From NCBI GenBank assembly GCA_017629895.1, contig JAGBWF010000100.1, positions 1 through 39,363 on the forward strand: DNA of 39,363 nucleotides, written 5' to 3'. Made by a program: the position numbers and the translations under genes. The notes beneath the pieces are model-generated. The model was not told where the DNA came from, did no database searches, and saw only the letters and a list, made by a program, of their open reading frames with translations. This document shows, piece by piece, positions 1-39,363 of the stretch (position 1 is the first letter of the stretch; every line of letters starts with the position of its first letter). This stretch comes from Clostridia bacterium. Lineage in GTDB: Bacteria > Bacillota > Clostridia > Oscillospirales > CAG-382.

Positions 1-27
1 CGTTCAAAGGACAAAAAATACAATAAA

Positions 28-61
28 TAAAAAGAAGAAACAGCGTGTTTGCACGCTGTTT
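28..61 (-). terminator. intrinsic terminator of nagB
   Basis: Perfect 9-bp stem AACAGCGTG (39-47) / CACGCTGTT (52-60) with a 4-nt loop. On the minus strand it is followed by TCTTCTTTTTATTTATT, about 65 nt after the nagB stop. Confidence 0.7.
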
Positions 62-125
62 CAACCTTAATATATTCAATAATGAATTTCTTTTTTGTCC
101 GTTCTGCGCCGAATCAAACGTTCGT

Positions 126-848
126 TTAGCCTTCGTAAGCGTCCTTGTCAACAAGAATAATAGTGTTGGGGTGAAGCTTAAGAAGGGTTGCGGGGTTCTG
201 AGTGGTGATCTTGTCATCGAGAAGCTCGGAAACCGCCTGATGCTTAGCCTTACCGGTAGCGAGGAGGATGATGGTCTTAGCCTTCATGATAGAAGCCATA
301 CCCATAGTAACTGCCTGAGTGGGAACGTCTTCCTTCTTTTCGAAGAAACGAGCGTTTGCATTGATGGTGCTTTCGGTAAGACCGGTGAGGTGGGTACCTG
401 CAACGAGCTTTTCATCGGGCTCGTTGAACGCGATGTGGCCGTTCTGACCGATACCGAGAACCTGAATATCTACACCGCCTGCTGCGTCGATAGCTGCATC
501 GTATTCTGCGCCCATAGCTGCGGGATCTGCCGCGAGACCGTCGGGAACGCGGGTGTTTGCCTTGTCGATGTCGATGTGATCGAAGAAGTTAACGTTCATA
601 AAATAACGGTAACTCTGATCGTGTGTGGGAGCGAGGGGATAGTATTCGTCAAGGTTGAAGGATTTGCAATCCTTGAACGAGATTTCGCCCTTCTTGTTCA
701 TATCCGCAAGGATCTTGTACATACCGACGGGGGTAGAGCCGGTAGCAAGACCGAGAACGGAATTGGGCTTCATATAAACCTGTGCGGCGAAAATCTTCGC
801 TGCTTCCTTTGCAACTGCTTCTGCGTTTTCGCAAACAATAATTCTCAT
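126..848 (-). CDS. nagB: glucosamine-6-phosphate deaminase
   Basis: 240 aa, ATG with GGAGG SD. Hallmark NagB motifs 'LGLATGSTPVGMY' and 'GIGQNGHIAFNEP', and typical length. Confidence 0.9.
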   Translation of the reverse strand: MRIIVCENAEAVAKEAAKIFAAQVYMKPNSVLGLATGSTPVGMYKILADMNKKGEISFKDCKSFNLDEYYPLAPTHDQSYRYFMNVNFFDHIDIDKANTRVPDGLAADPAAMGAEYDAAIDAAGGVDIQVLGIGQNGHIAFNEPDEKLVAGTHLTGLTESTINANARFFEKKEDVPTQAVTMGMASIMKAKTIILLATGKAKHQAVSELLDDKITTQNPATLLKLHPNTIILVDKDAYEG

Positions 849-880
849 TTTTATTTCCTCCGAATTTTCATTCTGCGTTG

Positions 881-909
881 ATTATAGCACCCAAAGGCGC
901 GAATGTCAA
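881..909 (-). promoter_or_regulatory. sigma-A type promoter of nagB (perfect consensus)
   Basis: Minus strand reads TTGACA (909-904), 17 nt, TATAAT (886-881), with TGc immediately upstream of the -10 (extended -10). It lies about 30 nt upstream of the nagB SD. Confidence 0.65.
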
Positions 910-920
910 TATTTTAGGGG

Positions 921-957
921 ATAAATAAAGGCAGGATTGACAAAAATCAAGCCTGCC
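921..957 (-). terminator. intrinsic terminator of the M50-scpAB-ytfJ operon
   Basis: Stem GGCAGGATTGA (930-940) / TCAAGCCTGCC (947-957), 11 positions with one mismatch and a 6-nt loop. On the minus strand it is followed by TTTATTTAT, directly after the ytfJ stop. Confidence 0.65.
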
Positions 958-965
958 GATTATTT

Positions 966-1442
966 TTATTCGTTCTCTGCGAGTGTTTCATCGACCGATA
1001 TTGCGGAATCGGGCGATGCGCTGTAGGAATTGATGAGCGTCATAACCTTATCGACGATATCGGGAACCTTTTCGATAACGCCGTTAATGCCGTCGAGCAC
1101 GCGGTTGACAGGGTCCTTCGGAGCCTGATAGGTTGCGGGGTTGCCGAGCTCGATGATTCGCGCAACGCCGTTTTCGACAGCGATAAATCCAAGCGGAGTC
1201 ATTGTAACGCCTGCGCCGTTGCCGCCTGCAAAATAAGCCTTGCCGTCTGCACGGGGGTTCTTTCCGCCGTATTCGGTGCCGCCCGAAGCAAAGCCGACTG
1301 CGATTTTCGAAAAGGGTATGAGAGTAACCTCGCCGACGGAGATGGGTTCGCCGATAACGGTGTTGACGTCGACGACCTCGCCGATCTTTGAAAGTGCGGA
1401 TTCTATTATCTGTTTAAGCGGGATATCGTTCGTGTTGTTCAT
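966..1442 (-). CDS. ytfJ: sporulation protein YtfJ (GerW family)
   Basis: 158 aa, ATG with GGAGG SD. 'VIGEPISVGEVTLIPFSKIAVGFASGGTEYGG' and 'GNGAGVTMTPLGFI' match the GerW/YtfJ pattern. Position downstream of scpB is as in other Firmicutes. Confidence 0.8.
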   Translation of the reverse strand: MNNTNDIPLKQIIESALSKIGEVVDVNTVIGEPISVGEVTLIPFSKIAVGFASGGTEYGGKNPRADGKAYFAGGNGAGVTMTPLGFIAVENGVARIIELGNPATYQAPKDPVNRVLDGINGVIEKVPDIVDKVMTLINSYSASPDSAISVDETLAENE

Positions 1443-1460
1443 AAAATGCCTCCGTATAGA

Positions 1461-2045
1461 TTATTCTGCCTCGGTATTTTCGGCAGGCTCTTCTGCGGTA
1501 AAATCGATAGCGACCTGCTCGCCCGACATCTGAAGCTCGGTTTTGGGAAGATCGTCTATACTTTCCAAGCCGAAGCAACGCAAAAACGCATCGGTCGTGC
1601 CGAAAAGCACGGGTCTGCCGGGTGCATCAAGCGTGCCGCGCTCTGCAACAAGTCCCTTATCGACAAGCGAGGAAACGATAGAGTCGCTGTCAACGCCGCG
1701 CACCATTTCGATGAACGAGCGTGTAACCGGCTGGTTATATGCGATTATCGCCAAAACCTCAAGCGACGCCTTCGAAAGCGGGGGCGCTTTTCTTAATTCG
1801 AGCGCCTTTTTCACGTATTCGGCAACGTATGCCTTCGTGCAGAGCTGGTAAGCGCTTTCGACGGTGATAAGCTGTATGCCGCTTTCTCTGTCGTCCTGAT
1901 ATTTGTTTTTGAGAATTGCCGCCGCCTCGCGAAGTCCTTCGGCATTGACACCGAGTATTTCGCAAAGCCTTTCGAAAGCAACCGGCGCACCGCAGGCGAA
2001 TAATATTGCCTCGAGCGCGGCGGGGGTTTCGTGATTTATGTTCAT
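1461..2045 (-). CDS. scpB: segregation and condensation protein B
   Basis: 194 aa. 'LEAILFACGAPV' and 'LEVLAIIAYNQPVTRSFIEMVRGVDSDSIVSSLVDKGLV' are the winged-helix ScpB signature. It lies immediately downstream of scpA. Confidence 0.85.
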   Translation of the reverse strand: MNINHETPAALEAILFACGAPVAFERLCEILGVNAEGLREAAAILKNKYQDDRESGIQLITVESAYQLCTKAYVAEYVKKALELRKAPPLSKASLEVLAIIAYNQPVTRSFIEMVRGVDSDSIVSSLVDKGLVAERGTLDAPGRPVLFGTTDAFLRCFGLESIDDLPKTELQMSGEQVAIDFTAEEPAENTEAE

Positions 2046-2080
2046 AAGGCACCGACCTTTCGTTGTTTGAATTATGGGTC

Positions 2081-2815
2081 TTATACCGAGTCGGATTCCT
2101 GCTTTTCGTCGGCAGGCTCGGCGAGTGAAAGCTCAAGCTCTTCTCCGCTGCCCTCGACGTCAACCAAGCCGTCGCGCACAAGCTCAAGCAGAGCCATAAA
2201 CACCGCGACAGCCTCGCTTCTGCTTCTTACCCGCAAAAACAGGTCGATAAATAAGCAGGTGCGCTTGCTTTTGAGATAGGAAATAACGGCTTCGGATTTT
2301 TCCTCGACGGAATAATAGCGTTCCTCGATACGCTTGAAAAGCTCGGGCTCGCCCTCGTTTTTGCGCAATGCAACGCGATCGGCAATGCGCGAAAACGCTT
2401 CTGTGAGAAGCTCTACCGCATGATCGCGCGAGTAATCGCTCTTTTCGGGCTCGCTTGCGGGCTTTGTGAAGGTATCGTAGTGCCCCGCACTCTGCATTTT
2501 CAGAAATTCGGCAGCCGCTTTGGCGCGTTGGTGCTCAAGCAGAGCATCAACAAGCGTGGCGCGCGGGTCTTCGCTTTCCTCGTTGCGCGGTAGGAGCATT
2601 TTGCTTTTGATAAGCATAAGCTCTGCCGCCATAACGAGAAATTCGCTCGTAACCTCCATATCCATTTTGCGCATAGCGTCGAGATAGGCGACGTACTGAT
2701 CGCAAATTTCGGAAATGGGGATGTCGAAAATATCTATTTTGTGTTTGGAAATAAGGGCGAGCAGTAAATCGAGAGGTCCCTCGTATTGCTCAACCTTTAA
2801 ATTGAGTATTTCCAT
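2081..2815 (-). CDS. scpA: segregation and condensation protein A (kleisin)
   Basis: 244 aa. N-terminal 'YEGPLDLLLALISKHKIDIFDIPISEI' is the canonical ScpA motif. Confidence 0.85.
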   Translation of the reverse strand: MEILNLKVEQYEGPLDLLLALISKHKIDIFDIPISEICDQYVAYLDAMRKMDMEVTSEFLVMAAELMLIKSKMLLPRNEESEDPRATLVDALLEHQRAKAAAEFLKMQSAGHYDTFTKPASEPEKSDYSRDHAVELLTEAFSRIADRVALRKNEGEPELFKRIEERYYSVEEKSEAVISYLKSKRTCLFIDLFLRVRSRSEAVAVFMALLELVRDGLVDVEGSGEELELSLAEPADEKQESDSV

Positions 2816-2840
2816 AAATCACCGTTAATATTTAAAGATA

Positions 2841-3560
2841 TTATGCAAAAAGCGAGCCGAAAATCATATCTCCGAATTCCACGAAAAGCTCGAAGAGAAG
2901 CGATCTTCCTTGGTTTACGGGCCAGAACACTATTTCGGAAATAAATGAAAGGCTGGGAATTCGGCGCATAATTACGAGCGCCAGAAAGATATAGCTTGAA
3001 TAGTATCTGATTTTGGAATACTTCGCCGCCAATCTGTTGGGAAGCAGACAGATAAGAATATTCGAGCCGTCGAGCGGGGGAAGGGGAATAAGGTTAAACA
3101 AGCCAAGGCCGAGATTATAAAGCGTCGAGAAATAGAAGACGTTTATAATCACCGTTGCCGTCATTTGCGAAACGTCCCAAGCCGAGCAGGCGTAAAACGC
3201 GAGCACGTACAGAAGCGCCGATATAAAGCCGAGCAAAAGGTTCGAAATCGGGCCTGCGAGCGAGGTGAGCGCAAAATCGCGGCGCGGCTTTTTGAAATGG
3301 CGAGTGTTTACCGGCACCGGCTTTGCCCAACCGAAGCCGACGAGCAGAAGCATAAGCGTTCCGAGCGGGTCGAGATGGTCGAGCGGGTTTAACGAAAGCC
3401 TGCCGTCTGCCCTTGCCGTGCTGTCGCCCAGCTTATACGCCGCATATCCGTGCGCCCATTCGTGTACCGAGAGCGCGGGAAGAAGCGCAAGGACGGAAAT
3501 GAGGAGAAGCACGAGCTTTTCGCCCAGCGTTCCGCCGCTGCTTAAAATAGAAAATAGCAT
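2841..3560 (-). CDS. site-2 protease family (peptidase M50) integral membrane zinc metalloprotease
   Basis: 239 aa, multi-pass hydrophobic. HExxH ('HEWAHGYAAY') sits inside the first helix, followed by 'LNPLDHLDPLGT' and 'NLIPLPPLDG'. Confidence 0.8.
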   Translation of the reverse strand: MLFSILSSGGTLGEKLVLLLISVLALLPALSVHEWAHGYAAYKLGDSTARADGRLSLNPLDHLDPLGTLMLLLVGFGWAKPVPVNTRHFKKPRRDFALTSLAGPISNLLLGFISALLYVLAFYACSAWDVSQMTATVIINVFYFSTLYNLGLGLFNLIPLPPLDGSNILICLLPNRLAAKYSKIRYYSSYIFLALVIMRRIPSLSFISEIVFWPVNQGRSLLFELFVEFGDMIFGSLFA

Positions 3561-3577
3561 TTAAATCAGTCCTTATA

Positions 3578-5209
3578 TTACTTGAGCTTTATCATGGAAG
3601 CTTCCCACATTTCAGGAGCCTCGTAGCCCATCATTGTAACGACGGTAGCCGCGACGTTTGCAAGACCGTAGCTGCCCTCAATGCATTCGTATTTGTCGGA
3701 ATAGAAATTATCGTAGATATAGCAGGGAACGGGGTTGAGAGTATGGCTGGTCTTTGCCTTCTTGCTTCCGTCCTTGTTGGTCTTTGCAAGTCCGGTCTTC
3801 TTGTCGATTTCATACATTTCGTCTGCATTGCCGTGGTCTGCGGTGATGATTGCGATACCCTTGACCTCGTCGATCGCCTTAAGGATTCTTGCGAGACAGA
3901 CGTCGAGAGCCTCGACCGAGATCTTTGCCGCGATAAACGAGCCGGTATGACCAACCATATCGCCGTTGGGGAAGTTAACGCGGAGAGAATCGAAGCTGCC
4001 GCTCTTGATCTTTTCGATAAGCACGTCGGTGATTTCGGCACACTTCATCCAGGGGCGCTGTTCGAAGGGAACTACGTCGGAGGGGATTTCGATGTATTCC
4101 TCGAGCTCTTCGGAGAACTTGCCGCTTCTGTTGCCGTTCCAGAAATAAGTAACGTGGCCGTACTTCTGGGTTTCGGAGATAGCGAGCTGACGGATTCCCT
4201 TATTAACGAGGAATTCGCCGAGAGTGTTGCTGATTTCGGGAGGCGAAACGAGGTATTTGGAGGGGATGTGAGCGTCGCCGTCATATTCGAGCATACCTGC
4301 GAATACAACCTTGGGAGCGCGGACACGGTCGAATTTATCGAAATCCGCACCTGCTTCGAAGGTCTTGCTGATCTCGATCGATCTGTCGCCGCGGAAGTTG
4401 AAGAATACAACGCTGTCGCCGTCCTCGACGGTGCCTACGGGCTTGCCGTCGTGTGCGATAACGAAGGGAGCGAGATCCTGGTCGATTGCGCCGGTTTCTG
4501 CGCGGAGGGTATTGATAGCCTCCTCTGCGGATGCGAACTGTCTGCCCTCGCCGAGAACGTGGGTCTGCCAGCCCTTTTCTACCATTGCCCAGTTTGCTTC
4601 ATAACGGTCCATGGTGATAACCATACGTCCGCCGCCCGAAGCGATGCAAACGTCGAAATTAGCGTCGCGGAGCGAGGAAAGGAAATCCTCAAAGGGAAGC
4701 ACGTATTCGAGTGCGCTGGTTTCGCCTACGTCGCGGCCGTCGAGAAGGATATGGATACGAACCTTTTTAAGTCCCTCTTCCTTTGCGCGAACGATCATTG
4801 CTTTGAGGTGGTCGATGTGCGAGTGAACGTTACCGTCCGAGAAGAGACCGAGGAAGTGAAGCGTCGAGTCTTTTGCGTTTGCGACGATTTCCTTCCAGGA
4901 TGCGCTTTCGAACATTCTGCCGCTTTCGATAGCTTCGCTTACAAGCTTTGCACCCTGCGCGAATACCTGACCTGCGCCGAGTGCGTTGTGGCCAACCTCG
5001 GAGTTACCCATATCGTCGTCGGAGGGGAGACCTACCGCGGTGCCGTGAGCCTTGAGGCAGAAGCAGGGGTATTTTGCGGAGAGCATATCGAGGGTGGGGG
5101 TGTCAGCCGCTTTTATAGCGTCGCCTTCCTCGCGGCCCGAGATGCCGATGCCGTCCATTACGATTGTAACTATGGGGCGCATTTCTGCGCCGAAAATTCC
5201 GTTAGACAT
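3578..5209 (-). CDS. gpmI: 2,3-bisphosphoglycerate-independent phosphoglycerate mutase
   Basis: 543 aa. 'DGIGI', 'MGNSEVGHNALGAG' (catalytic Ser region), 'NGDMVGHTG' and 'TADHGNAD' are alkaline-phosphatase-superfamily iPGM motifs. Confidence 0.9.
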   Translation of the reverse strand: MSNGIFGAEMRPIVTIVMDGIGISGREEGDAIKAADTPTLDMLSAKYPCFCLKAHGTAVGLPSDDDMGNSEVGHNALGAGQVFAQGAKLVSEAIESGRMFESASWKEIVANAKDSTLHFLGLFSDGNVHSHIDHLKAMIVRAKEEGLKKVRIHILLDGRDVGETSALEYVLPFEDFLSSLRDANFDVCIASGGGRMVITMDRYEANWAMVEKGWQTHVLGEGRQFASAEEAINTLRAETGAIDQDLAPFVIAHDGKPVGTVEDGDSVVFFNFRGDRSIEISKTFEAGADFDKFDRVRAPKVVFAGMLEYDGDAHIPSKYLVSPPEISNTLGEFLVNKGIRQLAISETQKYGHVTYFWNGNRSGKFSEELEEYIEIPSDVVPFEQRPWMKCAEITDVLIEKIKSGSFDSLRVNFPNGDMVGHTGSFIAAKISVEALDVCLARILKAIDEVKGIAIITADHGNADEMYEIDKKTGLAKTNKDGSKKAKTSHTLNPVPCYIYDNFYSDKYECIEGSYGLANVAATVVTMMGYEAPEMWEASMIKLK

Positions 5210-5254
5210 AATAATATTACCCTTTCGGTTACAAAAATATATTTTAACATTATA

Positions 5255-5282
5255 ATTATACCAAAAAATGTTTGTTTTTCAA
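5255..5282 (-). promoter_or_regulatory. sigma-A type promoter of gpmI
   Basis: Minus strand reads TTGAAA (5282-5277), 16 nt, TATAAT (5260-5255), preceded by TGg (extended -10). Confidence 0.5.
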
Positions 5283-5315
5283 TAGCTTTTTATTATTTTT
5301 TCTTTAATTATATAT

Positions 5316-5344
5316 TTGACAGAGCGGGAAATAGGTGGTATAAT
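5316..5344 (+). promoter_or_regulatory. sigma-A type promoter of the nusB operon (perfect consensus)
   Basis: TTGACA (5316-5321), 17 nt, TATAAT (5339-5344), preceded by TGg. It is divergent from the gpmI promoter. Confidence 0.65.
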
Positions 5345-5381
5345 AACGTGAATCATTATGTTTTTGTATGAGGTAGGCTAT

Positions 5382-5864
5382 ATGACAAGACGCGAATCGC
5401 GCGAGGTGGCAATAACTTTGCTTTTCGAGCGCAGCTTTGATTACGATCGCACTCCCGAGCAGATAATGGAAGACGCTATGGAGGAGCGCGAACTGAAAAT
5501 AAGCGAATTTGCTAAACAGCTTTTCCTTGTTGCCGATGAAAATCTCGGCGATATAAACGAAAAGATCGAGCGCTGTGCTGAAAATTGGAGAATCGACCGT
5601 ATCGACAGAGTATCCTTGTCGGTGCTCCGTTTGGCAGGCTGTGAAATAGATTATTTCCCCGAAATCCCCGTTGAAATTACGGTGAACGAGGCGCTTGAGC
5701 TCGCACGTCATTTCGGCGAGGAGGATTCCGTCGGCTTTATCAACGGCGTGCTCGGCAGATACGCAAAGGGCGTCGAAAAGCCTCTTGCGAAGAAAAAGCC
5801 GCTTTCGGCAGAGACCGAAGAGGATACCGAAGAGCTTATTAATCCCGAAGAGGCAGGCGAATGA
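5382..5864 (+). CDS. nusB: transcription antitermination factor NusB
   Basis: 160 aa from ATG 5382 (SD GAGGT 7 nt upstream). The track start 5358 is only 14 nt after the -10 and has no SD. 'SREVAITLLFE' and 'TVNEALELARHFGEEDSVGFINGVLG' are NusB-like, with an acidic C-terminal extension. Confidence 0.85.
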   Translation: MTRRESREVAITLLFERSFDYDRTPEQIMEDAMEERELKISEFAKQLFLVADENLGDINEKIERCAENWRIDRIDRVSLSVLRLAGCEIDYFPEIPVEITVNEALELARHFGEEDSVGFINGVLGRYAKGVEKPLAKKKPLSAETEEDTEELINPEEAGE

Positions 5865-7060
5865 ACGGTCAAACCGTGCGCGCGCTGACAGTCGAGCAGC
5901 TTAATACCTATATTAAGGATTATCTCGCGACCTCGCCGATGCTCAATAAGGTCGTGGTGAAGGGCGAGCTTTCGAACGTGCGTGTTTACGGCGGAAGCGG
6001 ACATATATATTTCACCTTAAAGGACGAAAACTCGGCGATTCCCGCAACGATGTTCGGCGGTGCTTCAAAGCTTAAATTCAAGCCCGAAAACGGTATGAAG
6101 GTCGTATGCACGGGTCGCGTTGCGGTTTTCGTGCGCGACGGACAGTACAGGCTTTACGCCGAGGAAATCGAGCCCGACGGTATCGGCTCGCTCTATATCG
6201 CCTTCGAGCAGTTAAAGGCGAAGCTGCAGAAGGAAGGGCTTTTTGCGCCCGAGCATAAGAAAAAAATACCGAAAATCCCCTTTTCCGTCGGAATAATCAC
6301 CGCTCCCGGCGGTGCGGCGGTAAGGGATATGATAAACGTTTCGCGCAGGCGCTTTCCTGCCGTGAAGCTGTATTTGTACCCCTCGCTCGTTCAGGGACCG
6401 TCTGCACCCGCGCAGATGATAGAGGCACTTAAAAATCTCGATGCGAGCGGTAAATGCGACGTTATAATTATCGGCAGAGGCGGCGGAAGCGCCGAGGATC
6501 TGTGGTGCTTTAACGACGAAGCGCTTGCACACGCGGTTTACGAATGTAAAACCCCGATAATTTCGGCTGTCGGCCACGAAACCGATTTCACGATATGCGA
6601 TTTCGTTGCAGACCTGCGCGCGCCTACACCCAGTGCGGCGGCAGAACTTGCCGTGCCCGACGTGCGCGAGCTCAAAAAGCAGTTTTTGAACGTCGAAAAG
6701 AGAATGCTTCAAAGCCTTAATTCGAAAACCGATTATCTCCGTCAAAGATTGCTGGTGCTTTCACAGCGCCCCGTGCTTCAAAGCCCGAAAAGTTATTTCG
6801 ACGACAGAAGAATGGCTGTCGCGAGGAACGAGGAGCGGTTATATAATATCGTCGGCAACAGGATCGAACGCGAAAAAATGAAGCTTTTCGCACAAAACGA
6901 AAAGCTGAAAAGCCTTGATCCCCTTTCTGTTCTTGGCAGAGGCTTTTCGGTAGCCTTCGGCGAGGACGGCAGGGCGATAAAGAGTGTGGACGAGCTGCCT
7001 GCAGGAACAGAATTCGAGCTTATGCTTTCCGACGGCAAGAAGAAAGCGGTAGCTAAATAG
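5861..7060 (+). CDS. xseA: exodeoxyribonuclease VII large subunit
   Basis: 399 aa, ATGA overlap with nusB. OB-fold N-terminus 'VKGELSNVRVYGGSGHIYFTLKD', then 'VGIITAPGGAAVRDM' and 'IIGRGGGSAEDLWCFNDE'. Confidence 0.9.
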   Translation: MNGQTVRALTVEQLNTYIKDYLATSPMLNKVVVKGELSNVRVYGGSGHIYFTLKDENSAIPATMFGGASKLKFKPENGMKVVCTGRVAVFVRDGQYRLYAEEIEPDGIGSLYIAFEQLKAKLQKEGLFAPEHKKKIPKIPFSVGIITAPGGAAVRDMINVSRRRFPAVKLYLYPSLVQGPSAPAQMIEALKNLDASGKCDVIIIGRGGGSAEDLWCFNDEALAHAVYECKTPIISAVGHETDFTICDFVADLRAPTPSAAAELAVPDVRELKKQFLNVEKRMLQSLNSKTDYLRQRLLVLSQRPVLQSPKSYFDDRRMAVARNEERLYNIVGNRIEREKMKLFAQNEKLKSLDPLSVLGRGFSVAFGEDGRAIKSVDELPAGTEFELMLSDGKKKAVAK

Positions 7061-7095
7061 AAAACAGATTAACAGAAGGAAATATCGAAAGAAAA

Positions 7096-7986
7096 ATGGG
7101 ACGTATAATCAGAGCAATGACAAGAGACGGCTCGGCGAGAGCTATCCTTATCGATGGGCGCGATATAGTAGAGCGTGCACGTCAGATACACAATACAACC
7201 CCCGTTGCAACCGCGGCGCTCGGCAGAACGCTTATCGCGGCTTCGCTTGCGGGCTCGATGCTCGGCGAAAAGGATGACGTTATGACCATTCGCTTCAAGG
7301 GCGACGGTGTCGGCGGAAGTGTTGTCGTAACGAGCGATTGGTGCGGTAACGTGCGCGGATTTATTCAGAACCCGCAGGCAGACCTGCCCCTCCGTGCCGA
7401 CGGCAAGCTCGACGTGGGCGGCTGTATCGGCAAGGGCGAGCTTTATATATTGCGCGATGCGGGCGGAAGCGAGCCCTACGTCGGCGTTTCGAAGATACAG
7501 ACCGGCGAGGTCGGCGACGATATCGCATATTATTATGCGACGAGCGAGCAGATACCCACCGTATGTGCGCTCGGCGTTTTGGTCGACCGCGATTACAGTG
7601 TTAAAGAGGCGGGCGGCGCGTTGGTGCAGCTTTTGCCCTTTGCAGATGAAGAGGTTGCCGAAAAATTGGAGCAGAACGCCGCGAAAATGCACGCTGTTAC
7701 AAAAACCTTGTCCGAAGGCAAGCTCGAGGACGTGCTCGACGAGGTGTTCGACGGCATCGAATACGACGTTTTCGATGAAATCGAATGCGAATACAAATGC
7801 GTTTGCAGCCGCGAAAAGACCGATAACGCGCTCATTTCGCTCGGCGCGAAGGAATTGAACGACATGATAGAAAACGGTGAAGAGGTTACGGTTATGACCT
7901 GCAGCTTCTGCGATGCCGTTTACAAATATTCGAAGAGCGATTTGAAGCATTTGCTTAAAATCGTAGAGAAAAACAATGAAAACTAA
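7096..7986 (+). CDS. hslO: redox-regulated chaperone Hsp33
   Basis: 296 aa. 'AMTRDGSARAILIDGRDIV...HNTTPVATAALGRTLIA' plus the C-terminal zinc/redox switch CxC...CxxC ('CVCSREK', 'CSFCDAVY'). Confidence 0.9.
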   Translation: MGRIIRAMTRDGSARAILIDGRDIVERARQIHNTTPVATAALGRTLIAASLAGSMLGEKDDVMTIRFKGDGVGGSVVVTSDWCGNVRGFIQNPQADLPLRADGKLDVGGCIGKGELYILRDAGGSEPYVGVSKIQTGEVGDDIAYYYATSEQIPTVCALGVLVDRDYSVKEAGGALVQLLPFADEEVAEKLEQNAAKMHAVTKTLSEGKLEDVLDEVFDGIEYDVFDEIECEYKCVCSREKTDNALISLGAKELNDMIENGEEVTVMTCSFCDAVYKYSKSDLKHLLKIVEKNNEN

Positions 7987-8692
7987 AAGAATTGCGCTGG
8001 TAACCGGCGGTGCGCGCGGTATCGGAGAGGCGATCTGTCGTGCTCTTTCAAAAGAGGGATATTATCTTTATATCCATTGCAATCAAAGCATTAATGCCGC
8101 GGCTGATCTTTGCGAGGAGCTCGGCAATTCCGAATTTGTTTCCGCCGATCTGAGCGATGCGGCGGCGGTCGAAGCGCTTGCCGAAAAATGCAAGGATATA
8201 GACGTTCTTGTGAACAATGCGGGTGTTGCGCTCGTTTCCCCCTTCGATGCGATTTCGGAGGAGACGGCGAGAAAAATGTACGAAACAAACCTTTTTGCGC
8301 CGATAAATCTCGCGAGAAGAATACTGCCCTCGATGATAAGCCGAAAAAGCGGTGTTATTATCAATATCTCGTCGGTCTTCGGCGAAAGCGGCGGCAGCTG
8401 TGAGGTCGATTATTCGGCGGCAAAGGCGGGAATTATCGGATTTACAAAGGCACTTGCAAAGGAAGTCGGACCTGCGGGAATACGCGTTAACTGCGTCTGC
8501 CCCGGCATTATCGATACCGATATGAACGACGACCTTACCTTCGAAGACGTTGATGCGCTTTGCGATGAAATTCCGCTCGGCAGAATGGGCGAAGCGAGCG
8601 AGGTTGCAGAATGTGTGGCGTTTCTGGCATCAGACAGGGCAAAATATATAACCGGCTCGGTCTTCGACGTCAACGGCGGCTGGAACGGATAA
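7976..8692 (+). CDS. short-chain dehydrogenase/reductase (3-oxoacyl-ACP reductase-like)
   Basis: 238 aa. 'VTGGARGIGEAI' (TGxxxGIG), 'NNAG' and 'YSAAKAG' (YxxxK). It overlaps the hslO end by 11 nt. Confidence 0.8.
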   Translation: MKTKRIALVTGGARGIGEAICRALSKEGYYLYIHCNQSINAAADLCEELGNSEFVSADLSDAAAVEALAEKCKDIDVLVNNAGVALVSPFDAISEETARKMYETNLFAPINLARRILPSMISRKSGVIINISSVFGESGGSCEVDYSAAKAGIIGFTKALAKEVGPAGIRVNCVCPGIIDTDMNDDLTFEDVDALCDEIPLGRMGEASEVAECVAFLASDRAKYITGSVFDVNGGWNG

Positions 8693-8714
8693 TAAAACAC
8701 TCGGAGGTGCTTTT

Positions 8715-8999
8715 ATGGATATTTACGACCTTATAGTTGATGAATTGTTCAAGAAAAAATCCTTGGCGGCGCTTATGTTTTTAATAGACGGCGGCAGGGA
8801 ATTAGAGCTTGCTTTCGATGGCTGTGAATATTTTATTTCGCAAAGCGGTTCCGCAAAATACGTTTCGCTATGGCAGAGCAACGTCGCGGAAAGCGAGCAG
8901 AGCTTCGAAAGCACCTATGAACTGATTTGCAACGCCGTTATAAACGGCAAAGCCTTTACAGAGGTATGGAAAAGCGCCGAACCGAAATTCTTGTTGTAA
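8715..8999 (+). CDS. hypothetical 94-aa cytoplasmic protein
   Basis: ATG 8 nt behind a strong SD (GGAGGTG), in the same operon frame-work as its neighbours. I recognise no family motif. Confidence 0.55.
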   Translation: MDIYDLIVDELFKKKSLAALMFLIDGGRELELAFDGCEYFISQSGSAKYVSLWQSNVAESEQSFESTYELICNAVINGKAFTEVWKSAEPKFLL

Positions 9000-9014
9000 C
9001 GTGAGGGAACGAAT

Positions 9015-9488
9015 ATGAACCGTATTGCAAAATTTTATAAGGTTTCAAATACGCAGTTTGGGCGCGAAGGATATGAAAATATAATTCTTCCGAGGCGCGC
9101 AACGGCGGGCTCGGCGGGCTATGATTTTATCGCACCGTACGATTTTGTGCTCGAATCGGGCGAGGAAATCGTTATCGATACGGGTATCCGCGCGAAAATT
9201 GCAGAGGGCTGGGTGCTGGTTATATTGCCGCGCTCGGGCTCGGGCTTTAAATACGGCGTGCGCCTTGCGAATACCGCAGGGGTTATCGATTCCGACTATT
9301 TCAATGCCGATAACGAAGGGCATATAAAAATAAAGCTCGTCGGCGGAAATAAAACCTATACCGTAAAAGCGGGCGACGCTTTCGCGCAGGGGCTCTTTTT
9401 GCCCTACGGCATAACCGAGGACGACGAATGTACCGAGGAGCGCCACGGGGGATTTGGAAGCACTGATATTTCCCCAAAAAATCCTTGA
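9015..9488 (+). CDS. dut: dUTP diphosphatase (trimeric dUTPase)
   Basis: 157 aa. dUTPase motifs 'GSAGYDF', 'PRSGSG', 'GVIDSDY' and C-terminal 'RHGGFGST'. Confidence 0.85.
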   Translation: MNRIAKFYKVSNTQFGREGYENIILPRRATAGSAGYDFIAPYDFVLESGEEIVIDTGIRAKIAEGWVLVILPRSGSGFKYGVRLANTAGVIDSDYFNADNEGHIKIKLVGGNKTYTVKAGDAFAQGLFLPYGITEDDECTEERHGGFGSTDISPKNP

Positions 9489-9810
9489 TTTTTCGGGGAC
9501 CCCGAAACGCTAACGCTCTCGACGCGAAATGCAAGCATTTCGGTCGGTAATCCGCTGCGGCGGGTTTGGGATGACCGTTCGCTCGCGCAAAGTGTGTGCG
9601 CGCTTCGCTTGTCCACACTTTCGGTCATCATAGGTATAAAAATCCATGGGGTCCCTGAAAACGCTTGCGTTTTTGGGGCAAAACGCGCATGTCGCGGATT
9701 TTTATAGAAATTTAATTGTATTTATATTAAAAAGTTTTGAAGAGAGCGCGAGAGCGGCTTTTTCGAAAGACACTCTCGCATAAACAGAAAAAATATATTA
9801 AGGTGAAAAA

Positions 9811-10113
9811 ATGATTACGACAAAACAAAGAGCGTATCTTCGCTCGCTTGCAAATTCGATAGAGCCGACAACGCAGATCGGTAAATTCGGCATCGGCGAT
9901 ACGGTCATCGATACCGTCGAAAAGGCGCTTGAGGCACACGAGCTTATCAAGCTTACCATTCTCGAAACCTGCCCCGAAACACCCAAGGAAGCAATGGTTT
10001 CGCTTTGCGAAGCGCTTAACTGCGAAGCGGTTCAGGTTATCGGCAGAAAGGTGGTTATCTACCGCCAATCGAGCAAGATCGAAAACCGCAAGATAGTATT
10101 ACCGAGAAAATAA
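9811..10113 (+). CDS. yhbY: ribosome-assembly RNA-binding protein YhbY (CRM domain)
   Basis: 100 aa, SD AGGTGA. 'TTKQRAYLRSLAN...QIGKFG', 'HELIKLTI' and 'IGRKVVIYR' match the YhbY/CRM fold pattern. Confidence 0.8.
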   Translation: MITTKQRAYLRSLANSIEPTTQIGKFGIGDTVIDTVEKALEAHELIKLTILETCPETPKEAMVSLCEALNCEAVQVIGRKVVIYRQSSKIENRKIVLPRK

Positions 10114-10114
10114 A

Positions 10115-10147
10115 GAAAAACGGAACGCGAAAAACGTTCCGTTTTTT
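10115..10147. terminator. bidirectional intrinsic terminator (yhbY / lipoprotein gene)
   Basis: Stem CGGAACG (10121-10127) / CGTTCCG (10135-10141), flanked by an A-run upstream and TTTTTT downstream. It sits between convergent stops. Confidence 0.7.
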
Positions 10148-10152
10148 GTATG

Positions 10153-11370
10153 CTATCGTTCGGAAATTAACTTTTCGATGGTGGTTTTTTCGGTTTTGCC
10201 GTCGTTGTGCGTTATAATTATCGCGTTGGGATTTTCGGATTCGTTATCGAATTCTATCGAGCGTAGCTGCACAATATAGGTTTCGCCGTTTTCGTTGACC
10301 GCTTCGGACAGTTCTTCTTGATAAACCCGATTGCCGTTTTTATCGATAATAATCCACGGATCGGGCAAAAATCCGCCGTCTCTGGCTATTATATAGTCGC
10401 TTTCCGCTTTGCATTGCAGGGATAAAAGAAGGGTGGGCTCCTGCGTTGGATCGAGCATATTGCGCGCAAAGTATACGTCGGGCTCGGTCTGGTATTTGAG
10501 CAAAAGAAGTCCGTTTGTGAATATAGGCTCCTCGGACGTGTATTTGCGCGAAACAGAAGAACCGAGATAATCGTATCCGCCGTCGAAATAAACCCAATAA
10601 CCGCCCGAAAACATCTTGCTTTCGGTTAAAAGCGGCTCGTATTTGCGGATTGTAACTTCGGTATCGTATATAGTTTGTTTCGTTTCGAGCAAGGGCTTTA
10701 TCTCTTTTTCGGTCGCTTTGCCGTTTTCGATTGCGATTTCATAAATACGGGTGTCGCGCAGACCGAGCAGCTCGCAATCCTTTCCCTCGGGAACGGTTTC
10801 GGAAAGCAATTCGTAATAGCACTCGCCGCTCCCTTTGCCGTCGGTGTCTAATATTACGGTGCGCGTGTTCGAAAACCTGCTGTCCTTAGAGGGATAGCTG
10901 ATCAAAATATAACCGTCTTTGTTTTCGAAACCGCATACCTCGGTGAGCTTGGTTATCTCTTCGCCGTTTTCGTCGATTATCGATATCGAAAAGGTGCTGT
11001 TCGAGGTTTTGCCGTGGGCCAAAAAGCGATTTTCGGAAATCGCTTCTATCCCGCCTTGATACGAACCGCGGAAAAAGCTGCCGAGCTCTCTGTCGGTTCG
11101 CCAGAGTCTGAAGCCGTCGGGCTCGTAATATGCGCTGTAAACGTTGCCGGAAAGTCTTTTATACGAATAATTTCCGTGCTCGAACATATCCTCGTAGCTT
11201 TCGGCGGGATTTTCCGAAGCAGAGGCTTCGATGCTTTCGTGAGCGCTTGCGCTTGCCGATGCGTTATCCTCCGAAACGGCGGATTCGTTTGTATTTTCCG
11301 ACTTGGTGCAGGACGTGAGCATAGACAATATAACGGTTAAAAGTGTTATTGCGATGATAAGACGCTTCAT
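10153..11370 (-). CDS. uncharacterised lipoprotein with repeated hydrophobic-D-x-x-G motifs
   Basis: 405 aa from ATG 11370 (SD AAGGAGG). Signal peptide plus lipobox 'LSMLTSC', then an acidic Ser/Ala-rich linker. Recurrent 'IIDENGEEI', 'ILDTDGKG', 'IIDKNGNRV' elements. Confidence 0.7.
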   Translation of the reverse strand: MKRLIIAITLLTVILSMLTSCTKSENTNESAVSEDNASASASAHESIEASASENPAESYEDMFEHGNYSYKRLSGNVYSAYYEPDGFRLWRTDRELGSFFRGSYQGGIEAISENRFLAHGKTSNSTFSISIIDENGEEITKLTEVCGFENKDGYILISYPSKDSRFSNTRTVILDTDGKGSGECYYELLSETVPEGKDCELLGLRDTRIYEIAIENGKATEKEIKPLLETKQTIYDTEVTIRKYEPLLTESKMFSGGYWVYFDGGYDYLGSSVSRKYTSEEPIFTNGLLLLKYQTEPDVYFARNMLDPTQEPTLLLSLQCKAESDYIIARDGGFLPDPWIIIDKNGNRVYQEELSEAVNENGETYIVQLRSIEFDNESENPNAIIITHNDGKTEKTTIEKLISER

Positions 11371-11413
11371 GCTGTACCTCCTTGTGTTAGCTTTGATTGA
11401 AAAATATGTAACG

Positions 11414-11455
11414 TTAAAAAAGAGCAAGAATACGGGATTTCCGTTTCCTGCTCTT
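11414..11455 (-). terminator. intrinsic terminator after the SufC/SufBD pair
   Basis: On the minus strand, AAGAGCAGGAA / TTCTTGCTCTT forms an 11-bp stem including one G-U, followed by a T-run. It starts 10 nt after the stop at 11465. Confidence 0.65.
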
Positions 11456-11464
11456 TGTTTGTTT

Positions 11465-12391
11465 CTATGCGTTTTCGCCCAGGAAACCCTCGAGAATTTT
11501 TTCTTCGGCTTCTTCCTCGGTAAGACCGAGTGTCATTAATTTAATAAGCTGGTCGCCCGCTATTCTGCCGATAGCGGCTTCGTGGATAAGGTTTGCTTCG
11601 GGGTGCTCTGCCGCAACCGCGGGGATAGAGCTGATCGTTGCTTTGCCCATAAGTATCGAATCGCAACGGATATGACCGAAGCATTTCGCCTTGCCGGTTA
11701 CGCAGGGGCGGAACACCTGCTTCGATTCGTCCTGACCTACCGAGCGCGAGATGATTCTGCCGTTTGCGTTTTCGCCGTCGAGCACGAGATCCATATCCGA
11801 TTCGGCATATTGCTTGCCGTGGGTAAGGAGCTTTTCGTTGATTATCGCGTTTGCGTCCTTTGCGAGAACGACGGTTGTCTTTCTGTAGGTCGAATCGATA
11901 CCGCGTATCTGGGTGGTATCCATCTGAATCGTCGAGCCCTCGCCCGCGTAAACCACGGTTTCGGGGTTCATAATGCGTTCGCCGTTTCCGTCGCCGTCGC
12001 CGTAATGGCGTTCGGCATAGCGCACGATCGAATTTTTGCCGATATAGAAGGTGTGTATACCGTCGTGGCGCGATTCGCTGTCGCCGCAGTTGTGAATACC
12101 GCAGCCCGCCATAATGGTTACGTCGCAATTATCCCCGATAAAGAAATCGTTGTAAACCGTTTCGGTATGTCCCGAATCGGTGATGATAACGGGAATATGA
12201 ACCGTTTCGCCCTTGGTGCCGCTTTTGATATTTATATCGATACCGGGCTTATCGGTCTTGTTGTCGATACGGATGCTTTCGGTGGAAAATCTTCCTGCCG
12301 ATTCACCGTTTTTGCGTATATTGTATGCCCCCGTGGGAATGGAGTCCATAAGGGCAATTTCTTTAAGAAGCGAAAAATCAAGCTTGTCCAT
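11465..12391 (-). CDS. SufB/SufD-family Fe-S cluster assembly scaffold protein
   Basis: 308 aa. The beta-helix-type core 'IMAGCGIHNCGDSESRHDGIHTFYIG...VRYAERHYG' and C-terminal 'IHEAAIGRIAGDQLIKLMTLGLTEEEAEEKILEGFL' resemble SufB/D. Translationally coupled (TGATATG) to the SufC-like ATPase. Confidence 0.7.
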   Translation of the reverse strand: MDKLDFSLLKEIALMDSIPTGAYNIRKNGESAGRFSTESIRIDNKTDKPGIDINIKSGTKGETVHIPVIITDSGHTETVYNDFFIGDNCDVTIMAGCGIHNCGDSESRHDGIHTFYIGKNSIVRYAERHYGDGDGNGERIMNPETVVYAGEGSTIQMDTTQIRGIDSTYRKTTVVLAKDANAIINEKLLTHGKQYAESDMDLVLDGENANGRIISRSVGQDESKQVFRPCVTGKAKCFGHIRCDSILMGKATISSIPAVAAEHPEANLIHEAAIGRIAGDQLIKLMTLGLTEEEAEEKILEGFLGENA

Positions 12392-12392
12392 A

Positions 12393-13127
12393 TCAGTTGC
12401 CCTTTCTCATAAATTCACAGCCATAGTTGATATCGCCCGCCATAAGCTTGGGGAATATCTCGTCGCGCGCGCCGTACTGCGCGATTTTACCGCCCGAAAG
12501 CACGCAGATTTCATCCGCAAGCGAAATAATGCGTTCCTGATGCGAGATGATAATAATCGTCGCGTCGCTTTCCTTGTGGAGCTCACGGAAGGTTTCGGTA
12601 AGCTTTGCGAACGACCAAAGGTCGATGCCCGCTTCGGGCTCGTCAAAGATCATAAGTCCGCTGCCGCGTGCGAGTATGGTCGCGATTTCGATTCTTTTTA
12701 CCTCGCCGCCCGAAAGAGAGGTGTCTACCTCGCGGTCGACGTAATCGGCGGCACAAAGACCGACCTTATTAAGATAGTTACAGCAATCAATGCGGGAAAG
12801 CTTTCTGCCGCCTGCGGCGATCTGCAAAAGCGCTTTTACCGTCATTCCCGTGAAGCGCGGGGGCTGCTGGAAGCCGTAGCTAATGCCTGCGTGGGCACGC
12901 TCGGTGATCGACATATTCGTAACGTCCAAGCCGTTCCAGAGAATCTGACCGTCTGTCGACTGAACGATACCCGAAATCGCTTTTGCAAGCGTCGTTTTAC
13001 CGCCGCCGTTGGGGCCGGTGAGCACCAAAAATTTGCCGTTTTCGATATTGAGATCGATATTTTTAAGTATATCTATCCTTTCCGCTCCGTCGTTTGCGGA
13101 AAAGCAGAGGTTTTTAATTTCTAACAT
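12393..13127 (-). CDS. SufC-like ABC ATPase
   Basis: 244 aa from ATG 13127 (SD AAAGGAG). Walker A 'GPNGGGKTT', 'ERAHAGISYGFQQPP', signature 'LSGGEVKR', Walker B 'MIFDEPEAGID' and 'ISHQERI'. Confidence 0.8.
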   Translation of the reverse strand: MLEIKNLCFSANDGAERIDILKNIDLNIENGKFLVLTGPNGGGKTTLAKAISGIVQSTDGQILWNGLDVTNMSITERAHAGISYGFQQPPRFTGMTVKALLQIAAGGRKLSRIDCCNYLNKVGLCAADYVDREVDTSLSGGEVKRIEIATILARGSGLMIFDEPEAGIDLWSFAKLTETFRELHKESDATIIIISHQERIISLADEICVLSGGKIAQYGARDEIFPKLMAGDINYGCEFMRKGN

Positions 13128-13157
13128 TTTACAGCTCCTTTCATCTGAGCTCAATTA

Positions 13158-13186
13158 ATAATAACATATAACTGCAAAACATTCAA
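13158..13186 (-). promoter_or_regulatory. candidate sigma-A promoter of the SufC/SufBD pair
   Basis: Minus strand reads TTGAAT (13186-13181), 17 nt, TATTAT (13163-13158), preceded by TGt. Confidence 0.4.
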
Positions 13187-13220
13187 GAGGATAATGAAAA
13201 TTTATTTGAGAAATTTTACT

Positions 13221-13258
13221 AATAAGAAGACGAGCTCCGTTATAATACGAAGCTCGCC
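13221..13258 (-). terminator. candidate intrinsic terminator after the ABC-2 exporter
   Basis: Stem 13229-13239 / 13248-13258, 11 positions with 2 mismatches. On the minus strand it is followed by TTCTTATT. Confidence 0.4.
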
Positions 13259-13266
13259 TCGGTTTA

Positions 13267-14052
13267 TCAGAGTATTTCCTTTTTGTTGTAGCGGTAAACG
13301 GTGAAGAAGACGCATATCATAGCGATTGCGGCACCGATAAGAAGCTTTATCGCATCGATATTTCCCTCGGAAACGATGCGCGCGTTGTCGGCATAGCCGT
13401 AAGGGGTTATGAATTTAAGAAATTCAAGGCTTTCGGTGATGTTCGAGAGGATGTTCATAAAATAAAACAAAGCCGAAAGACCGATGCCGATTCCGATGCC
13501 CCCTCTGCGCACGAGCGAGGAAACGGCGAAGCAGATAAGCGCGATTTCGGTTTGCAGAATAAGCTGTGCGAGGAATATAAGAAGCATAATTTTCGGCTCG
13601 TAGCTTTCGCCGATCACGGCTGCCGCCGATATAGAAACGAGCGCCGAGGCAGAAACGAAGATGAGCATCTGCGCGATAACAGCCGAAAGCTTTTCCAAAA
13701 CAATTCGCGAGCGGCTTATCGGGTGGGCGAGAAGAAATTCCGCCGTGCCGTTCGATTCCTCCTTATAAAGCGCCGTTACGCCGACAAGCGCGGCAAATAT
13801 ACCGCCGCCGAGACCGATAGTATTTCCGCATTCGGTTGCGAAATATCCCATAAATTCGCCGAAGTTCAGCTTATCCATACCGAACGCATCGGTAAATGCA
13901 CCCATCTGCGAGAACATATCGGTAAGCTCGTTCATCTGGCTCTTCATTTCGGGGTAGATGAGAAGCGATATGCCGAGCATAGATGCAACCGCGAGCGACC
14001 ATATAATATATTGCCATTTGTTGACACGCATTTCGTGTTTAAAAAGTGTCAT
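13267..14052 (-). CDS. ABC-2 family transporter permease
   Basis: 261 aa from ATG 14052 (SD GGAGGAG, TAATATG junction with the ATPase stop). Six hydrophobic helices with a large first loop, typical of ABC-2 permeases. Confidence 0.75.
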   Translation of the reverse strand: MTLFKHEMRVNKWQYIIWSLAVASMLGISLLIYPEMKSQMNELTDMFSQMGAFTDAFGMDKLNFGEFMGYFATECGNTIGLGGGIFAALVGVTALYKEESNGTAEFLLAHPISRSRIVLEKLSAVIAQMLIFVSASALVSISAAAVIGESYEPKIMLLIFLAQLILQTEIALICFAVSSLVRRGGIGIGIGLSALFYFMNILSNITESLEFLKFITPYGYADNARIVSEGNIDAIKLLIGAAIAMICVFFTVYRYNKKEIL

Positions 14053-14053
14053 A

Positions 14054-14929
14054 TTATCGCTCCTCCTCGGTATAGTAATTGAGAAATACCTCTTCGGCAT
14101 CGGGGTCGGAAATCGTAATATCGACGAAGCTGAGCTTGGACAGCTCTTTAATAAGCTTATCTGCGTTACCGCTGTATAAAAAGCTGAGCGTATCGCCCTC
14201 CGCCTTGATATCGCGGGTATTTTCGATGACGGGGATATCGGTAATGCCGCGCAGGATTACGCGCTTTACGCCGGTACAGCTAAGATTTTCGATGCTGTCG
14301 GATACGAGAATCCTGCCGTCGCGGATGACCGCCGCCGTTTTGCAGTGCTTTCCGATTTCCGCAAGGTTGTGCGAGGAGAGAAATATAGTTGCGCCGTTTT
14401 GGTTGCGCTCCTTCAGAATATCGAAAAATTCACGTTGCATTATCGGGTCGAGTCCGCTCGTCGCCTCATCGAGTATGTAAAGCCTCGGCTTGTGCTGAAG
14501 CGCGCAGACGATGCCGACCTTTTTGCGATTGCCGAAGGAAAGCGAGCTTATTTTTCTTTCGGGCTCGAGCTTTAATCTTTCGCAAAGTATTTTTGCCTCG
14601 GCAGAGCAATCGATTCCGCGCAGGTTTGCCGAGAGAGCGAGCATATCGCGCACCCTCATACCCGAATAATAAGCCGTTTCCGAGGGGAGATAGCCGACGC
14701 TTTTCGCTATTTCGGTCCTGTCCTTCTCGATATCCATTCCGAATATTTCGGCTCTGCCTCCGGTTTTTTTAATAAACCCGAGCAGAGTTCTTATAGTCGT
14801 GCTTTTGCCCGCACCGTTGGGACCGATAAATCCGAAAAAATCGCCCTCCTCGATCTCGAGTGAAACGCGATCTATTCCGCGCGTCTTTCCGTAAAATTTT
14901 GTTAGCTCTTCGGTTTTGATTGCAGGCAT
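14054..14929 (-). CDS. ABC transporter ATP-binding protein (ABC-2 exporter type)
   Basis: 291 aa. Walker A 'GPNGAGKST', signature 'LSFGNRKK', Walker B 'LYILDEATSGLD', H-loop 'SSHNL'. Confidence 0.85.
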   Translation of the reverse strand: MPAIKTEELTKFYGKTRGIDRVSLEIEEGDFFGFIGPNGAGKSTTIRTLLGFIKKTGGRAEIFGMDIEKDRTEIAKSVGYLPSETAYYSGMRVRDMLALSANLRGIDCSAEAKILCERLKLEPERKISSLSFGNRKKVGIVCALQHKPRLYILDEATSGLDPIMQREFFDILKERNQNGATIFLSSHNLAEIGKHCKTAAVIRDGRILVSDSIENLSCTGVKRVILRGITDIPVIENTRDIKAEGDTLSFLYSGNADKLIKELSKLSFVDITISDPDAEEVFLNYYTEEER

Positions 14930-14994
14930 AATAAATCCTCATTTAACAAAGGTGTTAAATGTATTGTACCACAGCCCGACTGCTTTGTCAATAG

Positions 14995-15048
14995 AAAAAC
15001 GGCTTTGCAGGACTGCCCGAGGGGCGTCCCGCAAAACCGTTGATTTTT
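14995..15048. terminator. strong bidirectional intrinsic terminator
   Basis: 15-bp stem ACGGCTTTGCAGGAC (14999-15013) / GTCCCGCAAAACCGT (15026-15040), with 2 G-U pairs as RNA. Flanked by AAAAA upstream and TGATTTTT downstream. It begins 5 nt past the protease stop. Confidence 0.8.
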
Positions 15049-15052
15049 ATTA

Positions 15053-18000
15053 TCAGAACTGCGAAAGCGTTTTTTCGATATCGTCGCCCGTCATATAGCT
15101 GTTTTGCATAAGCCTTTCGACAAGCGCGTCTATCGCCGCCTTATTGTCTGTGATAATCGCGATGACGTTCTTCATTTCCTCGGAAAGAAGAGCGTTCACT
15201 CTTGCTCTTACCTCGGCGGAAAGCTCTCCGTTGAGTGCCGCATCCTGACCGACTACCGAAAGTCCGAACGGATCGTCCATACCGTAGGAGCATATCATCG
15301 CCTGAGCGACGCGGGTTGCGTTTTCAAGGTCGCCGCTCGCACCTGTCGTTATGCCGTCCTCGGCTCCATAGTATACGATTTCAGCCGCTCTGCCCGCAAG
15401 AGAAACGCGGATGCGGTTGATAAGATCCTTCTTGGTATAGGTGCCCTTGCTTTCGTGGTCGCCGTGCTGCATATAGCCGCCGTGGTTGCCGCGTGCGACG
15501 ATCGTGAGATAGGAGGGAGTTTCTCCGCCGTGGTAGCAGAGGAAGGCGTGGCCTGCCTCGTGGCGCGCGGTGCGTTCGAGGTCTGCGGGGTCCCACTGCC
15601 TCTTTTCGCCGCTGTTGAAGGATTCGAAGGCTTCCTCGAAGATTTCGTCGGTAACCTTATCGAGCCCCTTGATAAGCGTGGTACGGAGTGCGAGCTCAAG
15701 CACGTTTTCGAGAAGTGCAAGGCTCATACCGACCGAGCGGAGAGCGATGCTGTCGATAGTTTCCTCGCTCAGCTCAAAACGGGCGTTTTTCGAGGTCTTC
15801 ATCTGCAGGTAACGCTTTCTGTCGGCTCTTCCGGGAAGACCGATGTAAAGCTTGCGGTCGAAGCGGCGCATCAACGCACCGTCAAGGCTCTTGGGCGAGC
15901 CGGGGGTTACGTCGAAGTTTGTTGCCGCGAGCACGAATACCGGGCGCGCGGAATCCTTTTTAAAGCCGTCCATTTCGGTGAGCAGAGCTGTGAGAACAGC
16001 CTCACTGCCTCCGCCGTAGCCGGTGCGCTCCTTGGCGATAGCGTCGATTTCATCGATAAAGATTATCGTGGGCGCGTATTTTCTTGCGGTGCGGAAGAGC
16101 TTGTGGATCTTTTCGCTTCCGTCGCCCTGACCGTTGGACATAAGCTTGTTGCCCTCGACGTTTATAAAGGTCGAGTTGGACGCGCTTGCCATAGCCTTTG
16201 CGAGCAAGGTCTTACCGGTACCGGGAGGGCCGTAGAGCAGAACGCCCTTGGGTGCGCTTACGCCGGTGCCGAGATACTTTTTCGGGTCTTTAAGGTAATC
16301 TACGAAATATTTAAGCTCGCTCTGTGCCTCGGGTGCGCCGATAACGTCGTCGAAGCTTACGTTCGGCTTCGACATATTGCCGAGAATCTCGTCGCTGTCC
16401 TCGGGATCGACCGCAACGGCAAGCTTGAAGTCGAACAGGCTGATTTCGGCACATTTTCCGCCCTCGGTGAGCTTCTGTGCGGTTTCATAGGTAACGAGCT
16501 TGTTTGCGCGTGCGAGCTCGTTCATGCTCTGCTGCTGGTGGAGCTTGATGCAAAGCGATTCGACCTCCTCGGCAAATACGCCGTTTTTATCCGAGCCGTC
16601 AACGATTCCCTTAACGCCCTTGCGCATAAAGGAAACGATTTCCTCGCGGTCGAAATCGCGCTCTGCGGTTTCGATGAAGTATATGGGCGTTCCGTTGTGG
16701 TTTTCGTGTGCGAAATAGAAGAAATCGCGTGCTTCGGAAGCCTCGTCCTCGATATTCAGGTAATCGGCGTCATGCTTTTTGCCGTAGTTGATATCGATAA
16801 TAATTGCCTTGATATCGTGGTTTTTCAGGCAAGCCTTCGCCTGCTCTGCGTTTTCGCAGTGGCGGAAGATACATTTATCGGTCTTGCCCGTATATTTATC
16901 GGCAACCTCCTTGGAGGAGAAGAGAAGAAGCTCGGGAGTGTTCTTCGGGCGGAAGAGCTTGCAGATGTCCTCGTCGTTTTCGGGGAGTGCGATGCCGATC
17001 GAGATCTTCTCGATATCCTTTATTTCGGTATCGGTAAGCTTCGAGCTCGTGAGTCTCAAAAGCTCGTAAAGCTCGTTGTCGAAAAAGCTCTTTGCGCGGC
17101 CTGTAATAGTTCTCGCATCTGCGTTACCGCCCTCGGAGAAGAGGATTGCGGTATAAACCGAATCGTCGATTTCGGTCTTGATGCCGAACTTTTTGCCGAA
17201 AACGTCGCAGTGCTTGGTTATCTGCGCCTTTGCGATATCGTGAAGGATATAGGCGAACATGTGGTTGAACATAACGACGTTGCCCTGTGCGAAGCGCGAG
17301 CAGAGAGCCGCGGGGAAATAGGGCTCGTTTGTCGCGGGGTTGATATCCTTCTGAATGGCTTTAAGAATCACCTTGCGGGAAACGGCAGAGAAATCGCCGT
17401 TTTCGGTATCGTCATAGTATTGCTTGCCCGCGTTGGTGGTGAAGATGATATACGCATCCTTGAAAGATGCGACCTTGCTCGTGTTTGCATCGACGAGGGT
17501 ACCTGCGTCGAGCATCTGATACAAAAGGAAAAGAACTACGGAGTGCGCCTTTTCGATTTCGTCGAGAAGAATAACGCATCGCGGGTTATTAATAATATAC
17601 TCGGTCAGCACACCGCTTTTGCTGTCCTTATATACGGGGTCGGAGCCGATAAGGCGAATATGAGCCTCTTTATCTGCAAATTCCGACATATCGAAGCGCT
17701 TATAGGGAAGCTTGGTTTCCTTTGCGAAGGATTCTGCAAGAAGGGTTTTACCGACGCCGGGAGGGCCTGCAAAAAGGAAGGTTCCGCGCGGCTTGGTGCG
17801 CTCGGTTGCTGTCATTGCCAGAAGCTCGGATTGGAAATAACCCGAGGTTGTAACGTTGATCGCGTTTGCCTGACCGAGAATTTTCGAGGAGAGGACCTCC
17901 TGAATACGCTTTACCTCGGCTGTGAGCTTTTCGATTGCGCTCTTCGGGAGGGTGTTGCCGTCGGACGAAGCCGCCGCGCCCGATTGAATTACGGGCTCGG

Positions 18001-18538
18001 TATCGGACTCACGGGATTGCGAGGGAGTCATCGGTCTGTCGGTGGGCTCGCTGTTCTGCGGCATGGGCGCGCCGTCGCTTCTCGGAACGATAGGTCTGTC
18101 CTCGGGAGAGGAATCGGTTTGCTGATTTTCCTTTAAGCAGCGTGAAAGCAAAAGCTTGAGCTTTGCGCTCGGCTTTGTAAGTATGCAATAAACGAGCACG
18201 GCGGGGGTGAGTGCGGTGAAGCCGTTTTCGTTGGAATATTGAATAGCATAGGATATGGAGTTGCGCATAAACACGTCCTCCATAAGCTCGTTTCTGTCGT
18301 TAAGGACGTCTTCGAGCATAACCTCTTTCAGCTTTTTGAGGTCGATATTGCTGTTGACAAGCGATTTTGCAACGTTGTCAAATTCTTCGGTATTGCGGAT
18401 TGTCAGACTGCCGTCGAGCACGCTGACAAGCGTAACGAAAAGTCGCTCGGCTGTAAAGGGAGGGCTCTTCTTTTCGCCTATCTTCTTCGAAAGCTCGATA
18501 AGCTCCTGCATCAACGGAGTGTTCTGAAGATCGGTCAT
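15053..18538 (-). CDS. soluble multi-domain AAA+ metalloprotease: Clp_N - Hsp100-D2-type AAA - unassigned insert - FtsH-type AAA - peptidase M41
   Basis: 1161 aa from ATG 18538 (SD AAAGGAG 8 nt upstream). Two Walker A boxes, GPPGVGKT (17744-17767) and GPPGTGKT (16208-16231). Walker B 'LLDEIE' and 'FIDEID'. Zinc motif HEAGH (15548-15562) followed by 'TTGASGDLENAT'. No hydrophobic TM helix in the trimmed protein. Confidence 0.85.
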   Translation of the reverse strand: MTDLQNTPLMQELIELSKKIGEKKSPPFTAERLFVTLVSVLDGSLTIRNTEEFDNVAKSLVNSNIDLKKLKEVMLEDVLNDRNELMEDVFMRNSISYAIQYSNENGFTALTPAVLVYCILTKPSAKLKLLLSRCLKENQQTDSSPEDRPIVPRSDGAPMPQNSEPTDRPMTPSQSRESDTEPVIQSGAAASSDGNTLPKSAIEKLTAEVKRIQEVLSSKILGQANAINVTTSGYFQSELLAMTATERTKPRGTFLFAGPPGVGKTLLAESFAKETKLPYKRFDMSEFADKEAHIRLIGSDPVYKDSKSGVLTEYIINNPRCVILLDEIEKAHSVVLFLLYQMLDAGTLVDANTSKVASFKDAYIIFTTNAGKQYYDDTENGDFSAVSRKVILKAIQKDINPATNEPYFPAALCSRFAQGNVVMFNHMFAYILHDIAKAQITKHCDVFGKKFGIKTEIDDSVYTAILFSEGGNADARTITGRAKSFFDNELYELLRLTSSKLTDTEIKDIEKISIGIALPENDEDICKLFRPKNTPELLLFSSKEVADKYTGKTDKCIFRHCENAEQAKACLKNHDIKAIIIDINYGKKHDADYLNIEDEASEARDFFYFAHENHNGTPIYFIETAERDFDREEIVSFMRKGVKGIVDGSDKNGVFAEEVESLCIKLHQQQSMNELARANKLVTYETAQKLTEGGKCAEISLFDFKLAVAVDPEDSDEILGNMSKPNVSFDDVIGAPEAQSELKYFVDYLKDPKKYLGTGVSAPKGVLLYGPPGTGKTLLAKAMASASNSTFINVEGNKLMSNGQGDGSEKIHKLFRTARKYAPTIIFIDEIDAIAKERTGYGGGSEAVLTALLTEMDGFKKDSARPVFVLAATNFDVTPGSPKSLDGALMRRFDRKLYIGLPGRADRKRYLQMKTSKNARFELSEETIDSIALRSVGMSLALLENVLELALRTTLIKGLDKVTDEIFEEAFESFNSGEKRQWDPADLERTARHEAGHAFLCYHGGETPSYLTIVARGNHGGYMQHGDHESKGTYTKKDLINRIRVSLAGRAAEIVYYGAEDGITTGASGDLENATRVAQAMICSYGMDDPFGLSVVGQDAALNGELSAEVRARVNALLSEEMKNVIAIITDNKAAIDALVERLMQNSYMTGDDIEKTLSQF
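15056..15595 (-). other. domain: peptidase M41 (FtsH-type zinc protease, residues ~982-1161)
   Basis: 'ERTARHEAGHAF' (HExxH), 'LAGRAAEIVYYG', 'ITTGASGDLENATRVAQAMICSYGM'. Confidence 0.8.
15623..16357 (-). other. domain: classical FtsH-type AAA module (residues ~728-972)
   Basis: 'GVLLYGPPGTGKTLLAKA', 'PTIIFIDEIDAIA', 'LLTEMDGF', 'VLAATN', 'ALMRRFDRKLYIGLP'. The Walker A to Walker B spacing is identical (47 aa, gapless) to E. coli FtsH. Confidence 0.8.
16595..16936 (-). other. domain: possible receiver-like (flavodoxin-fold) insert (residues ~535-648)
   Basis: The alternating beta/alpha pattern 'ELLLFSS...', 'IKAIIIDINYG', 'PIYFIETAE', 'KGVKGIVDG' resembles CheY-like beta1/beta3/beta4/beta5, but the beta1 acidic pair is absent. 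Pattern-level guess only. Confidence 0.3.
17045..17929 (-). other. domain: Hsp100/ClpB D2-type AAA+ module with D2-small-like tail (residues ~204-498)
   Basis: 'GTFLFAGPPGVGKTLLAESFA', 'DMSEFADKEAHIRLIGSDPVY...GVLTE', 'CVILLDEIEKAH', 'LYQMLDAGTLVD' and 'IIFTTNAG'. By eye this is near-colinear with E. coli ClpB D2 ('[28 protein letters not shown].LTE', 'ILLDEVEKAH', 'TSNLG'). Confidence 0.75.
18143..18538 (-). other. domain: double Clp_N-type repeat (protease residues ~1-132)
   Basis: Two about 60-aa repeats, each ending in the Clp_N-like pattern x-T-x-E/A-x-L-hydrophobic-hydrophobic-x-hydrophobic-L: 'FTAERLFVTLVSVL' and 'LTPAVLVYCILT'. Confidence 0.55.
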
Positions 18539-18574
18539 ATTATCGCTCCTTTGCATAAAATAACTATCCTCTTG

Positions 18575-18603
18575 ATTATACAACCAAAAAGCGCTTCTGT
18601 CAA
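18575..18603 (-). promoter_or_regulatory. sigma-A promoter of the AAA+ protease gene (perfect consensus)
   Basis: Minus strand reads TTGACA (18603-18598), 17 nt, TATAAT (18580-18575). The predicted leader is about 30 nt. Confidence 0.65.
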
Positions 18604-18617
18604 CAAATTTCGACCGC

Positions 18618-18646
18618 TTGACAACAAACCGAGTATGTTTTATAAT
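18618..18646 (+). promoter_or_regulatory. sigma-A promoter of the HAD hydrolase gene (perfect consensus)
   Basis: TTGACA (18618-18623), 17 nt, TATAAT (18641-18646). It is back-to-back with the protease promoter, with the two -35 boxes 14 bp apart. Confidence 0.65.
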
Positions 18647-18665
18647 AAAAACAGGGGTGATAAAA

Positions 18666-19286
18666 ATGATAAAGCAATACACAACTCTCATTCTTGATAT
18701 GTACGGCGTCATTCTTAACGAGCCAAAGGGCAGATTGCTCGATTACTCGCGCGATAATCTTTCGGCAGAGGAATACCGCCGTATCGAAGAGCTTATACGC
18801 AAGGAAAGTCTTTTCGACAAGGCGGGTGCAGGCGAAATAGATGCGCGTGAGTTTATGAATGTGCTCGGCTATTCCGATTGGGAATATCACTCCAAGCGTT
18901 ATATAGATAATTATCTTACTCTCGACAGCGGATTTATCGAATTTGCGGAAAAGGTAAAGGATAAATATACCCTCGTTCTGCTTTCGAACGATATTGCGGA
19001 GTGGAGCGAATATATATGTGGAAAATTCGGCTTGAACAAATATTTTGCTCATAAAACGGTAAGCGCTTCGGTGAAATGCCGCAAGCCCGAGCTTAAAATA
19101 TACGATCTTACTCTCGAGGCTATCGGAAAATCGCCTTACGAGTGCATTTTTGTGGATAACAACGTCAAAAACCTTCATTCCGCCGAGGAGGTCGGCATCG
19201 CGCCGATACTTTTCGACCGCGAAAACGAGCATTACGACGGTATGACGGTTTACAGCTTTAAGGAGCTTTTGGGTATAATCGGTTAA
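18666..19286 (+). CDS. HAD-superfamily hydrolase (subfamily IA-like)
   Basis: 206 aa from ATG 18666 (SD GGGGTGA). Motif I 'LILDMYGVI' (DxY variant), motif II 'LLSND', motif IV 'FVDNNVKN'. Confidence 0.75.
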   Translation: MIKQYTTLILDMYGVILNEPKGRLLDYSRDNLSAEEYRRIEELIRKESLFDKAGAGEIDAREFMNVLGYSDWEYHSKRYIDNYLTLDSGFIEFAEKVKDKYTLVLLSNDIAEWSEYICGKFGLNKYFAHKTVSASVKCRKPELKIYDLTLEAIGKSPYECIFVDNNVKNLHSAEEVGIAPILFDRENEHYDGMTVYSFKELLGIIG

Positions 19287-19302
19287 GCACCTTTAAAATC
19301 AA

Positions 19303-19344
19303 ATAAACAAGGCACGCTTCCTTATGAAGCGTGCCTCTTTTTTG
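19303..19344. terminator. bidirectional intrinsic terminator (HAD / SGNH genes)
   Basis: Perfect 11-bp stem AGGCACGCTTC (19310-19320) / GAAGCGTGCCT (19326-19336), followed by CTTTTTT downstream and with an A-rich run upstream. It sits between convergent stops. Confidence 0.8.
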
Positions 19345-19989
19345 TTAGAGTGTTTCCATCCAATTCGCGATGTAGGGGGTGAGGATGTCGTATCCCTTTG
19401 TGTTGGGGTGGACGGTATCGGGAAGACATTCGTTGGTGTGCGTTTTGAGCAGATATTTATTGAGGTTTTCGTCGAAATAAAGATCGAGATAGGGGATTTC
19501 CCATTTATCGCATATCTTTTTCGAAAGCGCGAAATATTCGCTCATATCGCTCATTCTGCCGAACGGTGCTATCGGCATTTGGAAGGTTACGATAAAGCCG
19601 AAAATCGAGCCTTTATAGTTTTCCTTCGCGTATTTAAAGGTCGCCTCCAAGCCGCCTGCGAAGCTGTTGGTGTCGAAGGGACCCTCGAAGCCATCGGAAA
19701 TCACGCCGACGGGAGCGCTGTCCCATGCGTCGTTTCCGCCGCCCTCGATAATGCAATAATCGTATTTATTGTCCTTTTCGGCGATAAGCTGATTGATAAC
19801 GATATTTTCACCGCGGCAGAGCGACATCGAAGCGCCGCCTTTACTGCGGTTAATACCTGTCATTCCCTTTTCTGCCATAATTCTGCCCGCCCAGCCGGCA
19901 GTAGCGCGACGGCTCGGGTCTTTAAGCTCGCAAGCCGCCTCGCAAAGCGAGTCGCCTACGAATATAACCGATTTACCTTGAAGCTTCAT
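19345..19989 (-). CDS. SGNH/GDSL-family hydrolase
   Basis: 214 aa. Block I 'VIFVGDSL', block III 'GGNDA', block V 'DTVHPN'. Confidence 0.75.
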   Translation of the reverse strand: MKLQGKSVIFVGDSLCEAACELKDPSRRATAGWAGRIMAEKGMTGINRSKGGASMSLCRGENIVINQLIAEKDNKYDYCIIEGGGNDAWDSAPVGVISDGFEGPFDTNSFAGGLEATFKYAKENYKGSIFGFIVTFQMPIAPFGRMSDMSEYFALSKKICDKWEIPYLDLYFDENLNKYLLKTHTNECLPDTVHPNTKGYDILTPYIANWMETL

Positions 19990-20084
19990 AATAATTCCTC
20001 TTCAGAACCAAGAATTCAGAAACGCCTTTAAGCATTTCCTTTGAGTCTATGGCAAAATTTGTATCGAAAAACGGTCTGTGTGTT

Positions 20085-20576
20085 CTATCTGTTGTGGATA
20101 AATCCGCTCATCAGATGCTTTTCCATATTGAGCGCGGCGGCAAGCTCGCCGTAGAGCAGGTCCTCTGCACGCTTGAGATAACGCTCGTCCACAGCCGAAA
20201 GCTTTTTCTTTTTATCCAAAAGCGCCTCGCGCTTTGCACGGATAGAAACCGAAAGCTTTATGAGCGCGGAGCAATCGTGCAGCTTGATGATTTTATCGTA
20301 CCTTTCGCATAGTGCGCGCGGGGAAGCGGGGGGACATTCTTCCGGCTCGACGGATTTATAACCGTCGATAAGAGATTTTGCCTCCTCGGCAGAGATAATC
20401 GGGCGCATAAAAACCGCCTCGTTATCTGCGGGGGTGAAGATCATACAGCTTTGATACAGGGGTTGGAGCTTGTAGCAGGGGCGTACTTCGCCCATAAACT
20501 CCTTTTCGACAATATCGTCAACACGGCAAACTCCGGTTTCACCGTAAACGATCAAATCGCCGATTGAGAATCTCAT
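20085..20576 (-). CDS. CarD/CdnL-family RNA-polymerase-binding regulator
   Basis: 163 aa from ATG 20576 (SD AAAGAGG). The N-terminal Tudor-like 'FSIGDLIVYGETGVCRVDDI...YKLQP' is typical of the CarD_CdnL_TRCF domain. Confidence 0.7.
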   Translation of the reverse strand: MRFSIGDLIVYGETGVCRVDDIVEKEFMGEVRPCYKLQPLYQSCMIFTPADNEAVFMRPIISAEEAKSLIDGYKSVEPEECPPASPRALCERYDKIIKLHDCSALIKLSVSIRAKREALLDKKKKLSAVDERYLKRAEDLLYGELAAALNMEKHLMSGFIHNR

Positions 20577-20692
20577 AATACTACCTCTTTGGAAGGGAAA
20601 ACGGCAAACGGACCAAAAACCCCGAATGCCGTGCGGGTGGGCTCTGTCTTGCAGAGACGCGGTAAAAAAGCACATTACTGCACTATATTAAC

Positions 20693-20721
20693 ATTATAAC
20701 ATAATGATTTCGTTTTTGCAA
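20693..20721 (-). promoter_or_regulatory. sigma-A promoter of the CarD-like gene
   Basis: Minus strand reads TTGCAA (20721-20716), 17 nt, TATAAT (20698-20693), preceded by TGt. This implies a leader of about 110 nt. Confidence 0.55.
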
Positions 20722-20743
20722 CCCTATTTGAGATTTTGCTTTA

Positions 20744-20784
20744 AAAAAATACAAAAAATTACGCCCGAGAACTACTCTCGGGCG
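20744..20784 (-). terminator. intrinsic terminator after the PstS-like gene
   Basis: Perfect 9-bp stem CGCCCGAGA (20762-20770) / TCTCGGGCG (20776-20784). On the minus strand it is followed by TAATTTTTTGTATTTTTTT. Confidence 0.75.
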
Positions 20785-20788
20785 CGGT

Positions 20789-21733
20789 TTATCGGGATAT
20801 CGGGGTGTAGCCGTTTTCGTCGATGATCCTTTGCCCCTCGGGCGAAAGGATAAAATCGACAAGGCGCTTGATATTTTCGTTTTCGTTGTCCTTGCGGTAT
20901 ACGGCGTAGAAGTTATATATTATCGGGTAGCTTCCGTTTGCGATATTTTCCTCGGTAGGAGCGATTCCCTCGACCGAAAGAAGCTTGATTCCGCTTTTGG
21001 CAACCATATTTTCGACGTAAAAACGGAAGGAAAAGCCGATCGCGCCGCCGAACACGCCGAGCGGATTTTTCTTTATTTCTCTGCCGCCCATAAAATTAAG
21101 CATAACCGTCTGGCTTCCGCTGCCTTCGGGGCGGTCGAGCGGATTTATCGGGCGGTTGGCTCCGCCGACAGTCTTCCAATTCGTGATTTCGCCCGCGTAT
21201 ACGTCCTTTATCTGATCGACGGTGAGGTTATCGACGGGGTTGCTTTCGTTCACGAAAAAGACGAATGCCTCGTAGCCTATGGGGACGTATACGAGCTCAA
21301 CGCCCTGATCTGCGGCATATTGCTTTTGCTGTGCGGAGGGCGCGGCACAAAGAATGACGTCGTTGGTGCCGTCAACTACACCCTTGTACGCCTTGATGGT
21401 ATCGGTGAAGCGTATTTTGCTGTTTTCCGTGTACGAGCCGTTTTGAAATTCAACCGCACTTTCGGGATAGACCGAATCGACTATCGCCGAATAAACGGGA
21501 AGGAGCGCCGCCGCTCCGTCGATTACCGGAATATCTCCGCTAAGCTCAAGCTCGGAATCGACAGCGGTGAATTGCGCGTTGTCATCAAAGGGAATATAAC
21601 GCTCGGGCTCGATATAGCGCGTTTCGAAATTGGCACCGCAACGCTGTGTGAAGAGAGCGTAAACACTGCCGTTGAAGCACAAAAATACCGCCGCGGTAAG
21701 TATGAGTATAAGTATCTGCCTTGATTTTTTCAT
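20789..21733 (-). CDS. PstS-family (PBP-like) phosphate-binding-type substrate-binding protein, orphan
   Basis: 314 aa, SD AAGGAG, N-terminal hydrophobic anchor. 'LTVDQIKDVYAGEITNWKTVGG' and 'RPEGSGSQ' match the PstS/PBP_like_2 pattern. No pstCAB genes are nearby. Confidence 0.7.
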   Translation of the reverse strand: MKKSRQILILILTAAVFLCFNGSVYALFTQRCGANFETRYIEPERYIPFDDNAQFTAVDSELELSGDIPVIDGAAALLPVYSAIVDSVYPESAVEFQNGSYTENSKIRFTDTIKAYKGVVDGTNDVILCAAPSAQQKQYAADQGVELVYVPIGYEAFVFFVNESNPVDNLTVDQIKDVYAGEITNWKTVGGANRPINPLDRPEGSGSQTVMLNFMGGREIKKNPLGVFGGAIGFSFRFYVENMVAKSGIKLLSVEGIAPTEENIANGSYPIIYNFYAVYRKDNENENIKRLVDFILSPEGQRIIDENGYTPISR

Positions 21734-21734
21734 A

Positions 21735-21875
21735 TCACCACAGCTCCTTCGAAACGAAATGGATTATCGAGGAGTTGCCGTATGCCAGAACTGCATATAT
21801 CGCGTGGGCAACCGTGAGCAAGGCTCCGAGAGCGATGATCGTATAGAGTATTGTTAAAAAGGTTTTATCTTTCAT
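21735..21875 (-). CDS. possible 46-aa single-TM micro-protein (not in ORF track)
   Basis: ATG 21875 lies 2 nt after the stop of the 73-aa gene, and its stop overlaps the PstS-like start region (TGATATG). Sequence 'MKDKTFLTILYTIIALGALLTVAHAIYAVLAYGNSSIIHFVSKELW'. It has no SD of its own and contains a rare TTA codon. Confidence 0.35.
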   Translation of the reverse strand: MKDKTFLTILYTIIALGALLTVAHAIYAVLAYGNSSIIHFVSKELW

Positions 21876-21877
21876 AA

Positions 21878-22099
21878 TCACATATTTCTGACAGCGCCTT
21901 CAAGCAGCGCGTATACAACGGCGGCAAACCCGAAAACCAACGTGAGAAATACCGCCGATGCGATAAGGCTGCCGCGCCACATTCTTCGGTCGTAGGGATA
22001 ATTTTTATGCTTTATAAACATAACGAGGCTTATAGTAAACCATACGGCAGGGGAAAGGCAGAGCAACAGTAAAAGTATCAAAAAAAGAATGGGAAGCAA
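21878..22099 (-). CDS. small two-TM membrane protein, paralogue 2
   Basis: The track's GTG start (22108) overlaps the SD AAGGAGGTG. The TTG 8 nt after GGAGG gives 73 aa, so the start is uncertain. It shares 'W-F-x-hydrophobic-S-L-x-x-F-I-K-x-K...W-x-G-x-L-I-A-S' with the upstream gene. Confidence 0.6.
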   Translation of the reverse strand: MLPILFLILLLLLCLSPAVWFTISLVMFIKHKNYPYDRRMWRGSLIASAVFLTLVFGFAAVVYALLEGAVRNM

Positions 22100-22120
22100 C
22101 GCAGGCACCTCCTTGATTTT

Positions 22121-22372
22121 TTACATATAAATCACGGCGTCCTGAGCGGCGTAGACGATAAGCGCGATAAAAAGGGCGAAAAGAATAATAACGCCGAGCA
22201 CTATCGACGAGGCAATAAGGTTGCCCGTCCACACCTTGCGCTCATTCGGACGGTATTTGAGCTTGATAAACGCGGTAAGGCTTACGGCGAACCAGGCAAT
22301 CGGTGCAAGCAAAAACGTAAGTCCGAGCAAGGTATAGAATGCATCGCGCGCGATCATCAAAAATTCTAACAC
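22121..22372 (-). CDS. small two-TM membrane protein, paralogue 1
   Basis: The track's GTG start (22381) overlaps the SD AAGGAGGTG. The GTG 8 nt after GGAGG gives 83 aa; an alternative ATG is at 22357. 'IAWFAVSLTAFIKLKYRPNERKVWTGNLIASS'. Confidence 0.6.
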   Translation of the reverse strand: MLEFLMIARDAFYTLLGLTFLLAPIAWFAVSLTAFIKLKYRPNERKVWTGNLIASSIVLGVIILFALFIALIVYAAQDAVIYM

Positions 22373-22444
22373 ATACAACACCTCCTTGGATTAAGTATAG
22401 CAGAGAAAAAACGAAAAGTCAAGGGCAAGGACTAACGTTTTAGT

Positions 22445-22479
22445 CAAAAACGGCTTTGCACCGAAAGAGCGCAAAGCCG
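22445..22479 (-). terminator. intrinsic terminator after the SGNH hydrolase gene
   Basis: Perfect 9-bp stem CGGCTTTGC (22451-22459) / GCAAAGCCG (22471-22479). On the minus strand it is followed by TTTTTGAC. Confidence 0.75.
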
Positions 22480-22485
22480 AAACGT

Positions 22486-23154
22486 TTATATAGCCGCGAG
22501 GACCTTTTTCTGAAAAATATCGCCGAGAACGGTGTGCCCCTCTGCACTCGGGTGCATGCCGTCTATGCCGAGAAGGTCGCCCATATTATTGCCGAAAACC
22601 GAGCGGAGATCAATGAGCTTGCAGTTTGCAAGACTTGCCACCTTTTCGGAAAGGCGGCTGTATTTTTCCTGCCAACGCGAAATTATATTAATATCGCCGA
22701 GCCAGCGCAAAACGTTGTTGTAATCGAGTCCGCGCGTAACCCAATTCATAAAGCGCTCGGAATCGATAGGCACGAGCGTGCAGATCGCAACCTCGGCACC
22801 CTTTTCGCGTGCATATTCGACAAGCTTTAAATAGGTTTCGGTAAAGCGCTCCTCGGGAGTGTTGGGCAAAAATTCGCCCTCGGGGTTGTTTGCGACCTCC
22901 GCCCAGTTAAAATTGCAATCGTTTCCGCCGTATTCAAGAATAACCACGGTATCCTTGTCGCAATCCTCGAGCGTGGCTTTCATAATTTCGAAGCCCTCGT
23001 CGATGGTTGCGCCCATTTTGCAGTTGTTCTCTACCTCGATACCGTTTTCCAAAAGCTTTTCATAGCGGTAGCCGAACAGCTTATAGCGCTTGAGCTCGTC
23101 GTTGTACATAACGCCCTTTAATATCGAATCGCCGTATATCTTGATTTTTTTCAT
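22486..23154 (-). CDS. SGNH/GDSL-family hydrolase
   Basis: 222 aa from ATG 23154. Block I 'KIYGDSILKG', block III 'YGGNDC', block V 'DGMHPS'. Confidence 0.75.
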   Translation of the reverse strand: MKKIKIYGDSILKGVMYNDELKRYKLFGYRYEKLLENGIEVENNCKMGATIDEGFEIMKATLEDCDKDTVVILEYGGNDCNFNWAEVANNPEGEFLPNTPEERFTETYLKLVEYAREKGAEVAICTLVPIDSERFMNWVTRGLDYNNVLRWLGDINIISRWQEKYSRLSEKVASLANCKLIDLRSVFGNNMGDLLGIDGMHPSAEGHTVLGDIFQKKVLAAI

Positions 23155-23298
23155 AAAACAGGAGTCCCTCCGAAAAATAGCTTTGCCTTGCCGAGCGGCA
23201 TATTTATAGTGCACCTTTTTTCGAGAAAAGTCCACCTACACGTGCGTGCGCGCGCTCTACCGTACGCGCGCGTTGGTGTAGAGAAAAAATTCTACCTC

Positions 23299-23331
23299 TC
23301 TACCGACGGTAGAAATTGCAGTGTTTGCAAT
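23299..23331 (+). promoter_or_regulatory. two adjacent palindromes (candidate operators) abutting the -35 of the XRE gene
   Basis: TCTACCG-A-CGGTAGA (23299-23313, perfect 7+7) and ATTGCA-gtgtt-TGCAAT (23315-23331). Further TCTACC copies lie at 23256-23261 and 23291-23296. Confidence 0.45.
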
Positions 23332-23342
23332 GCTTTTCGGGG

Positions 23343-23371
23343 TTGACAAGCGGAAAAAGCTGTGATAAAAT
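23343..23371 (+). promoter_or_regulatory. sigma-A promoter of the XRE-TM regulator gene
   Basis: TTGACA (23343-23348), 17 nt, TAAAAT (23366-23371). The SD AAAGGAGGG follows. Confidence 0.55.
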
Positions 23372-23396
23372 AAACATAAAAGGAGGGAAGAACGGA

Positions 23397-24011
23397 ATGG
23401 AAGATTATAAAAGAATTATAGCAAACAACATAACCGAGCTTCGCAAAGCGGTGCCGTATACTCAGGCAGAGCTTGCCGAAAAGCTTAATTATTCCGACAA
23501 AGCCGTTTCCAAGTGGGAGCGCGGCGAATCTATTCCCGACGTTATCGTTTTAAAGCAGATCGCCGATCTTTTCGGCGTTACGGTCGATTATCTTTTGGAA
23601 GAGGTACACCCATTAAGCGCGACGATGCAGAGCGTACCGCGGCAGCTCAAAACAAACAGAATGCTCGTTGTCGGGCTTTCGTGTATGCTCACGTTTTTGA
23701 TCGCGACGCTTGCCTTTGTAACCCTATCGCTTGCGACAGATATCGGCAGGCTTTGGCTCGGATTCGTATACTGCGTTCCCGTATGTGCGATAATACTTAT
23801 CGTTTTCAATTCTATTTGGGGCATAAAGAAGCTTAATTATCTGTTTATAACCCTTCTGATGTGGGGCGTCCTTGCGAGTATATATCTCACCGTCGGCGAC
23901 TATTCGAACTGGCTTATATTCGTAATCGGTATTCCCGGTCAGGTCATAATCCTGCTTTGGTCGGGTATGAAGGCGAAGATTTTCAGAAGAGTTAAAGCCG
24001 CAAAAAAATAA
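23397..24011 (+). CDS. XRE-family helix-turn-helix regulator with four-helix membrane C-terminal half
   Basis: 204 aa from ATG 23397. 'ITELRKAVPYTQAELAEKLNYSDKAVSKWERGESIPDVIVLKQIADLFGVTVDYLL' is a Cro/C1-type HTH, followed by four hydrophobic segments. Confidence 0.8.
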   Translation: MEDYKRIIANNITELRKAVPYTQAELAEKLNYSDKAVSKWERGESIPDVIVLKQIADLFGVTVDYLLEEVHPLSATMQSVPRQLKTNRMLVVGLSCMLTFLIATLAFVTLSLATDIGRLWLGFVYCVPVCAIILIVFNSIWGIKKLNYLFITLLMWGVLASIYLTVGDYSNWLIFVIGIPGQVIILLWSGMKAKIFRRVKAAKK

Positions 24012-24053
24012 AAAAAGAACACTTGCCGTTTTATTATCGGCAAGTGTTTTTTA
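24010..24053. terminator. bidirectional intrinsic terminator (XRE gene / folD)
   Basis: Perfect 11-bp stem AACACTTGCCG (24018-24028) / CGGCAAGTGTT (24038-24048), with an A-run upstream and TTTT downstream. Confidence 0.8.
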
Positions 24054-24055
24054 GG

Positions 24056-24904
24056 TTAAAGACCGAAGCGCATTTTATAAGAGGTAACGGTGTTCTGCAT
24101 AAGTATCGCGATAGTCATAGGTCCGACACCGCCGGGAACGGGGGTGATATACGAAGCCTTTTCCGCGCAGGAATCGAAATCGAGGTCGCCTACGAGCTTG
24201 TCGCCGACGCGATTGATGCCTACGTCGATAAGCACTGCGCCCTCTTTAACCATATCTCCGGTTATCATTTGGGGCTTGCCGACTGCGGCGATAAGGATAT
24301 CGGCGTTTTTGGTAAAGCTTGCAAGGTCCTTGGTGCGCGAGTGGCAGGTGGTAACGGTGCCGTTTTCTGCGAGAAGGAGAGCTCCCATAGGCTTGCCGAC
24401 GATATTGCTTCTGCCGACAACAACGCAGTTTTTGCCCGAAATTTCAACGTTTGCTTCCTTTAAAAGACGCATAACGCCCGCAGGGGTGCAGGGCTGGAAG
24501 CGGGGTGCGCCGGTGAACAGCTTGCCGACGTTATATGCGTGGAAGGCATCGACGTCCTTATCGGGCGAGATAGCCTCGATAACTCTGTCGGGGTCGATCT
24601 GCTTGGGAACGGGCATCTGAACGAGGATACCGTCTACGCTCTCGTCCTTGTTAAGAAAATCGATAAGCTCTAAAAGCTTTTCCTCGGTTTCGTCTGCAGA
24701 AAGCAGATATTCAAGGCTTGTGATGCCGACCGCCTCGCAGGCTCTTTTTTTGTTGCGGACGTATACCGCGCTTGCGGGGTCGTCGCCGACAAGAATTACC
24801 GCAAGACAGGGTGCACGTCTGCCCGATGCCGTAAGTGCTTTTATTTCCTCGGCTGTTTCTGCCTTGCATTTAGCCGATATTGCTTTTCCGTCGATAATGT
24901 TCAT
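24056..24904 (-). CDS. folD: bifunctional methylenetetrahydrofolate dehydrogenase / methenyl-THF cyclohydrolase
   Basis: 282 aa. 'PCLAVILVGDDPASAVYVRNKKRA', 'DGILVQMPVP', 'VVVGRSNIVGKPM', 'PVPGGVGPMTIA'. Confidence 0.9.
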   Translation of the reverse strand: MNIIDGKAISAKCKAETAEEIKALTASGRRAPCLAVILVGDDPASAVYVRNKKRACEAVGITSLEYLLSADETEEKLLELIDFLNKDESVDGILVQMPVPKQIDPDRVIEAISPDKDVDAFHAYNVGKLFTGAPRFQPCTPAGVMRLLKEANVEISGKNCVVVGRSNIVGKPMGALLLAENGTVTTCHSRTKDLASFTKNADILIAAVGKPQMITGDMVKEGAVLIDVGINRVGDKLVGDLDFDSCAEKASYITPVPGGVGPMTIAILMQNTVTSYKMRFGL

Positions 24905-25968
24905 TATTGCTCTTCCTCCTCTTCGTCGATATCGTCGGGATCGCCGTCGAGCATATCCTGCTCGGCGAGCGTTTCTTCATCGTAATCTCCGATATCCTCC
25001 AATTCCTCGGATTCTTCGGAATCGTCGGATACGTCGTTTTCGGTGTCGAAAACGCTTTGATCGAGCGCATCCTCCTCGTTGCTTGTTGCGATTTTAACCG
25101 TTGCATAAGCAGAGGTGTATTCCTCCATTTCGCCCCTTTCGGTTCTGTGGCGGCTATAAAGCACGAGCTCGCCGATTATCGCCGCGATAACGCAGACGAT
25201 ACCCACGAATACCGAGAATTTGAGGTTGCCGACGATATAAAGGCTGTCGGCGCGGAGGGTTTCGATATAAGCTCTGCCGAGACCGTACCAGCCGAGGTAT
25301 GCGAAGAAAATTTCGCCGTTGAATTTCTTTTTGCGATAGAGGATGAAGAGTATTATCGCAAGTCCGAGAATATTCCAGAGCGATTCATAGATAAAGGTCG
25401 GGTGTACGCAGTTTACACCGACGGGATTTTTCTTGCCGTCGATAACGTAATAATCGAGAACCATTCTCCAGGGGAGCTTATCTACGCCCTCGGACCAGCC
25501 GTATGCCTCGGCGTTAACAAAGTTGCCCCATCTGCCGATAGCCTGACCGAGCATAACCGCGGGTGCAAGTGCATCGAGCATGGAAAGCGAGTTGAGCTTT
25601 TTGATCTTATTGTGGATAAGCACGGCGACAAGACCGAAAATTATCGCGCCGTAGATAGCGATACCGCCTTGGCGGATGTTTATAATATTAAGGAAGCCCG
25701 TGCCCTTAAAACGCTCCCATTCGGTTGCGACGTAAACGAAGCGCGCGCCGATTATGCCGACGGGCATAACGAGCAGGGTAACGTTATAGATAGAATCGGG
25801 GTCGATTCCTTCCTTTTTCACAGCGTAGCGGTAAAAAAGCAAAAACGCAAGAAGTATACCTGTCGTGATAATTACACCGTACCACTTGATATCGATTCCG
25901 AAAATCGAGAATGCGGTTTCATTTACGGTGAAGTCGAGTCCTAATCCGGGAAATTGGATTCTGTTCAT
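24904..25968 (-). CDS. lgt: prolipoprotein diacylglyceryl transferase with about 80-aa polyacidic C-terminal tail
   Basis: 354 aa. 'IKWYGVIITTGILLAF', 'GARFVYV', 'GGIAIYGAIIFG', 'GQAIGRWGNFVNAEAYG', 'HPTFIYESLWN' are Lgt signatures. The tail runs 'EEDALDQSVF...DIDEEEEEQ'. Confidence 0.85.
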   Translation of the reverse strand: MNRIQFPGLGLDFTVNETAFSIFGIDIKWYGVIITTGILLAFLLFYRYAVKKEGIDPDSIYNVTLLVMPVGIIGARFVYVATEWERFKGTGFLNIINIRQGGIAIYGAIIFGLVAVLIHNKIKKLNSLSMLDALAPAVMLGQAIGRWGNFVNAEAYGWSEGVDKLPWRMVLDYYVIDGKKNPVGVNCVHPTFIYESLWNILGLAIILFILYRKKKFNGEIFFAYLGWYGLGRAYIETLRADSLYIVGNLKFSVFVGIVCVIAAIIGELVLYSRHRTERGEMEEYTSAYATVKIATSNEEDALDQSVFDTENDVSDDSEESEELEDIGDYDEETLAEQDMLDGDPDDIDEEEEEQ

Positions 25969-27248
25969 AGATCTTTTCCTTTCTGTATTATGCTTATCGC
26001 GGAATTTTTTGTATCGATCGAATCGAGAGCCGATTTTATATCCTCGCTCGTAATCGAGCGGAGAGCCTCGATACAGTCGTATTCGTCGTATTCAAGTCTT
26101 GCGCTGTCGGACATCGCGACGGTTATATCCTCGCCCGAATCGAACAGAGTGAGGCTGACGGCATAGGCGGATTTTTTCTCGCGGAGGATCTGCTCCTCGG
26201 TGAAAAAATTGCTTTTGCGGTATTCAATTTCATCGAAGGCTGCTTGCATAACCCTTTCGTATTCGCTTCCGCTGCCCGAAATTATAATATGCGCGCTTTG
26301 ACGCGATTGGTTATAGCCTGCATAAAAACGCTCGTTTATAAGTCCGTTTTCGTAGCTACGGCAGTAAAAATCGCTCGCTCTGCCGAAAAGCAAAGACATC
26401 AGAAGCCGCATCGACACGTCTCTTTTATAAGAGGCAAGGTTGTTTTTTGGCGAGGGTGCACATTTTATTCCGATGCAGTAAAGCTCGCTTGCGACCTGTG
26501 CCGATTCGGAAATTCTTTTTTGGTTTACACCCCTCGGCTCCTCGCGGAAGACGGTCTTGGGGCGCGAGCCGCTTTTTTGCGAGAAATATTTTTCGACAGC
26601 CTGCTTTATCGCTTCGGGGTCGGCGTTGCCGCAAACACAAAGCGAAAGATTTTCGGGAACGTAGAAATCGTTATAAGCGCGTGCAAGCGTTTCCTTCGTT
26701 ATTTCCGAAATCGTTTCGACCGTGCCCGAAACGGCGAAGCGGGTGGGGTGATTAAAATAAAGCGCCTTGCTCAGATTCCGCGCGACAGTCGAGGACGGCA
26801 TGTCGTCGTACATCTTGATTTCGCGCGAGATAATCATTTTCTCCTTTTTGACAGACGCTTTTGTGAAATGAACGCTCGATACCGATTTCAGAAGAATATC
26901 GAGGTTTTCGTAGAAATTATCCGTGCAGGAGAAATAATAGCAGGTATTTTCGAACGACGTGAACGCGTTTGCGTTGCCGCCGAATTTATCGAATTCGAGA
27001 AAAGAATCGCTTCCGTCCTCGCTTTCGAACATTTTGTGCTCGAGAAAGTGCGCCGTGCCCGCAGGGAGAGAAAAAAGCTCGCCGTTCTTTTCGTATTCGA
27101 GGTCGGCACCGCCGAAATTACAGCATATCATCGCGTAGACCGCAGAAAGCTGCTTCGGCACAACGGTTATTCTGAATCCGTTTTCGAGCGTGGTATGGTA
27201 ATATTTTTCCTTTAAGCTCTTGCTTTCCTTCAAAGAGAAGCTATTCAT
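25965..27248 (-). CDS. M16-family zinc peptidase (active-site HxxEH present)
   Basis: 427 aa. Inverted zinc motif 'HFLEHKMF' (HxxEH). ATGA overlap with lgt and an 8-nt overlap with the upstream M16 gene. Confidence 0.8.
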   Translation of the reverse strand: MNSFSLKESKSLKEKYYHTTLENGFRITVVPKQLSAVYAMICCNFGGADLEYEKNGELFSLPAGTAHFLEHKMFESEDGSDSFLEFDKFGGNANAFTSFENTCYYFSCTDNFYENLDILLKSVSSVHFTKASVKKEKMIISREIKMYDDMPSSTVARNLSKALYFNHPTRFAVSGTVETISEITKETLARAYNDFYVPENLSLCVCGNADPEAIKQAVEKYFSQKSGSRPKTVFREEPRGVNQKRISESAQVASELYCIGIKCAPSPKNNLASYKRDVSMRLLMSLLFGRASDFYCRSYENGLINERFYAGYNQSRQSAHIIISGSGSEYERVMQAAFDEIEYRKSNFFTEEQILREKKSAYAVSLTLFDSGEDITVAMSDSARLEYDEYDCIEALRSITSEDIKSALDSIDTKNSAISIIQKGKDL

Positions 27249-28515
27249 CGCACACCTCCGCAGAAAGAATATATTCGAGCTCGGGCTTTACCGTTTGTGC
27301 GAGTGCGATAACCTCGTCGCGCGTAACGTTGGTTACAAGCTCTATGCTTTCCTCGATGGTTGCCGAATCCTCACTCAAAATCTGTCCGAGCAGATATCCG
27401 CTTATCGAATTAAGCGTGTTTTCGGCACTGCGCAGAGAGCGGATTATCGAATTTTTTGCGTTTATAAGGTCGGAGTCCGAAAAATTCCCGTTTTTCATCT
27501 CGGAAACCTCGCGGTATATCGCCTTTATCGCCTGCTCCTCACACCCCGGCTCAAGCCCGCAGGAAACGAAGATGACGTTTTTTCTGCCCGCCGGATACGA
27601 AGAGCAATAATAGCAAAGCCCCTCCTTTTCGCGCACGTTCATAAAAAGCTTGCTTGCGGGGGAACCGCCGAATATCTCGTCGTAAACGGTGAGAATTGCA
27701 CGCTTTTTCGCGCTGTCGGGCATTATCGTCGTAAAGCCGAGTATAAGAACGCTCTGCTCCATTTCCATTACCTCGTGGACACGGAGGATTTCGTCTCTCG
27801 CGATATGAAGAACGGAATCGGGCAGCTCGTTTTTGCGCGGGGTGAAGGGAAGGTGCGTCTGCACACATTCCTCGATATATTCGAAATCCGCTTCGCCCGC
27901 ATAGGTTATAAATACGGGGGCGTTTTCAAGTATTTCTTTATAAAAACCGTATAGCTGTCTTCCGTCGAGTGCTCTGACGCGCTCGGTTTCGCCGCCGGCA
28001 TCGACCGCAAAGGGCTCGTTTTCACACATTATCTGCCTTGCGCGGAGCATAGCATAGGAGGGCTTATTCTCGATAAGCGATTCTATTTCGTCGATAAGAC
28101 AAAGCTTTTCGGTTTCGACGTTTGCTTCGGTGAAGGCGCCGTTTTCGATATGCGGATTAAAAATCGCATCGCCCAAAAGCTCGGTGGCGCGATAAAGCAC
28201 CCTTTCGCCATCGAAGGCAAAGGAATCGGCAATCGTGTCCATTTCGAGCTTGACAAGCAAAAGCTCGCCTCTGCGCTGAACGAAGGCATCGAGGCCGAGT
28301 GCATAGAGCTCGTCCTTTATTATCGAAAGCGATTGCATCGTTTTATAGCTGCCCGTGGAAAGCGAGAGCAGGTTTGTGAGCAGAGAATAGCCCGAAGCGG
28401 TCTCACGCGTGAGCGGGACCGCAAAGGAAACCGACATTGAAGCCGATTTGAATTTATCGGTTTTGCAGGCGGCAAGACAGACGCCCGGTTTAAGCTGTTT
28501 TATGCGAATATCCAT
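27241..28515 (-). CDS. M16-family peptidase homologue lacking HxxEH (probable non-catalytic partner)
   Basis: 424 aa. Same length class and position as the YmfF/YmfH-type pairs of Firmicutes. No HxxEH is visible in the N-terminal 100 aa. Confidence 0.7.
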   Translation of the reverse strand: MDIRIKQLKPGVCLAACKTDKFKSASMSVSFAVPLTRETASGYSLLTNLLSLSTGSYKTMQSLSIIKDELYALGLDAFVQRRGELLLVKLEMDTIADSFAFDGERVLYRATELLGDAIFNPHIENGAFTEANVETEKLCLIDEIESLIENKPSYAMLRARQIMCENEPFAVDAGGETERVRALDGRQLYGFYKEILENAPVFITYAGEADFEYIEECVQTHLPFTPRKNELPDSVLHIARDEILRVHEVMEMEQSVLILGFTTIMPDSAKKRAILTVYDEIFGGSPASKLFMNVREKEGLCYYCSSYPAGRKNVIFVSCGLEPGCEEQAIKAIYREVSEMKNGNFSDSDLINAKNSIIRSLRSAENTLNSISGYLLGQILSEDSATIEESIELVTNVTRDEVIALAQTVKPELEYILSAEVCDE

Positions 28516-29282
28516 TAAATCAGAGAAGCACTGTCCTTATCAAGATAGAGTTTTGCGTTTTTGTGATTGCGGAGCGCTGTCGCGGGGCATTCCTCGTTGA
28601 TTTCGCCGCAAAGCGTTCTCTTGACCGCATTTGCCTTGGTCTTTGCGGGAACGATACAGAAAATACTTTCGGGTGCGACAAGCGTGGGGATGGTGAGGGT
28701 AAGAGCGTATTTCGGAACCTCGTCGATGCTTGCGAAGCATCCGTCGTTGACCTGCTGCATACGACAGGTTTCGTCGAGAGAAACGACCTTGACCGTCTTT
28801 TTATCGTTGAAATCTGCAACGTGAGGATCGTTGAAGGCGATATGTCCGTTTTCGCCGATGCCCATAATGATAACGTCGCATTTGCGCTCGTTAAGAAGCG
28901 CGGTATAGCGCTCGCATTCTGCTTCGGGATCAGCCGCGGTGCAATCGATATAGTTCACCGATGCAAAGGGAACTCTGCCGAAGATCGCGTTTTTAAGGAA
29001 GTTGCCGAAGCCCTGAGGCGCATCTGCGGGAAGACCGATATATTCGTCCATGTGGAATGCGTGGATCTTGGTCCAATCGATAGATTTATCTGCGATGATT
29101 GCCGCCAAAAAATCGTTCTGGCTGGGAGCTGCGGCAAAAATCATATTGATCTCGCCCTTTTCCGCTATCTGTCTGTTGATTTCCGCAGCGGCTTCCTTTG
29201 CGGCATATTCGCCCATTTCCGCGCGGGTATCGAACGCGATATAATCAAGATTGTCTACTCTGCCTTGCTTAAATACTGCCAT
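28515..29282 (-). CDS. glucosamine-6-phosphate deaminase-family paralogue (NagB/6-phosphogluconolactonase fold)
   Basis: 255 aa. 'IFAAAPSQNDF', 'HMDEYIGL', 'IMGIGENGHIAFNDP'. It lies directly downstream of nagA. Confidence 0.8.
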   Translation of the reverse strand: MAVFKQGRVDNLDYIAFDTRAEMGEYAAKEAAAEINRQIAEKGEINMIFAAAPSQNDFLAAIIADKSIDWTKIHAFHMDEYIGLPADAPQGFGNFLKNAIFGRVPFASVNYIDCTAADPEAECERYTALLNERKCDVIIMGIGENGHIAFNDPHVADFNDKKTVKVVSLDETCRMQQVNDGCFASIDEVPKYALTLTIPTLVAPESIFCIVPAKTKANAVKRTLCGEINEECPATALRNHKNAKLYLDKDSASLI

Positions 29283-29288
29283 TTTTAA

Positions 29289-30434
29289 TTACCTCTCGTA
29301 TATGATTTTTCCGCCGGAAACAACGGCTATGATATTGATTTCTTCATCAAAAACGGTGAAATCTGCGCGTTTTCCTGCGACGATATCGCCGCGGTCGTGC
29401 ATATTGCAAAGACGTGCGGGTGTTGAGGTCATCATCTTCACCGCGTCCTCGAGGCTTGCGCCTGCCGCTATCGCGTTGCGGACAAGTCTGTCGGTCGTTG
29501 CAACCGAGCCTGCAAACGCTTCGCCGCCCGGCATTTTCGCAACGCCGTCCTCGATATAGCATTCCTGACCGTTTGTGAGCGAGCCGAGAATGGTTTTGCC
29601 CTCGGTCATACCCGCACCGCGCATTGCATCGGTTACGAGTGCGCATTTATCGGTGCCCTTGGCTCTGAAAACGTAGCCGAGCATAGAGTGGGGCAGATGC
29701 TTGCCGTCGCAAATAACCTCGACTGTAAGATCGTCGATCATATAACCGCTTTCGATCATACCGGGGTAGCGGTATCCGCGCTTTCTTGTGAGCGCGCTCA
29801 TTCCGCTGTAAAAGTGGGTAAGATGCGTGTATCCGTGCTTGTTTGCCTCGAGCACGGTTTCGTAAAGCGCATCGGAATGTCCCATAGATGCGCATATACC
29901 GAGCTCTTTGAGTCTGTCGCCGAGCTCAAGAGCACCGTCCAATTCGGGAGCGACCGACCAGCGCGTGATAAGACCGTCGGCTTCCTTCAAAACAGCCTCG
30001 TAGTGCTCTTTTTCGGGATTTTTAAGATATTTGGGGTCCTGTGCGCCTGCCTGCTTCGAGGAAAAATAGGGCCCCTCGAGGTGCATACCGTAGAACATAC
30101 CGCCGTAAACGTCGTCGTTCTTTACGTTGCGGAGCACCGAGAAGGAATGGAACAGCTCTTCATCGGGGCAGGTAAGCGTTGTCGGCAAAAGTGTTGCGGT
30201 GCCATGACTTGCGTGGAGCTTTGCCGCGCCGAGATATGCATCCTCGGTGCCGTCCATAAAATCGTGTCCGCCGCCGCCGTGGATGTGTATATCAACGAAG
30301 CCGGGCGCGATATAATATTCCTTTTCGGCTTCTCCTGCGCAAACTCCGCCTATAACGCCGTTTTCGTAGGAAACACTGCCGCTTATTATCCCGTCGGGAG
30401 TGATGATTTTACCGGATAGATACTGCTTTCCCAT
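29289..30434 (-). CDS. nagA: N-acetylglucosamine-6-phosphate deacetylase
   Basis: 381 aa. 'APGFVDIHIHGGGGHDFMDG', 'MGHSDA', 'THFYSGM', 'LVTDAM'. Confidence 0.9.
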   Translation of the reverse strand: MGKQYLSGKIITPDGIISGSVSYENGVIGGVCAGEAEKEYYIAPGFVDIHIHGGGGHDFMDGTEDAYLGAAKLHASHGTATLLPTTLTCPDEELFHSFSVLRNVKNDDVYGGMFYGMHLEGPYFSSKQAGAQDPKYLKNPEKEHYEAVLKEADGLITRWSVAPELDGALELGDRLKELGICASMGHSDALYETVLEANKHGYTHLTHFYSGMSALTRKRGYRYPGMIESGYMIDDLTVEVICDGKHLPHSMLGYVFRAKGTDKCALVTDAMRGAGMTEGKTILGSLTNGQECYIEDGVAKMPGGEAFAGSVATTDRLVRNAIAAGASLEDAVKMMTSTPARLCNMHDRGDIVAGKRADFTVFDEEINIIAVVSGGKIIYER

Positions 30435-30442
30435 AATTCACC

Positions 30443-30916
30443 TCATTCGGTTATAATACACACCGCGCTTGCCGCGATGCCTTCTTTTTTGCCCGTAAAG
30501 CCCAAGCCTTCTTCGGTCGTTGCCTTGATACCGACGTATTCGATACCGATTCCGAGCGTTTTTGCGATATTTTCGCGCATTTTATCGATATAAGGCGCGA
30601 GCTTAGGCGCCTGCGCGATGATTATCGCGTCTATATTATTTATCTCGCACCCCTTGGCGCGAAGCATTTTTCCAACCTCATCAAGAAGGATAAGCGAGCT
30701 TACCCCGCGGTATTTTTCGTCGCTGTCGGGGAAGTGTCTTCCGATATCGCCCAGCGCGCAGGCACCCAGAAGTGCGTCGCATATCGCATGGGTGAGCACG
30801 TCGGCATCCGAATGTCCGAGCAAGCCGGTTTCGTGCTCTATCTCGACACCGCCGAGAATTAGCCTTCTGTCCGCTACAAGCCTGTGAACGTCGTAGCCCT
30901 GACCGATTCTTATCAT
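30443..30916 (-). CDS. ispF: 2-C-methyl-D-erythritol 2,4-cyclodiphosphate synthase
   Basis: 157 aa. '[11 protein letters not shown]', '[21 protein letters not shown]', 'GDIGRHFPD'. Confidence 0.9.
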
Positions 30917-31599
30917 ACCTGTGTCCTTCTTTTCATCAATAATTCCGCTATCGGTACGTCGTCGATTGCGGTTATTTTTATATTCGTTTCAAGCCGTTTT
31001 ATATAGCAGACCTCGACCCCGATTTCTTCTAAAAGCGAGGTTTCGTCGGTAAAATCGGCTATAGCAGCCCCGACGGCGTTCGCGGCGTGAAGATAAAGCG
31101 AGCGCTTGAAGCACTGAGGAGTCTGCACCGCGAAAAGAGAATCGCGGTCGGGCGTGGAAACAAAACCCGTCAAAGCATCCTTTTGCTTTATCGTATCGGT
31201 AACCGCAGAGCAAACGCAGGAGGCACCGTGCTTTTCGGCGGCTTCAAGCGCTGTGTTTATCATTTCTGCGGTAATAAACGGGCGGGCGCAATCGTGAACG
31301 CAAACGAGATACGCGTCCTTCGGGAGAGCCGAAACGCCGTTTTTTACCGATTCTGCACGGGTTGCCCCTCCGCGTGTAAAGGCAATCGGCTTTTTGAAAT
31401 CCTTCGCCAGAACACGCAGAGAGTCTTCGTTATCCTCGGAGCAAACGACGTTTACACCGCAAACGCAGGAAGCGTCGAATGCCTCGAGGACGTATTCAAA
31501 TAAGGTTTTGCCGAGTATTTTTATATTCGGCTTCGAAACGCCGCCCATTCTGCTGCCACTGCCTGCGGCGGCGATAACGGCGTATGCCTTGTTAATCAT
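30913..31599 (-). CDS. ispD: 2-C-methyl-D-erythritol 4-phosphate cytidylyltransferase
   Basis: 228 aa. '[13 protein letters not shown]', 'VHDCARPF', 'VQTPQCF'. ATGA overlap with ispF. Confidence 0.9.
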
Positions 31600-31611
31600 A
31601 AAGCGTTGAAA

Positions 31612-32145
31612 TCAACCTTCGTAATCGTAACCCATCTGAAGTGCGCGAGCGTTCATTTCGCCGAGCTCGGGCTTTGCCTTGGGAGCGGAAGCCTTGATGC
31701 ACTCCATAAAATAGTCCATAGAATAAAGACCGGTCTTTTTGATAAGATAACCGAGAATGATAACGTTTGCGAGCTTGGAGAAGCCTGCGTCGTTTGCCAT
31801 CTGGGTTGCGGGGATATAGTATGCGTTTACGTCGCTTCTCGAGGTTTCGATATCGATAAGCGAGCTGTCGATAACGATACTGCCGCCGACAGCAACTCTG
31901 CCTTCGAATTTAAGAAGCGAGGGCTTGTTCATTGCGATAAGAATATCGGGGGTGGTTACAAGCGGAGAACCGATAGGCTCGTCGTCGATATTAACCGAGC
32001 AGTTGCAGGTACCGCCGCGCATTTCGGGGCCGTAGGAGGGAAGCCAGCTAACCTGCTTGTCCGCCTTCATTCCTGCGAGCACTAATTGCTTACCTGCGAA
32101 GAGTATACCCTGACCGCCGAAGCCTGCCAAAAGAATAGCACTCAT
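31612..32145 (-). CDS. 2-oxoacid:ferredoxin oxidoreductase, gamma subunit
   Basis: 177 aa. '[16 protein letters not shown]' and 'SYGPEMRGG' are typical of POR/KOR gamma. Confidence 0.85.
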
Positions 32146-32891
32146 TTCGTTTCCTCCTTTGTTACGTCCTTGTATACGCCGAGCGGATAGTGAGCCATCA
32201 TATTCTCACGGAGCCATTCGAGCGATTTTTCGGGAGAAAGTCCCCAGTTGGTCGGGCAGGTGGAAAGAACCTCGATAATCGAAAGTCCCTTCTTGCTCTG
32301 CTGCATTTCGAAGCCCTTTTTGATAGCCGCCTTTGCCTTGCGGATATTGGGCACGCAGTCTACCGAAACGCGCTCTGCATAAGCAACGCCGTCCAAGGTG
32401 CTTACCATTTCGCAAACGCGGATGGGGTTACCCTGAATTTCCTTGATTCTGCCGTAGGGAGAGGTGGTGGAAACCTGACCGAGCAACGTGGTGGGCGCCA
32501 TCTGACCGCCGGTCATACCGTAGATTGCGTTATTGACGAAGATGATGGTGATATTTTCACCTCTTGCGCCGACGTGAACCGTTTCTGCGGTACCGATAGC
32601 GGCAAGGTCGCCGTCGCCCTGATAGGTGAATACGGTAAGGTCGGGGTTTGCGCGCTTAACGCCGGTAGCAACCGCGGGCGCTCTGCCGTGGGGTGCTTCG
32701 ATCATATCGCAGTTGAAATAGTTATAAGCAAATACCGAGCAACCGACGGGTGCGATACCAACGGTGGTATTTTCAACGCCGAGCTCGTCGATAACCTCGG
32801 CTACAAGACGGTGGATAATACCGTGGGTACAGCCGGGGCAGTAGTGAAAGGGTGTATCTGTTAAAGCGTGGGGCTTTTCGAAAACGGTCAT
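32142..32891 (-). CDS. 2-oxoacid:ferredoxin oxidoreductase, beta (TPP-binding) subunit
   Basis: 249 aa. 'YCPGCTHG' and 'GDGDLAAIG...NNAIYGMTGGQ' form the TPP-binding motif. Confidence 0.85.
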   Translation of the reverse strand: MTVFEKPHALTDTPFHYCPGCTHGIIHRLVAEVIDELGVENTTVGIAPVGCSVFAYNYFNCDMIEAPHGRAPAVATGVKRANPDLTVFTYQGDGDLAAIGTAETVHVGARGENITIIFVNNAIYGMTGGQMAPTTLLGQVSTTSPYGRIKEIQGNPIRVCEMVSTLDGVAYAERVSVDCVPNIRKAKAAIKKGFEMQQSKKGLSIIEVLSTCPTNWGLSPEKSLEWLRENMMAHYPLGVYKDVTKEETK

Positions 32892-33955
32892 TATGCGTTA
32901 CCTCCCGTTAATTCTTCGATCTTTGCAAGTATGTCTTCGGGAGAGGGTATCATACCGCCCGTTCTTCCGTAGTGATATACAGGCTTTTTGCAGTCGATGG
33001 CGATCTTGATGTCGTTTACCATCTGTCCCATATTCATTTCTACCGAAAGGAAGCATTTTGCGCTGTTTGCAAGCTCGTTAAGCTCCTTTTTGGGATAGGG
33101 GTAAAGGGTGATGGGGCGGAAAAGACCTGCCTTTATGCCCTTCTTGCGTGCGTTGCGGACAGCAGTCTTCGCGATACGCGCGGTAATGCCGTATGCAACG
33201 AGAACGATATCTGCGTCCTCGGTAAGATATTCCTCGTATTTAACCTCGTTTTCCTCGAGCTTCTTGTAGCGTTCGAAGCGTTCGAGCACGATTTCTTCGA
33301 GCTTTTCGGGTTCGATATAAAGCGAGTTTACGATATTGTGAACGCGCTTGCCGCCGTGGCCGTTGCACGCCCAATCCTTTTCGGGAATTTCACGTGCGGG
33401 CTTCGCTTCGAAATCAACGGGCTCCATCATCTGACCGAGTGCGCCGTCTGCAAGGATCATACAGGGCATACGGTAGATATCCGCAAGGTCAAACGCTTCG
33501 CCGACGAGGGTTGCGATTTCCTGAACCGAGTTGGGAGCAAGAACGATTGCGTGGCCGTCGCCGTGGCCGAGAGCCTTGGTTGCCTGATTATAGTCGCTCT
33601 GTGCGGGCTGAATACCGCCGAGACCGGGGCCGCCGCGCTGAACGTTTACGATAACGCAGGGAAGGTCGGAGCCGATTATGTAGGAGATACCCTCGGATTT
33701 GAGCGAAATTCCGGGAGAGGAAGAGCTGGTTATAACTCTCGCGCCGGTGCTTGCCGTGCCGAGAACCATATTGATAGCCGCGATTTCACTTTCTGCCTGA
33801 AGCGAAAGACCGCCTCTTTTGGGCATCTGCTTTGCCATATATTCGGCAAGCTCGGTCTGAGGGGTGATAGGATAGCCGAAGAAGAGCTTGCAGCCTGCAC
33901 GGATGGCAGCCTCTGCGATTGCCTCGTTACCCTTCATCAAAAGCTTTTCGCCCAT
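32891..33955 (-). CDS. 2-oxoacid:ferredoxin oxidoreductase, alpha subunit
   Basis: 354 aa. 'LMKGNEAIAEAAIRAGC..FFGYPITPQTE' and 'QRGGPGLGG'. Confidence 0.85.
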   Translation of the reverse strand: MGEKLLMKGNEAIAEAAIRAGCKLFFGYPITPQTELAEYMAKQMPKRGGLSLQAESEIAAINMVLGTASTGARVITSSSSPGISLKSEGISYIIGSDLPCVIVNVQRGGPGLGGIQPAQSDYNQATKALGHGDGHAIVLAPNSVQEIATLVGEAFDLADIYRMPCMILADGALGQMMEPVDFEAKPAREIPEKDWACNGHGGKRVHNIVNSLYIEPEKLEEIVLERFERYKKLEENEVKYEEYLTEDADIVLVAYGITARIAKTAVRNARKKGIKAGLFRPITLYPYPKKELNELANSAKCFLSVEMNMGQMVNDIKIAIDCKKPVYHYGRTGGMIPSPEDILAKIEELTGGNA

Positions 33956-34170
33956 TATTTTTCACCTCTTTCTACGGTAATAACAACGTCGGGACACATT
34001 GTAGCGCACATAGCGCAGGCAATACATTTGTCCATTTCGGTAACTGTCGCGGGGTGATAACCCTTTGCGTTGAGAACGCTCTTATCGAGGAAGACTATCT
34101 TCTTCGGGCAGGCGAGAACGCAAAGACCGCAACCCTTACACAAGTCTGTTTTGAAGGTTACTTTGTTCAT
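33955..34170 (-). CDS. 2-oxoacid:ferredoxin oxidoreductase, delta subunit (2x[4Fe-4S] ferredoxin)
   Basis: 71 aa with two CxxCxxCxxxCP motifs: 'CKGCGLCVLACP' and 'CIACAMCATMCP'. Confidence 0.8.
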   Translation of the reverse strand: MNKVTFKTDLCKGCGLCVLACPKKIVFLDKSVLNAKGYHPATVTEMDKCIACAMCATMCPDVVITVERGEK

Positions 34171-34201
34171 TTCTTTGTCCTCTGTATTTTTCTTTTTATT
34201 A

Positions 34202-34861
34202 TCAAAATAACTTTTTAGTTATATCGGTAATCGTAACTGTGTTTTCGAGCTCTACCCAATCGGGCGAGGTCGTAAGCAAAAGCGGAAGCTTTGCTATTTC
34301 GGAAAGCCTTTCGGCATAGGGAATCGCATCGAGAATGATTTTTTCATTTGTTTCTTCGCCGAGATTGGAATTGTTTATAATTCCGTGAAACTCGAGTCCC
34401 GATGCGCGTTTTATTGCCTCGAGTACCTCGAGCGCACCCTCGGGCTCGCTGGTTATATAACGATAACGGTTATAGACGAAATACATTTTGTAGCCCGCCT
34501 CGACGTATTGATCGTGAGACATTCCGAGCACCGCCGCTCCGTCGCCGTCGCCGCCGACGTCGGCAACCGATCTGCCCTCTCCCGTGAACAAAAGCTGATA
34601 GTTCGGAGGGAGCGCGGGGATATCGACGTTCGTGTTCGCAAAGGTCGGTATCATCGTCTGAACCCCGAGAGATTCGAGCATTTTTGCGTTATCGGCAGAG
34701 CGAAAATAGGGATTTACTATATCGAGATCGGCAATACGGCACACCTGACCGCTCTTCGCAATATCCATTGCCAGATTGACCGCAACGTTCGTTTTTCCCG
34801 AGCCGTATGGTCCGGAAATGACCGTTACCTTTTCGGTCGCAAGGTCTTTTAAAGAAATCAT
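34202..34861 (-). CDS. uncharacterised SIMIBI-like P-loop NTPase
   Basis: 219 aa. Walker A 'GPYGSGKT', 'IADLDIVNPYF' (MinD/ParA-like switch region), 'VADVGGDGDG' (DxxG-like), 'IINNSN'. The ATG directly abuts the U32 stop (TGAATG). Confidence 0.6.
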   Translation of the reverse strand: MISLKDLATEKVTVISGPYGSGKTNVAVNLAMDIAKSGQVCRIADLDIVNPYFRSADNAKMLESLGVQTMIPTFANTNVDIPALPPNYQLLFTGEGRSVADVGGDGDGAAVLGMSHDQYVEAGYKMYFVYNRYRYITSEPEGALEVLEAIKRASGLEFHGIINNSNLGEETNEKIILDAIPYAERLSEIAKLPLLLTTSPDWVELENTVTITDITKKLF

Positions 34862-36079
34862 TCAGGCACCTCTTATAATATCGCCGCTTTTTGCGTTTTC
34901 AAGCTCAAGATAAAATTCCATCTTTGCGTGGGGGGTGGATTCGATGGGATTCATTTCGGCATCGTACATCTTTCCGATTATAAAATCCTCACCGAAGGTA
35001 CCGGGGCTTAAAAGATTTGCCCTTTCGCCGACGCTCATTTTATTGCGCTGAACGCATTTGGCAAGCCGTTTTTCGCTATCGTATTCGGTAACCGTGGCTA
35101 AAAACGGACGATCTGCGATATATTCGTTTTCGTTTACTACGTTTGCATCCTCCGAGGGTGAGGAATAGAAGTATCCCGTGCCGTATTCGCGGTGGCTGAC
35201 TCTTTCGGTATCGCTCAGGCAACGTGCATCGAATGGCGAGCCCGAAAAATAATCGTCGAGCGCGATCTTGTATGCGTTGGTGATCGCGGCGGTATAATAT
35301 GCGCTCTTCATTCTGCCCTCGATTTTAAGCGAGTCTATGCCCGCATCGACAAGATCGCTTATATGCTCGATCATTCGCATATCGCGCGATGAAAATACGT
35401 AGGTGCCGTCGCCGTATTGCTCGGCATACGCCGTTTCACCGTGCTTTTCCTCGCGGAGAAAATACTTCCACCTGCAAGGCTGTGCACAAGCACCGCCGTT
35501 GGCGTTTCTGCCCGTATAATAGTTCGACATAAGGCATCTGCCCGAATAGGAAATGCACATTGCACCGTGGATAAAGCACTCGATTTCCATATCTGACGGA
35601 ATTTCTGCTCTGAGACGCTTTATTTCATCGAGCGAAAGCTCGCGTGCGAGCACGACGCGCTTTACACCGTATCTGCCCCAGAATTTCACTGCGGCGGAGT
35701 TGACCGTAGATGCCTGCGTCGAGAGATGAAGCTCGGCGTTGGGGATTTCTTCTTTTATTATATCCATAACGCCCGGATCGCTGATGATGAATGCATCGGG
35801 TGTTATTTTCGCAAGCTCGCGGGCATATTCGCGCAGGGGCGCAAGCTCGCTGTCGCGCGGCATGGTGTTGAGCGTGAGATAAAGCCTTGAATTATGCGCG
35901 TGTGCATAATCAAGTCCCTCTTTAAGCTCGGAAAGAGTAAGGTTGCCTGCAGAGGCTCTCATACCGAATCGGTCGAGCGCACAGTAAACGGCATCCGCGC
36001 CGTAGTTTATTGCATATTTAAGCTTTTCAAGATTACCCGCGGGCGATAAAAGCTCGGGGCGTTTTCGGTTATTGTTCAT
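34862..36079 (-). CDS. peptidase U32 family protein
   Basis: 405 aa. 'ELLSPAGNLEKLKYAINYGADAVY', 'ELHLSTQAS', 'ECFIHGAMCISYSGRCLMSNY'. It is downstream of mltG, matching the B. subtilis yrrL...yrrNO neighbourhood. Confidence 0.85.
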   Translation of the reverse strand: MNNNRKRPELLSPAGNLEKLKYAINYGADAVYCALDRFGMRASAGNLTLSELKEGLDYAHAHNSRLYLTLNTMPRDSELAPLREYARELAKITPDAFIISDPGVMDIIKEEIPNAELHLSTQASTVNSAAVKFWGRYGVKRVVLARELSLDEIKRLRAEIPSDMEIECFIHGAMCISYSGRCLMSNYYTGRNANGGACAQPCRWKYFLREEKHGETAYAEQYGDGTYVFSSRDMRMIEHISDLVDAGIDSLKIEGRMKSAYYTAAITNAYKIALDDYFSGSPFDARCLSDTERVSHREYGTGYFYSSPSEDANVVNENEYIADRPFLATVTEYDSEKRLAKCVQRNKMSVGERANLLSPGTFGEDFIIGKMYDAEMNPIESTPHAKMEFYLELENAKSGDIIRGA

Positions 36080-37619
36080 AGGTTCCGTTCTTTATTGCTT
36101 CGTTATCCTTTTTAGCCTGAACGACGTTCTTTTCGTGTCCGCTTGCGCTCGATGCATAGTAGGTCTTGCCCGCATCGTTCGAAACGAAGAAGTATGCGTC
36201 GATATCCTTGCCGCTGCTCGATTGAGGAGGCGAGGGGAACATTGCCGCGGAGAGCGCGTCGAGACCGGGGCTGCTTATCGCTCCGGGAGGCAGGCCGTTG
36301 TAGAGATAGGTGTTATAGGGGGATTCGTAATTCGGGTCGAGCTGCGTGGAATCGCTTATACGCTCGGGAAGAACGTATTGTATCGTTGCGTCGCTTTCGA
36401 GCTTGGGGAAGCTCTGAGGGTGCGAAAGTCTGTTGTGGAAAACGTAGGAGATCGCATAGAAATCCTCGATCTTTCTGCCCTCGCTCTGCACCATCGAGGC
36501 GAGCACGATAAGGTCGTCGAAGGTGAATCCGTATTCCTTTTCGACGTATTCCTGATAGGTCGTTCCGTCGCCGTTTACGTGTGTGAAGTCCTTCCAGAAC
36601 TTATCGTTAAAGGCGTTGAGCATCTTGTTGATTACGAAAACTTCGCTTTCGGTGGTATAGAAATCGTAGGTATCGGGATAGAGATAGCCCTCGAGCCTGT
36701 ATTTGCGGTGCTCGGAATATCCCATCTCGTCGAGAAGCTGTACGAATTTCCATTTATAAGGATAGTTGTTTATCGCCTCGACGTAGTCCTCGCGCTGACC
36801 AACGCCCGCATCGACGAGAAGGTCGATGATCTGGTCCACCGTGAAGCCCTCGGGGACGGTAACGCGGACTATTTCGCGCTTGACGTTTTTGGCGGTGAGC
36901 GCGGTGATTATCTGCGAATAGTTGTAATTCGTGTTAAGCGTGTGCTCGCCCGAAATATATTCGTTCGAGCTGTCGCCGTCGCCGCGGTATTTCATATATA
37001 TTTCGTATACCCAGCCGTATTCGATAATACCCTCCGACTCGAGAATTTCCGCGACGTAGGCGTGTGTTGCGTTTTCGGGAATGGTTACGGTAACGCTTCT
37101 CGTATCGGCTACAAGCGCGAAAACGTCGTTGCCGATAGCGATGATATAGTAGGCGAGATAGGCGGAAACTATAACTACTATCGCAATATATACGACAGCC
37201 TTCGGAATAAGGCTTAAATGCGAGAATATACCGCCCGCTATTTCGAGAGCTCTGCCCTTTTTCTCGGGCTTTTCGTTTTTGGGTGCTTCATCGACCTCGT
37301 CTGCGGGGGGCGGAGGAGTGCTTCCGTCGTCCTCGGAGAAATGGCTCGAAAAATGAGGGGACTCGTCTGCGGGAGCGGTATGGGGATTGACGTCGCCGTC
37401 GCCTTCCTCGCTCAGATGACTGAATATCGACGTCGGAATATTGCTTTCGCCGTCGTCCTGCGGGCTCGAATCACCTTTGCCCGAGGAAAGAATGCCGAGA
37501 ACGTCATCGACGCCGTCGGATTCGTTGGAGTCCGATGCCGAAGCAGAGGAATCACCGTTGAGCTCGTTGAGCATATCGAATATTTCATCGGCGCGGCTGC
37601 GATTTTTATTATCTGACAT
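36069..37619 (-). CDS. mltG: endolytic murein transglycosylase MltG (YceG-like) with long acidic N-terminal region
   Basis: 516 aa with one TM ('VVYIAIVVIVSAYLAYYIIAI'). The YceG core has 'ASMVQSEG', 'YVFHNRL', 'LESDATIQY' and 'PYNTYLYNGLPPGAISSPG'. Confidence 0.85.
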   Translation of the reverse strand: MSDNKNRSRADEIFDMLNELNGDSSASASDSNESDGVDDVLGILSSGKGDSSPQDDGESNIPTSIFSHLSEEGDGDVNPHTAPADESPHFSSHFSEDDGSTPPPPADEVDEAPKNEKPEKKGRALEIAGGIFSHLSLIPKAVVYIAIVVIVSAYLAYYIIAIGNDVFALVADTRSVTVTIPENATHAYVAEILESEGIIEYGWVYEIYMKYRGDGDSSNEYISGEHTLNTNYNYSQIITALTAKNVKREIVRVTVPEGFTVDQIIDLLVDAGVGQREDYVEAINNYPYKWKFVQLLDEMGYSEHRKYRLEGYLYPDTYDFYTTESEVFVINKMLNAFNDKFWKDFTHVNGDGTTYQEYVEKEYGFTFDDLIVLASMVQSEGRKIEDFYAISYVFHNRLSHPQSFPKLESDATIQYVLPERISDSTQLDPNYESPYNTYLYNGLPPGAISSPGLDALSAAMFPSPPQSSSGKDIDAYFFVSNDAGKTYYASSASGHEKNVVQAKKDNEAIKNGTYEQ

Positions 37620-37628
37620 TTAAAGACC

Positions 37629-38546
37629 TCACTTTCTTAGGATAGAAACCGAAACAAAGGCTATAACGAGCAGCAAAAACGTCGGTGAAAGGAAAACGCG
37701 GAAGGCGTTTTTTCTGCTTTTGGGCGGTATCACATCGACGGGGGGACGCTCGGAATAGGAGAAAAGTATGGTTTCGGTGCGCGATAGAAGCAGCAGAAGC
37801 GAAATTCCCGTAAGCATAACGAGAACGAAGCCGATAAAGAAGGCGCCGTTTTTGACCACCGTTACGCGCAGGAAGGCGTCGCTCGCATAGATGCTCAGCG
37901 TATTGCTGAGAAGGTGCAGGAGAATAGAGGGGATTATAGACCTTGTAACCGCGGTTACGAACCCGAGCAAAAGCCCTGTGAAAAGGTATATAACCATATT
38001 TTCGAGCGAGGTGTGAAGCATCGCAAAGCAGAGCGCCGATATAACGACCGCGTTTGCCGTGCCGTATTTGCGGTATTCGCTGAAAACGATGCCGCGGAAG
38101 AAAAATTCCTCGCAGAATGCAGGTATTACGATAAGCGAAAGGATTATTTCGATATGGCTTGCACCCTCTGCCGTGCCCGAAAAATCCTCGTAGAAATTAA
38201 CGAGCGAGGCGACCTCGCCGCCGTTCACGAAATAGAAGAACTTTATTAAAAGCATACCGCTTATAAAAAGCAGTGCCGCGAAGATTATAAAGAGCGCGTG
38301 TGTTCCGCCGCGGGGGAGAAGGTACATATTTTCCTCGAGCCTTCTGCCCTTCAAAAGATAATACGCCATACAGGGCAGGGCAAGCGTTGCAAGCTGAACG
38401 ATGCCTACCGCGACAAAAACGTTCGTATCGCTGTCGAGGGTTTTAAGCGCGTATTTCGATAATTGCATTGCCGTTATGACGAAAATAACGAGCAGGGGTG
38501 TGGTTATGAGCGGGCTTTTGAGCCGTTCCTTCAATCCTTCGGGCAT
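37629..38546 (-). CDS. CPBP-family (CAAX/Abi) intramembrane glutamic metalloprotease
   Basis: 305 aa from ATG 38546 (8 nt after GGAG); the track's GTG 38552 is too close to the SD. Motifs 'EEFFFRG', 'FAMLH' and 'HLLSN'. Confidence 0.8.
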   Translation of the reverse strand: MPEGLKERLKSPLITTPLLVIFVITAMQLSKYALKTLDSDTNVFVAVGIVQLATLALPCMAYYLLKGRRLEENMYLLPRGGTHALFIIFAALLFISGMLLIKFFYFVNGGEVASLVNFYEDFSGTAEGASHIEIILSLIVIPAFCEEFFFRGIVFSEYRKYGTANAVVISALCFAMLHTSLENMVIYLFTGLLLGFVTAVTRSIIPSILLHLLSNTLSIYASDAFLRVTVVKNGAFFIGFVLVMLTGISLLLLLSRTETILFSYSERPPVDVIPPKSRKNAFRVFLSPTFLLLVIAFVSVSILRK

Positions 38547-38588
38547 ACGCACATCTCCTTTCGACAGATTTTTGATAGTGAATTTGAA

Positions 38589-39137
38589 TTACGCGAATCT
38601 CGTTGCTTCTTTAAGGTCGGTTGCCGTCTGTGCGCCGAAAAGCACCTCGACAAGCTTGAAGCCGAAATCGAAGCTTGCACCCATACCCTCGGCGGTTATG
38701 AAGATATCGTCGTGCTCGACCTTTTTGCCGGTTATGTTTGCATGCTCGAGCTTAGGTGCGAAATCGGGGTAAACAGCGGCGTTTCTGCCGTCGAGAAGAC
38801 GCATTTCTCCCAATATCGAGGGAGCGGCGCAGATAGCGCCGATAAATATACCGCTGTCGGCACAATATTCGATAAGGTCCATAACACGCGGATTTTTCGC
38901 GAGATTGGTGGTTCCGGGAAGTCCGCCGGGAAGAACGAGGCAGGACATATCCTCCTTGCGAAGCTCATCGATGGTTATATAGGCGGTAACAGTAAATCCG
39001 TGCGAGCCGGGAACGGCAAGACCGCCCTCGGTTGCAACGAGGATAACGTTTGCGCCTGCGCGCTTGAGAAGGTCTGCGGGGATAAGCGCCTCACATTCCT
39101 CAAAGCCTCTTGCGAGTAAAACGTATACTGTAGGCAT
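38589..39137 (-). CDS. DJ-1/PfpI-family protein
   Basis: 182 aa from ATG 39137 (SD AAAGGAG). 'VLLARGFEECEALIPADLLKRAG', 'LVLPGG' and the nucleophile elbow 'GAICAAP'. Confidence 0.85.
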   Translation of the reverse strand: MPTVYVLLARGFEECEALIPADLLKRAGANVILVATEGGLAVPGSHGFTVTAYITIDELRKEDMSCLVLPGGLPGTTNLAKNPRVMDLIEYCADSGIFIGAICAAPSILGEMRLLDGRNAAVYPDFAPKLEHANITGKKVEHDDIFITAEGMGASFDFGFKLVEVLFGAQTATDLKEATRFA

Positions 39138-39151
39138 TTTCGTTGCTCCTT

Positions 39152-39361
39152 TCAGTTGAAAAGATTGTTTATAAATATCCTTTGCAATACTTCGTCGGGA
39201 ATATTTTTCGCCGAAGCAAGCTTTGTTATTTCGTATTTTATATTTTCGCGTTCGAGAACGTCCCTCATAGAAAGCGGCAAAAGCGCAGATTCGCAACCCT
39301 TTGCGGCAGAAAGCATTTCGCTTTCGCTTTTTGCGAAAATCTCGGTCGCGACACCGCCCTG
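39152..39361 (-). CDS. 3' end (69 codons) of a gene running off the window; product unknown
   Basis: Open frame from the window edge to TGA at 39152-39154: '...LLPLSMRDVLERENIKYEITKLASAKNIPDEVLQRIFINNLFN*'. It ends 14 nt before the DJ-1 start. The ending resembles amidohydrolase/TIM-barrel hydrolase C-termini, but that is a weak impression. Confidence 0.4.
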   Translation of the reverse strand, partial: QGGVATEIFAKSESEMLSAAKGCESALLPLSMRDVLERENIKYEITKLASAKNIPDEVLQRIFINNLFN

Positions 39362-39363
39362 CA

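What the first reader, a model, noticed from the sequence alone, without database searches (positions are those of the whole stretch)
15053..18538. Anchor-less, two-tier AAA+ protease: Clp_N + Hsp100-D2 AAA + unassigned insert + FtsH AAA + M41 in one 1161-aa chain
One uninterrupted 1161-codon frame joins modules that normally belong to different AAA+ machines. It has ATG 18538 with SD AAAGGAG 8 nt upstream, its own perfect TTGACA-17-TATAAT promoter and a 15-bp-stem terminator, so it looks monocistronic. The modules are: (i) residues ~1-132, two Clp_N-type repeats ('FTAERLFVTLVSVL', 'LTPAVLVYCILT'). (ii) A Pro/Ser/Asp-rich linker. (iii) Residues ~204-498, an Hsp100/ClpB D2-type ATPase ('FLFAGPPGVGKT', 'DMSEFADKEAHIRLIGSDPVY', 'VILLDEIEKAH', 'IIFTTNAG') plus a D2-small-like tail. 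(iv) About 230 residues with no family I recognise. (v) Residues ~728-972, a classical FtsH-type AAA ('LLYGPPGTGKTLLAKA', 'IIFIDEIDAI', 'LTEMDGF'). (vi) Residues ~982-1161, an M41 zinc protease ('HEAGHAF', 'TTGASGDLENATRVAQAMICSYGM'). Canonical FtsH has two N-terminal TM helices and a single AAA ring. Here no hydrophobic helix is visible in the trimmed protein. The prediction is a soluble protease with a Clp-like ring stacked on an FtsH-like ring, a built-in peptidase chamber and a Clp_N substrate/adaptor domain. I know of no characterised protein with this architecture, but I cannot query databases.
Basis: partly seen in the sequence, partly recalled or inferred. Interest (0 to 1): 0.8.

Follow-up and report, generated by a model that had tools for sequence, protein, structure and literature searches.

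The report
Soluble two-ring FtsH-Clp fusion protease
This gene encodes a real, membrane-free protein that joins a Clp-type unfolding motor, a signal-receiver-like domain and an FtsH-type motor with its zinc protease in one chain; it belongs to a large, unstudied family from uncultured gut Clostridia.

Summary
ORF 15053-18538(-) encodes 1161 aa with significant AAA_2 (249-399), AAA (766-900) and Peptidase_M41 (986-1156) hits, its own 12/12 promoter and a strong terminator. It has no membrane helix. Homolog N-termini confirm the start codon.

New here:
- The N-domain is Clp_N-like by fold only (TM 0.6-0.69); Pfam misses it.
- The "unassigned insert" is a CheY-type receiver fold. It keeps the phospho-acceptor Asp582, lacks the metal-binding acidic pair and the Lys, and has an invariant LNxED..S..RD loop.
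- The architecture is not unique. There are at least 120 full-length 90%-identity clusters, 339 clusters at 50% identity and at least 97 species genomes, nearly all gut or rumen Clostridia MAGs. None is named beyond "AAA family ATPase", and no paper was found.
- All ATPase and zinc motifs are conserved. The window's subclade alone has lost the aromatic pore loop of the FtsH-type ring (YVG to GQG).
- In 53 of 78 related loci the gene sits beside CARF-nuclease, RyR-domain or YbjN-like genes, and TIR genes lie near 16 of 80. The window has none of these and lies in housekeeping chromosome.

Verdict: a new variant of AAA+ protease. Ring stacking and proteolysis remain inferred.

The parts
18575..18603 (-). 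Sigma-70-type promoter TTGACA-17-TATAAT (12/12)
   Evidence: sequence
18546..18552 (-). Shine-Dalgarno AAAGGAG, 7 nt before the ATG
   Evidence: read directly
15053..18538 (-). CDS of 1161 aa plus stop; the start is confirmed by homolog N-termini
18140..18538 (-). Residues 1-133: helical double-repeat N-domain with a Clp_N-like fold (not a Pfam Clp_N member); the most variable module of the family
   Evidence: AF2 pLDDT 91; Foldseek top hits are ClpB/ClpA/ClpV/Hsp104/ClpC N-domains, TM 0.6-0.69; weak HMM hit to ClpA-N, E 0.08; no Pfam hit
17924..18139 (-). Residues 134-205: Pro/Ser/Asp/Glu-rich flexible linker, variable in length across the family
   Evidence: gapped columns; dN/dS 0.42-0.63 against 0.08-0.18 elsewhere
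17045..17923 (-). Residues 206-498: ring 1, an Hsp100 D2-type (HCLR-clade) AAA+ module. Walker A K264, pore-loop Tyr303, Walker B D326/E327, sensor-1 N369, G381-D-F383 at the ClpP-docking-loop position, Arg finger R415, sensor-2 R476
   Evidence: Pfam AAA_2 1.2e-35; ClpA D2 1.1e-44; alignment to ClpA/ClpE D2; motif conservation
16934..17044 (-). Residues 499-535: conserved connector (strand plus helix) between the ring-1 lid and the receiver-like domain
16499..16933 (-). Residues 536-680: receiver-like (beta-alpha)5 pseudo-receiver. Asp582 sits at the phospho-acceptor position (117/121); there is no acidic pair after beta1 and no Lys after beta5; invariant loop L594-N595-x-E597-D598..S601..R604-D605; long alpha5
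   Evidence: AF2; 61 Foldseek hits at E<=1e-3, all 50 listed being receiver domains or response regulators, TMt 0.6-0.76 for the isolated receiver-domain entries; residue census; weak HMM hits to receivers
16358..16498 (-). Residues 681-727: conserved beta-hairpin and linker (ETAQ...LFDF...SKPNVxF) leading into ring 2; low model confidence when modelled in isolation
15614..16357 (-). Residues 728-975: ring 2, a classic-clade FtsH-type AAA module. Walker A K776, Walker B D829/E830, sensor-1 N874, Arg fingers R891/R892. Pore loop 1 is degenerate here (G803-Q804-G805; the family consensus is Y-V-G)
   Evidence: Pfam AAA 4.4e-50; FtsH_fam 4.5e-97; PDB FtsH 4ww0 at 4.9e-73 in a single stretch; pore-loop census
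15056..15613 (-). Residues 976-1161: M41 zinc metallopeptidase with H993-E994-x-x-H997 and the third ligand D1070
   Evidence: Pfam Peptidase_M41 4.7e-31, covering 7-190 of 191 positions; HEAGH and GASGD are conserved in the family
14998..15041 (-). Intrinsic terminator hairpin followed by UUUUU
   Evidence: dG -34.9 kcal/mol, z -6.86

Best explanation
The gene encodes a cytosolic, self-contained ATP-dependent zinc metalloprotease of a previously undescribed family. Its modules run in this order: Clp_N-like N-domain, flexible linker, Hsp100-D2-type AAA+ ring (ring 1), receiver-like pseudo-receiver, FtsH-type AAA ring (ring 2), M41 peptidase.

Proposed mechanism (inferred from the families involved, not shown). 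The M41 and AAA modules assemble into a hexamer, as in FtsH. The rapidly diverging N-domain, on its flexible tether, selects substrates or adaptors. Ring 1 grips and threads the polypeptide with Tyr303. The chain passes ring 2 into the M41 chamber, where the HEAGH/Asp1070 zinc site cleaves it.

The receiver-like domain sits between the rings. It keeps Asp582 but lacks the Mg2+-binding acidic pair and the Lys, so it most likely acts as a phosphorylation-independent coupling or regulatory module. The invariant LNxED..S..RD loop would serve as a contact or ligand site.

In the window's own subclade ring 2 keeps every ATPase motif but has non-aromatic pore loops (GQG). That resembles the D1 ring of p97. 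Ring 2 would therefore act as an ATP-dependent conduit, gate or assembly platform, and ring 1 would do the pulling.

The window copy is a stand-alone, constitutively promoted chromosomal gene. Most other family members are embedded in RyR-domain, CARF-nuclease and YbjN-like gene clusters, some with TIR genes nearby.
For: Shown: domain hits. All Walker A/B, sensor, Arg-finger and HExxH/Asp motifs are conserved in 121 sequences. Tyr303 aligns with the ClpA/ClpE D2 pore Tyr. FtsH structures align in one stretch over AAA plus M41. There is no TM segment and the start is conserved. The N-domain has a Clp_N fold. The insert has a receiver fold, with the active-site census. Every domain is under purifying selection, dN/dS 0.08-0.18, including ring 2 and M41 in the pore-loop-degenerate clade. 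The D2-REC-AAA-M41 core is constant and the N-termini vary across 150 representatives. Promoter and terminator are confirmed. Inferred: hexamer formation, ring stacking, direction of threading, and division of labour between the rings. These rest on established knowledge of FtsH, ClpA/ClpB and p97; the alignment puts G803-Q804 at the p97 D1 'L-A' / D2 'W-F' positions.
Against: In FtsH the pore-1 aromatic residue is needed for protein degradation (my recollection of the FtsH mutagenesis literature, not checked here), so its loss here could mean that substrates are not fed through ring 2 at all. A roughly 230-residue receiver and linker layer between the rings has no precedent in stacked AAA+ machines and might prevent coaxial stacking. 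The ring-1 pore loop is Y-K-D, not the canonical Y-V-G. The physiological substrate is unknown.
Confidence: 0.55

Rival explanations
1. The family is a component (effector, regulator or reset factor) of a nucleotide-signalling immune or conflict system. The window gene would be an orphaned or domesticated copy of that component. The protease would cleave or degrade a partner in response to a signal that the receiver-like domain or partner proteins sense. Candidate partners are the TM-Rossmann-RyR protein, the YbjN-like pair and the CARF nuclease.
For: In 53 of 78 evaluable loci at least one of four recurrent families lies within three genes, nearly always co-directional, and the commonest neighbour is a median of 34 nt away. 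The families are a CARF+PD-(D/E)xK nuclease (PADLOC 4.6e-30), a stand-alone RyR domain (6.5e-37), a TM+TrkA_N-like+RyR protein and a YbjN-like pair. TIR-kinase or TIR-TPR genes lie within 7 kb in 16 of the 80 related loci. Some family members carry an N-terminal Ser/Thr kinase. A phage RyR-domain protein binds TIR-made gcADPR and cADPR with nanomolar affinity (bioRxiv 10.64898/2026.06.04.730250), so a TIR + RyR + CARF neighbourhood is coherent as signalling immunity. The variable N-terminus on a constant core is typical of conflict systems.
Against: The window and its clade (L001-L005) have none of these partners within 39 kb, even at E<=1, and sit in syntenic housekeeping chromosome. The PADLOC hits to the protein itself (IetA, DolB) are generic AAA similarity. 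No background control for defence-gene density was computed. No phage-challenge data exist.
Confidence: 0.25
2. It is an unfoldase or disaggregase rather than a processive protease. Ring 1 remodels substrates, while the FtsH-M41 part serves mainly as a hexamerisation scaffold or a limited, site-specific protease, because ring 2 cannot translocate.
For: The pore-1 aromatic of ring 2 is lost in this clade. Ring 1 is most like ClpA/ClpB/ClpV D2.
Against: HEAGH and Asp1070 are intact and M41 has dN/dS about 0.11 in this clade. Most of the family has a canonical Y/F-V-G pore loop in ring 2. The ring-2 ATPase motifs are retained.
Confidence: 0.15
3. It is an artefact: a chimeric assembly or frameshift fusion of two genes, or a membrane-anchored FtsH whose true start is the upstream ATG at 18712.
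For: The longer 1219-aa frame adds a hydrophobic stretch, MRVVYCFIIFITPVFIIKH.
Against: More than 120 independent full-length homologs are colinear with no gaps at the junctions. Homolog N-termini start at the position of ATG 18538. The extension overlaps the 12/12 promoter and the divergent HAD gene. Purifying selection acts on all domains.
Confidence: 0.02

Closest known systems
FtsH (AAA + M41 membrane protease; Yme1 and m-AAA in mitochondria)
   Same: A classic-clade AAA module is fused to an M41 peptidase with HExxH and an Asp third ligand. The protein aligns in one stretch with solved FtsH cytosolic regions (4ww0, 2ce7) over about 430 residues.
   Different: It has no TM helices or periplasmic domain. 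About 727 extra N-terminal residues carry a second AAA+ ring of a different clade and a receiver-like domain. It scores 326 bits against the NCBIfam FtsH cut-off of 600. The pore-1 aromatic is lost in this clade.
Class I Hsp100/Clp unfoldases (ClpA, ClpC, ClpE, ClpB, ClpV)
   Same: It has a Clp_N-fold N-domain on a linker and a D2-type AAA_2 module with a pore-loop Tyr, sensor-2 GAR-like motif and Arg finger. It is a two-tier AAA+ design.
   Different: The D1 ring and M-domain are absent. The order of clades is inverted (HCLR ring first, classic ring second). The peptidase is fused in cis instead of being a separate ClpP. 'GDF' replaces the VGF/IGL docking tripeptide at the aligned loop.
LonA
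   Same: It is a single-chain, soluble AAA+ protease with an N-terminal substrate-binding region and an HCLR-clade ATPase.
   Different: Lon has one ring and a Ser-Lys S16 peptidase. Here there are two rings and a zinc M41 peptidase. The only Lon similarity is to the ATPase.
Receiver-regulated AAA+ systems (NtrC/NtrC1 REC-AAA+ activators; the RssB and CpdR adaptors of ClpXP)
   Same: A CheY-fold domain is coupled to an AAA+ machine. NtrC1 (1ny5) and RssB (8twd) appear among the fold hits.
   Different: Here the receiver-like domain lies between two AAA+ modules of a protease. It lacks the acidic pair and the Lys needed for canonical phosphorylation. No cognate kinase is encoded nearby.
p97/Cdc48 (D1 ring with non-aromatic pore loops)
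   Same: It is a tandem AAA+ protein in which one ring has non-aromatic pore-1 loops. G803-Q804 aligns with the p97 D1 L-A positions.
   Different: p97 has two classic-clade rings and no fused peptidase.
'FtsH ternary systems' of Kaur et al. 2020 (PMC7159879) and the IetA/IetS defence pair
   Same: These are FtsH-type or classic AAA ATPases found in conflict-system neighbourhoods. PADLOC IetA models hit residues 656-977.
   Different: The ternary-system component has two FtsH-type AAA domains (the first inactive) with MoxR-vWA partners. IetA has one ring and a separate serine protease. Neither has AAA_2 + REC + M41.

Membership tests
FtsH (M41 AAA protease) | Classic-clade AAA module with Walker A/B and a second region of homology | tested here: met
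   Pfam AAA 4.4e-50; K776, D829/E830, N874 and R891/R892 are conserved
FtsH (M41 AAA protease) | C-terminal M41 peptidase with HExxH and an Asp third zinc ligand | tested here: met
   Peptidase_M41 4.7e-31; HEAGH 993-997 and D1070 are conserved
FtsH (M41 AAA protease) | Two N-terminal transmembrane helices flanking a periplasmic domain | tested here: not met
   The maximum 19-residue hydropathy is 1.54, in the Walker B strand. The conserved soluble N-terminus starts at M1. No dedicated TM predictor was available.
FtsH (M41 AAA protease) | NCBIfam equivalog score (TIGR01241 cut-off 600 bits) | tested here: not met
   326 bits, covering only residues 721-1154
FtsH (M41 AAA protease) | Aromatic-hydrophobic-Gly pore-1 loop | tested here: not met
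   The window has G803-Q804-G805. An aromatic Y, F or W sits at position 803 in about 110 of the 121 aligned sequences, most often as Y/F-V-G. The position is confirmed by alignment to Cdc48.
Hsp100/Clp class I unfoldases | Clp_N repeat domain (Pfam PF02861) | tested here: not met
   No Pfam hit at E<=10 on residues 1-210; a profile against the PDB gives only E 0.08 to ClpA-N
Hsp100/Clp class I unfoldases | Clp N-domain fold | tested here: met
   AF2 pLDDT 91; 21 of the top 22 Foldseek hits are Clp/Hsp100 N-domains, TM 0.5-0.69 over 131-156 columns
Hsp100/Clp class I unfoldases | D1 AAA ring (and an M-domain in ClpB/ClpC) preceding D2 | tested here: not met
   Only a 72-residue low-complexity linker lies between the N-domain and the AAA_2 module
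Hsp100/Clp class I unfoldases | D2-type AAA_2 module with a pore Tyr, sensor-2 and Arg finger | tested here: met
   AAA_2 1.2e-35; ClpA D2 1.1e-44; Y303, R415 and R476
Hsp100/Clp class I unfoldases | ClpB_D2-small lid (PF10431) | tested here: inconclusive
   There is no Pfam hit, but the ClpA and ClpV D2 alignments run on to residues ~441-467 and the sensor-2 motif is present
Hsp100/Clp class I unfoldases | ClpP-docking [LIV]-G-[FL] loop (ClpA/C/E/X only) | tested here: inconclusive
   A conserved G381-D-F383 lies at the aligned loop (conservation). It is not the canonical tripeptide, and binding cannot be tested here.
Response-regulator receiver (CheY-like) | (beta-alpha)5 receiver fold | tested here: met
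   AF2 secondary-structure order with pLDDT 80-90; 61 Foldseek hits at E<=1e-3, and all 50 listed are receiver domains or response regulators
Response-regulator receiver (CheY-like) | Pfam Response_reg sequence membership | tested here: not met
   No hit at E<=10; a profile against the PDB gives only E 0.17-1.1
Response-regulator receiver (CheY-like) | Phospho-acceptor Asp at the end of beta3 | tested here: met
   D582 in 117 of 121 sequences; it aligns to the 'vllDl' Asp of receivers
Response-regulator receiver (CheY-like) | Acidic pair after beta1 (Mg2+ site), and a Lys after beta5 | tested here: not met
   Positions 541/542 are A/S and S; no conserved Lys at 647-650; T624 in only 57 of 121
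LonA | S16 Ser-Lys peptidase domain | tested here: not met
   The Lon model matches only the ATPase (43 bits against a cut-off of 608), and no Lon_C appears in Pfam
IetAS defence system | IetA ATPase paired with an IetS serine protease gene | tested here: not met
   The PADLOC IetA hit (1.5e-43) covers only ring 2. The immediate neighbours are ABC, HAD and GDSL genes with no protease.

The most novel reading that the evidence does not exclude
This family is a new class of soluble, three-to-four-tier AAA+ metalloprotease (Hsp100-D2 ring, pseudo-receiver layer, FtsH ring, M41 chamber). In most members it would act as the regulated proteolytic arm of an undescribed signalling immune system built from RyR-domain sensors, a CARF nuclease and, in some loci, TIR proteins. 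The receiver-like domain or its invariant LNxED loop would couple a small-molecule or partner signal to substrate threading. The window's clade would be a derived, stand-alone form that has handed translocation entirely to ring 1.
Probability: 0.25. Interest if true: 0.85.

Novelty: new variant of a known kind. Interest (0 to 1): 0.65.

Why it matters
AAA+ proteases are textbook machines with a small set of known designs: ClpXP, ClpAP, Lon, FtsH, HslUV and the proteasome. This family adds a design that has not been described. It has two rings of different clades in the reverse order to Hsp100 proteins, a fused zinc peptidase, no membrane anchor and a receiver-fold domain between the motors.

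It offers natural experiments on how tandem rings share work, because most members have canonical ring-2 pore loops and one clade has lost them. It also bears on how a signalling-type domain can gate an unfoldase. The family is abundant in uncultured gut and rumen Clostridia. In most loci it is linked to RyR-domain, CARF-nuclease and YbjN-like genes, with TIR genes nearby in a fifth of loci, so it may also open a route into an unstudied immune or stress pathway in that microbiota.

Tried and rejected
- Pfam on the isolated N-terminal and insert segments gave nothing. Profile-against-PDB searches gave only sub-significant hints, so structure prediction was needed.
- NCBIfam has no family-specific model; every hit falls below its cut-off.
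- PADLOC on the protein gave only generic AAA matches (IetA, DolB, TRIP13). I did not treat these as membership.
- The longer 1219-aa reading with a hydrophobic N-terminus was rejected.
- A chimeric assembly was rejected.
- I looked by eye for CtsR- or CIRCE-like heat-shock operators in the 5' region and saw no convincing match. No scan was run.
- I considered a phospho-arginine-binding ClpC-type N-domain. The family motif T-A-E-R is out of register with ClpC's T-E-H, so I make no claim.
- Six literature searches found no description of the architecture. The 'FtsH ternary systems' of PMC7159879 are a different thing.
- The terminator was missed by the simple scan, because its stem-loop does not fit the scan's criteria. 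It was confirmed by folding.

Full report
**1. The observation**

The frame is real. The ORF listing gives one ORF at 15053..18712 (-) of 1219 aa. From the ATG at 18538 the product is 1161 aa.

In an alignment of the query with 120 homologs, all 40 N-termini that were listed begin at the position of this ATG, with the pattern 'M..(I/M)KN..LL..LIE.AK..G......LTAERF'. Homolog lengths are 1122-1250 aa.

The 58-codon upstream extension contains a hydrophobic stretch. It overlaps the promoter and the start of the divergent HAD-hydrolase gene, so it is not coding.

The promoter TTGACA-17-TATAAT at 18603..18575 scores 12/12. AAAGGAG precedes the ATG by 7 nt. The post-stop hairpin at 14998-15041 plus a U-run folds at -34.9 kcal/mol (z = -6.9). 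The downstream ABC gene has its own 11/12 promoter. The gene therefore looks monocistronic.

**2.

Pfam confirms three of the named modules: AAA_2 at 249-399 (1.2e-35), AAA at 766-900 (4.4e-50) and Peptidase_M41 at 986-1156 (4.7e-31). NCBIfam places residues 721-1154 on FtsH (4.5e-97, 326 bits, below the 600-bit equivalog cut-off) and residues 206-464 on the D2 half of ClpA (1.1e-44). Solved FtsH cytosolic regions align in one stretch over AAA plus M41.

Pfam Clp_N and ClpB_D2-small are not detected, even on isolated segments at E<=10.

No 19-residue window exceeds a hydropathy of 1.54, and that maximum is the Walker B strand of ring 1. The protein is anchor-less.

**3. The N-domain**

A 15-sequence alignment (A1) gave an AlphaFold2 model with pLDDT 91 and seven helices. 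In Foldseek against the PDB, 21 of the top 22 hits are N-domains of ClpB, ClpA, ClpV, Hsp104, ClpD or ClpC, with TM 0.5-0.69 over 131-156 columns. The E-values are only 0.03-1. A profile against the PDB gave ClpA-N at E 0.08.

So the Clp_N call is right for the fold but not for sequence-family membership.

This domain is the least conserved part of the protein (37% mean column identity). Among 150 family representatives my N-domain HMM recognises it in only about 32.

**4. The 'unassigned insert'**

The model of residues 490-730 (A2) shows a beta1-alpha1-beta2-alpha2-beta3-alpha3-beta4-alpha4-beta5-alpha5 order at pLDDT 80-90. A long helix and a low-confidence beta-hairpin follow it.

Foldseek gave 61 PDB hits at E<=1e-3. 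All 50 listed are response-regulator receiver domains or proteins that contain one, with TMt about 0.6-0.76 for the isolated receiver-domain entries. NtrC1 and RssB are among them.

The residue census in 121 sequences shows:
- Asp582 at the phospho-acceptor position in 117 of 121.
- Ala/Ser-Ser in place of the acidic pair after beta1.
- Thr624 in only 57 of 121.
- No conserved Lys after beta5.
- A long beta3-alpha3 loop with invariant L594, N595, E597, D598 and R604 (121/121) and S601 (118/121).

This is a pseudo-receiver. Canonical His-Asp phosphotransfer is unlikely, and the invariant loop is a family signature of unknown role.

**5. Catalytic motifs**

In ring 1, Walker A (K264), Walker B (D326/E327), sensor-1 (N369), the Arg finger (R415) and sensor-2 (R476) are conserved. 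Alignment to ClpA and ClpE D2 puts Tyr303 on their pore-loop Tyr. It also puts the conserved G381-D-F383 at the position of the ClpE VGF / ClpA IGL ClpP-docking loop.

In ring 2, Walker A (K776), Walker B (D829/E830), N874 and R891/R892 are conserved. So are HEAGH (993-997) and D1070 in the M41 domain.

The exception is pore loop 1 of ring 2. The family consensus is KK-Y-V-G-E-G, with an aromatic residue in about 110 of 121 sequences. The window, P0001-P0006 and L002-L005 instead have S-N-G-Q-G-D, SGGSGD, SNAQGD or GSPGKS. Alignment to Cdc48/NSF confirms that G803-Q804 occupy the aromatic-hydrophobic positions, which are W-F in the D2 ring and L-A in the D1 ring.

dN/dS against L002 and L003 is 0.13-0.15 overall. 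It is 0.08-0.18 in every domain, including ring 2 and M41, and 0.42-0.63 in the linker. dS is about 1, so these values are approximate. The degenerate-pore clade is therefore still under constraint.

**6. How common is it?**

- The search for homologous proteins returned at least 120 full-length clusters at 90% identity (49-98% identical to the query). All carry PF07724 + PF00004 + PF01434, and the only names given are 'AAA family ATPase'.
- An exhaustive profile search with the family-specific insert found 339 clusters at 50% identity (240 at E<=1e-10), mostly 1100-1250 aa.
- A pattern scan of one genome per species found 97 genomes. All 80 listed are uncultured MAGs or metagenome bins of gut or rumen Clostridia, including Faecousia, Acutalibacteraceae, Oscillospiraceae, Ruminococcus and a few Lachnospiraceae.
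- The D2-REC-AAA-M41 core is constant. The N-terminus is Clp_N-like, unrecognised, absent or, in 1850-2100-aa forms, a Ser/Thr kinase plus about 650-900 unassigned residues.
- Six full-text searches found no description of this architecture. The 'FtsH ternary systems' of PMC7159879 differ.

**7. Genomic context**

The window is housekeeping chromosome. It carries iPGM, exonuclease VII, Lgt, M16 and U32 peptidases, YceG, SufBD-like, ABC, HAD and GDSL genes, and it is syntenic with L002 and L003.

Elsewhere in the family, 53 of 78 evaluable loci have at least one of four recurrent families within three genes. These neighbours are nearly all co-directional:
- A TM + TrkA_N-like + RyR protein in 34 loci, a median of 34 nt away.
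- A pair of YbjN-like proteins in 20 loci.
- A CARF + PD-(D/E)xK nuclease in 18 loci (PADLOC 4.6e-30).
- A stand-alone RyR domain in 18 loci (Pfam 6.5e-37).

TIR-kinase or TIR-TPR genes lie within 7 kb in 16 of the 80 related loci. A 2026 preprint shows that a phage RyR-domain protein binds TIR-made gcADPR and cADPR. That makes this neighbourhood coherent as nucleotide-signalling immunity.

None of these families occurs in the 39-kb window, even at E<=1. The partner-less loci include the whole pore-loop-degenerate clade. That clade counts as a single evolutionary event, so the correlation between pore-loop loss and context loss is only suggestive. I did not compute a background frequency for defence genes.

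**8. Interpretation**

The best-supported reading is a soluble, self-compartmentalising, two-ring AAA+ zinc metalloprotease:
- The N-domain selects substrates or adaptors.
- Ring 1 (Tyr303) does the threading.
- A pseudo-receiver layer couples or regulates the two rings.
- Ring 2 and M41 form the degradation chamber.

In this clade ring 2 probably acts as an ATP-dependent conduit or gate rather than a puller, by analogy with p97 D1. The modules, motifs, folds, selection and distribution are shown. Hexamer formation, stacking, direction of threading and proteolysis are inferred from what is established for FtsH, ClpA/B and p97.

The main rivals are:
- The family is a component of an immune or conflict system, and the window gene is an orphan copy.
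- The protein is an unfoldase with only limited proteolysis.
- An artefact, which is effectively excluded.

**9. Verdict**

This is a real and well-supported feature. It is a new variant of a known kind of machine, belonging to a large but unnamed and uncharacterised family. It is refined here by the receiver-fold insert, the pore-loop loss and the family's gene context.

Noticed in passing
window 15104-18136 (+): A 1010-aa stop-free ORF with a TTG start runs antisense across almost the whole gene. I take it to be a shadow frame of the real CDS; no evidence of coding was sought.
   Followed up: no
window 18575-18646: Two perfect 12/12 sigma-70 promoters stand back to back, with their -35 boxes 14 bp apart. 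One drives the protease gene (-) and the other the divergent HAD-hydrolase gene (+). The two TTGACA boxes form an inverted repeat that could be a shared operator.
   Followed up: partly
loci L006-L080 (e.g. L041 4-12 kb, L065, L037, L015): A recurrent co-directional cluster surrounds family members: two YbjN-like genes, a CARF+PD-(D/E)xK nuclease, TM-TrkA_N-like-RyR proteins (often one on each side) and a stand-alone RyR-domain protein. Variable extras include TIR-TPR, TIR-kinase, a transglutaminase-like protein and a HExxH peptidase with a 153-aa partner. It looks like an undescribed signalling or immune module.
   Followed up: partly
P0214, P0221 (and other 1500-2100-aa representatives): Long family members carry an N-terminal Ser/Thr protein kinase and about 650-900 unassigned residues ahead of the D2-REC-AAA-M41 core. 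A few representatives have two D2-type or two FtsH-type modules.
   Followed up: partly
window 17390-17398 (-), residues 381-383: A conserved Gly-Asp-Phe lies exactly where ClpE (VGF) and ClpA (IGL) have their ClpP-docking loop. It may dock ring 1 onto the next tier in cis.
   Followed up: partly
L012/L023 (Lapin-033 bin3) and L040/L073 (RGIG3008): Two MAGs each show two matching loci. L012/L023 look like distinct copies (1159 vs 1194 aa, different pore-loop sequences). L040/L073 may be one locus assembled twice (same 1179-aa length, same pore loop and same neighbours; not compared).
   Followed up: no
window 18539-18712 (-): The in-frame upstream extension encodes a TM-like stretch (MRVVYCFIIFITPVFIIKH). 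It lies in AT-rich intergenic DNA that holds both promoters, and it could mislead gene callers into predicting a membrane anchor.
   Followed up: yes
window 25968-28515 (-) and 34865-36079 (-): The window also encodes a tandem pair of M16 (insulinase-type) peptidase homologs and a U32 peptidase. These are ordinary housekeeping proteases and are not linked to the finding.
   Followed up: no
L028, L036, L039, L044, L046, L048, L051, L055, L076: Some family members that do have partner genes nearby also carry non-aromatic residues (T, H, I or L) at the ring-2 pore position (e.g. KGTVGEG, KSHVGEG, KSLQGQG). Weakening of this loop is therefore not confined to the window's clade.
   Followed up: partly
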